Shown here in pieces: positions 1-64,000 of a stretch of 64,000 bases of DNA (its first letter is position 1; each line of letters opens with the position of its first letter). The notes below the pieces were generated by a model. That model did no database searches. It was given only the letters and a program-made list of their open reading frames with translations, and was not told where the DNA came from. The DNA is taken from the NCBI RefSeq assembly GCF_009914755.1, contig NC_060932.1. One strand, written 5' to 3'. This DNA comes from the human T2T-CHM13v2.0 reference genome, Homo sapiens. Position numbers and translations under genes: made by a program.

Positions 1-959
1 TACTTCTGCACTATATAATTATATAGCAGGTCTTACAGGTTATCATACTCATTTACTGCATGTCAGTCTCCCGCAATGAGACTGAGCTTCTTAAAGCTAT
101 GGGCAGTTCTTTCTTTACCTTTGTAACTGCAGGACCTAAGACAATGCTTGAAACTGAGTTACAAACTCCTTAAGTATGTGTTGTGCAAAACCTAATTATA
201 GCATAGATATGATTTTGCATTCTGCCTTTGTCACTCAATATTTTATTATAAGCATTTCATTTTGTTTTATAGTCTTCGTAATTATCATTTTAATGGCTGC
301 ATAAAGGTCCATCAAGTTCGTGTGTCATAATTTTCTGTACTATTTCCGCGTTGTATTTTGAAGTTATCTTCACAGTTTTACTATTAGTTAAGTATTTAAT
401 TAGATATTCTTTATCATTTTAAAGTTTGGAAGGCTTGAAGGCTTGATTTGGATTACCCATTTCTTTCGAAAAATATTTATAAGAGAATGACTACTTTTCC
501 TCAAACACATACTTTGTTAATGAAAGTCGTATTTAATATAACAAGAATGTACATATGAACAAAGAATATGAAATATATACACATAAACATACATTGACAT
601 GTAATTATATAAAGTATAAATCCTAGATATTAATATTTAAGTATGTACATTAACATAAGATATGTTTAGCATGTCTTTCGGGGGGAAAAAGACCTTATAT
701 TTAAGTGGAAAAAGTCTGAAGCAAGATTTCAGTCCGCTAGAACTCCGTTACTAAGAAAAACCTAGTGCCAGAGATAGAAAATACTCAGTAAAATTTGGTA
801 CATAGGTGCCAATAATTATAACCTGGAAATTAAGAGGCCAGATAAGGGATATATAGTTTATTCATTCTTCTTTAATTGATTTAATCCAAATATGATTCAC
901 TAGAAGTTTAAATTATTTATGTGTAATTATTAATCAAACTTCAAAAAGCATTACCAGTA

Positions 960-1280
960 ATTTACTTTTTAAACAATGTTATTGAGGTATATAAAACATG
1001 CAAGAAACCACAGAAGTTGTATTGAAAGGGTACCATTGGGTAGGCTCTGTTATGTGTATGCACACATGAAGCCATGGGCACAATCAAGATTGTGTACAAT
1101 GGCATCATCCCCAAATTTTCTTGTGTCTCTTTCTGCTCCCTCACTGCAACCACTCCTTGCATCCCCTGGTAACCAGACAACCACCTATCTGCTCTTGGTC
1201 AACAGAGATTAGATTGCTTTTTCTAGTTTTATATAAAATGAGTTATACAGTATGTAGTGTATTTTATCTGACTTACTATA
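960..1280 (-). mobile_element. Old L1M (L1MB/ME-type) 3' fragment
   Basis: 'cccctggtaaccagacaaccacctatctgctc...ttttatataaaatgagttatacagtatgta' resembles antisense L1M 3' UTR; boundaries approximate. Confidence 0.6.
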
Positions 1281-1305
1281 TGCCAACAATTATGGCAAAA
1301 GTGTG

Positions 1306-1669
1306 TGATATGGTTAGGCTGTGTCCCCACCCAAATCCCATCTTGAATTGTAGCTCCCATAATCCCCACATGTCATTGGAGGGATCCAGTGGGAGGTAAT
1401 TGAATCATGGCGGCGTGTTTTTCCCATGCTGTTCTCCTGATAGTAAATAAATCTCAGGAGATCTGACGGTTTTATAAAGGGCAGGTCCCCTGCACATGCT
1501 CTCTTTCCTGACACCATGTAAGATGTGCTTTTGCTCCTCCTTCACCTTCTGCCATAACTGTAAGACCTTCCAGCCATGTGGAGCTGTGAGTCCATTAAAC
1601 CCCCTTTTGTTAATAAATTGCCCAGTCTCAGGTATGTCTTCTTTAGCAGCAAGAGAACAGACTAATACA
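1306..1669 (+). mobile_element. THE1B-like solo LTR (ERVL-MaLR)
   Basis: Starts tgatatggttaggctgtgtccccacccaaat, ends agaacagactaataca; 5-bp TSD gtgtg (1301-1305)/gtttg (1670-1674). Confidence 0.93.
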
Positions 1670-2198
1670 GTTTGACACTGATTTTTATGAGTGTCAAATT
1701 CTTTTGATGGCACAAGACAAGAGATAGGTTCAACATTCTTACCTGAATTCTCATTCTGTTTTGTGGACTTTTTACACTCACACACTGTGGAACTGGCCCC
1801 TGAGAAAAAGAAAATGATCTGACTCCTCTCTTGTTTAACACAGTACTTATCCCAAAACCTTGCACTAGTCCTGCAAGGCATATTTGTGTTGATATAAATC
1901 AAATTAATATGGACTAAATTTAGAGCACCAGATAGAGTTCTACTCAATGACTCATGAATTCCCTTTTTAAGAAATGTCTGACTAAAGAATAGTCAGTCAC
2001 ATTGATTGATCTTGATTGCCTACAAGCCTGAAAATGAACTGTTTTGAGTTGGACCCACAAAGTATGTGGCAACACTTACTGATCTTTTCTTATTAGAAAA
2101 ATTTAAAAATATATATTTAAAAATAGGACTTTGAGACCCTATGTGTGCATATCCACATTTCAGAATATTTGCATAAAGAAAATCAACCTGTACAGTGT

Positions 2199-2759
2199 TG
2201 TTATAGCACAATCAGATTCTTGTTCAGTGCACGGTAACCAATCAGTGCATCAAAACAGCAGGAACTGTAGCAGATAAAGAGTTTAATAATCAAACAGTAG
2301 CCAAAGAAAAGATGAGAGGGAACCTCAAATCTACCCCTCCTGGAAGTTTTGGACTGGGGTTTTTAAGGGAATCTTGGTGGGTAGAGAGCTGAGGAGCTAG
2401 GGTTGCTGATTGTTTGCAAAGTGAAAGGTTGAGTCATGGGATAGGGAGATGAAGAAACCACATTCCTATACCGAGTGGCATCCTTAGAGGGGTCTTCAGG
2501 CTGGCTGGCATCAATGGACTTGTTGGAATGCAGGATCTGCAAAATATCTCAAATGAAAAATTTGAGGTTTATTAATGGTAAGGATGTTATCTACAGAAGT
2601 TAGGATCTTGTGATGGGGGTAGGTGACTTCTAAGTGCTAGCTTTAAGGAAGTGGCTCTAGGGCAAGCTGGTTCAGGCTTTGCTCTGCTTCTACTCCAAGC
2701 TTCTGTTTTTGTTAAGAATCTAGCAATTAAGTTGTATTAATTTTATTAGGACAGTTTCA
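2199..2759 (-). mobile_element. ERV1 solo LTR, LOR1-like (MER4 group)
   Basis: TG...CA termini with perfect 4-bp TSD gtgt (2195-2198, 2760-2763); minus strand begins tgaaactgtcctaataaaattaat as in LOR1-type LTRs; subfamily uncertain. Confidence 0.75.
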
Positions 2760-3169
2760 GTGTCAAATTACAAGGGTTCAAGGCATAGTTCTAACATTTC
2801 CTACAGTGTGATGTCACTAGAGTTTTTTTTTTCTTGTTTTTTTGGAATTCCAATTACCTCTTGTGGTACATATAGATAATAGAAACCAATTCAAAGGGTT
2901 ATTTTTGTAAGGGTAAAGTAAAAATGGATAATATGTAAAAATATCAAGTGGAATTCTCTGTGCATTGTCTTTCATGAATAGTTGTGAATCTAATTAATTG
3001 AGAAATTAGCTGGAATCTGGACACATATTTGAAAACACCATTAGGAGACAGGGAAGCCAGACATAATATCAGCTAGCATTTGAAGCGTGATTCAGTAAGC
3101 CTCTCTCATTCAATGATTTTGACCTGTCTTTGGTCAAAATTATATCATTGGTCAGTGTTTATCATTATG

Positions 3170-3370
3170 AACCTGAAGACTAGAAGGCTTCCATTTAAGC
3201 CAGGGTTAATTAATGACTATGTATTCAGCCTTGGGCAAGCCATTCAGTCTCTCTCAATCTCAATGGACTTATTTATAAAATGGTAATAACTGTACCTATT
3301 TGTCTTATCTCATAGGGTTATTTTGAGAAATAAATAGGATAATGTATGTGAAAGCCCTTTGCAAATGACC
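3170..3370 (+). mobile_element. MIR SINE
   Basis: ccttgggcaagccattcagtctctctcaatctc...tataaaatggtaataactgtacct...agggttattttgaga core. Confidence 0.75.
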
Positions 3371-6289
3371 ACATATACTGGTAGAAAATTGTCAGAGTGT
3401 GACTATTTATTGAGCCCTAGAGCAACCATCTGGGTGATTGGCTTTATTCACACCCACCCTTTCTGAGACTGCTACCTTTTGTTCCATTGAGAAGGGATTC
3501 ACAGCATTTGATTGACCAGATCTATTACACTCCTAAGGGTCATACTGACACGTCTCTTAACCTGAGGTTAGGCTGGAAACTGACATGAATGGAAAGACTC
3601 TGGTTACTGAATGAGATGCCCATGGCAGCTCCAAGTCTTCTCACCATCAAGAAGGCTGTCAGCTCCAAATGACAGCTGATGGTGCTACAGCCCCGGTGCT
3701 GCAGCTGTCCTTGAGCAGAGAGCCTTTTGTTCTTATTATGCAGCTGTCAAGGTGGTGGCAGGCAGCATCATCTAATGACACAAACCGGTGTCAGAACTTC
3801 CCAAAAAGATTTGTAGGTTTCTCAATGACAATTTCATCTCATTACAAATGCCACAGGCCTCAGTGAGTCCTCTTTCAATGTGTCACACTCTTAAAGTCAT
3901 TTTGTGATGATCTTCCCTGCCACGGCTTCTTCTGAAGGAAGGCTTGTAGTCTATCGGAACAGGGATGAGTCCCTGTCCTATTCCAAGAACAAATTGATCA
4001 AATATGATGACTGGAAGGAAAGTCCTGCACTTTGCTTTCTGGTGACATAAGACATAGTACACCCAGAGAGTTCTACAAATGTAAAATAATGAAAAAAGGT
4101 AATAATTACTATCAAAGAGATGTTTGTAAAATATGATAGAATTTCAGTGGTAGAAAGGAATTTATTTATACTATTATTTAATAAATAATTTGATTTTTGA
4201 CAAATATTTGTCGGTGACTCTCAAGGCGGACATGCAGCTCTCTGTCTGTCTTGGTGTATAACGAACAGGCTGGAAATGATGCTGGCTCCCTTGATACTAG
4301 TGTCCCCCATGAGAAGGCACACATAAATTTTAAAAATGCATGTTTGAATATAAATAATGGGTGAATAATTTTTTGAGGGTGTCATGGTCCTCTCAAACCA
4401 AGTTTATAATAGAATGCATAAGAAATGTCTCTATGTAAATTAAACCTCTAATTTTGGCTAAATAGAGATTTATGGTCTAATTCTAGAAGCAGAATCTAGA
4501 GCTATGATTCTTTTAAGTTTCTCGCTCTTATAACCATGAAATCAATAGTTTTGTTTTGCTATAAGAGCATAAGAAGCAGCACACTGTATTCGAGAGTTCC
4601 AGAGTTTTTTTGATTATTGTGAATTCCAAAAAATGACCAAAAATAATCAAAGATTCTAAGATATTATTTGGCCTCTAGAAGGAGCCTGGGGCAGAGAGAT
4701 CCAAGGCTGAGCACAGCTGGGATTTAGAGTGACTGGCATATGTGTAGGTGGAAAGGGTAGCAGGGATTGGCAGTAATGGTATCAGGCCCTTACACATCCT
4801 CACATACTTGGCTTTAGGATCTGGTCAAATACATCTACCTCTTAACATGCCCAGACTCCCCTTCACTCTTCAAATGACTGAAGTGTTTTCTGAATTCACA
4901 GGTGGAATCAAGATACTAACTGTGGTGGGACAATCAATTTGGGCAACTCCTGTTGTAGTCTTCCTTCTGGAAAGAAAGGGCAGCAATTTAAGGCCAGATG
5001 TTGCTTAGAGATATCCAGGAATAGAAAGCTGCATGTAGCAACTCAAGCAGAATCATCAGGACTCAATTTCTTTCTCTAGTCATCTCTTGGTTTGATTTCT
5101 TCTGGTGTGGCTTTATGTTGAAGAAGATGCTTGGAATATACTTCAAAGATAAATCTGGTTAAAAAATAAAATAAAGGAGGAGAAAGAGAGAGGGAGGAGT
5201 GGGGGAGACAGGTAGACAGAGAGCTAGAGAGAGAGAGAGAGTCAGAATACTAGGTAACCTGGATACAAGAAACAGAATCAATGCCATTAATACCACTGAA
5301 AAGATGTTATATGGCCAGAATAAAATCATGCATACCAAACTCAGTGGTATTGTTAGCGTCAGCATATCATAGATGCTCAGTTAATATTGGTAGCTGAATC
5401 TAAATTTAATGAATGCCTGTTCGGCTATCAAAATACCTTTCTTCCTCATCCAGTATCATTTACATTGCAAATATAATAAGAAAAGCTATGTAAGAAAAAA
5501 AGTAACAAGAGACAACCACCGGACCTCCAGAGTCAGCTAAGAGAGAAAGCCTTGTGAAATACAGCCAGTGTAGCTTCTAGCTCCCTGTTCTACTAACATA
5601 CATTAGAATTACTGTAGCTCATTTTTATCTGTATATGTTCTAGATATTTTATGCTGAAAGCATTTAAGTGGAGTAGAATAACAATTATCAACTTTGTCAT
5701 CATATATTCCTGATTTTAATTCTTGGTCACTACCTATTTATTGTCTTCACAAATGTTAACAAATTGCTAACTCCTCTGAACAGATAAAATGAGGCCAATA
5801 CTGTGTACTTCATCAGGTCATTGAGAAGTCCAATTTTGAGAATATTAGTACAGTGACTAGCATGCAGTCCTTTCTACATAAATGGATGTCATATAAATAT
5901 AAATGACAAGAGGGTGTGAAACCTGTCTGTCTACTTTTCTCACTTAATTATCAATGAATTTTCATGCAGCTTAAGGATTTTTAATTGTCTATAACTTCTT
6001 TAACATTTGCCAAACAATTTGTTTATAATGCTATTAAAAAAAAACTTGGATTCCATGAATTGTAATACAATTCAGAAAGCTACAGCATAAAGCCGATAAA
6101 AATGTTTTCATTGATGGGGCTTAAATGTTTATTTTAATGAAGAGACACATTAAGGTGAGTCGATTCCTGATTCCTGTCTTTGTGCTTGTTGTTATCTACT
6201 TATTCTTCAATTCCAATAAATTTGGTTCATCAAATATTCAGAGGCTTCTGAGTATAGTGGTCATGAGAAATGGTGAATTTCTGAAATTA

Positions 6290-6570
6290 GCCTTCCCCCA
6301 GCATTGCTACTTAATATCTCTGTAATCTTTGGCAATTTGAACATGCAACTCTTATAAGTAAATTTCCCCTGTCCTTCCCACCCCGCCAGCTTAAGTTAGA
6401 CCCCATATCTCTGTACTCTTTCTTTTCTCCCCTATGAATAACTTTACAGTAATATTGTGGTATTTTCTTTCCATCTTACTAGTAGACAGCAAATTCCTTA
6501 AGGGGATTAGTTACATCTGGATTGGCATAGAGCAGGTACTTGGTGAATAATAATTGAATGAATGAGCATG
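6290..6570 (+). mobile_element. L2 3' fragment
   Basis: ctagtagacagcaaattccttaagggg...ggcatagagcaggtacttggtgaataataattgaatgaatga. Confidence 0.55.
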
Positions 6571-6659
6571 TCTTACACTAAAAATAGTAATGTGCATAGC
6601 AGTTCCTGTAGGTAGAGCAGTATTGTTATAGAGGTAACAATGATACAAAAGTAACAAAC

Positions 6660-6880
6660 AATTAATTAAAATTAATGCTAAACTCTTAAGATTGGCTAGG
6701 CACTATTTCAAGGGCTTTATATTCATTCTATTATTTTCTCATTGCAAGAGACTATGAGGTATTTGCTACATTTTCCCACTTGCGTAGATAAGAAATCTGA
6801 TGCAAAGGAAACTTAACAACCCTCTCGGGATCACATAGTTAATGAATGTCGAAATGAGGATCAAAATATAAGTAACATCA
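6660..6880 (-). mobile_element. MIR SINE
   Basis: ctaggcactatttcaagggctttatattcatt...cccacttgcgtagataagaaatctgatgc. Confidence 0.65.
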
Positions 6881-8130
6881 GTTTTCTGAGGATCCTAAAA
6901 TTTCAAAGGGTCTAGTTAGTGTTAGGTGTGTGTATTTAAATTTCTTGGCTTCAATTTTCTCCTATGGAGAGGTTGGACTCCGTCATCTCCAAGATACTGT
7001 CCAATGGTCATTCTTATGATTCTGTCCTTTCTTTCTTATTGGTGACTCTGTTGTCCTTCTTGGCCACCTCAGCCCATCTCCTGTCTTCTCCTTTAATGGG
7101 ATCACACTTGCCATGGGGTCTTTGATCCCAAGGGCTCAGACTCCCCTGATAGTGTGTCTGTGCTGCTGTTTAACTTTCTCCCACACATTGTTCATTCTCT
7201 CTCTAGAGGGGAAATCAACTGTAGTCAGGGGAGTAATTAGCTTGCTGATTACTGCTGATCTATTAATTGGGAAGTGCTGTAGGCCCTATTTAGAGTGATC
7301 TGACTAATACAATCACAGTATCTTTAATCAAGGATTCAGTGATGTTTCTAGCTAGTGAAAATGGGATATATTTTACTGGTGAAAATTTCCTCCTCCTTCA
7401 CCATGATGTTTAGTGAATGCAGCACCACATTCAAACTGCTATGCCCTAAGCCTATCATTGCTTGTATGTTCACTTAATTGTGTCTGTCACTAGACTATTA
7501 GTGTTATAAGGGCAGGTACTTGGTGGGTTTTATCCGTGAGTCTCTAGAATCTGTCTCATTGCCTCACACAGGATAGGAACTCAATAAATGTAGGTAGACT
7601 GCTCTAAGCTTCAGTGTTTGTCCTTTGTACAAAGAGGATATTAATAGATATTTTGTTGGGTTATCAGGCATTATCTCAAAGAGTGTATATAATGATAGTG
7701 GTTGTTGTCAATATATAAGAAGAAGATAGTAAAGAGTAAGTGCCCTTCATTATGATTAAGCTGTGGGAATAAATTCTTATGGTTGTGAATGACTAAAAAT
7801 AAATTAAAAAGAAGTGAATGAATGGATTGTTGAATAAATGACAGAATAATTTAACTCAGAGGTAACCTATAAGTCCGATTTATTTGATTACTACACATAT
7901 TAACTATAGCCCAGTATGTCTTCTTTCTTAATGAAACTCACCACATACTCTCATTTGGTTCTGATGTCACTAGCAAATCACGATTCTGCCTTGACAGAAC
8001 ATTGTAGCTTTTCCCCCCTTCATGGTGGTTACTAACATTTCTAGATAAAAAGAAATATCTTGGGGATACTATCATATGTAGTCATTTGTTAAGTTGTTTT
8101 ACATTTCTTTATGAATAGAGAAGAAACCAG

Positions 8131-8922
<792 letters not shown>

Positions 8923-10082
8923 TCACTAGCATCCCATCAGTCCCCAGAACACCCCTCTGTATACAAGAGCTGCTCATAGCTTCTTTTAAAACATTCCCAA
9001 TGTGTAGAATATATGGATGATACATACTCTCATAGACCTAGAACATTTATACCTGGATACAAGCATCTTTTCTTTCAAGGCTTGTTAGGCCAAGGCATTC
9101 CCATGCTTGCTCTAGAAGAGTCTTCACCCATTAAAGAGTTCACACATACAAGGATCATAAGATCCACAAGCAATATCTCTCTATGGGCATCAAAATGGTA
9201 ATTCAGATGGCTGCACATTCTTTCATCTAGTTGAAAAGCCAGCACTTACTTAAACATACCCTTATTTTTTCATTTTGATATTTAATAATATAGTCAGAAA
9301 AACAATCAATGTTTTCAGTATATTGTCATCTTCACTCTTAAGTTTTTTTCCTTTGTGATATATTTCTATAAAAGTTGCTCAGGTTAAAACATGACTTGTA
9401 ATTGATTTAAAAAATGAAATCACTTTTCTTACTCTCTGTTCTCTAACTTAACAATGACCCTGTGGTGAAGAGAGAAATACATTAATTTCTAAATTACATG
9501 ATTCTATTGCAAATCTTCTCCACAATCCTCTTCTCTCCTCATTGTAGCCTTGTTCCCTGGCAACAAATCCCAGAGTAGGGGATGGTGGAAGAAAAAGCAC
9601 CTTTATTTTCCCCCAAGAAATAACAGTTGAATTCAGTGAAGGTAAGATCTCTAGCTATCAGGAGAATGCCTTGTAAATTTTTAATTCATTCTTTCATCAT
9701 AAATTGTTATCAAAAATTAATGACTATCTATTTTCCATTCTTTCAATATAGTTACCATTTTTCTCTAAATTTCTATATGAAAATTGTCTATTTTTTGTCT
9801 TTCTTATAAAATTAGATTTTGAAAAATCTTGATAGAACAAACTCTCTGCCTATAGAACTGCTGCTTAGACCAAATTGGTTGGTCAGGTCGTGGAAGCAGG
9901 ATGTGGGCCAGGGCAGTGGGTGGTTGGTATGGACAATCACTGTTTTAATTTGAGGCGTCAAACATGAATACATACATAGGTTACAAAATTTGCCCAGTGT
10001 TGTACAAATACCTATTTAAAGAATCATGGATCCTCAGCCCTTGATGTTTCCACCATGACATTCTTTAGAGAAGGCAAATATA

Positions 10083-10134
10083 AACACACACATGCACACA
10101 CACACACGCACGCACATAAACACACACACACACA
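10083..10134. repeat. Imperfect (CA)n microsatellite
   Basis: acacacacatgcacacacacacacgcacgcac... Confidence 0.9.
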
Positions 10135-12762
10135 GAGAACCCAAGTTATTTATTTTTAAAAAATTAAGTTTCCCAAAGGCTATATCCAAACACAGTATTA
10201 CGTTTTTAACATCAGTCCAGGAAGCCTGTAGTCATAACATGGATTTGGGGCAGAAAGAAAGGGGGTGGGGGGGCATACTGGGTATTTGGTTAAGCTTGTT
10301 TAAGAACTTATTTTCAAACTTCTCATATATTTACAAGATAATCTTAAAAGCCCACCTTAAAAATATCAAAGAGGTACCCCTTCTGCAGAATGTGCTAGAG
10401 AGTAACCACTTTTGTAGCAAACTTTCTCTTAGCAAAATACAGTTTATGACTGAATATGTGGAATTTATATGTTCACAGGCTGTTTTTCCTTTCCCAAAAT
10501 AACACCAGAAGCAACTATTCTGAAGATCCTTTTAACAGGCAATGAATATGCTTCATGAAGGCACTTTGATCCCCAGAGAGTCCTGTCTGAGTTGAATTTC
10601 TTGGAACACAAAGGCACGGATTCTGCCCTCAAGTCGGTCAGGATGCATGAAGAAAGCACGGATGACATGGCACTGTGGTGACTGTGACAGACACAAAATA
10701 CCAAGAAACTGAGTGTGGAGACACCACCCAGAGAGAGGACAAACTCTGTCCTGGTGGGGCAGAACCAGGTTCTCAGGAGCATTGACATCTGAGTTTGTAC
10801 TTTGTTTGAAGATGGAGAGAAGTTAGTTGTCTGATTGGAGGGTGTGGAAAAAGGGTTTGCCTGGATGAGGGTGACATATGTGGAAAGGTGAGCAGTGATG
10901 AGCTCTTGCAGATTCTTAGGGGCAAGTGAAGAAAAGTCTAGTTCGAATGGGAGCAGAGTCAGTGCTGGTGAGGGGCTTTTTAATGTTTTTATTATATGGT
11001 TGTTTTCTATACATCTTTTATTTCCATTTATTTGAGATTTTAGCTACTTAAAAAGCCTCTTCCTAATTTCAATAGATTTTCTAATCTTTCTGGTGATGTA
11101 GCTTTGGTATTTGATAGCCCAGACATAATCAGAAATGTATTTGGTTCTGAGCACTGTTGATTTTAAACTCCAATTTGCATTTTTATTTAATTATATTTGA
11201 TGGCTATGCCTTCCTTTTTATATTGCTGCATTGCTATCCAAGCCAATACTCACCCCTTTCCTGAATACCTTGGAATCCAAGTGTAACCTCTAACAGAAAT
11301 AAAGAACTTTGGACAAAGCAATTTCAATGCTCCACTCCAGGAAGGAGGATGGAGGGGAGGCGGGGAAAAATCTGGAAGAGAGACTTGAAATATTATTTAC
11401 TCAGACCTAGGAATTTCAGAGTTTGAAAGCAAAAGCCGGCAAGCACTTAAAGACTGCCTTTGTTAAAAAGAGAAGCTCTAGGGGAAACGATTCCATTCTG
11501 AGTATCTTATAATCTCATTTTAAGAGAGTGACACTTGCAAGTTCTCTTTGGCACTAATTGCCTTTTTCCGATCAAGCTCTCCCGTCTCTAACCCTGACAG
11601 TCTGTCTCCGGTCAAGTTTATATCTATATCTGTATTCTACAGCTCTGACGAAAAGCTTGTCTGTGCTCAGTGGTTAAGTTTTCCTCTGAGAGGAGTGACT
11701 ATCTCACCACAGCATCTGCATTTTGAATCATTATTTCTTCAGAAAGATGTATCTCTGATTGCTGGATTTTGGATTGCACTCATGGGAGATTCCGTGCCTT
11801 CTCTTTTGAAAGATTTAATAGTATTTTGTGCGAGAAGAAAAGTAAATAGGAAACTGTTATGAAAATGGTAAGAGGCAATGCATGGTATGAGCTGGCATAA
11901 AATGTGAATTTGTAAGCAATCTGATAAATATGAGTTTTCACTTCTGCCCCCAATCAGTCAGAAAGTCATGGGTTTGAATCTGAACTTGATTTTTAATTAG
12001 GCAAATTAGCCTTCTTGTTTTTATGCCCTGTTCTTCTTTCCCTCTTCCCATTTTTAATTTTAGATAATGTGACTCTTTTGTCCACTGGGCTGTGCGTATT
12101 TCAGAAGATGGATAGTGCCCTAATGATTTTGTATCCTGTCACCCAGCTCAATGCTTATCCAAGTGTGTCCATGTGATATATGTTTCATAAATGAACAAAT
12201 CTATTCTATCATGTTCCTCCCATTCACTTTCTAATACGTGAGAAAGATTGATCCAATTCCTCAATATTATTGAGTGATGTCTTCTCCCCCCATCTCCATT
12301 CCACCACTCTCAGGAAATACTGCTTTGTGCATGCATTCGCAGATCTTCAAAAAGAGAACAGTTCTACATTATACCCAATATTGCTAATCATCTGTATGGG
12401 TAGATAAATGTGGCATCCGTATTTGAATTAGTAAAACAAGTTATGAGTAGGGAAGTTTGTTTGTTCTTTTGAATTTGAAACAACAGCACAATTTGTAGTT
12501 AGTCCTTAATACAGGTATGGGGTGTCAATTATTTCAATTATTTTAATTTTCAGCACTTTGGCGTTTGGTCCCCACAATGACATAACTTTCATTAGCATGG
12601 AAAGTGGATAATTTGCTTACACTTCATGGTGTTTATTGTCAACTTTAATTTTTATTTCCAGCATGGTTCTCAATACTTCATCTTAATTGCTACTGATGAA
12701 GCAAATGACAGAGAGGCTAACTTGACTTTGTGTCACCAACAGGCTCTGTCAGAATTGTAAAG

Positions 12763-15449
12763 CCCACTGACATGGTTAGAGAGATCGTTGAGGCAGGAAA
12801 TTAATGAAGATATTCAGGACCTAAATTCAACACTTGACTAAATGGACCTAACAGAAATCTACAGAATATTCCACCCATTAATAACAAATACATATATATT
12901 ATTCTCATCAGCACATGGCACATACTCTAGGATCAATCACTTGCTTGGCCATAAGAAAATTCTCAACAAACTTCAAGAAATGAAATTACACCAATCACAC
13001 TCTTGGACCACAGTGCAATAAACTAGAAATGAATACCAAGAAGATCTCTCAAAACCATACAATTACGTGAATGTTAAACAACCTGCTCTTGAATGACTTT
13101 TGGGTAAAGAATGAAATAAAGGCAGATATCAAAAAAATTTTTGAAACTAATAAGAACAAAGATAAAATATACCAGAATCTCTGGAACACAGCTAAAAGAA
13201 TGTTAAACGGGAAGTTTATAGTGCTAAACACCTGCATTGAGAAGACAGAAAGATCTACAATTAAAAATCTAACATCACACCTAGAGGAACTAGAATAACA
13301 AGAGCAAACCAACCCCAAAGCTATCAGAAGACAGGAAATAAGCAAAATCAGACCTGAACTGAATGAAATTGACAGGCAAAAAAATACATACAAAAGATCT
13401 ATAAAACCAAAAGTTGGTAAAAAAATAAATAAGATTGATAAACTGCTAGCTAAATTAAGAAGAGTAAGAAAAAAGAAAGACTATCCAAATAAACACAACT
13501 AGAGATGACAAAGGTGACATTATGACCAATCCCACAGAAATACAAAATATTAATAATACCTTCAGAGACTATAATAAACACCTCCATGCACACAAACTAG
13601 AAAACATGAAAGAAATGGATACATTCCTGGAAACATATAGCCAGCCACTCAAGATTAAAGCAGGAAAAACTTGAAAGCTTTAAACATGTACCCACTTAAG
13701 ATTAAAACAGGAAAAAACTGAACAAACAAATGAGTTTGAAAATTGAATCAGTAATAAAAAAAACTTATCAACCAGAAAAAGCCTTGTATCAGATGGATTC
13801 ACAGCTGAATTTTAACACATGTATAAAGAAGAGCAGATTCCAATCCTACCAAAATTATACCAAAAAATGTAGGAAGAGGGACTCCTCCCTAACTCATAAT
13901 ATGAGGCCAGCATCATTCTGATACCAAAACCTGTGAGAGACAAAATGAAAAAAAAAAAAAAAAGAAAATTTCAGGTAAATATCCCTGGTGAACATAGACA
14001 CAAAAATTCTCAAAAAAAAAAAAAAAAAAAAATAGCAAATTCAATCCAGCAGCACATCGAAAGGTTAATCCACCACAATGAAGTAGGCTTTATTCCTGCA
14101 ATGGAAGTTTGGTCCAACATATGCAAATCAATAAATGTGACTCATCACATAAACAGAACTAAAAGACAAAAAAAAAATAGATGCATAAGCGACTTTTGAT
14201 AAAATTCAATATTCTTTTATGTAAAAGACCTTAAAAAACTAGGAATCAAAGGAACATACCTCAAAATTAGAAGAGTCACCTATGAAAAACCCATTGCCAA
14301 CATTAGGTAGTTTAACTTAGAAGAGTCATCTATGAAAAATCCGCTGCAATTCCAGTGAAAACAAAACAGATAAGTGGGACCTAATAAAAATAAGGAGCTT
14401 CTGCACAGCAAGAGACTATCAACAGGGTAAACAGACAACCTACAGAATGGCAGAAAATATTTGCAAAGTATGCACCTGACAAAAGTCTAATATTCAGAAT
14501 CTGTAAGGAACTTAAACAAATCAACAAGCAAAAAATAAATAACCCCATGTGCAAAGGACAGGAACAGATACTTCTGAGGTACGTAAGAAAATACAAAGGA
14601 CAATGAACATGAACACGTATTTAAAAAGACATACATGAGTCACAAGCATATGAAAAAATGTTCAACATCACTAACCATTAGACAAATCTAAATCCAAACC
14701 ACAATGAGATATTATCTTAAAATAGAATAGGTGTAATTAAAATGTCAAAAATAACAATTTTGGCAAGGTTGAGGAGAAAAAGGAATGTTTATAAACTGCT
14801 AGTGGGAATGTAAATTAGTTCAGCCAATGTAGAAAGCAGTTTGGAGATTTTTCAAAGAATTTAGAACAGAACTACTATTTGACCTTGGAATCCCATTACT
14901 CAGTATATACCCAAAGGAATGTAAATCATTCCATTGAAAAGATGTATGTACTCTCATGTTCATTGCAGCACTATTCACAATAGAAAAGACATGGAATCAA
15001 ATGAGATGTCCATTAGTGGTAGACTGGATAAAAAAAATACAGTACATGTACACTCTGGAATACTATGCAGCCACAAAAAAGAACAGTCATGCCATTTGCA
15101 GCAATGTGGATGGAACTCAAGGCCTATGTGAATTAATGAACAGGAAACCAACTATAACACATATTCTCACTTGCAAGAGGGAACTAAATATTGAGTACAC
15201 ATGCACACAAAAATGGAAAGGGAAACCCAGGGCCTACTTGAGCATGGAGCATAGGAGGAGGGTAAGGGTCAAAAAACTACCAATCAGGTACCATGCTCAG
15301 TACCTGGGTAATGAAAGTATTTGTACACCAAAGCTCAGCAACACACAATTTACTCGTGTAACAAACCTGCATATGTATTCCCTGAATCTAAAATAACCAA
15401 TTGTTTATAACAATAGTTATAATAAAATAAAAGTTGAAAAAGAAAAAAA
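12763..15449 (+). mobile_element. 5'-truncated, internally deleted L1PA15/16-like LINE-1 (degenerate ORF2 + 3' UTR)
   Basis: ORF2 peptides [21 protein letters not shown] and MFIAALFTI; 3' UTR aaaaactaccaatcaggtaccatgctcagtacctggg; jumps from RT region to ORF2 C-terminal region at ~14300-14350. Confidence 0.92.
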
Positions 15450-15490
15450 TATATTTAATTAGAGGTCATGGAATGAATCTATTATTAGTA

Positions 15491-17192
15491 AAAATACTAC
15501 AAACCACTTCTCAATGAAATCAGAGATGGCACAAACAGAGGAACATTTCATGCTCGTGGATGTGAAGAATTGACATCATTAAAATGGCCATACTACCCAA
15601 AGCAATTTATAGATTCAATGCTATTCCCATTAAATTACCAATGTCATTCTTCACAGAACTAGATAAAACTATTTTAAAATTCATATGGAACATAGCAGAA
15701 TCCAAATAGCCAAGACAATCATAAGCAAAAAGAGCAAAGCTGGAGGCATCATGTTACCCTACTTCAAACTGTACTACAGGGCTATAATAACTAAAACAGC
15801 ATGGTACTGGCACAAAAACAGACACATAGACCAATGGGACAGAATAGAGAACCCAGAAAAAAGACCACACACCTACAACTATCTGATCTTCAACAAACCT
15901 GACAAAAACAAGCAATGGGAAAATGATTCCCTATTCAATAAATGGTGCTGGAATAACTGGATAGCCATGTGCAGAAAATTGAAACTAGATCCCTTCCTTA
16001 CACCATGTACAAAAATTAACTCAAGATGGATTAAAGACTTACATGTAAAACCCCAAACTATAAACACTCTGGAAGACAACCCAGACAATACCATTCAATA
16101 CCATTCGGGACATAGGCACAGGCAAAGATTTCATGATGAAAATGCCAAAAGCAATTGCAACAGAAGTAAAAATTGACAAATAGGATCCAATTAAACTAAA
16201 GAGCTTCTGCACAGCAAAAGAAGATATCAAAAGAGTAAACTGACATCCTGCAGAAAATTTTTGCAAACTGTGCATCTAACAAAGGTCTAATATTGAGCAT
16301 CTATAAGGAACTTAAACAAATTTACAAGAAAAAAGCAAACAACCCCAGTAAAAAGTGGGCAAAGGACATGAACAGACACTTTTCCAAAGAAGACATGCAT
16401 GTGGCCAAGAAACATATGAAAGAAAGCTCAACATCACTGAACATTAGAGAACTGCAAGTCAAAACCACAATGAGATACTGTCTCAAATGAGTCAGAATGG
16501 CTATTACTAAAAGTCAAAAAATAACAGATGCTGGCAAGGTTGTGGAGAAAAGGGAATGCTTATACACTTTTGGTGGGAGTGTAAATTAGTCCAACCATTG
16601 TGGAAGACAGTGTGGCGATTCCTCAAAGACCTAAAGACAGAAATACCATTAGACCCAGCAATTCCATTACTGGGTATATACCGAAAGAAATATAATTTGT
16701 TCTATCATAAAGACACATGCACACACACGTTCATTGCAGCACTATTCACAAAGCAAAGACATGGAATTAACCTAAATGCCCATCAATGTCAGATGGGATA
16801 AAGAAATTATAGTACATCTACACCACGGAATGCTATGCATCAATAAAAAATAATGAGATCACGTATTTTCCTGGGACATGGATGAAGCCGGAGGCCATGG
16901 TCTTTAGGAAACTAACGCAGGCACAGAAAATCAAATACCAAATACCACATGTTATCACTTGTAAGTGGGAGCTAAATAATAACACATAGACACATAGAGG
17001 GGGACAACACACACTGGGGCCTATGAAGAGGGTGGAAGGTGGGAGAAGAGAGAGAATCAGGAAAAATAATAATAAGTATTAGGGTAATAACAACTGGGTA
17101 ATAAAATAATCTGTACAAGAAAACCCCATGACCAGTGTTTACCTATGTGACAAACTTGCACATGTACCCCTGAACCTAAGATAATAGTAAAA
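15491..17192 (+). mobile_element. 5'-truncated L1PA13-like LINE-1
   Basis: ORF2 peptide [22 protein letters not shown]...FNKWCW; 3' UTR gagaatcaggaaaaataat...gtacccctgaacctaa. Confidence 0.92.
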
Positions 17193-17229
17193 AGAAATAC
17201 ACAATTCTTTCATTTAATTATCAAGAATA

Positions 17230-17830
17230 GTACCTATCAAATGTTAGAAGACCCGCTACAGCAAAGATTTCAAGATCAATAGAATACAGCTTTGGCTTTA
17301 GAGGAAATTACGGGACAGTTAGGAAGACATATATTTAAAACAATCATTAGTGGCCAACTGTCTGACTCAGGGACTGCGCAAACAGGGTTCATGAATTATG
17401 CTCGGGGGTAGGAAATTCAATAAGGCTTCACAGAGAAAGACCTGCTGAGACTTTAGCATCAAGACATGGTTCTTGGGTACACTAAACTCCCAGAATTCAC
17501 CACTATACAATTCATTCACATAACAAAAAACCACTTGTACCACAAAAGCTTTTGAAATTTAAAAATATTAAACATATAAAGTTAATGTAAGACAAAAAAA
17601 GATATCGTTCTCAAGCTGAATAAGGAGTACAGGACATTACAAAAAGAAAAATACATTTCCTCAGCTGTTAGTATTAAAAAAAAGCATGCGTGTTCTTGGA
17701 AGTCTAAGTAAGTGAAGTGACTAGAGTGTAGGTATATACAGACAAGTGAGTTTAATTATAGAGTTTCACAGGGCAGAGATCACAGAGGGATTTGAATGAC
17801 ATGCCGCAGAGTTTCAATTACATAAGGATC
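17230..17830 (-). mobile_element. L2 fragment interrupted by a short L1
   Basis: aggcttcacagagaaagacctgctgag...gactagagtgtagg...gggcagagatcacagagggatttgaatgacatgcc. Confidence 0.55.
17474..17598 (+). mobile_element. Very short L1PB4-like 3' end insertion
   Basis: gggtacactaaactcccagaattcaccactatacaattc...ttgtaccacaaaagcttttgaaat; TSD aagacatggttct (17461-17473)/aagatatcgttct (17599-17611). Confidence 0.85.
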
Positions 17831-18899
17831 CAGCACAGCTGTGCCTATTTCTCTGCTTTCATGTGGGAAAACGAATCCCATATCTTTCTAAGTATAGCTA
17901 ATAGAAATATGAAAGTTTCTGAATATGGGTTTCTGGTCAATAAAGATTTTCATTCCAGGGTGTTTAATTAGCTTTACAACATCCCCACGCCTGACTTGGC
18001 TTGCACATAGCTGACTATCGGATAACCATAGCATGGACACATGCAGCAAGAATCCATTGAACATTTTATTAATCACTGAGGCAACTGAGTCTGGTCTCGT
18101 GGACATGGGCTTTAGGACCTACTCTGCTGCTAGTTAAAAGTAAAAATATAAATAATTCACTCTATGTGGAGTTTGTAAAATTAAAAGAAGGAATCAGCTT
18201 TGTATTGGTGGCATAGTTTAAAAAGTCATTCCCCAGTGCTTAAAAAAGTGGGATATTTATCACAAACAACCTGATATGAGGCTTTGCTTGGAAGAAGTTA
18301 TGGTAAGATGGAAGCAGGCACTCACAAGGCAACCATGAGCAGGACCTGAGATGGAGCTGCCACCTTTGATGGAGCTTGAGGGCCCTCCTTTGCCAAAATC
18401 CCCTCTACTTCCTGTGAAACACTCATGCTCAGGACAAGTGCCAACCATCATTTATCATCACCACTGCACTGTTGATTTCCTTCATTTAGAGTTATAAGAA
18501 AAATGAAGTACTTGCTGAACTTAACCTTCTATTGCATGTTGGGGGTGAAAAAGGGTAGTTCTGGCTATGCTGTATATTTCAAGAACGTATAAGCTGTGCA
18601 TATATATTTTTTTAACTGAGAAACATTTCTCTGATTTCAACATGCAAATAAAGTGTTTATGGGCCCATGGAATTAACATGAGATAAAATTGTGAGCCCAT
18701 CTTGATTTATTCCTTTCCATACTAACTCATTGTGGGAAATTATTATAATAGAAACTCTCTGGGCCTCAGCCTCCTCTTTGTGCCCCAGGTTCAAGGTAAC
18801 TTACCTATCTCCTGTCTGGCCTCTGGAGCACTATGAACACTGCTGTCTCACAAAAAGAGGTCTAATCCTGTGTTCTGAGCAGAAAGGGTCAAGTAGCTA

Positions 18900-19430
18900 C
18901 CAGGCCTGGCCTCCTGCAAGTTGCTTAAATTTTCTTGTCTTTGGTGTTTTTGTCTTTAAAAAACAATAAAAGTCCTACTTGTTCCATTCTATGAGATGAC
19001 TTTTAAATACCTAGAATGATAATACACAAACAGTAGATTCCTTATTTTATCTTATTACATTATTTATACTGTAGCTAAAGCAATATACTTTAGTGCACTT
19101 GAAGGTCTTAATAATAAAATATTGGCTACTATATATGAGCGGCATTTTATTAGTAACCTCAGAACTGCTAAGTAGTGTAAATAGATTTTTTTTGTTTAAT
19201 TCACCAAAAACAAATACATGATTCTTTAAACCCTACCCAAACCCAGTTTTACAGATGAGGAAACTGAGACCCAGGAGTCATAGCTAATTTGTAATTCCAT
19301 GTTCATTCTATTGCAAATCCTGTGCTTTTATTTTGTCAAATGGGCCCCTGACAAACAACTAGTACAGTGTGTCAGGATTTGAACCAAATATGAATTCTAA
19401 CCCCATGGCGTTAGCCGTAAGGCTAGACTC
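18900..19430. mobile_element. Cluster of MIR fragments in both orientations
   Basis: cccagttttacagatgaggaaactgagacccagg (19242-19276); caggatttgaaccaaat. Confidence 0.65.
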
Positions 19431-19849
19431 TAATTTTACAATTCTTTGTGCCTAGATTGGCTATTGACTACCAGGATCTAATATGTGAGTAAAGAATGCT
19501 TTAATGAATGTGTAGATGAAATATAGCCATAAAACATATAAAATATATACATACTATTTACAAACATATGTACAAACTCATATTCATGAATACTCTATGA
19601 TTTTCTTTGGCAAATATTCTAGAATTCAGCACAGCTAAAAAACATTTCAGTTATTTCATGTGTTGGCAATACCATCTTAATAGCTCTCCTTTGTTTATGT
19701 AATTTTGAATAGAAAGAAACATTTCCAACTCACTTCAGGCTTATAGCAAAAATAATCCCATATTAATAAACTGCCATAGCCATCATTTACTTTGACAACA
19801 TAAAAATCATACATGTCATGAGATAATTTATATACATCGTCTCTATTAA

Positions 19850-20010
19850 TAGTTTTCCTATGTGATTACCTCATGAGGCAAGCCTGTTCATCTTTATTTT
19901 ATAGAAAGGAAACTGAGGTTCAGGAAAGTTGGCTCATTTATCTAAGGTGTCACAGCTAATAACTTTCAGAACTATATCTTCAACCCAGGTATCTGACTCC
20001 GAAAAATATT
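19850..20010 (-). mobile_element. MIR SINE
   Basis: attttatagaaaggaaactgaggttcaggaaagttgg...aaggtgtcacagctaat...acccaggtatctgactcc. Confidence 0.8.
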
Positions 20011-20811
20011 CTGCCTCCAACTTCAGTGCACACATTCCCTGCATCAATGTTGATCCATCTCTTTGGGATGGCAAATGTCATCATATGGCATAGATTTGTT
20101 GTTTGAAATGTCCATGTGTGATTTGGAGACCAGTCTATAAATAAACTATCTTGGTCAAACTGCCCTAAAGCAAGATATGACTATAGAGATAGAGATTTTC
20201 CATTGTGGCTTCAAAATTGTTTTCTGTATGTTATCTACTCTCTGAACCCACTTTCCAGCTCACATGCTCTCAGAATATCAGACTAGATAAACGTTGTAAT
20301 AATAAATCCTGATATTTCTGTCTCATCTTGGCTAAAGCAATGAAGCAAACTGACATTAAATTTTCCTTCTTTCTGCTTTCTTTCTTCATTTGGCCCTTCA
20401 CCTGTAAATTCCCAGCTCAATTTAACTGAAGGTTGTACTGAGAGACCAAAGGCTAAGACATTAGTAGCTTAATGCATGACATAAATGATGGCAGAACTTT
20501 GATGAATTGGACAAATGAAACACTCCATTCTTTGAAGGAATACCTGTCCAAACTGTCAGAGCAAGAGTGGAGGTGGCAGCTCTAGCTTATACACTGCTTG
20601 CTAAAATCTTTAGCATCTGTGTGTAGTGATGAAAGCTGAGAGAGCCCTGAGATTAACCAAAGGAAGTGCTTCAGAACCATAAGAGTCAAGTGGCACCTGG
20701 CCACACAGCTGTGCAGTCTTACTTACAATGTCCTTCAATCAATGCTTTCCTGGAACTCAGCTTCCTCCTCTGCTAAGTTAAGACTAAAATATCTATCTCT
20801 TAGCATCATTG

Positions 20812-21324
20812 TGCCGAGACCATCTCGGTCAGGGAGACCCTAACCCAGCAGCACTAGAGGAATTAAAGACACACACACAGAAATATAGAGGTGTGAAGTG
20901 GGAAATCAGGGGTCTCAAAGCCTTCAGAGCTGAGAGCCCCGAATAGAGATTTCCCCCCATATTTATTAACAGCAAGCCAGTCATAAGTATTGTTTCTATA
21001 GATATTAAATTAACTAAAAGTGTCCCTTATGGGAAACAAAGGGATGGGCCGAATTAAAGGAATAGGTTGGGTTAGTTAACTGCAGCAGGAGCTTGTCCTT
21101 AAGGCACAGATCGCTCATGCTATTGTTTGTGGTTTAAGAATGCCTTTAAGCGGTTTTCCACCCTGGGTGGGCCAGGTATTCCTTGCCCTCATTCCCGTAA
21201 ACCCACAACCTTCCAGTGTGGGCGTTAGGGCCATTATGAACATGTTACAGTGCTGCAGAGATTTTGTTTATGGCCAGTTTTGGGGCCAGTTTATGGCCAG
21301 ATTTTGGGGGGCCTGCTCCCAACA
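20812..21324 (-). mobile_element. MER9 solo LTR (HERV-K HML-3, ERVK)
   Basis: Minus strand starts tgttgggagcaggccccccaaaatctggccataaactggcccc; 513 bp; perfect 6-bp TSD tcattg (20806-20811, 21325-21330); inserted in a MIR. Confidence 0.93.
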
Positions 21325-21577
21325 TCATTGGGATAAGGTTTACTAATTGTTTTGAAATGATCAATTTAATAAATGGAACATAGGTAACCATTAAATGGTA
21401 GAGAACATTATTGCTGTATTAAGTAATACATATATGCAATGTATAATATTATATAATAGTAGTAACTACAAAGTGCCAGTTCAGGTTGAATTAGGGAAGA
21501 CAAGCTAACAGAGAAGTCTGATGTGGTGGGGAGTGGTGTACCAATAAAATCAGGCAGCAAGGAAAGAACAAAAAGAA

Positions 21578-21960
21578 TTGTGTAGTGGTTGAGAACTAGG
21601 ATTCTTGTCAGCCAGATCCTCTTTCTGCCATTTAACACTTGAACGACCATGGTTGAGTTAATTAACTTTTAAGGATCAGTTTCCCTATCTTTGAACTAAG
21701 CACAATACTGATTTTATCTAATAGACTTTCTGCAACTATATATATATATACACACACACACATACATATAAATTAATACAGATTTTAATGTATTAAATAA
21801 TACATGTTTATATATTATTTAAATATATGTACATATATTTAATATACATTATGTATTATTAAGTAGATATTTAAATCTGTGTATGTTAAAATATTTATGT
21901 AAATCACTTACATACCTGACACACATTGAGCCCTCAACCAACATTACTTATTTCCCATTA
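21578..21960 (+). mobile_element. MIR interrupted by TA/CA-rich expansion (~21737-21890)
   Basis: gtgtagtggttgagaactaggattc...gagttaattaacttt...tcagtttccctatct. Confidence 0.7.
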
Positions 21961-22059
21961 TTATTCATTAAGGACTACATAATACCTGACACATGATCAA
22001 AATATTTAACCTAATTCTCTCCACTAGCTACACCTCTAAATTCATTTGTGTTTTTCTCT

Positions 22060-22307
22060 AACCCAGGATAATTTACTTCATACGTCATGGCTAACTTCCC
22101 CTACAGTGAGGATTCTAGGAGAACCTGCTAGAAAACGACAAGGTTTCTTATAACCTATCCTTAAAAATCTCAGAACATCACGTTTCTTAAATTCTATTGG
22201 CCTAGCAAGACACTAAGGCCAGTCTGAGTTCAAGAGAGCAGAAACTATATACTACCTCTCCATGGGAGTGGTAGCAAATAATTTATAGCTAACTTTAACC
22301 TATCGCA
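22060..22307 (-). mobile_element. MLT1 (F/H-like) LTR fragment
   Basis: attctattggcctagcaagacactaaggccagtctgagttcaagagag...ccatgggagtggtagcaaa. Confidence 0.6.
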
Positions 22308-22331
22308 AGGAGCAAACCCACAGTGAAAAGC

Positions 22332-22839
22332 TGCATTACTCTACTTGGTCTGCCATAAGAAAATACCATAGACTGGGTGGCTGAAACAACAGGAATTTAT
22401 TTTCTTACAGTTCTGGAGGCTGGAAGTCGAGAGATCAGGGTGTCAGCAGGGTGCTGTTCTGACGAAGACGCTCTTACTGGCTTACAGGCTTCTGACTGTG
22501 TCCTCATGTGGCCTTCCTCTGTGAAAGCTCACTCTTTCTTCTTGTAAGGATACCAATCCTGTCGATATCCTTAGGAGTCCTCAAATGCATCATGCTCTTC
22601 CACACATATTTCTCCCTTCTCTGCTTTTTGTGTGTGCCTTTCTTTTAGCCTGGTTAACTTAATCTAAATTAAGTCTCCTTAATTCTCTAAACTTCTCAGG
22701 TCCTAAGTCCTGTCGGATTAGGACCACATCCTTATGATCTCATTTAACCATCTTAAAAGCCCTTTCTCCAAAGATGGTCACATTGGGGGTTTGGGCTTCA
22801 ACATCTGAATTTTCAGTGGGCACAGTGCAGTCAATAGCA
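22332..22839 (-). mobile_element. MLT1A-like solo LTR with a 143-bp internal insert
   Basis: ctgccataagaaaataccatagactgggtggctgaaacaacaggaatttattttcttacagttctggaggctggaagtc...gggcttcaacatctgaattt. Confidence 0.88.
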
Positions 22840-23002
22840 ACATCAGAGAAATGAACAAGATACACATAACATCCCTTGAGCAATTGTATCATCATGCCTG
22901 AAGCTATGTCTACCACCAGAATTACTTAAAAATGAGAACCAGTAAATTCTATTTTATTTTTTATAAGCCAATTTTGATGAGATCTTCTGTTATTTGTAAC
23001 AG
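22840..23002 (+). mobile_element. MLT1J/K-like LTR 3' fragment
   Basis: atgcctgaagcta...ttataagccaattttgatgagatcttctgttatttgtaac. Confidence 0.6.
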
Positions 23003-24489
23003 AAAGTGTCCTGGTTGATACAACAGGCAACTCTTTAGTGCCAACTTACAGGTCGCCAAGGGCAAGAATGGGATTTGTTAGAAGAAATTAGAATCCTGAA
23101 ACAGAAGCAAACACAAGAAATAGTGACATCAGTGATTATGCAGGATTGAGGACATAAAGCTACAATAACTTAATTCCAAAAGGTAATCTGTTTCTAGCTT
23201 GAAGCTAGTTTTAAAACACAGGATATGAACTTTTTAATTTACTGCAGAAAATCTTAAAGGCACATTCAGTACCTGAGAATCAAAAGCAAAAAAAAAACAC
23301 CACAATTGAATCAAAACGACTTCTAGAATGTAACATAGATGCCACTTAGAGACTCTTGAGTTTGATTAGAAATGAATTTATTCACAAGACTGATTATATT
23401 CAGTTTCTTCTCTTTATGGAAGAGAAAACCAATGGCCAGAGATTCAAAGCAATGTTTGCATCCTGGAGTACAAAAACACTAGCTTTTACAGTAAAGATCT
23501 TGACTCATATTTAACTTAAGCATAATGTTTTCTGCTTTTCAGAAAGCGACAACTCTCCATTTATTATAACCCTGTCCTCACTCTGATTATTCACTTTGAA
23601 GGAAGGACAATCAGGGTGAGTCAGTGGCCCTGAAGGCAAAGAAGAGGGTTTTCAAGCACAGGTGGGGAAATAAGGGAGTATCTCCAAACAACAAAGGTGA
23701 CCTGAGGTTTACTAAGGTAAGATGCCAAGAATAGATGCCTATTAATCCCTGTCGCACGGGTCACAGGCAACTCTGTCAACCAAATGTGTGGCTGTGTACC
23801 TAACGGTGTGTGTTCAGCCAGGATATTAAGGCACAGAGAGCAATACATCTCCCTGCCGCCCTTCCTGCCCCTGCTGAATGCATCAGGTCAGCATCCTACT
23901 CTGACTGCAGAGAAGAAAATGACATGTGCATAGAACAACATGGAAAGGAAATAAACGTCCTTGAGCAGAGACAGATGAGAAAGATTATTTTATATGGCAT
24001 GTTAAAGAAGGCAGAGAAAATTCAGCAGGTTTATGCTCTTGGGGCCTTAATAAACTGACTAAAAATAAAATAATTATCCTAAAGGTTCTCATATGACAGT
24101 TTTCTCTTCAAAGGATACTCCTTAGCCACTTTTTTCACAAAAAGAGATCACTTCTTTTTATATAAGCACTAATCGTGTTATATATGTGTTAACCTATGTT
24201 TCTCCCCTTCATTTCCTCTCTCTCTATATATTTTTTCTCACATATAACACATGTAAACTAAGTGTGGATGAAATTAAGAAATAAATGCATGATTACGTAT
24301 TGTTATAAGTAACTTCTTCCTCCTTTATTTCTGCCTTGTATTGTTTCTCTCTGTTAAATCCCTGATGCAAAATTTGCCAAAAATTCTGCAGTTTAAATGT
24401 CATGGGCTATGAACAAAAAGAATGGATGAGATAAAAATGTTTGGAAAGGTGGGTGGAAAGTCTGTAAATTTTAATAAAAACTCAAATTC

Positions 24490-24596
24490 GTGCTCGTTTT
24501 GGCAGCACATATACTAAAATTGGAACGACACAGAGAAGATTAGCATGGCCCCTGCACAAGGATGACACGCAAATTTGTGAAGTGTTCCATATTTTT
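24490..24596 (+). pseudogene. Full-length U6 snRNA retropseudogene (RNU6-nP type)
   Basis: Matches U6 (GTGCTCGCTTCGGCAGCAC...CCATATTTTT) with 6 substitutions, 4 at CpG; no recognisable PSE/TATA upstream; degenerate TSD aaaaactcaaattc/aaaaccctcgaattt. Confidence 0.97.
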
Positions 24597-24989
24597 CCAA
24601 TTTGTAATAAAGATACTTTTTAAAATTTAAAAAAACCCTCGAATTTGTTAGAATGTTTGGGGAACTGGGACTCCTCTGGGGAATTGGATTTTCTGTCTAT
24701 GAACTCTCTTATTTCAGTTCTCATCAGAATGATTGCAAATACCTAAGTCCCTAGTCTTCCTTCATCAACCTAACATGATTGCATCTTTGCTTGATGAGTC
24801 TGAGTTCTTTGAGTTCTTGGGCTCATTAGTGTTCACTCTGTGGAATTTGATGTTGATATAAATGTTTTAGGAGGTAGAGTTTGTTTACTTCTGAGTTTAG
24901 AATGCAAATACCAATGAACTTTTATGGTTTAGGTGGGATCTCAATATACTTGTATATGAAGTATCAGAAAATATTAGAGAAATTTGATA

Positions 24990-25135
24990 GTAATATAATA
25001 TCTGTGATTATCTACTGTTTACTATATATCAGGCATTGTAAGTTTTTCATGTGCATTACCTCATTTATCTCTGAAAACCACACTAGGAGTCTGATGCTAG
25101 GAATCTCTTTTACAGAAGATGAACTGCTGGGCTAG
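24990..25135 (-). mobile_element. MIR SINE
   Basis: tactatatatcaggcattgtaag...tgcattacctcatttatctct...tttacagaagatgaactg. Confidence 0.7.
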
Positions 25136-25137
25136 AG

Positions 25138-25310
25138 CAGAGTTTCTCAAACATTAGTATTCTTTCAAACCACCTGGGGGATCTAATTAAAATGCCAATT
25201 CTGAATCGAATACCTTGTTTCAGGCCGAGATTATGCATTTCCGACAGTTTCCTAGGCAATGTCAATGATAAACACTAGTAGAAATGAGGACTTTGAAACT
25301 TTCCAGCCTC
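25138..25310. mobile_element. MER5-like hAT-Charlie MITE
   Basis: cagagtttctcaaac...ccacctgggggatctaattaaaatgccaattctg...atgcatttccgacagtttcctaggcaatg. Confidence 0.7.
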
Positions 25311-27059
25311 CTAGCTAGTTGAGAAACTAGACTAGCACTTGTGAATTCAGATGACTACCCTTGGCCACCATTAGGTTCAGCAAACACACATGAGGCTGCT
25401 GGGATTCCTTCCCGGTCTACGGCAGACACTAACATTGTACTCCAGCATTCTCTCCTTCCCAGCCGCGAAAATGAACTCACATTTCTTCTCAGTAAAAAAA
25501 TTCCAAAAATTCACTGGTAATAAACCAATCAGGATAGGCCTGTGACATGAAGCTTCTTTTCATGATTCTGCAGTTTCTACTTTGGCCAAAAGGCTTACAT
25601 GTCAGTCTTCCTTGAAAAAAGGAGTAAATCAGTTGTTTTGAAAATTGTTATTTAACATGAGTTCCCTGAGAAGCATAGAGTCTTATAGTGATATATAAAA
25701 ACAAAAGGAGAAAATAATATCTATAATCTCACTACTCAGAGACAAGGACTTTGCATGTATTTATTCAATCATTTTCTTGTCCATGAATTTTTTTTGCATA
25801 GCTTTGATTGTACAGTATATAAACTTTTGTGTTCTGATAAAATATATTATTTGTCTTTTTAAAAATGAATACATACTACTCTATAAAGCAGATACATCAT
25901 GAATTAATTGAAAATTGTCTGTGTGAGCTTCCACCCCTGATTTTACTATTAATTTGCTAATTTTACTCTTAATATAAAACTGGGAATAATATATTTCTGC
26001 CAGGCTTTTCTTCTGTACATCAATTTTATGTCAATTTATTGATTAGAACATTCTAAAGTAATTCTGAGTCTCTTTTTGTTTTTGTTTTTCAATTTTGTAT
26101 GTGCTTCAAAAGAGTATGATGGCCTCTTTTAGGTATGCATTTGGCATATTTTACACTTTTTCACTGATTGAACTGCACACATGATCTATACTTCCTGCTA
26201 CGTGATACACATTTGGTAGGTTGTTTTTTACCCAAATGCATATTCTATCTCAGAGATTGTGCTGTAACACAAAGACTTCTGTTTGAAGAGAGTTCTAGGT
26301 ATAAAAGAAAGTAAAATAATTGAAATAATTATCCTTTCAAACCTTTCATTTTAAAAAAAAATTAGCTCAGCATGAATTCTCGACTTGATTTGTACTTCAC
26401 CATCTTTCCCCCGCTGCCCACGGCTTGATTAAAACACAAGAATGTAATTATCTGTTAATTTGGAGTCTGAACTGATGAAAATAGAAAGAACTTGCACAGG
26501 TCAGAGGTTATCATGGTGCATAATTAATTGTCCAACATCATCTTAATCAACATCTCTTCAGTTTGAGCATCCTGCATTTCTTGGACAGTAAGGGGGAGGA
26601 GAGATGTGTGATTTAATCAACTATGCCTGAGTTGTCAGAAACCGATTTGGGAGGCGTCATCCCCCAGTTATTAAAGAAAGAACTGAAGTGTTTCATCCTT
26701 CAGAGACAGGTCATGCATTACCAAGTTTGTAAGATACAAAGCGCATTGTTGAATACAAGGCTTCCTGCACGTGGCTAACTTCAACTTGATTAATACATTG
26801 AAGTATTAGGTCTGAGAAGGAAAGGTGTGCACATCTGAATGTAATCTAACATTATATGAATTATTAGCCACAAAAAGCCATTGACTTTTACCAATGTTAG
26901 ATTTGCTGTGCTATTACCAATGTGCGTGAAAGTATAGAATCTGTCCTTTGAAAAAAATCACAATAATGTCACATTTTCTGTCACATTTTCATAAACATGC
27001 CATAGGTCAAATAAAATAACAATAGAGAATATAAATTTCAGGCATAGTCTGGTCTTATA

Positions 27060-27850
<791 letters not shown>

Positions 27851-28324
27851 TGGTTTTCGTTTTTTACTGATCTGTCTTTCTAAGTGAGTATGAGTATTTG
27901 TGGTGAAGTTTGTGTATTTTCTTTATGATTCTGTAGAACTTAGATAAACATCCAGCTCATTAAATGTATAAAATATGTTTGTAGAATAAATTAGTAAAAT
28001 CAACAAATGTTTGAGTGGATTGATGAACAAAAAATGCATAGATAGATGGAAATATGAATGGTTGGATGAAAAGATGGATGAATGAGAGAAAACTAGGCAA
28101 GGTCCCAAAGGGAAATTGAGAAGTAGAACATGTTGGGTTAACCCTGTGATTCAGCAGTGGGAAAAAGAGAGCTGCAAGTTGCTGTGAAGTGTTGAAGACT
28201 TTCCAGAAGCCTCTCCACTCTGTTGTCAGTTGTTTTATCACCACTATTATAACAGAGGAAGCCTTAAGGATGATCATTTTATTCCAATGTTGTAATTATT
28301 AAAATAATAGTTTTTTAGTGTTTT

Positions 28325-28400
28325 GTCTTTTTTATCGATGAATACTATTTGTACATATTTATGGTGTACACGTAATATTTTGTTGCATGCATAGAATGTT
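28325..28400 (-). mobile_element. L1MA 3' end fragment
   Basis: tttgtacatatttatggtgtacacgtaatattttgttgcatgcatagaatgt. Confidence 0.7.
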
Positions 28401-29220
28401 AAAACCAAGTAAACTGAATGCTGGGTAAGCCTAAAGTTCAGGCAAGGTGGGAAATACACAGAGAAAGTCAAGGGCATAAAAATACTTAGACCACGAAATG
28501 GGCTTGTGGGAGAGAACAAGACAGTGGCAAAGTCCAGAGAAACAATTGGGAGAAATTTCACTGACCTTTGGTGTGGTTATTTAACTAGCAGAGAACTCTG
28601 GACAGAGATTTCATAGAAAGCTAGGGTCCTAGGGTCTCTGTCTCTCTCATAGACCACCACATTAGCATTTCTGAGTTACATGGCTACCCCGAGTAACATG
28701 CAAGTTTTTGTGGATTCATGAATTAATCTGTAAGCAAGTGAATTATATTTAACAATTATCAAGTGCTTTTTCAAAGAGTAAGGGCTTCGACATCCTGTCC
28801 ACCACTGTAGGTTTGTAGCCCTGCCCTGCATCCCTGCTCATGTCCATCTCCTCAGCTTTCAGTTAACCAGGAGACTTTCTGATTCTCCAGAGTAGACTCC
28901 CCACCCACCATTATATATGCTTATACTGTACCACTTCTTTAGAGCACTCCCTACATTTATTGATATGGATTTGCTCTGATGTCTATAAACCACAACAAAG
29001 ACAGGAATAGTTGATTCATCAAACATTTACTGAGTACCTCCAGTGTGGCACAGAAGATTCAGCAGTGAGGAAGAGAGAAGAGGTGTTTGAGCTCCTGGAG
29101 CCAGCATTTTATCAACTGTTGGGACTGAACATGTTCTAAAAAGTGAAACATAAATATGATAAATTCAGAAAATGAGCAATTATAGAAAGAGAATAAAATT
29201 ATGGGAATGGTGATATATTA

Positions 29221-29586
29221 GAATACACCAAATTTTGTTTATCCATTTATCAGTTGATGGACATATGGGTTGTTTCAACCTTTTTTTAATTATTAATAAT
29301 GCTGCTATCAATATTTGTATACGAGGCTTTGTAAAAAACATATGTTTTCAATTTTCTTGGGTAAATTCCTAGAAATGGAATTGCTGACTCATATGGTAAC
29401 TCTAGATGTAACATTTTGGAAAGTCGAAAAACTGTTTGCAGGGAGGCTACAACATTTAACATTCTCACCAGGAGTATTTAAAGCTTTCCATTTTTCCTTA
29501 TACTCATCAACATATGATAGTTTCTCTCTTTATAATTTTATCTATCCTAGTAGATGCAAAGTGGTATCTCCTTGTGATTTTGATTT
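29221..29586 (-). repeat. Local duplicate of L1MB segment 31226-31810 (pre-Alu state)
   Basis: Shares long identical runs with donor, e.g. catatgttttcaattttcttgggtaaattcctagaaatggaattgctgactcatatggtaactctagatgtaacattttg. Confidence 0.93.
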
Positions 29587-29638
29587 TGCCGTTACTTTTA
29601 AAGGCAAAAACCGCATGTAATTTTCCACCAACCTAATA
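29584..29638. mobile_element. MADE1 (Hsmar1-derived MITE), right part plus TA
   Basis: ttttgccgttacttttaaaggcaaaaaccgcatgtaattttccaccaacctaa-ta matches MADE1 centre and right TIR. Confidence 0.88.
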
Positions 29639-31432
29639 ACATTGAGTGTCTGTTGCACCCCTTGACATTGGATGGTGAGGTGAGCCCTTTGAGGAGTAGC
29701 TGAGATGAAAATGATAGAGGAACTAAGGGAAGAACATTCTTTACAAAGAGAACAGGTTCTCCCCGTTTAAAAGCCCTAACAAGTCTAGCTTTGAAGGTCT
29801 GGGTAAGACATTCAGATTATGTTTTAAATATGATAAGATGTATGTCCCTTAAAGTTCATCTTGTCAACAGAGTGGAGAATGGGTTGTTGTAGCTCAAGGA
29901 GAAAAGTGGGGTCTGTAGTATCTTCTCGTTAGTGTAACTCTAATGGTTAAGATAATGCGTGGCCCAAAGCTCAGTAAATGTTAAATGAAATAAATGAATG
30001 AATTATTCCCGGAAAGTTTATTCTCCACCATTGCAGTTCATTTATGCTTATAAAATTGAAATATTTTACTTCCTTCCTCAGTGTTTTTGACAAAGAAATA
30101 AATCAGAATATATCCAGAATCATAGACTGGTTTGGAGAAAATTTCTCTCACCTTTCTCATTCAGAATACTAGTCTTCTTCAAAATCTAAGAGCATCATTT
30201 TTTCCCTGCAATAAAATTTCTCTCATTCATTTTTAAAGTGTTTTCCAATATAACACTGCAAAATTAACTGTCACTGTAAGCACAATTTGGCTAAATCTAA
30301 CAAGACTTGCAGTATTGTTTTTCTCCTATATTTCTATGATAAAATGCTCTGAATACAGATTAACATTATTTCCTCAGTATTTGTTATTGTTTTACCTACT
30401 TCAAAACACAAACTGAAAGTTCTTTGATGAATGGACATAAAACTCGTTGGGTTTTACTTTATTGTCAGCAACTTCTGTTTTCTCATGCAAAATGTGATTT
30501 TGTAATTTTCTGCAGAAATACAGCCCAGCAGAACTCAGCTAATGCCTAGATGTCTAAGTTTCTTACTGAATGACTCTGTCTGACTCCCTGCCTTATGTTA
30601 CTATTATAACTGCCACCACATAACAGAGTCAGTTTTAGGTGTTGCTTGCTTTTAGCCCTGGGCACCGTGAAGATTTAGAGTGAGTAGATCCTGTTAGGTT
30701 TGGAAATCAGATATCAATCCAGAATCTGGTCCTTTTGGAGGTCTCCAAAGATGTAAGAAGCTCCAACTCATAGAGGCTGGAGAGGAACTCAAGAGCTAAA
30801 AGGTGAACAAGAGTACAAAGTCATGCAACCTGAAATGAGGTTTGTTTACTTTTTAAATAAACAATTACATTTTTATTGAGATATAATTGACATACAATTT
30901 ACTCCTTAAAAGTGTATATATAATTCAGCAATTTTTAGTAAATTTGCAGAGTTGTGCAAACATCATCATTATGTAATTTTAGAAAATTTGTACCACCTCA
31001 TAAAGACATACACTTATACTCAGTCCTCATTGCCCCTTCATTGCTAATCTACTTTCTCTCTCTGTATTTGCTTATTCTGGAATTTTTATATGAACGGGGT
31101 CATACAATATGTGGCCTCTTGTGGTTGGCTTCACTCTCTAAGCATAATGTTTTCAAGGTTCGTTCATTTTGTAGTATATATCGGTACTTCATTTCATTTT
31201 ATTGCTAAATAATATTCTATTGTGTGGATATACTAAATTTTGTTTATCAGTTGATGGACATATGGGTTTTTTTAATCTTTTTATTATTATGAATAATTCT
31301 GCTATCAATATTTGTATACAAGGCTTTGTGAAGTCATATGTTTTCAATTTTCTTGGGTAAATTCCTAGAAATGGAATTGCTGACTCATATGGTAACTCTA
31401 GATGTAACATTTTGAAAAGTTGACAAAGTATT

Positions 31433-31657
31433 GTCTCTATAAAAACACGAAAAATTAGCCAGGCATTGTGGCGGGCGCCTATAGTCCCAGCTACTCTGGG
31501 GGCTGGGGCAGGAGAATGGCGTGAACCCGAGAGGCGGAGCTTGCAGTAAGCCCAGATTGCGCCACTGCACTCCAGCCTGGGCGACAGAGCGAGACTCCGT
31601 TTCCAAAATAAAAAATAATAAACATAAAAAATAAAATAAAATAAAAAGAAATAAAAT
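31433..31657 (+). mobile_element. 5'-truncated AluY (right arm)
   Basis: gagaatggcgtgaacccgagaggcggagcttgcagt; 16-bp TSD gaaaagttgacaaagt (31414-31429)/gaaaagctgacaaagt (31658-31673). Confidence 0.95.
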
Positions 31658-34112
31658 GAAAAGCTGACAAAGTGTTTACAGGGAGGCTGCAACGTTTAGC
31701 AGTGTTTAAGGGTTCCAATTTTTCCATACCCTCATCAAGACATGATAGTTTCTCTGTAATTTTATCTATCCTAGTAGATGCAAAGTGGTACCTCATTGTG
31801 ATTTTGATTTCCATGATGTTGAATACCTTTGCATATATTTATTAACAATTTTTATATCTTCTTTGAAGAATTATCTATTCAAGTTATTTGGCCATCGAAA
31901 ATTAAATTTTCTATATGTTTGTTGAGTTATAAGTGTTCTTTTTATATACTGGATACAAGTGCTTTATCAGATGTATGATTTGAAAATATCTTCCCCCATT
32001 CTGTGGCTGATTTTCACTTCCTTGATGATTTTCTTAGAAGTATATATTTTTTCTAATTTTCGTGAAAATCCTATTTTTTTCTTAATTGCTCTTGCTTTTT
32101 GTATCACATCCAGGAAACATTGCTCAACCCAAAATCATGGATATTTATTCTTATTTCCTTCTATGAGTTTTATAGTTTTTGCTCTTACATTCATGTCAAT
32201 AATAAATAATATGTGACATGTCAATGATCCATTTTGGTCCATATAACAATTTCTGTTATATGTAGCATGGAGTCCAGAATAATTATTTTGCCCATAGGTA
32301 TCCTACTGTACCAGTAGGATTTGCCGAAAAGATGATTATTCTCCCATTGGCACACTTCCTGAAAATCAACTGACCACCAATGTAAGAATATATTTCTTGA
32401 CCCTCAATTCCATTCTTTCTATAAGTCTTTATGACAATACCACACTGTCTCAATAAGAGTATTTTATAACTTTTTGACATCAAGAATTATAAGAGCTTCA
32501 AATTTTTTTTAAGAATATTTTGGCCATGCTAGGACTTTTTAATTTCCATATGGATTTAGGACCAGACTGTGAGTTGTTTTTGTTTGTTTGTTTTTTCCAA
32601 AAAATCCGTCTAGTAGTTGATAAGGGTTATTTTAGATCTGTAGTTCAATTGAGGGAGAGTTGCCATCTCAACCATGTTATATCTTCATATCTATGAACAT
32701 AAAAATATAAAATGTCTTTTCATCAATTTATGCCTTCTTTAATTTCCTTCAATAGTGTTTTGTAGTTTCTGGTGTATAAGTTTTATGCTTCTTTTGTTAA
32801 ATGTATTCCCAAGTTTCTTTTTTATTTTTCCAGATATTATTAGAAATTAATATATTTTTATTATTTCCATTTTTGGATGATTCATTGACAAAGTATACAA
32901 AAACAATTGATTTATTTATATTGATCTTATATCCTAAAACCTTGCTGAAGTCATTTATTGTTTCTGATTGTAGATTCCTATTTTTTATTCAATTTAATGT
33001 CATCTGTAAATAGAGATAGATTTATTTTTAGCTTTTAAATCTGAATGCTTTATATTTTATTTTTATTCCTAATTACTCTAGGTAATATGTCTAAAACCAT
33101 GTTAAATAGATGTTGTAAGAACAAATACTCTTGCCTTGTTCCTAATTTGATGAAAAAAATTTTCGATCTTTCACTATTAAGTATGAAGGTAGCTATGGTC
33201 TTGGGAAATTCCCTTCTATTCCAATTTGTTGAGTATTTTATTTTTAAAAGATGTTTAATTTGTGAAACAATTTTAATTCTTTATCTATTGAGTTGATCAT
33301 GTGGTTTTTTTTTTCTTTAGAATACTATTATGGGATATTACATTGAGTTTCATATGTCAAACAAACCCTGAATTTCTGATATAAATTCCACCTGGATGTT
33401 GTATATAATTCTTTTTACATATGGTAGATTCAGCTAGGTAGTATTCTGTTGGGAATTTTTGCCTCTTTATTCATAGAGGATGTTGTCTGAAGTTTCCTTA
33501 TAATTTATTGGTATGGCTTTGTTATCAGAGCAATACTAAATTCACGCAATTGGTTATAAAGTGTTTTGTCCTCTCCAATTTTTTAAAAAACAATGTATAA
33601 AGATTGGTGTAAATTCTATAAAGACTTAGTAGAATTCATAATTGAAACAATTTTGGGACTGGGACTGTTTTGTGATAAGCCTTAATAATAACAATTCAAT
33701 TGTTTTACTGGTTACAGAACCAGTCACATTTTCTATTTCTTCCTGACTCAATTTCAGTAACTTAGGTCTCTCGAGGGAATGTCTATGTCATCTAAATTAT
33801 ACAATTTGGTGACACACAACTGCTTACACTATTTCTTTATAATATTTTAATTATTATTATTTCCTAAGATCAGTAGTAAGGTCCACTGTTTCATTCTACA
33901 CTTTAATCTGATACCTCCCTCTTCTTTAATGTAAAGTTTTTTCAGTTTTGTTGCTGGTTCTTTCCAAAAATCCAACTTTTGGTTTGTTGAATTTCTCTAT
34001 TATTTTTCTATTTTTTTAAATTTATTTTCATTCTAATCTTCATTATCCCTTTATGAGCTTAGTTAGGTCTTCTGTTCTAGTTTCTCAACGTATAAACTTA
34101 AGTGATTGATTT

Positions 34113-34289
34113 GCGATATTTCTTCTTCGTTAATATAGGTGTTTACAGGCATTAACCATTTCCTTAGATGCATGCCCCACACTTTGTTATGCTGTGTTTT
34201 TATTTTCATTCATTTTAAAGTATTTTAAAATTTATTTTAATAATTGTTTGACCTATTGCTTATTATCACATATTATTATCAACATTAAT
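34113..34289 (+). repeat. Left copy of ~180-bp direct repeat flanking LTR12
   Basis: tatttcttcttcgttaatataggtgtttacaggcattaaccatttccttagatgcatgcc... repeated at 35244-35430. Confidence 0.93.
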
Positions 34290-35244
34290 TGTGCCCAGAA
34301 TTGGTGGGTTCCTGGTCTCCCTGACTTCAAGCATGAAGCCGCAGACCCTCACGGTCAGTGTTACAGTTCTTAAAGACGGTGTGTCCTGAGTTTCTTCCTT
34401 CTGGTGGGTTTGTGGTCTCCCTGACTTCAGGAGTGAAGCTGCAGACCTTCGCGGTGAGTGTCACAGCTCTTAAAAGCAGTGCGTCTGGAGTTGCTTGCTT
34501 CTTCCAGTGGATTTGTGGTCTCACTGGCTTGAAGAGTGAAGCCAAAAACCTCTGTGGTGAGTGTTACAGCTCGTAAAAGCAACGCAGACCCAAAAAGTGA
34601 GCAGCAACAAGAATCACTGCAAAGACCCAAAGCACACAGCGTTGAAGGGGATCCAAGCAGGTTGCCTGCTGACTTGGGTGGCCTGCTTTTATTCCCTTAT
34701 CTGGCCCCACCCACATCCTACTGATTGGTTTATTTTACAGAGAGCTAATTGGCGCATTTTACAGAGAGCTGATTGGTCCGTTTTACAGAGAGCTGATTGG
34801 TCCATTTTGACAGAGTGTTGATTGGTGTGTTTACAAACCTTTAGCTAGACACAGAGGGCTGATTGGTGTGTTTACAATCCTTTAGCTAGACAGAAAAGTT
34901 CTCCAAGTTCCCCCACACGTCCCAGAAGGCCACCCAGCTTCACCACTCATTGGGACTCCCAGTGGGAACTCTGGCAGCCCAGAGGGAGCTCATCCCCTGA
35001 TCAAGCCCAGCAGGCGCCCACCCGGAACCTGGGCTGGCCGGCGAGTGCCGCATGCAGCCCTGGCTCCTGCCAGCGCCTCTCCCTGCACACTTCCCCGCCA
35101 GCAGAGAGAGCCGGCTCCAGCCTTGGCCAGCCCCCAGAGAGGGGCCACCACAGCAGAGCGGAGAGCTGAAGGGCTCCTCCAGCACCGCCAGAGTGGACGT
35201 CGAGGCAGAGGAGGAGCCCAGAGCGAGTGAGGGCTGCAAGCACG
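34290..35244 (-). mobile_element. LTR12-family (HERV9) solo LTR, 5' terminus truncated by roughly 13 nt
   Basis: tgtgcccagaattggtgggttcctggtctc; repeated gctgattgg (CCAAT boxes); GC-rich U3; stops at gggctgcaagcacg, lacking the expected ctgtcacctctca. Confidence 0.93.
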
Positions 35245-35430
35245 AGGTATTTCTTCTTCATTAATATAGGTGTTTACAGGCATTAAGCATTTCCTTAGAT
35301 GCATGCCACATGCTTTGTTATGCTGTCTTTATTTTCATTCACTTTAAAGTATTTTAAAATTTATTTTAATGATTATTGTTTGACTTATTGCTTATCACAT
35401 CACATAATTAATATTGTTATCAATATTAAT
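35244..35430 (+). repeat. Right copy of ~180-bp direct repeat flanking LTR12
   Basis: tatttcttcttcattaatataggtgtttacaggcattaagcatttccttagatgcatgcc... Confidence 0.93.
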
Positions 35431-35680
35431 ATTAATAATTAATATAATATAGATATTATATTAATTATTTTAATTGTTATTAAAGTAAAATTGCTTATAA
35501 TTTGTAATTTTAATTAATTAAGTAATGTGTTATTACAAATATATTAAATATTTGATATTACTTATACAATATTGAAATATAGATAATTTTATTATGTTAT
35601 GGTGTAAAATATATTAATATTTTTTAAAACAAAGCTGTTATACATTATAAATATGTTAAAAATGCATTTAAAAATATGTC
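35430..35680. repeat. AT-rich low-complexity tract
   Basis: attaataattaatataatatagatattata... Confidence 0.8.
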
Positions 35681-36152
35681 TTCACATTGTTTAATTTCTC
35701 AAATACTTTTTGTATTGATTTTAAATTTTATTTTGTTCAATTCAGAGAATGTAGTTTTACTTTAATTAAGTATACAGAGTCTTGTTTTACGGCATAGTAT
35801 ATAATCTATTCTGAAGAAGTTTTCCTGTGCCCTTGGGAAGAATGCATATTTTGAAGATAGTGGGTGGAGAAACAAATATAGATGTGTTAACACCAGTTGC
35901 TTTGTTGTTGTTTAAGTCTTCTATTTCCTTGTTGACCCTTGTCTATTTTTTTAATTCATTATTGAAAAGTAAGATATTCAAATATCCAACTTTCATTGTT
36001 GGTTTGTGTATTTCTCCACTCAATTCTCTTAGTTTTTTTCCATGTATATTGGAGTTCAGTTATTAGGTGCACGAAGTGAGGCTTTGTAGAATATGATGAT
36101 TTTCTTAGGGCACTGCAAAAAGTTCTTCCAGTAAAAATACTACCTTAAGACT

Positions 36153-36759
36153 TGTCAACCTAAAATAATCAAAAGGGTCTGAATCAAGTTTAAAGAAAAT
36201 GTATTCAAGTGCAAAGTATAAGGGTGGCCAACCCAGAAAAATCAACTCCAAAGGAATATAGTAAGTGTTTTGAAGTAAGACAGTGAAGGATTTATTTATA
36301 TAGTCAGGGACAGAGAACTGTTCAGCAGTTTTAGAATTTTTAGAAATTTTTAGGAAAATGTCATTTAGAAAATGACATTTTTTTCATGCAAAATTGGTGC
36401 ATAATTACAAAAATTTGATTATAAGCAGTTTTCCTTTTTGGGAAGGATATGTTTACTATTTTTTGTAGGTGTTATAATAGTCATGGCTTTTCTGTCATCT
36501 GGTCTAAGCAGAGCAGGAAAACACAAGGGAAGTTAATTTTTAACAAGGTTCATTACTTAAGAAGGCAAGAGGTTTTTGTCCCTGACGTTTAATTCTCTGC
36601 AGTCACTGTACAGAAAAAGAAAAACAAGAAAGTGAGTTCGTCTATCATCTGAGAAACGGAAATCGCAACCATATGTGACTCAGATCGCTGTTGTCTCTCT
36701 CTCAAGGCTTAAAGTAGTTTTAGTGTTCTAACAGCTTTTAAGTTTTATTTACTTTCAAA
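36153..36759 (-). mobile_element. ERV1 solo LTR, MER65-like
   Basis: tgtcaacctaaaataatcaaaagggtctgaatcaagtttaaag...; candidate 4-bp TSD gact/aact; subfamily uncertain. Confidence 0.7.
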
Positions 36760-38469
36760 AACTAGAAAATCTACAACATTTTACAGATGCATACTTCTCT
36801 AATCCCACTTTATACCCCTCATCTTTATGGACCGCAGTCCTTACCGGACCCTAAATTCAGCTGGATTGAGTGATTTTTCATCTGCTGAACACATCATCAT
36901 TCACTCTACTGCCATTGAGTTCCCAGCTATTTTCTTCTCTGGAATTTCTTTTTCTCTACATAGCTATACTTTTTCGAATCCACCCTGCAGTCGTCTGTGT
37001 GAATCTTTTGTCTTTTGATTTCCCAAATCTCAAAATATCTGCTATTTCCAGGGATAAGTAGCTATTTGAGAAATATTTGTGACCAAAAAATGCACTTGTG
37101 AGAAATGAGTATTTGGATAAAGAAGTCTTTTTTCTGGGTGTTTATAGAGATCTCAATTCATACATTGTTTAGTTTAACTCATCTAAAATTTTCTCAAGAA
37201 ATGTAACTTCTGTTTGTTGACATGTAATATTGAAACAGTGCTGTTAATGAGAAGAGCACTGGCTATAAAATCAACATTCACAGCTCAGAATAAAAGTCCT
37301 GTCACTATCCATATTTCAGAAAACTTACTAGTTTCTTAATTGAAGAGGTTTCACTTTTCCATCTAAAATGGGGATTATGACTACATATCAATGTTTTATT
37401 GTTGGTATTGTTATTATTGATATATTTGTGGTTATGTTTTGTTATCTGTTTACTTTTTAGGATTAAATGACATATGTAATACAATATCTAGCCCTAAGCA
37501 GGTGGTAGATTCAGAATAGTTAGAAACATGAGTCTAAATTTGTGTAAAGTTCACTTTGAAAAATAAAATTGCCCCATATAAGTAAATAATGGTCTTCCTT
37601 CTTAGGAAAAAAAAAAACCCTGGAGGACAAATTTTTATGTGTACTGTGATACTCTGACTTCAGAAAACCTGATAGTTGGATCTAATGGATCTAAGTCTTG
37701 GAGGAAAGAAAAAAATTTCCATCAATTGACAGGGAGACATTGCTTGTTTCCTGAAAATACATCAGAAACATATTGGGAAGTTTTAAATGCCTCAAGAAAG
37801 CAAAAGTATTTTAAAAATCCTATTAGATAGGAGTCTAGAGAAGCTGGGCAATGCACAAGCATTTATCATGACTCAGCTATATGTGAAGACTGCATTACAA
37901 ATGAGAGATAAAACATGTTACACACAAGCCCACATTTTATTTCATTATCTTGGGCTGATAATGCCCTCTTCCCATCATATGGTGAAAGGCTACACCACTT
38001 TTTTTTTTTATCAATTTCAACTGCTTCTTCCATGAAACCTTTCATAATTAAAGATGTGAAGCTTCATCCATGTAAAAGAATGGCTACTGTATTAGGTCTC
38101 CTTAAATCAACATTTGAATTTTGTTTTATAGTTATTGTGTTAATCTGTGGAAGAGGAATCTGAAAAACAGGCTGCTTTCTGAATTTCTGTCAGCATTTGG
38201 GTAGTTTATGTAAATTATTTTAGGCCTCAGTTTCTAACTTCAACAAAAATGGAGATGATTATTTTTTCACAAATTTCTACCACCAGAATAATTTGGTAAA
38301 GAGAAGAACAATATACTCTGAATGTCACTAAAATCATATGCCCCATCAGTGAGAAATTCTCTGGATGAATAAGTGATCTACTATGCTGTGTTTACATAAT
38401 TCCATTTCAAGAACAAACTTATTACATTTTTGAGTTACCTGTTCAGAACACATTTGGTAAATTATATAG

Positions 38470-38633
38470 CATAAAAGTTAAATTATGGTCACTGACATCA
38501 GATATCTTGCTTTTAATTCCTACTCTGTAGCTGTGTGAACTTTGGCATGTCCTTTTCATTCTGCACCTCAGTTTACTCAGCCATATGTTCAGTGTTTCAA
38601 CAGCTCCTACCTCATCAGTTTGGTGTTAAGATT
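38470..38633 (+). mobile_element. MIR, split by THE1 LTR (continues 39426-39490)
   Basis: tagctgtgtgaactttggcatg...tctgcacctcagtttactc; resumes ttaaatgagaaaa. Confidence 0.7.
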
Positions 38634-38784
38634 TGATATGGTTTGGCTGTTTCCTCAGCAAGATCTCATTTTGAATCATAGTTCCCATAATCCCCATGTG
38701 TCTTCGGAGGGGCCCAGTGGGAGGTAATTAAATCATGGGGGCTGTTACCCCCATGCTGCTGTTGTTATAAGTCTACTAAAAAAC

Positions 38785-39165
<381 letters not shown>

Positions 39166-41705
39166 CTTCCTGATGTTGTTGTGATAGTGAGTGAGTGCTC
39201 ATGAGATCTGATGGTTTTATAAGGGATTTTTTCCTCTTGGTTCTGCACTTCTCCTTCCTGCTGCCACATGAAGAAGGACATGCTTGCTTCCCATTCCACC
39301 ATGATTGTAAGTTTCCTGAGGCCTCCCCAGCCATGCTGAACTGTAAGTCAATTAATCTTCTTTCCTTTACACATTAGCCAGTCTTAAGTATGTCTTTATT
39401 AGCAGTGTGAGAATGCACTAATACAATATTAAATGAGAAAAAGAAGCAAAGAGAACATAATAGTGCCAGGCCAAATGAAAATATTTATTATCATTATTGT
39501 CATCAGTATTTTAACCATTGTTTTAAAAACTATATTAAAAAATACAAATTATGCTTTTTTATATTTATGATCCCTGAAAATCTGAGAACCCAAACTAGGT
39601 ACCGTTAAACCAACTTGATTCTAAAATTTCAAGTAGCTCTCAGATTCTGTGACTATACGTGACTTAAAGTGAAAAAAAATTACTTATGTCTTCTTCACAT
39701 CCATACAATCCCTCATATTTTGATTAGGCATAGCTGTCTATATGACAACCATGGTTCAGTAAGAAGATAATCCAAAAATGATAGTCCCAGGATAAGCCAA
39801 ATAAATACATAAACTCTAGTGATTTTATTTGTTTCTTTTCATCATCTCAGAGCCTAGCTGTGTCCAGCATGTAGTTGGCATCTATAAATATTGATTGATT
39901 GAATGAAGTAGCATGGGCCTTCGGAGATCTAGGAAGAATGACATAAGTTGCTTAAGGTTTCTCCAAATGAACTAGTATTTACATGACTCCGGCACTTGTT
40001 CTATTGCCTACAACAGGAAGATTGAGATGGGCCACTATGAGCCATGGAAAAAGAGGACTGAGAATAAACCACAGAGATTGCAATGGAAGCAGAGACATCT
40101 TAATACTTTCAACACCAGAGGAAGACCAGTGTGTCTTGTAAGAACATCATTAGATTTCAAATTTGCCTGGTTTGGGAAATCTCACTCTGAATTCAGAAAC
40201 TTAATCTACTCAGATTTGTTATGAGAATTAAATTTGACAATATATATAAAGCCTTTATTGAAAACAGAGATGGCAAGCCCTTCGGGGGCCTGGATAAGAG
40301 TTACATGCTTTTAAACTTTTTGTTTTTGTGCTTGTTTTCCATCTATTTATTTTCAGAGCTTAAGCAAGCTCAAAACTTGATAAATGAATGAATCAGTGCA
40401 TAAATAAATAGATAGAGGTTGGATTGATAAGTACATGAATAAAAAAGTGTTTGAAATAATGAGGGCTATTCAAAGATTTTTAAAAAATCATGTCACAGTG
40501 CAGAGAGAAGGTTTGATTAGAATAAGATTCCAGAAGCCTTTTGACTTTGCAAAGGCTGAAGAATGAACATGTGTCCTTCTCTCTGTGAATTTTTCCTGGC
40601 TTTATTCATTCTGATGCAGGCCTTGTGTCAACTTGGCCAGAGTTCAGGTTACACTTGTCTCCTTTTGCACCCAGCGGGAAACTGCCCTCTCATGATTTCC
40701 CTGCTATCAGAAAGCTCCTGCTGTAGCTTACAGATCTAGTGTAATCCAGATCAACATACTCAGGCATGTGGAATGGTTCCAGTGATCGCACAGCCTAGAC
40801 AAGAATAACAAGTAACCCCTGTGCAGGTGAAAAGCACAATTTCTTTGGAAGCCATAGTGACCTGGCTGTTATCAGATCTTCTCTGCTTGCTGATCTTCTA
40901 CCTATAATTGAATGTTGATCTCTTCCCATGAAGCCTTTTGAGGATTTCTTAAAAGTAATGTGTTAACCTTTTATGTGTGTGTGAATGTCATACTTTCAAT
41001 ACATATTTACTAGAATATGTTGTTTCCTGGGCCCATGTTAACATCTAAATTTAAAGAGTTAAAATTGTAATTCTCCCTGTTCTCTTGGAAATAATAAAAA
41101 ACATCATACTTAATAATAGAAATAGAAATATAACAATCATTAGTACAGCAGAAGCATAAGCAAAAACTTTACTATTATGACAATGTTTATTTCTTATTAT
41201 TTATTATTATGACAATGTTTATTTCTTATACTAAAACTAATTGCTATTTGCATATTACATTTTTCAGTTGTATAAAACACTTTCATTTGTTTGCATGTAG
41301 GATTCTTACAACAATATAAAAGTTCCTGTAGTCTCTCTATTTTTTTTCATATAAGGAGGTAGTATCAAAGAGGCTCTATGAATTACTCAAAATGACTACT
41401 AGCGAATGACAACTAGGTTCAAAACAAGGACTCTTAGTGCAGCGCTGGCTTCAGGGTTCCTTACTTCTCCATAATTTTCACCATTTCGGAGGCTGGGACT
41501 GCTCTGCCAAATCATTGCTGCCTTCACTCCAACACCTGACATTGTGTCTCTCAACTATGCAATATATAGAATACTTTGGGCTTTTGGAGTCTATGAGGCC
41601 TATTTGGAATCCTGGTAGGTACAATGTGCTTTCCAGGCAGGCAGACTTGTTCTTAAATGACTTGAGGCTCTGGTCCCTTATCTGTAAGATACAGGTAAGA
41701 AAGTA

Positions 41706-41905
41706 AACACACACACACATATATACACATACATATATATGTACATACCTATTGTAGATATATACATACATACATACATAAATTAAGTATCTTTTATATG
41801 TATATATCTATGGTAGATATGTATATATGTATAATGTATATATACACATACATATACATTATGTATCATAGATATGTATATGTATATACATATGTATACA
41901 TATTA
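41706..41905. repeat. (CA)/(TA)/(TATG) microsatellite inside a MIR
   Basis: acacacacacatatatacacatacatatatatg...; MIR flanks cttatctgtaagatacagg / tttgaagatcaaatggc. Confidence 0.85.
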
Positions 41906-43190
41906 TATTTTGAAGATCAAATGGCAAAAATACATAAACACTTTGATATAGCTCCTGTGCCAATGGGGAGGGTGCTCTACAAACGTTTGTAGCCTTTATT
42001 ATCTATGTGTTTCTTTCGTACAAAGTGACGGTAAGCCCTAAACATTGTCACTGTTTTTAAGCTCTGTGATAATAGTTTTCTTCTATGTTGTTTCCACATG
42101 AAAGAATAGGAATTTGCATCAACTGACAAGTCCAAGGTCAGAGAGTTGGTTAGCGCTGAAGTTGAAGTCAGGCCTCCTAATAATCACTTCTGTTTCCCAG
42201 CCCACTGTCCTTTGACCAAGGCTATAGGAGAGACATCTATCTATTCCAAAACAAGCCTGTATCCTTCACAAGCTTACCTCAAGCCTCGTTGCAAAGCCAG
42301 TGGTCCAGAAGTGATTAAATGACTGATGGCAGCAGTTCTTAACTCACAGCTTTTATATTTCTATTTCCTTTCAGCTGACTAGTCTGTGCAACCCGATCCC
42401 ACGATTGCAAAGGCAGTGACAATTTTTCTCAAAAGCCATTCCTTGAGAACTTTAAAGCTTTCTGTGCTGAATGACATGGCCATCTTCCGGAAACTTGATA
42501 GCAAGTTTTCTCCATGCACCCATGTGTATTCATTTGTCCCTTTCATATGTAAGATACTTTGAGAGGAGGGAAGGAGATTGTGTTTTTTTGAGAGATTATT
42601 GTTTGCTAGAAAGTACCACAGTATAGAGACATTGTGAAAAGTTCAGTGCCTAATATATAAATGCTGCATTTAGTATGCACTGCTCAGTCTGTTGTCTATC
42701 TATTTAAACAAACATGGTCATCGATAAGTGTATACTAAAGAATGCTCTTGACTATTGCCATCCACATTGACACCTGCAATCAGTGCTGACTCAACCGCTT
42801 GATATGCTCTTGAAGTGGTTAATAATAGGCATGGCATACCATCATTGTCATTCACGGAATAAGATGGTTTAAGCTCTGCATACATTCAGCACATCTACCC
42901 CCACTTACTTACAATGGGTCTGGCATCAGCAACCTTCTGCATCCCTGAATAAACTTCACAGCTGCCTTCAGTGTGTTGTTTTATCCTTTTACACCCCATC
43001 CACCCACCAGTGGTACTGCCCAATAGTGCCTAACCACCACTGAATCTTGCTTTGTCAGTTTCACAAACACACAAAAGACTAAATAAGTGGAAAAGTCTTT
43101 TGAGTGAGGTTTCCTTCCCTTTTGTTTTCTGCACTCTCACTTTTCTTCTTTTATCTCTACCTTCCCTACCTATCTCCACTTTCTGTGATT

Positions 43191-43240
43191 TATTATTATT
43201 ATTACTAGCAGCAGCAGCATTATTATTAGTAGTAGTGGTA
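43191..43240. repeat. Compound trinucleotide microsatellite (TTA)n(GCA)n(TTA)n(GTA)n
   Basis: tattattattattactagcagcagcagcattattattagtagtagtggta. Confidence 0.85.
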
Positions 43241-44352
43241 ACATTGAACTTTGCTCTCTAGTGTTCTTAGCTCTAATCTCAATCTATTACTGTTTGGTTA
43301 TGTAAACTACTACTTTACCTAAACCAGTATATTTTGCTCTTCAAAATAGGAATGATGCTTATCTTAAAAAAAAACAGTTTTGAAGGATAAATAGAAACAT
43401 AAATTCTTATTAGGACAGTTTTTGACACACAGTAATATTTCAATAAAAGGAAGCATTATTATTACTGGTGTCATCATTTTTATCTACAACTCAAGTATTC
43501 TCCGGAGAAACGTTCTTGCAATTCTGAATTCAAGGCAGTTTGAAGCATCACTGAAATATCTTTGCTGACACTGTATTAGGAAACCTGTTGACAACAGATT
43601 TGGAGGTTCAAGATTGAAACATTAAAGAATTAAATTCAAAACAGAAAAAAAAAACTGGCATGATTATGGTGACATATGAATTGTTCCTAAACACAACAAA
43701 ATATATCCTAGAAAAAAAATCTACCAAAATATTTAGAGACTTCACAAGAGAATTGAGTTGAAGGCATTTGTACTACTTCATATTCCTTATTTTTTCTATG
43801 TTAATTTTCTGCAATTTTCATGTATTTTCACTAAATAATGCCATATTATAATTTAAACTAAATTTGATGATGAACGTTACAAAACCAAATAATAAAATAA
43901 GATTCCTACTATCAGGCTATTTTATTTTTCTTTTAATTTTTATTTTCAATTAGTCTGAAAGCTATACATTATTACTTAAGATCACCTGTGCACCTCTCTT
44001 TTGTCTGTCCCCAGCAAGAAACCTAAAGACCAAAAAATTTAATTTTAAATCTCATTTGAGAGCTTATCCTCTGTCTGACCTTGGGCATGTCACTGCCATC
44101 ACCTATAAAGCTGCAGGTGTTCTTCAGGTGACATCTTGTCACCAAATGAACCAACCAAATAGACAAAAGCAAAAAGTATTTCTTAGAATCATATCATTAG
44201 GGCTAACACATTTCTTGCAGCTCTCTCTATGAGTAATCAAATGGAAGCAAAAGCTGAGACTTTTTTTGATTAATTCAATATAGTAGAAGAAAACCTTGCT
44301 ACACACTCCTGAGTTTCTAAACTATAACACTCTCTGACATATATAGACACCA

Positions 44353-45931
44353 TTTTAAATTCCGGGGTACATGTGCAGAATGTGCAGGTTTGTTACATAG
44401 GTAAACATGTACTATGGTGGTTTGTTGCACCTATTAACCCATCACCTAGCTATTAAGCCCAACAGGCTTTCACTATTTTTTTAAGCCCTCCCTCCCTCCA
44501 CACCACCCCCTTGAAAGGCCCCAGTGTGTGCTGTTCCCCTCCCTGTCTCCATGAGTACCCATTTTTCAGCTCCCACTTGTAAGTGAAAACATGCAGTGTT
44601 TGGTTTTCTGTGTCTGTGTTAGTTTGCCAAGGATAACACTTCCAGCTCCATCCATGTCCCTGAAAATCACATGATCTCATTCCTTTTTATGGCTGCATAG
44701 TATTCCATTGTGTATATGCACCACATTTTCTTTATCCAGTCTGTCACTGATGGGCATTTGGGTTGAATCCATTTCTTTGCTATTGTGAATAGTGCTGCAA
44801 TGAACACATTTGTGCATGTATCTTTATAATAAAATGATTTCTATTCCTTTGGGTATGTACCCAATAATGGGATTACTGCATCAAATGGAATTTCTGGTTC
44901 TAGATCTTTGAGGAATTGCCACACTGTCTTCCACAATAATTGAACTAATTTGCATTCCCACCAAAAGTGTAAAAGCATTCCTGTTTCTCCACAACCTCGC
45001 CAGCATCTTTTGTTCCTTGGCCTTATAATAATCACCATTCTGACTGGCATGAAATGGTGTCTCATTTTGGTTTTGATTTGCATTTCTCTAATGATCAGTG
45101 ATGTTGAGCTTTATTTCATGTTTGTAGGCTGCATAAATATCTTCTTTTGAGAAATGTCTGTTGATGTCCTTTGCCCACTTTGTAATGGGGTTGTTTGTTT
45201 GTTATTTCTTATAAATTTAAATTTTTTTAGACTCTGGATATTACACTTTTGTCAGATAAATAGATCACAAAATTTTTCTCCCATTCTGTAGGTTGTCTGT
45301 TCACTCGAATGATAGTTTATTTTTCTGGGCAGAAGCTTGATAGTTTAATTAGATTCCATTTGTCAATTTTTGCTTTTGTTGCCATTGCTTTTGATGTTTT
45401 CATCATGAAATCTTTACCCATATCTACTTCCTGAATCATATTGCCTAGATTTTCTTCTAGGGTTTTTATAGTTTTGGTTTTTACATTTAAGTCCTTAATT
45501 CATCTTGAGTCAATTTTTGTATAAGGTGCAGGGAAGGGGTACAGTTTTAACTATCTGCATATGGCTAGCCAGTTATCCCAGCACCATTTATTAAATAGAG
45601 AATACTTTCCCCATTGCTTGTTTTTGTCCAGTTTGTCAAAGATCAGATGGTTGTAGATGTGTGGTCTTATTTCTGAGTTCTCTATTCTGTTCTGTTGGTC
45701 TATGTGTCTGTTTTTGTACCAGTACCATGCTGTTTTGGTTACTGTAGCCCTGTAGTATAATTTGAAGTTGGGTAGCATGATGCTTCCAGCTTTGTTTTTT
45801 TTGCTTGGATTTGTCTTTGCTATATGGGCTTTTGTTGGTTCCCAATGAATTTTAAAATAATTTTTTTTTTCTAATTCTGTGAAGAATGTCAATGGTGTTT
45901 CAATGGGAATAGCATTGAATCTACAAATTAC
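44353..45931 (-). mobile_element. 5'-truncated L1PA8/10-like LINE-1 without poly(A) tail
   Basis: ggggtacatgtgcagaatgtgcaggtttgttacataggtaaac; ORF2 peptide [22 protein letters not shown]. Confidence 0.93.
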
Positions 45932-45999
45932 CTTACAAATAACTTACAAATAACATATATATTATATATTAGAGCTAAGGTAAAAACTAATGCAAGCAA

Positions 46000-46385
46000 G
46001 AGGAAGGGGAGATTTTAAATGGAAAGGCTAGCGAATGTCTCACTTTGGAGGCAACCCATGAGTAAAGATGAGAATTGCGTGAGAAAGTAAACAGCCAGGA
46101 GCTCAGAGGAAGAACATGCCAGCCACCTTTGTGATTGGCAGGGGAAAAGATGCTGAGACAACAAAAATGGTGTTCTGCTGGAGCAGAGTAAACCAGGGAA
46201 GGAGAAATGGGTGTCAAGTTGAGAGGCAGCAGAAAGCCTGATGATGTATGGCCTTGGATGCTTTGAAACCATTTTGACATTTTTTAAATATAAAGGAAAT
46301 GAAAAATCACTCCAGGGTTTTAGCGAAGGGATGGCATGATGTGCTTCTTATTTTAAAGGCTGACTCTGGCTTCTTGTGAAATCAT
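46000..46385 (-). mobile_element. L2 fragment
   Basis: ggaagaacatgccag...ctggagcagagta...cagggttttagcgaagggatggcatgatgtg. Confidence 0.65.
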
Positions 46386-46979
46386 GAAGTTTATCGTCAC
46401 TATGACTCAATAAATATAAAACCATGAACAAAATTATATAAGGATAAGAACAATTACAAAGTTTATTTCAAAGCAAAATAAAGTAGATTAGATTTACCAA
46501 TTGTAACATGTATGGTTTTATGATTTTTATTGCATTTGACCACATATTTAATCACATATTTAATACACATTATACAATTGGAAAATAGTTTATAAGCTAC
46601 ATCTAAATATCTTATTTTATTGCAATGATATAATTCATTTACATTTATTGTTATAACACATATTTGATCATTTAGATCTGTACCTTTTGTGTTTTTACAC
46701 TTACTTTAATGGATACTTGTTTTACATCTTTAACACATGAAAAATGCTTAATTGACTACTTTTATGTTCAATTTCTTTAAAGAGCACACATTATACGAAC
46801 CATTTCATATTCTTCCAAAGTAGGATGTAAAATGAAAACTATAATCTTTTCTGTTTTCTTAATTGCTTATTTTTGGCTTAAAATGTAAATAGATTATATT
46901 TTAATATAGTAGGAACATCTTAAACATGTACAAATATGTTTATAAAAATAACATCTTTATAAATAATTTTATATTTACA

Positions 46980-47180
46980 ACCACAGGCTTTGGAATCACA
47001 TATAACACAGTGTGAATTCTTGATTTCCTATTTATTAGCTCTCTATCTTAGATATTTTTCTTAATCTCTCTAAGCTTTGGTATTAAGTGTATAATGAAGA
47101 AATAATATTCTTATTTTAGGATTGTTTTATTTATTATATTTGGTGAAATTCCTGTAGTATCCCTTAAAAGTGCAGGTAGT
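46980..47180 (+). mobile_element. MIR SINE
   Basis: acaggctttggaatcaca...ttcttaatctctctaagctttgg. Confidence 0.65.
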
Positions 47181-47571
47181 AAAATTATCATCTAATCAGA
47201 TTTATTCAAAAAAACAAAAATATTTAGGCCTAGCTCTACACTTTTAACAAAACTTTTAGTATAAAGTTTCAGGTTTGCAGCATGATCTGTACTGGAGAGC
47301 TGTTATACAACATTATGCCTGAGATTCACTTTTTCTAATTTCTTTATGTTGTTTTATTTTTGAACTGGAGAAATCAATTTTGTTTTTGTTTTTCCCCCTC
47401 CGCAAAATCAGTACACTAAAAGTAAAAATGATGAACTTTTGCATATTTGAATATATGTTTTAATTATCTTACATCTGAGTGGCAATATGAAATCATAAAG
47501 TATTTTATCAACTCAGAAGCATTCCCTTACAAATGCAAAATTCTGAATGCTTTCAGAATTTAGTTTTATTG

Positions 47572-47859
47572 GGCTGAGTGTGGTGGCTCATGCCTGTATT
47601 CCCAGCACTTTGGGAGATTGAAGCAGGTGGATAACCTGAGGTCAGGAGCTTGAGACCAGTCTGGCCAACATGGCGAAACCCCATGTCTACTAAAAATACA
47701 GAAATTTGCCGGGCATGGTGGCAGGCACCTGTAATCCCAGCTACTCAGGAGGGAGGCTGAGGCAGGAGAATTGCTTTAACTCTGGCAGTGGAGGTTGCAG
47801 TGAGCTGAGATGACACCACTGCATGCCTATCTGGGTAACAGAGCAAGACTCTGCCTTAA

Positions 47860-47898
<39 letters not shown>

Positions 47899-47920
47899 GT
47901 AAATAAATAAATTTTAAAAA
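47572..47920 (+). mobile_element. AluS with (AAAT)n tail
   Basis: ggctgagtgtggtggctcatgcctgtattcccagc...; TSD tagttttattg (47561-47571, 47921-47931). Confidence 0.96.
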
Positions 47921-48864
47921 TAGTTTTATTGAATAGACTGGAGTCAGATTTCTATTTGCTAACAAAGTTTATTTTTATTTATATGTGTAATGGTTAAGCT
48001 GCCAGTTTTGTTTGTATCTATATTCCCTATAATAAATGTCACCAGGATGTATTGTGTGTTTTCATCAATAGACTGAGACATTTTGTCTGTTAGTTTTCTC
48101 GGTAATTATATCCTGTATCCCTCGGCTCTGAAACTTTCCAATGCTTCTTTAGGGTTATCTATGTGTTTTAAAGCAGTAAATCTCACACCTCAATTAAGCT
48201 CATCATTATTAGTTGAATAATACATCAGTTATTAACATAATCATTAAGAAGAGTTAGCAAGTCAAAAAACGAGAGTTTTTTTATTAAAAGAACTAGAGAT
48301 AAAACCAAAAAATAAGTTTAAATGAGTACATTTAAAATTTTATAACCACAGTGTGGTTAAAAGAATTAAAATAGTTCATACACGTTACTGCAGTGCCAAA
48401 GAGTAAGCGCTCAATAAATGTTAATTTCTCTAGAACAAAAGGAATAAAAGAAACAAAAATATCTACTACCACAACCACCAGACCCATATCACTATAGGCA
48501 ATATTTATTTGGATATCTGAATGCATATGAAGAATGATTGGCTCAGCATTGCTTTGTGATCCCATTTTCTTTGCTTGTGTTCAATTTTCTCCTGGTTTAT
48601 GTTAATCTTCAATGTTCTTATTACCTAAAGACTCCTGCTTTTATTTTCCAGGTTTTAAGTATTCATTATTTCATCTTCAGGATTTGCCTTTACCCAGTGA
48701 AAATTCAATCCTAGAATTCTGGCTTCGAGCCCACGTCTTAACTGCTAGGATATAGTATTATAATTAAATACTAGTTAACATAGACAAGGATTACTAAATT
48801 CTCATGTTTGTAGTTGCCAGCGTGTTAAACAGTTAAAATTAGTTAAGTGGAAGAAGTGATAAAT

Positions 48865-49138
48865 CAAATATCATTTGATTCCATTTATATGAAATATCTA
48901 GAACAGCAAAACATAGAGATGAAAAGATTAGTGGTTGTCCAAGGCTGGGGGTATGGGGTGGAGTGGTATAAGGGGGTGATGGTTAAGGAATATGGGGTTG
49001 CTTTTTGGAATAATGAAAATGTTCTATAATTGTTTGTGATCATAGAAACACAACTGTGAATATTCTAAGAGCCATTGACTCACACACTCCGAAAGGGTAA
49101 TGTGTATGGTATGTGAATTAGAGCCAAATAAAGCTGTT
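48865..49138 (+). mobile_element. L1MB-type 3' end
   Basis: tgattccatttatatgaaatatctagaacag...agattagtggttgtccaagg...gtatgtgaatta...aataaagctgtt. Confidence 0.85.
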
Positions 49139-49619
49139 CACATTTGTGCACAGCATTTGAAGCAAAAATTATATATACACATTACAGAATTTTAGAGAGA
49201 AAAAATTCCAGTAATCTTATAAAAGCTTGAAACTAACAAATTATAAGTAAAATTATCATTAAAATTAAATAATAAGGCAAAAAGTCTAGTATATATTTAA
49301 TTTCAGTAACTCAAAACAGATTAAATTCCCTTGTTAAAACTCGAAATTTTCAGAAAAGCTTTAAAAAATCTAGCTATATTTTATTTGACATAGATATTAA
49401 CAAAAAAACTTCACAAGACATTTGAATAGATGAAGAAATATTCTAGACAAATATTAAGCTAAATAAATTAACTATAACAATGGTATTATTATACTAATAT
49501 AAATGAATACAGAAAGTATTAAGACAAGTCTATTATTTAATGATAAGTGGAAAAATCCATCCAGAGTATGTAATAGCTGCAAACTTTTATGCACTTCATT
49601 TTTTCTTGGGAAAGACAAA

Positions 49620-50320
49620 AAATAAATCAAAGTAATAAAATCAGGATAATAATTCTGATCAGATACTTATCATCATTATAATGAGATCCTAACCCCTAAA
49701 CATTCCAGGAGAAAACAGTGGGATTGGTGAGCTTGAGGGACTTTATATAGTGTGTACTTGGAAGGCCTCTGATGAACTGCAATTAAGCTGAGATCCTAAA
49801 GAAATGTTGGGAGGGAACATAGCGATATCTAGTTCATAAACATTGGAACAAGTGCCCTGAGGAAGAAAAGAGCTGCTATGTTAAAGAGTGAAAGATAAGG
49901 TCGGTGTGGCTAGAGAAGAAGACATAATAAGGGGATCGATGAGACACGTGGTCAGAGCCAAGAGCAGGTCATGAAGGGCATTGTAGGCAAACAGTGTAAG
50001 AAATTTGAATATCATGCTATTTTCTGTGGTAAGTCATGAGAGCATGTTAAGTAGGATTTTAAGTATGCCATGATTAACTTGGAGTTCAGAAAAATCATAG
50101 TGGTTTACAAATATCGCGGATTGCAGGAGTAGTTTTAGCACAAGGATTTGGAGACAAATGCAAGAGATAACAGTGGCAGCCCTTCGGGATGGTTGCTAGG
50201 TAGGGAGATAATGGTAGGAGGCGGGATTCAGCACATACTGTGAAGATAGTGTCTATGGAATTTATTGATGTTTTGGTCATGACAAAGAGAGAAGTCAGAG
50301 GAGATTTTTCAGCCAATGTA
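49620..50320 (-). mobile_element. L2 fragment
   Basis: ggaaggcctctgatgaactgcaattaagctgagatcctaaag...ggtcggtgtggctagag...gaatttattgatgttttgg. Confidence 0.75.
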
Positions 50321-53300
50321 CTGTGTTCGGTCTCTGTCATGGGTATTGGGTGCTGATGAGAATTCCTCACTTGGCTCTGCAGAAGAGCACACTGAGCCTT
50401 GTCTTTTGCTTGAACTCCATGCATATCAAGCTTGTGTCCAGGGTCGCCCTGCTTAACATGGCATGGACTGCCAACTTCACTCTCTCATTTCTTTTCAATA
50501 TCAGTCAACAGGAATATATGTAGACATACAGTTATTCTTGCCTGGTCTTCATCTGCTATGGTTTTCCTTTGGGAATCCTCCTCCCTAGAGAAGCAATGCA
50601 GCATCACGGATCTACACAGTCCTAGGCTTCGGGTCCTTATTGTAAAGTCCTCGTTTAATGAGAGAGCAATCCTGTAGGTTAATGAAGAGCATCGGCTATC
50701 TCTTAGAGGTAGACCGTGAGAAACAAGAAACTCCTCTGTTTACTGTGATATGAATCCTATGACTTTAGGGTATTGTAAGAGACTGAGGAAAGTGTTTACC
50801 TACCTTCCTCTAGTGTTACAGATTATTTCTATGCAGATATAAGATATGGTTACATACATGCATTTAATTATCCTTGATTCTGGCCATCAGTATTCTGTGC
50901 ATTTCCTTTCATTTTTTAATGAAATATGCTTTCATTTTTAATCTCATGCATGTATTATATTGAGAAAATGAGAAATACTGAGTCAAAATCGGCACTGAGG
51001 TTTCTGTGGGAAAAAAAATCACACACACAGAAAAAGTTGATATTCAAAAAGTGGTATTCAACAATGAGCCTTATGTAGCATCTAAAATAAAGGCTGGCCT
51101 GATACAAAACAAACACAAAAAATAATTATTTGTTTCAATAAATGGTTTGGAGTCTGCTAAAATTATTATCTGCATTCATTATGAATCAACATACTAGCCA
51201 AATTTGGAAAGGACAACGAAGTTTAAAATACATTGCATTTCTTGATTTTTAATTAAAAATAATTATTCATTCGGTGCAGAGACAGACAAATACACAACCT
51301 ATTTTTAATTAAGACCAACTCAAATGCATTTTTGTAAAAGTGGACTGGCTTTGGAAAAAGGACTGAATTTTAAATAGACAAACTAAATGAAACAGACTAT
51401 TACTCTTCTGGTGATAAAATATAAAGTTTACTATAAGGAAACACATTTTTAAAAATATGTTTTTTTAGACTTCCATGGATATTTTGATTTGTAAATACTC
51501 TTTCCACAAGGAATATCTGATATTTGATATCTTGCTAGATTTTATGTTTTATTTGATGCAATCTTCTCTGTATCTTATCAGATTCTTACAACAATCTTGT
51601 GAATTACGTTAGAAATTCTATTTGTCTTCTTTAATGTAAAACTGATTGGTCCAAAGTTAACATAGCATGTGAGTGGCAGAGCCAGGATATTAATACTGTA
51701 ACCCTGTTGGTTTCCCCCCCCTCTAATTTCTTTACACTTGGCATGATACAATAGCATAGGATGTACTCTGGATTTTTCAGGACATTGCCACTGTTCCCAC
51801 TTGAATTATTCAATCATATGCATACTTGAAGTCACATTTTAAGTTGGAAACTGTGGTAATTATAATAAACTATTAACTCCATGGTTTTTTCAAAATCATA
51901 AATAACTACAAAGTTTCCTGCAATATTGAGCAATCAAAGATAGAGGGAACTCCGTTCTAAAACAAGAAAAATAGGGGAACTTATAAACAAATGTCATCCA
52001 TCTTAGTTGATCATTGGCTTCTCATGTTTTACTTGGAGAAATGTTCTCTCTACATAATTCCTCAGAAAAGACTAAAATTTAACGTACCAGCAACTGGATG
52101 AGATAAGCTGTAAGCTTTGAGTAATCACCCTGTCGCCTAGCTCCTCGATTCTAGAAGGCTGGAAATATTAACAAAAATTTGATTTACACATCAAAGTTCT
52201 TGTTTGAAATAGTTTAATATTTCATTCTATTAATTCAAAAATATTAATATTTATAATAATCTGCTTTATCTTGAAATCCAGTACATTGTGTTCCAAGGAC
52301 ATTATAATTTGTATTTTAACATGCTCTGTGAAGGACACAGATTAAATTCCTGATGTGTGGCATTAAACATTATAAAAGTGGCCTATATTTCTGCGAAAGA
52401 AGAATCCTCAGTTACGATTTTATTAAAAGAATAGAAATTTACAAATGCAAATCTAATATCTGGAAAGACATGGAGTAAATGCATAGGATGTGGCTCCAAG
52501 TGAGCATTAGGTATAAAAACAGGCCACCTTTTGAACCTGTGCATGAAAAGCAAGGACTCTTACTGCTCATCCATTCTGTGGAGGGGAAGAGGAGGCCTAG
52601 TAATTGAGAGTGTAAGACCTCATGAGGCTTTGCAAAGTGGGGAGCCATTAGGAACAATGACTTGACATCAGTCTCTTGCTCTTTGTGACAATAACTCTCT
52701 GAATATCTCCACCAGGTCATCCCAGAATACTTACACTTCAGTATCTGTTTGGTTTCCTCCACTTACTTCTCTTGGAGATTCTCAGTATAGACAAAAAGTA
52801 TTTGTCCATTTTTTAGGAGCTCAAAAGATATTTTTTGAATGTATGGCATCTGAGTGAGCAGATCAAACGTGCTAAGATCTTTTTAAGAGTAAAACTACTT
52901 TAAATATCCATTTCATCTCTATCACTGAATAGTAATCGAGAACACTATGAATTTAACCTTTCTGCACCTCAGTTTTCTCACCTGCCATGATTAAGGTAAT
53001 AATAACTCACTCAGGGACTTATTCTAATTTTGAAAACATTGTCATTTACAAAAGTCCCTAGATCAGTGCCTGGAATATGTAAGATACACAATATGTATGA
53101 ATTTCTCTTTTTCTTTCAAAGGACTACTGGAGCCAGTCCAGGCTCTGAGGGTATGAGGGTGGCAGAGAGAGTGAACCCAAAAAGTGAGGAGGAGATGGTG
53201 AAGCAAGCTCTGAGGGCAACTTGACTGCCTGCAGTTAAACCTGCAGTGTCTCTAGGCAGGAACTGATTGTGCCACGGCGAATCAGTGAAGAAGCTGTTTG

Positions 53301-54240
53301 AGTAAGAAAAATCTTGGGTTATAAAACTCAAACTTGAAAATCAGAGAATGCCAATTAACCCCTGGACTTCTGGTGATCATGGTCTATGGTAAATAATGTT
53401 ATTAAACAAGACTGGAATAGCGTATTGATTTCACATTTTGAGAGGCCTTGGATGAATTATACAATTGTTTAATTTTATGTGGTCAATAATAGGGAACTGA
53501 TGATATTTCTAAAAAGCACTGTGAAACAACTTGATAATGCAAAGGTTGATTTCATTTCAGTGTGGAAGTGATAAATTAGGGGTTGGAAAGATTAGAGTCA
53601 GGGAGGCCAATGATGACAATTGTTTAAAAAGATCAATCTCCCTACAAAATAACCTCTTCCTGAAATCACATCCCTGTCTAATATATGCAACACAAATCTC
53701 TTTTCTCTTGAACATAGTTTTGATTTGTAATTTAGATTAACTTGGAAAAAACATTGTGAACCCAACTAGTGACTGTATATTGCATGTCACTTCCTTGAGG
53801 ATTTTCTTTATCTTTAAAAAAAAATTTCCCAGAATAGCTACCATATCTTGCAGTTATTCAAGTTATTTTTTCCTGATAACTTTTATCTTCCTTTGCCTAT
53901 TGAGCTCATTTTATTTAATAAGTTATTGTTTGAAGTGTTATTTATTGAGCACTTCCCAAGTGGTAAGTACACTACTAAACATTTTGCATACATTACCACA
54001 TTTAATCCTCACAACAAATCTCTGGGTACTGCTTCCCTGTTGGAGACAAGGATGCCAATACTGAAATGTTTAGTTAACTTAGCCAAGGTCAAAGAGATTC
54101 TACAAGCCATTGGCTAAAGGGTAAAACTCATATTCTGTGGAGAACAAAAATCTGTAGTATCTTCCTTCTTGAAGCCTGGCCTAACTCAGAAAAATAAAGA
54201 AAATTACCTTTGAAATCAGAAAGATTCAAGTTTGAATATG

Positions 54241-54294
<54 letters not shown>
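54241..54294. repeat. (TC)n(AC)n compound microsatellite within a MIR
   Basis: tgcgctctctctc...cacacacacacag. Confidence 0.93.
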
Positions 54295-54295
<1 letters not shown>

Positions 54296-54766
54296 TTTCT
54301 ATCTATAAGATCATTTACCTAAACTATTGGCGCCCTTATTAGTAAAATGAAACGAATAGTATCTGCCTAAGAAAGCTCAGGTTGAACTTGACCTAAAATA
54401 GCATTTGTAGAACAACCAGCTGGATTGTTCAAAAATGGCAAGTTCCCTTCTCAGCTCTATACCTCCTTTTGCGCAAAATCCATCGTATTTTAGTGATTAG
54501 TTAACACTTCTTCTCTGGTCTGGTCAACTGTTCATACCGAGATGGCAAGAAAGTTTTCCCATTAATCCTTGTGTTCCCAGTCCTAATTCAATGCCTGGAA
54601 TTTAGGAGCTTGGCAGTCATTTAATGAACCCTTAAGTAAGTAGGCAAAGGCATAAATCACTTCTCTTCAATCACTTCTCCTAAGTCACTTCTGCTTCAAT
54701 CACTTCTCCTAAAGTCTGTTGGAAATAATAAGGCATCCAGTGTAGAAGTTTACAGAAGAGCCCTAA

Positions 54767-54791
54767 TGTGTGTGTGTGTGTGTGTGTGTGT
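54767..54791. repeat. (TG)n microsatellite
   Basis: tgtgtgtgtgtgtgtgtgtgtgtgt. Confidence 0.95.
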
Positions 54792-56020
54792 ATGCACATG
54801 GGTGTGGCAAAGAGACCATGGGGAAACTATCTCCAGCCATGCTCTAATGTGATGCATAAACCAAATTAAAGAAAATGTAAATAGAAATTAGACCTGTGGA
54901 AAACAGAAAGAATGGAATATGATAACCAAGAGGACTAGTGAAGCACCAAATTAGTCTCTACACCTCCTGGTTACCGTGGCAAAGAGTAAAACACAGTAAG
55001 CAACGTAATTCTGATTAGCAGGAAGAAAGACGCCTACTTAAATTTTTCCTGGCATCTAATTATAAAAACATGTGATAAAAGGGGCTGTCAGAGGTTGAGC
55101 TCAGAGGAACATAACCTGTAGAGAAGTAAAGGCTCAGAGCATCACAGAACATCTGTGAGAACCACTGTATACCAAGTGCAGCCCTCTCTAATCCCCACAT
55201 TAAACTTGTTTCTGGCACATGAAACATTTACCACATCCACCTCTTACTCACATGCACTTTCTATGGCATGGGATCCACTTAGATATTTTTTCCTTTCCTG
55301 TATTAACTTGGCAAGGGATTCGACCATGCCTGACCAGTGCTTCCAACTCAAATACCTAGCATTCCTGCCCTGCTCAGATTCTCTTAGTCCTTCTCTCGCC
55401 TGACTCAAGCACCTGGCTTCCTTCTTCTACCAGGAGAGTCTTCTCACATTTCCTGTTCGTAGACTGAAAATACTTGCTGGGTTTATTTGTTCCTATAGGT
55501 GCATCCTCTGCAAGACTGAAGATAGTGAGACAAAACCCTCATCCTCATATTCAGCTCTATGTACCCAAAACTCAACATAGTGCCTGTCACAGAGCAGGTG
55601 CTCAGGAAATGTAGAGAATGTTAAACTGGGGAGTGTCATCTTGTTAAATGGCTGAAATAGTGCAGGACCTCATAAAGGAGACATAGTACTATCTAATGGA
55701 CAATATACTTCAGAATGAGTCATGATTTCGCTATCAAAGGATGAATGTAAACTTAGACTTCAACGAGCACATTAGTCCCAGTTCAAAAAAGGAAATTGCT
55801 CTGCTTCATGCTGCTAAAGAATAAACTTCAGTTCCTTAGCCCTGCAGTTAAATCCCTGCATGAGAATATTAATTTAAAGCCATGATCTCAATGGTATCCA
55901 TATTTTAAGAATCACACTCCCGTATCCATAAAAGAATAGTTGGGCATGGATCACTAATATATGTATAACTATTTAATATTTACATACCAGAATCACCTTA
56001 TTAATGTAGTTCCTGTGCCT

Positions 56021-56165
56021 TAATATGTTTTGTACCTAAAACATATTAATATGTTTTGTACCTAAAACATATTAATATGTTTTGTACCTAAAACATATTA
56101 ATATGTTTTGTACCTAAAACATATTAATATGTTTTGTACCTAAAACATATTAATATGTTTTGTAC
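56021..56165. repeat. Perfect 26-bp tandem repeat, 5.6 copies, quasi-palindromic
   Basis: Unit taatatgttttgtacctaaaacatat at 56021, 56047, 56073, 56099, 56125, partial at 56151. Confidence 0.97.
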
Positions 56166-56539
56166 TCTGTTTTGTCTCCTTTCACATTGTGTCTGTTCCA
56201 GCATCCACAACTCTAGACATAACAGATTGATTGCTAAGAAATTTTTATTCCTTTTTGTTTTTATACCATCTGTTCACACAGCCTTGAAAGATCTTTAGTA
56301 TTTTTTTTTGTCCAGTATCTTGAAGACATTTAAAATGTCACCTCCTATGTGAAGACTTCCTTCATCTTTTGTTTTAATTAATAAGTCCTCTGGGCTTTCA
56401 CAAGCATTTTGCTTAGTTTACATTCTTATTTCAATATGCTTGATTTGTTTGTCCTACTAGATTTAAAACTCTTAAACTGTTAGAGACAAAGACCAAGATT
56501 TTAAAAGAAAAAAGCTTCCTGGCTTCTTTGTGAGCTCAA

Positions 56540-57795
56540 ATACACACACACACACACACACACACTCACACATACACACACGCTATACACACATTCACAA
56601 AAATATGTACATATATATGGTGATATATATTATATATACACATAATATATATAAACACACATATATATTATACAAACACATGAGTGAAGGGTATATTACG
56701 TATTATGTATACAATATATATTATATATAATGTATTATGTATATTATATATTATATATAATGTATATAATATACAACATATGAGCTTTCAAAGTTGAGCA
56801 GGCTGTCAGGGGAGCATCTCTCCAACTTTATGCTTCAACTGTATGCTTCAAACTTTGGACATTTAACTCACATCCATGCACACATAAATTTTGTAGCTAG
56901 CCACCGATAAAATAGGACACTATGTGGCCCAATAGGGCTCCAGCTTAAGACAAGATATGACATAAATATAATATACATTATATTATATATACATTATATA
57001 CATTATATTATATAATATATACATTATATAATGTATATATGTATATATACATTATATAATGTATATATGTATATATACATATATATAATGTATATATGTA
57101 TATATACATTATATATAATGTATATATGTATATATACATTATATATAATGTATACATTATATGTATATATACATATATACATTATGTTTAGGTCATTAAT
57201 ATATTATATATTATATACATTATATTTATGTCATACCTTGTCTTATATTATATATTATATATATTATATACATAATACATACACATACACACATATTTAC
57301 ACATAAAATAGATATACACATAGCTGCGCATATACACATGTATGTGCATACACATGTACCCATATAGGCATGTGCATGTGCACATATGTATTCATGTGGA
57401 TATACACACACATATGCACACATAGATACTTATGAACACATATATTTAGTAACATCAAAGATGGTTTTGCAAATCTAGTAACACCTAATTTTCTATAGTT
57501 TGCAAGTGTTGTCAGATATATTATCTCATTTACTCAATTTGGATTAATATAATATATATTATTATATATATTAGGCCTTTCACCGATGTGTTTGTATAAT
57601 ATATAAATATATAATATATATGATGTAATATATGATATATCATATAATATATAAATATATAATATGTAATACATTATAACATTTATATATAATATATTAT
57701 TACATATATTAAATATTATTACATATATTATATATTATAATATAGTTTTCTATGTAATATATAATAATGTATATAATACCCTTCACCCATGTGTA
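56540..57795. repeat. TA-rich microsatellite region carrying templated copies of downstream DNA
   Basis: 56778-56829 = rc(58508-58559); 56838-56968 = 59011-59141; 57273-57547 = rc(59463-59754); separated by (TA)n-type filler. Confidence 0.95.
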
Positions 57796-59569
57796 TCTTT
57801 GAGTTTCCAATGTTACACTATCATAATTTCCAACCTAAATTCAATAGTAAATAATGCTCTTTTCTTCTGCAGTCTCTTGCATTGATGTAATTTTTGGTAT
57901 ATATATGCACTGAAACTATTTATTTAAAACTATTGGAGTGAAAGCTATGGTGTGTTTTCACATTATCTTGTTTGCTATTTACAGCAATCTTTTAAAGAAG
58001 TTGGAAGAGGTGAGAAACTCCATCTGATAAGAAAACAGAATCTTTAAGAAGTGGACTTGCTGATGGTCACAGGGCTAGCGAAAGGTGAGCCTGGTATAAA
58101 CAACATTTAGTGGCATAAAATGTAGTTGTCCTGTGTGTGAAAGTTCTGTAGGGAAGTAGCTAAAGTGGGATATTTATTATCAATAAAAACAATGCAGCCT
58201 CCCAATGGAGATATATTCATCCATTGTTAAATTTTGGTCTTGAATAAACCATAAGCTGTGTTTAAATGACTGATGAAGATATTTTCTATGGCTAATTTTA
58301 TGAGACTTAAGTAAGTTAGTGGTCCTGAGCTCTAAGAAAAATTGCAAATATGTTCTCTTTTCCTCACATTAATTATGAGAAGCAGTTGGCTTAAACTTAG
58401 AATAAATAATTGGACTGTGGTCTGAGATACTCTACTAACCTATTGTGTTATGTAAGGTAAATTACCGGACCTTTCTGCAATTGAGTTCCCTTGCTTGTTA
58501 AAAATGGAAAGTTGGAGAGGTGCTCCCCTGACAGCCTGTTCAACTTTGAAAGCTCATATAATTCCATTATTACATTCAGCTAATGAAGTATGTGTGTTAG
58601 CTGAGAAGTGACTTCTTTTTCTTCAAAATGACTCATTTTTCCCAATAAATGATTTATCCAATCCATTTCCTAGGAAGAATATTTATTTTAGTCTGATGAT
58701 GTACAGTATGCATTTTACCAGTAATACAAGTTTCAGTGGTTAATGAGCCATGACTATGTCTAAGCATGATATATCTTCATCTTCCCTCAACTTCAATGGA
58801 AGAGCACCTTGCTGTAATAGACTTAAAAAGGAGGCTGCCCACCACTTTTCCTTTCAAGGAAAGTTTCTTAAGCCTCAAATTCTAATGGGATTTGGCTCAA
58901 AATCAGAGGTATTTGTAATTGTATGTGTCACTTTTGACTCATGTAGCTGATTCCAATATGAAACTGAGATTACGAAACCCTATTCCTACTTATGATAAAT
59001 GATGAGAAACACTGTATGCTTCAAACTTTGGACCTTTAACTCACATCCATGCACACACAAATTTTGTAGCTAGCCACCCATAAAATAGGACACTATGTGG
59101 CCCAATAGGGCTCCAGCTTAAGACAAGACATGACATAAATAATCTTTCTCTAGCCTGGTTTTTTTTTTTTTTTTAACTGTTTCCTTCTCCATCTCTCTTA
59201 TGATCGCTCTCTTTTTGGATAATGCTTTCCTTCTTTGCACCCAGTGACATATTTGACTTTTCTGGCACGATTATATGTCTTCATCCTAGAACAGATTTGT
59301 TTTCCTGTTCACTCCTTACAGCCTGTAATTGAAGTTGCCCTTGGCACTGGTCAGCTTGGCTAGCTTCATGCTAGCCATCATTCCATTATCATGGAATAAA
59401 TCATAGGGATTTATTCCATATCCCTATGAAAGAGGATTTGGTGACTACAACACCAAGGGAGCTTAATCCAAATTGTCTGAGTAAATGAGATAATGTATCT
59501 GACAACACTTGAAAACTATAGAAAATTAGGTAAATGTTACCATATTTGCAAACCACCTTTGATGTTACT

Positions 59570-59875
59570 AAATATATGTATATATGTGTTCATAAGTATA
59601 TATGTGTGCATATGTGTGTGTATATCCACATGAATACATATGTGCAACATGCACATGCATATATGGGTACATGTGTATGCACATATATGTGTATATGCCC
59701 AGCTATGTATATATCTATTTTTATGTGTAAATATGTGTGTATGTGTATGTATTAGGCATGCATTTGTATGTGTATGCTCTATGTATGTATTATATATGCA
59801 TATTTGTATCTGTATATGCTATATCTGTATGTATTATGTGTGCACGTGTTTGTATGTGTTAGTTATATGTGTATG
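59570..59875. repeat. (TATG)/(TG)-rich low-complexity repeat
   Basis: atatatgtatatatgtgttcataagtatatatgtgtgcatatgtgtgtg... Confidence 0.85.
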
Positions 59876-61725
59876 CCATAAATTTAAGTCAGATTGTTGG
59901 AGCTGTCCTTGCTGAACAGTATCTACTGCCCTGTTTAACCTTATTCTTGACTAACATTAGCACAGCTCTATTCCATTTTTGATTTCCTGTCTCAGCTTAT
60001 TTCTTTCTTTAGAGCTGCAACTACCTGATTCCTTCACTGAGACATGACCGTTTCCTGCTTTCTAAGGTAAGCCTTGATAGAGGGCATGAAGGCTTTTTAA
60101 AGCACTCTGGTCTCATGCGCTGGGAGAGACCATTTGATGCCACTCATAACACTTGATTAGCTCCGTGCCCCATTTAGATTACCTGACTTTTGCCTTGTTA
60201 CTGCATATGTACAAATCTTTAACTCAGTTCTCCCTAACATCAGAATATTCCCTTTGCTATCCCAACCCCTGCCTTTGGCTAGAGTCTAGCCCCTGTACAA
60301 GAACCATGCTTCTAGCAACTGCCTGCATTGCCCTGGGTATTATCAACTCAGGGTTTCCCAATTGATCTCCACCTACCTGTTGGAACACTGCATTGTTTAA
60401 TGTTCAACTTTTTTGATACTGACAGTCATTTGTGATTTAACCCTTCAGATAGCAGTGACAAAAAAAGTGACTACGATTACTTTTGCACCAAAGCACAAAT
60501 TTGTTTGCCCCCAGTGGATATATTTTAAGACTTTTTGCAAACAGCAAACAATAGCAAGAAAGGTGAAAATGTTGTTTGATATGATTTTCTTCTAACCCAC
60601 AACCACACATAAGTGAGAAGATATCACTGTTGAGATCATTGTCATTCTTGGGTTAATCAAAAGAGTAAAAGAATTTAAAAATTGGGTAGGACGCAAAAAT
60701 AGAAATTGCTTCAGGTATGGGTTAAAGATGTAAATTGTGTATTTACTTGAATATGTAAATAAGGGTGAAAATGTAATAATTTTGTATTTCTGTTTTTCTA
60801 GAAATGTCCACATTGTATCTTGGATATTTCTTTAGTCACCTTATTCTGCTACTTAACATACTTCCTTTTAGCCTTACCTGCTAAAGCCTGCAAACTGCAA
60901 GGGGTTGCCCTGCCTTAGAAAATCAGAGCAGATCCTCAGATATGACTGTTTACTTTTACTTTCAACAGTTTAGATGTGTTAAGCACAAGTGGCAACCAAG
61001 ACGTTTCCTAAACCTGAAATTCCCCTGTGCTCTTCAGCAAAATCAGAAAAATAATGAACTCTTAATAACAAAAATGAGATATGAAACACAAAGATTCTGC
61101 ATTGAAATGAAAGTCTGAAAACCTTACAAAATAATTTAAAATGTTTCGAAAAACAAGCATGCAATTCCAACATTATAATATTGTGAAAAGTATATTAACA
61201 CCAGAATTTAAAGGGGTGCTTCTCCTTTGCATCTGAATTATTTGGCTAACCCAAGGCAATCCACAGAACCCCTCCAAACTTCAGTTGCCTCAACTAGACA
61301 TTTGGAATTATCATAGATACCTTTTCTCCAGATAGGGGCTGTCTCAGCCAATCTTGTATACTTTCATATCTGATTATGCAATTTCTACCTAATCCTTGTA
61401 GGAAGAGCAAAAGCTGAAATAGAAAGATTAGAATAGTTGTTTTCTATAGAAATGCAAGTCAAACTCTGATATGCTCAATTAAGATGCACATATGCACATC
61501 TTTCTCATTGCCACAATCTGGGCACACTTAGCCGTAAGGCATATTGGAATCCAACCAAGCGCATTAGAAATAGAGAAGTAAATACAGGAAGTACAGAACC
61601 TGGTTTTTTCTCTATTTCACATTCAGGCTCCTCTTTAATATCTCATGTACTCACTTAGCCAATCTTCTCTTGTCCCCAACTCATCAACCCCAAACCCACT
61701 ACATCCACGTGTTGTCATTTATTCT

Positions 61726-62390
61726 TGAGAAATAAAAATAAAATCCTAAGCCTCCCAAACAGAAGAAGAGACCCCCTCTTGGCCAAGGGGGACCCACAGA
61801 GAAGGTCTGACGTGCCTTGCTATACCAACTTCTTCACTAACCACCGTTGGACATTTTATCCTAAGGGTTAAACAGAAAGTAGTTTTTTTTGTTTTTGTTT
61901 TTGTTTAAGTTTTTCCATTCCCCCTTCCTTTTTTGTGGTTTCGACAAACATCTGTCAGCATTACTTTCTGATAAAAGACCATGAGCTGTGGACTAGTTCT
62001 GGCTGGTTTAAAGGGGCTGCACACATGGTGCCTCTGTATCCTCTGCTTCACCTTTTGACATATAAAACATAATTTTAATGCATTTAAATGTTAAGTCTCC
62101 AACCCAGAGTGAATATGGGACACATGTAATATCACTGTTGGTTTACTATGCACGTGTGCCCCTGCTTTGTGAATATCGTAGCTCCTCCTGTAAGCTGTGG
62201 AATATGTACACTTAGCCAACACATTCTATGTAAATTCCTGTCTCATCTTTTCTTTTTCAAAGTGCTTTCAGTTTCTACCAGAGGCTATGCCTCCCAGCCT
62301 GCAGGTTGGCCAGCTTGTAGGACACAACTTCTTGTAAGAAATAAAACTCTCCACTCCAAATTCATAAACCACCTGATTCTTCAGTTGACA
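61726..62390 (+). mobile_element. ERV1 solo LTR, MER39-like
   Basis: tgagaaataaaaataaaatcctaagcc...accccctcttggccaagggg...gattcttcagttgaca; 4-bp TSD ttct/ttat; inside an L2. Confidence 0.8.
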
Positions 62391-62623
62391 TTATTAATTC
62401 CCTGAACACAAAGTTTCTTTGCCTGGCTAAATTTTACACATTCGGGGGGTAGGTTGCCTTCTCTATATGGTCTCATAACAATATATATCTACCTCTACAA
62501 TGTCCCTTAATCTATATTATTATATTCACTGGCATTTTGTTTTATCTCTATTAGTAAAATGTAAGCTGCTTATGGGCATAGCATATGTCCTGTTCACTAT
62601 CTTAAGTGCCTTATACAGTAATA

Positions 62624-63008
62624 TACCACTATGCTTTCATTGTTCCTGCCTAAACTTATGTTGAAGTTTGATCCCCAATTTGGTGGTGTTGGGAGATGGG
62701 GCCTAATGCGAGGTGTTGGAATTATGGGGGCAGATTTATCTTAAATAGATTAATGCTCTCCTGAGGGTTTCTCTCTTTTCCTTGCTCTCTCACCATGTGA
62801 TTTCTTTGCACATGCCAACTCTCCTTCCACTTTCCACCATGAGTTCTTCCATTTTCTGCCATGAGTTGAATAATCCTGAGGACCTCGCTAGATGCAGATG
62901 CCCAATTTTGAACTTTCCAGCTACCAGAATTGTAAGCCAATAATCTTTTTTTATTAGACTACCCAGTGATGTGTATTCTGTTATAACAATACTTAATGGA
63001 CTAAGACA
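62624..63008 (+). mobile_element. MST (MSTB/D-like) solo LTR
   Basis: aaacttatgttgaagtttgatccccaatttggtggtgttgggagatggggcctaatg...atggactaagaca. Confidence 0.85.
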
Positions 63009-63439
63009 TACACACAGTAGGTATTAAATAGCTAACTTTTGACTGAATTAATGAACACACACACAGACAGACACACAGACTCAAACACATAGTTCACATG
63101 CAATATGCAAAGAAATTATAGAAGTTATAACCAGCTTTGCCTGGAATTCCTTCACTTGTTAGAAAATCATGAGGTCATATGAATCATCTTAATTTATGAA
63201 CAGCTATAAATACAACAACTTTTATTTTTATGCTGGAAGCAAATATACCTCCCAGTAGCATTGACAAAATAGTTACAGTTCTAATATCTGGAGTCACACA
63301 TGCAATGACTAGATCTTAGTCTTCAGGATAACAATGAACAAGTGTAACTACATAACCCTTTGTAATGTAAAAAATGTCTTTTACATATTATTATTTAATT
63401 ACCCCAACAATTTTATGTGATAGACTTTATTCATATCAA

Positions 63440-64000
63440 TATTATCAGTCAGGATCTAATGGGGTGATAGAAATCATGCCAGTTATTTTAAAAGAGAAAA
63501 AATATATATAATTATTGTTAACCAGGTTTTGAATATTTGGAATGAAAAAAAACAGGAGCAAAAATAAAAAGTTGAAATTATTAAAACTTAGAAACTCAGA
63601 GGAGGAAGGTCATAGATCTGGGAATGAGACAGCTGGTGAGGTATACTGGCCAGCTAGTGCTGGTATCTCTAAGGGTAGGTAATGTGGCTTGTTTCATGAG
63701 TGTTAGAAACACTGCAAATTTGAATAAACTGCTCACCTCTTCATGAAGAACCATTGCACCAGTGACACTCACAAGCACAAGAAGCAAAAACAGGCATATA
63801 GAGCAAACAGGAAGGGATACACCTCCATTTTCTCCCCTTTCTTTTGGTCTTCCTCCAGAAGTCTCTATTGGCAGATGATTAAAAAGAAGCCAATTTTCAA
63901 AACAGAAGTTTAGTTGAGCAAGTCATAGCCCCAGCACCACAAAGCAGAGTATAAAATGATGAGTCTGCTGTCCAGAGACAACATGATAATCACTGGCACA
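63440..64000 (-). mobile_element. Ancient LTR, LTR78-like
   Basis: cagtcaggatctaatggggtgatagaaatcatg...cccagcaccacaaagcagagtata...agagacaacatgataatcactggcaca. Confidence 0.55.

What the first reader, a model, noticed from the sequence alone, without database searches (positions are those of the whole stretch)
56662..57795. Fossil multi-jump templated insertion: ~1.1 kb assembled from ordered copies of downstream DNA joined by (TA)n
Seen: within a TA-rich tract the non-repetitive islands are copies of nearby downstream sequence, in order of increasing distance. 56676-56693 = rc(57777-57794), 17/18. 56778-56829 = rc(58508-58559), 50/52. 56838-56968 = direct copy of 59011-59141, 127/131, preceded by a false-start 'atgcttca'. 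57273-57547 = rc(59463-59754) with a few small indels. The sequence then returns to 57777. Most junctions fall in short AT runs. Established: chained local templated insertions are the signature of MMBIR/FoSTeS or polymerase-theta end joining. Inference: one germline repair event in which a 3' end at a (TA)n fragile site probed progressively further along about 2 kb of template, alternating with slippage synthesis of TA repeats. The ~3-4% divergence of the two indel-free copies suggests an event within primate (perhaps ape) evolution. Repeat annotation would probably hide this as simple repeat.
Basis: partly seen in the sequence, partly recalled or inferred. Interest (0 to 1): 0.8.

Follow-up and report, generated by a model that had tools for sequence, protein, structure and literature searches.

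The report
Patchwork insertion copied from nearby DNA
A 1.1 kb AT-rich stretch on human chromosome 8 is half made of copies of unique DNA lying up to 2 kb downstream, the old scar of a known kind of error-prone DNA copying; it is an unusually large and complex example, not a new mechanism.

Summary
All four islands in 56672-57776 are real copies of single-copy DNA lying 0-2 kb downstream, at the stated coordinates. Pooled identity is 458 of 475 aligned bases. Three islands are inverted and one is direct, and they lie in the same order as their sources.

Both are copied from the tract itself in inverted orientation:
- 57223-57245 closes a roughly 300-nt hairpin-forming palindrome.
- 57573-57605 is an inverted copy of island 1 plus its left flank.

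The filler is not (TA)n. It is an 84-100% AT, imperfect repeat of 28-30 nt.

Whole-genome searches rule out a transposon family. The order and orientation of the islands rule out a retrocopy or a simple duplication. The 3.6% divergence rules out an assembly artefact or recent cell-line change, and points to an age of roughly 15-20 million years.

The best reading is serial template switching (MMBIR/FoSTeS-like) at an unstable AT-rich tract. One event versus several cannot be settled, because no primate genomes were available.

Among 32 similar AT-rich tracts in this genome, three carry a copy of one nearby stretch (in L010 that stretch occurs three times locally). None carries copies from two or more different sources.

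This is a large fossil member of a known kind.

The parts
56596..56671 (.). Left AT-rich flank (84% AT), following a degenerate (CA)n at 56542-56593. Possibly the ancestral AT-rich tract where the event started.
56676..56693 (-). Island 1 (A): inverted copy of 57777-57794, 17 of 18. As 56675-56693 vs 57776-57794 it is 18 of 19.
56696..56777 (.). Filler F1, 82 nt, 89% AT, no template found.
56778..56829 (-). Island 2: inverted copy of 58508-58559, 50 of 52. Its last 9 nt, TCCAACTTT, match 8 of 9 to 59021-59029 inside the island 3 source.
   Evidence: sequence read
56830..56837 (+). False start: 8 nt equal to 59016-59023, with a 9th base shared with the start of island 3 (1 nt microhomology). 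Together with its neighbours it forms a 13-nt quasi-tandem repeat, 56823-56851.
56838..56968 (+). Island 3: direct copy of 59011-59141, 127 of 131, no indels.
56969..57222 (.). Filler F2, 254 nt, 90% AT, period 28-30, itself quasi-palindromic. With the two pieces beside it, 56946-57245 forms a hairpin of about 300 nt.
   Evidence: (I3-I6, I20)
57223..57245 (-). Island 3': inverted copy of the end of island 3. Over 21 nt it has 1 mismatch to 56946-56966 and 2 to the source 59119-59139. The match to island 3 runs on into the AT filler, so it is a foldback copy of the tract itself.
   Evidence: (I20)
57246..57272 (.). Filler F3, 27 nt, 96% AT.
57273..57547 (-). Island 4: inverted copy of 59463-59754, 264 of 274 aligned, 6 indel events.
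57548..57572 (.). Filler F4, 25 nt, 100% AT.
57573..57605 (+). Piece B: diverged direct copy of the start of the right flank (15 of 19 to 57776-57794), followed by 14 nt that are the reverse complement of the DNA left of island 1. There is a 20 of 20 match to rc(island 1 + left flank) across that junction.
   Evidence: (I25)
57606..57776 (.). Filler F5, AT-rich (93% AT over 57599-57776), ending at the unique right flank.
57777..57794 (+). Source of island 1: first unique bases of the right flank (C).
58508..58559 (+). Source of island 2, embedded in single-copy DNA in intron 1 of the predicted lncRNA LOC107986905.
   Evidence: hub table
59011..59141 (+). Source of island 3, single-copy.
59463..59754 (+). 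Source of island 4. Its right part lies in a TG/TA-rich low-complexity stretch that continues to about 59875, beyond the copied part. This marks the downstream copy as the original.

Best explanation
This is the old, fixed scar of replication-based repair with serial template switching at an unstable AT-rich tract. It works like MMBIR/FoSTeS, possibly with Pol theta-type abortive priming.

Inferred sequence of events: a 3' end stalled or broke in the AT-rich, hairpin-prone tract just upstream of 57777. It then repeatedly primed on single-stranded DNA within about 2 kb on the same side, using both strands. It copied 18, 52, 8 (aborted), 131 and 275 nt in turn. At least twice it folded back and copied the newly made tract itself, producing a roughly 300-nt palindrome and the island 1 / piece B inverted pair. 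It then resumed on the original template at 57777 with no loss of sequence.

Shown:
- The pieces, their templates, their order and their orientation.
- The direct abutment of islands 2 and 3.
- The uniqueness of the templates in the genome.
- The uniform divergence of about 3.6%.

Inferred:
- That all pieces came from one event.
- The enzymes involved.
- The direction of synthesis.
- That some of the AT-rich filler was made during the event. It could instead have been there before or have grown afterwards.
For: 1. The templates are local and single-copy. A search of the 3.1 Gb assembly with 58480-59800 found, at 90% identity or more, only the query itself and the three copies in the tract. The remaining listed matches all fall in the TG/TA-rich end of the query, at 67-79% identity.
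2. Three inverted copies and one direct copy lie in the same left-to-right order as their sources. An inverted duplication would reverse the order. A tandem duplication would keep the orientation. A retrocopy would give one orientation and exon-like borders.
3. Islands 2 and 3 are joined with no AT filler. Between them is an 8-9 nt re-copied false start with 1 nt of overlap at both joints. The end of island 2 matches 8 of 9 to a site inside the island 3 source. This is typical of abortive priming and re-annealing.
4. Two pieces are copies of the tract itself in inverted orientation, and each match runs across a junction into filler. 56940-57250 folds at -76.1 kcal/mol, against -41.4 +/- 3.4 for shuffles (z = -10.2).
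5. Divergence is 1/18, 2/52, 4/131 and 10/274, pooled 17/475 = 3.6% (CI 2.1-5.7%), homogeneous at p = 0.96. There are 10 transitions among the 17 differences. This fits one age and ordinary later decay.
6. The fillers retain no similarity to the DNA between the sources.
7. The kind is documented. [quoted passage not shown] Short-range template switches enriched at AT-rich DNA: PMC7954356, passages read. [quoted passage not shown]
Against: - No outgroup or population data could be consulted, so neither the empty allele nor single-step origin has been seen.
- The homogeneity test is weak. Per-island confidence intervals run from 0.1% to 27%.
- A monotone order of four pieces has only about a 1-in-12 chance value.
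- Only two junctions can be scored for microhomology, and each has just 1 nt. The others abut filler with no known template.
- Piece B is much more diverged (15 of 19 to the flank, 8 of 13 to island 1 in its non-AT part) than the other pieces. It may have a different age.
- Half of the tract (566 nt) has no identifiable template. AT-rich arrays change length on their own.
- In island 4, 6 of the 10 differences have G/C in the copy and A/T in the source. This suggests the source, not the copy, changed, so divergence says little about synthesis errors.
Confidence: 0.55

Rival explanations
1. Stepwise accumulation. The AT-rich, hairpin-forming tract is a recurrent break site. Several separate repair events captured nearby DNA at different times: for example islands 2+3 in one event, island 4 in another, island 1 / piece B and the palindrome in others. 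AT-rich repeat growth happened in between. On this view the order by distance is coincidence.
For: - Three of 32 comparable AT-rich tracts carry a copy of one nearby stretch (L010, L035, L038). Single captures therefore recur at such tracts and could add up.
- Piece B is far more diverged than the rest.
- The divergence test cannot separate ages within about two-fold.
- The monotone order is only a 1-in-12 coincidence.
Against: - Islands 2 and 3 are joined directly, so at least those two came together.
- None of the 32 other tracts accumulated copies from two or more different sources.
- All four divergences sit at 3-6%.
- All sources lie on one side, within 2 kb.
Confidence: 0.33
2. An ancestral duplication of the roughly 2 kb segment 57777-59754, tandem or inverted. 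Most of the extra copy was later deleted or replaced by AT-rich repeat, and islands flanked by self-complementary AT tracts inverted in place.
For: - The islands are collinear with the sources.
- AT-rich tracts are their own reverse complement and could in principle mediate small inversions (inference).
Against: - It needs three independent in-place inversions and four or more deletions.
- Island 2 (inverted) abuts island 3 (direct) with no AT tract between them.
- The fillers show no residual similarity to the intervening source DNA.
- An inverted duplication would give the opposite order.
Confidence: 0.05
3. A mobile element or a retrocopy. Either a transposon bounded by the island 1 / piece B inverted pair, or a processed copy of a transcript from the neighbouring lncRNA gene.
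For: - There is a 45-nt, 80% inverted pair at 56662-56706 / 57561-57605 (I25).
- The sources lie in order within intron 1 of a predicted lncRNA (hub table).
Against: - The end motif is no commoner in the genome than its reversed control (48 vs 51 matches at 2 or fewer mismatches).
- The internal pieces occur nowhere else in the genome.
- Orientations are mixed and there is no poly(A).
- The sources do not coincide with the annotated exons.
- Inverted pieces in ascending order fit a retrocopy in neither orientation.
Confidence: 0.02
4. An assembly artefact, or a rearrangement private to the sequenced cell line.
For: AT-rich palindromes are hard to sequence (general knowledge). Nothing in my calls supports this reading.
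Against: - Copies differ from their sources by 3.6% with an ordinary transition/transversion mix. A mis-join or a recent event would give near-identical copies.
- The structure spans only 1.1 kb, well inside the length of one long read (general knowledge).
Confidence: 0.02

Closest known systems
MMBIR / FoSTeS complex rearrangements (Hastings et al. 2009, PMC2621351; only the listing and abstract start were seen)
   Same: - Serial switching of a 3' end to nearby templates.
- Both orientations occur.
- Short or no homology at the joints.
- Sequence is gained without loss of the source.
   Different: - The described cases are mostly disease-associated copy-number changes of kilobases to megabases.
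- Here the pieces are 18-275 nt, the whole is 1.1 kb, fixed and millions of years old.
- Half of it is AT-rich filler with no identifiable template.
Germline complex MMB-TI events (Osia et al. 2021, PMC8421209; passages read)
   Same: - Germline insertions assembled from several nearby templates in forward and reverse orientation.
- Up to five templates per event.
- 33 and 26 complex events were found in the two individuals studied.
   Different: - That tool only looks for templates within 100 bp and for insertions no longer than a short read.
- Here the templates lie 0.7-2.4 kb away and one piece is 275 nt.
- That study filters out microsatellite calls, so tracts like this one would be discarded.
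Short-range template switching in great apes (Walker et al. 2021, PMC7954356, passages read; Loytynoja and Goldman 2017, PMC5453318, listing only)
   Same: - Inverted local copies that create hairpin-forming sequence.
- Events are enriched in AT-rich and poly(dA:dT) DNA.
- Events can be placed on the ape tree.
   Different: - That model is one switch-and-return.
- Median copied length is 12 nt and the maximum is 128 nt.
- Here there are at least six switches and pieces of up to 275 nt.
Pol theta end joining and mitotic MM-BIR (PMC13065848, passages read; 10.1101/2019.12.20.882852, abstract start only)
   Same: - Repeated abortive priming, false starts and snap-back copies.
- Complex insertions of three or more pieces.
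   Different: - Those were shown in cultured cells at induced breaks and at telomeres.
- The enzyme dependence cannot be read from a fossil sequence.
- A 131-275 nt piece suggests a more processive polymerase than Pol theta alone (inference).
Palindromic AT-rich repeats (PATRRs) such as the 8q24.13 one (PMC4255720, listing only) and AT-rich minisatellite fragile sites (recalled)
   Same: A several-hundred-nt AT-rich near-palindrome with strong hairpin potential.
   Different: - This locus is at 8q24.2x (CHM13 chr8:138.25 Mb), which is not the known PATRR8. That known site's position is recalled, not checked.
- No translocation role is known for this locus.
- Here the palindrome arms include a copied piece of unique DNA.

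Membership tests
Templated insertion by template switching (MMBIR/FoSTeS-type) | Inserted pieces have identifiable templates elsewhere, usually nearby in cis. | tested here: met
   Four pieces match single-copy DNA 0-2.4 kb away at 94-97% identity.
Templated insertion by template switching (MMBIR/FoSTeS-type) | Copy, not cut: the templates remain in place. | tested here: met
   All four sources are present and embedded in continuous unique sequence.
Templated insertion by template switching (MMBIR/FoSTeS-type) | Microhomology (about 2-12 nt) or microhomeology at the junctions. | tested here: inconclusive
   Only two junctions can be scored, with 1 nt each. There is an 8 of 9 homeology between the end of island 2 and the island 3 source. 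The other junctions abut AT filler of unknown template.
Templated insertion by template switching (MMBIR/FoSTeS-type) | All junctions formed in a single event. | not testable with these tools
   This needs primate orthologues or a de novo observation. Only the island 2 / island 3 abutment shows joint origin of two pieces.
Templated insertion by template switching (MMBIR/FoSTeS-type) | Excess point mutations and small indels near junctions, from low-fidelity synthesis. | tested here: inconclusive
   There are 6 indel events against 10 substitutions in island 4, but none in islands 2 and 3. The substitution spectrum is ordinary. Age confounds this test.
Short-range template switch (four-point model of Loytynoja and Goldman) | A single switch to the opposite strand and return, replacing or adding a short inverted copy within tens of bases. 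| tested here: not met
   There are at least six switches. Templates lie up to 2.4 kb away. One piece is direct.
Transposable element with terminal inverted repeats | Multiple copies of the ends or the body elsewhere in the genome. | tested here: not met
   The end motif is at chance frequency (48 vs 51 control). The body is unique.
Processed retrocopy | Exons joined in transcript order and in one orientation, with a poly(A) tail. | tested here: not met
   Orientations are mixed, AT filler lies between the pieces, there is no poly(A), and the sources are intronic (hub table).
Palindromic AT-rich repeat (PATRR) | A near-perfect AT-rich palindrome of several hundred nt, able to form a hairpin or cruciform. 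| tested here: met
   56940-57250 folds at -76.1 kcal/mol, z = -10.2. The arms are only 73-85% complementary, so it is an imperfect palindrome.
Palindromic AT-rich repeat (PATRR) | Mediates recurrent translocations or shows size polymorphism in the population. | not testable with these tools
   No population or patient data are available here.

The most novel reading that the evidence does not exclude
The order of templates is a time stamp. On this reading, a stalled leading-strand end kept priming on whatever single-stranded DNA had most recently been exposed, while the replicative helicase ran on uncoupled from the polymerase. The pieces (0, 0.7, 1.2 and 1.7-2.0 kb away) would then record the progress of unwinding during a single stalled-fork episode. 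The two foldback copies would mark moments when no external template was in reach. If so, fossil patchworks like this one would give a readable record of fork dynamics in the germline.
Probability: 0.08. Interest if true: 0.7.

Novelty: new member of a known kind. Interest (0 to 1): 0.4.

Why it matters
- **A clean, datable natural example.** It shows multi-step template switching in the human germline at a scale between known classes. Pieces are 18-275 nt and templates lie up to 2.4 kb away. Short-read callers and pairwise-alignment models see events of 130 nt or less with templates within about 100 bp. Clinical copy-number changes are kilobases to megabases.

- **A blind spot in current pipelines.** AT-rich tracts, which such pipelines mask or filter as microsatellite noise, can hide templated patchworks. 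In a small sample, about one in ten similar tracts (3 of 32) holds a copy of one nearby stretch.

- **A possible inversion substrate.** The insertion created a 275-nt inverted repeat pair with a 1.9 kb spacer. That spacer contains the first exon of a predicted lncRNA. The pair could support inversion polymorphism, which is testable in pangenome data.

None of this changes the current understanding of the mechanism.

Tried and rejected
- **Outgroup or orthologue comparison.** No primate genomes are held, and the genome tool states that the assembly has no relatives here. Polarity and age could not be tested directly.
- **Transposon reading.** Rejected.
- **Retrocopy reading.** Rejected on order, orientation and lack of poly(A).
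- **Tandem or inverted duplication followed by decay.** Rejected on order and orientation, and on the absence of residual similarity in the fillers.
- **More hidden islands.** I scanned 15-mers with at least 4 G/C and 1 or fewer mismatches from the fillers against 50000-64000. Nothing turned up beyond the edges of known pieces.
- **Other local duplicates in the window.** 29246-29586 vs 31243-31810 looks like two old LINE-1 fragments, one carrying an Alu. That naming is from recall, based on the sequence read. It is not a local copying event.
- **First self-BLAST of the comparison loci.** It timed out and was replaced by a k-mer method.
- **Pure (TA)20 pattern search.** It listed only the first few loci on contig C1 and was not used for the sample.
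- **Strand-coordinated damage.** All 4 differences in island 3 lie at a source C (post hoc p = 0.004). The contexts are not TpC and islands 2 and 4 show no such pattern, so I did not build on it.
- **Literature.** Six searches found no description of this locus and none of templates used in order of distance. That is all I can say about what is in print.

Full report
**1. The observation**

- Island 1: 56676-56693 = rc(57777-57794), 17 of 18.
- Island 2: 56778-56829 = rc(58508-58559), 50 of 52.
- Island 3: 56838-56968 = direct copy of 59011-59141, 127 of 131.
- Island 4: 57273-57547 = rc(59463-59754), 264 of 274 aligned bases with 6 indel events.
- The false start ATGCTTCA at 56830-56837 equals 59016-59023.

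None of this is chance.
- Shuffles of the window expect 0.05 matches to the 18-mer at 3 or fewer mismatches.
- In the whole 3.1 Gb assembly only three places match a 19-nt version at 1 or fewer mismatches: itself, its partner 1.1 kb away, and one on contig C23.

**2.

(a) 57223-57245 is an inverted copy of the end of island 3.
- Over 21 nt it has 1 mismatch to 56946-56966 and 2 mismatches to the original source 59119-59139.
- The match to island 3 continues into the AT filler (arms 56946-56991 / 57200-57245, 85%, I20).
- So it was copied from the tract itself, not from downstream.
- Together with the quasi-palindromic filler between them, it makes a roughly 300-nt hairpin. 56940-57250 folds at -76.1 kcal/mol, against -41.4 +/- 3.4 for 100 shuffles (z = -10.2).

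(b) 57573-57605 (piece B) resembles the start of the right flank (15 of 19).
- It shares with the reverse complement of island 1 a 20 of 20 match that crosses from copied sequence into AT filler.
- So island 1 plus its left flank, and B plus its right flank, form an inverted pair.

(c) The filler is not (TA)n.
- Its longest pure TA run is 8 nt.
- It is 84-100% AT with a 28-30 nt period.

Of the 1105 nt, 533 are templated pieces and 566 are filler. A scan of the fillers for further islands found none.

**3. What it is not**

- **Not a repeat family.** A whole-genome search with 58480-59800 returned, at 90% identity or more, only the query and the three copies in the tract. All other listed matches lie in the TG/TA-rich end of the query at 67-79% identity. 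The island 1 motif is no commoner than its reversed control (48 vs 51 at 2 or fewer mismatches).
- **Not a retrocopy.** Orientations are mixed, there is no poly(A), the sources are intronic, and inverted pieces in ascending order fit neither insertion orientation.
- **Not a simple duplication that later decayed.** An inverted duplication would reverse the order and a tandem one would keep the orientation. Island 2 (inverted) abuts island 3 (direct) with no AT tract between them. The fillers keep no similarity to the DNA between the sources.
- **Not an artefact or a recent cell-line change.** The copies differ from their sources by 3.6%.

**4. Which copy is the original**

- The downstream copies sit in continuous unique sequence.
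- The island 4 source lies in a TG/TA-rich stretch that runs on past the copied part, to about 59875.
- The upstream copies are cut off abruptly against AT filler or against each other.

Parsimony therefore makes the tract the derived side. An outgroup is still needed to prove it.

**5. Age**

- Core divergences are 1/18, 2/52, 4/131 and 10/274.
- Pooled, this is 17/475 = 3.6% (95% CI 2.1-5.7%), homogeneous at p = 0.96.
- Ten of the 17 differences are transitions, which does not differ from an ordinary spectrum (p = 0.45).

No known polymerase makes errors at a rate of several percent (recalled). Most of the divergence must therefore be post-event decay of two independently evolving copies. 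That places the event at about the depth of the human-orangutan or human-gibbon split, roughly 15-20 million years. Those reference divergences are recalled, not computed.

The homogeneity test has little power, with per-island confidence intervals up to 27%. All six indels are in island 4, mostly in repeat-like contexts.

**6. Mechanism**

The anatomy is that of serial template switching:
- nearby templates on both strands;
- an abortive 8-9 nt false start;
- 1 nt of overlap at the two scorable joints;
- an 8 of 9 homeology between the last nine bases of island 2 (TCCAACTTT, 56821-56829) and 59021-59029 inside the next template;
- two snap-back copies of the nascent tract;

The literature I read in part documents this kind of event.
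- Germline complex templated insertions from up to five templates (PMC8421209; passages).
- Short-range template switches in great apes, enriched at AT-rich DNA, with copied lengths of median 12 and maximum 128 nt (PMC7954356; passages).

I commit to a replication-based, MMBIR/FoSTeS-like event at confidence 0.55. The main rival is stepwise accumulation of separate captures at a recurrently breaking AT-rich hairpin, at 0.33. The direction of synthesis and the enzymes cannot be read from the sequence.

**7. Is it a general class?**

I took the loci in this genome whose AT-rich repeat most resembles the filler. One search scored 40 of 1090 first-look candidates and listed about 32 distinct places. 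I fetched 20 of these at 10 kb and 12 at 5 kb.

A k-mer method recovers this locus as a positive control, with six tract-to-flank segments. It uses 12-mers with at least 4 G/C, ungapped extension, at least 22 nt and at least 90% identity.

In the 32 comparison loci it found:
- **Two or more different nearby sources:** 0 of 32 tracts.
- **A copy of one nearby stretch, checked against the whole genome:** 3 of 32.
  - L010, chr2:117.265 Mb. Three local copies in + - + orientation. The third lies just outside the fetched stretch.
  - L035, chr5:86.39 Mb. A 78-nt inverted pair across the tract. One further 82% match lies at chr5:26.37 Mb.
  - L038, chr2:183.115 Mb. A 61-nt direct copy 290 nt away.
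- **L036:** an inverted 34-nt pair, both copies inside the tract. I did not check it further.
- **Dropped rows:** the hits in L020 and L021. One search shows that the L020 piece matches many other loci (Alu-like; the name is recalled). The L021 25-mer recurs twice in L021 and once in L024.
- **L039:** no tract by my threshold.

Caveats:
- The sample was chosen by similarity, not at random.
- The second batch reaches only about 2.5 kb each side.
- Older or gapped copies are missed.
- I did not measure a background rate at non-AT loci, so no enrichment is claimed.

The conclusion is that single captures of nearby DNA recur at such tracts. A multi-source chain is exceptional in this sample, so the marching order cannot be called a class.

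**8. Verdict**

- The interpretation as a fossil multi-jump templated insertion is the best reading, but single-event origin is unproven.
- The mechanism is a known one.
- The size, the number of switches (at least six), the two self-templated foldbacks and the state of preservation make it a good specimen, not a new kind.

Noticed in passing
window 56020-56165: A 26-nt unit (TTAATATGTTTTGTACCTAAAACATA) repeated 5.6 times at 100% identity, 0.5 kb upstream of the tract. The unit is partly self-complementary (inverted arms at 81-87%). Perfect identity suggests very recent expansion or homogenisation.
   Followed up: no
L010 (G000:C2:117265214-117266452): A 96-nt single-copy stretch occurs three times within 1.25 kb in + - + orientation (92-93% identity), next to AT-rich tracts. 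This is a simpler local copying event at a similar AT-rich locus.
   Followed up: partly
L035 1935-2012 and 2828-2905 (G000:C5:86391674-86392654): A 78-nt inverted pair (92%) brackets an AT-rich tract of about 900 nt. The arrangement resembles the island 1 / piece B pair here. One further 82% match lies at C5:26371174.
   Followed up: partly
L038 1742-1802 and 2026-2086 (G000:C2:183115434-183115785): A 61-nt direct copy (97%) of flank sequence lies inside an AT-rich tract 290 nt away. It is found nowhere else in the genome.
   Followed up: partly
window 56861, 56885, 56906, 56956 (island 3): All four differences between island 3 and its source lie at a C of the source on the same strand (C to A, T, G, T). 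Post hoc p is about 0.004. None is in a TpC or CpG context. The same CACCCAT to CACCGAT change is seen in island 3 (56906) and in piece B (57585).
   Followed up: partly
window 57273-57547 and 59463-59754: The insertion created a 275-nt inverted repeat pair with a 1.9 kb spacer. The spacer holds exon 1 (57991-58084) of the predicted lncRNA LOC107986905. This is a possible substrate for inversion polymorphism.
   Followed up: no
window 29246-29586 and 31243-31810: Two similar stretches 2 kb apart (91-99% in blocks). They look like fragments of an old LINE-1 3' region, the second interrupted by an Alu at about 31430-31660. The family names are from recall. This is an ordinary repeat pair, not local copying.
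   Followed up: partly
window 34117-34195 and 35248-35326: A 79-nt direct pair at 94% identity, 1.1 kb apart. I did not check whether it is a repeat family.
   Followed up: no
L014 2524-8418 (G000:C23:114966023-114971917): A very large AT-rich array of about 5.9 kb on contig C23, with the same kind of repeat as the filler. It contains internal 27- and 38-nt tandem sub-arrays.
   Followed up: no
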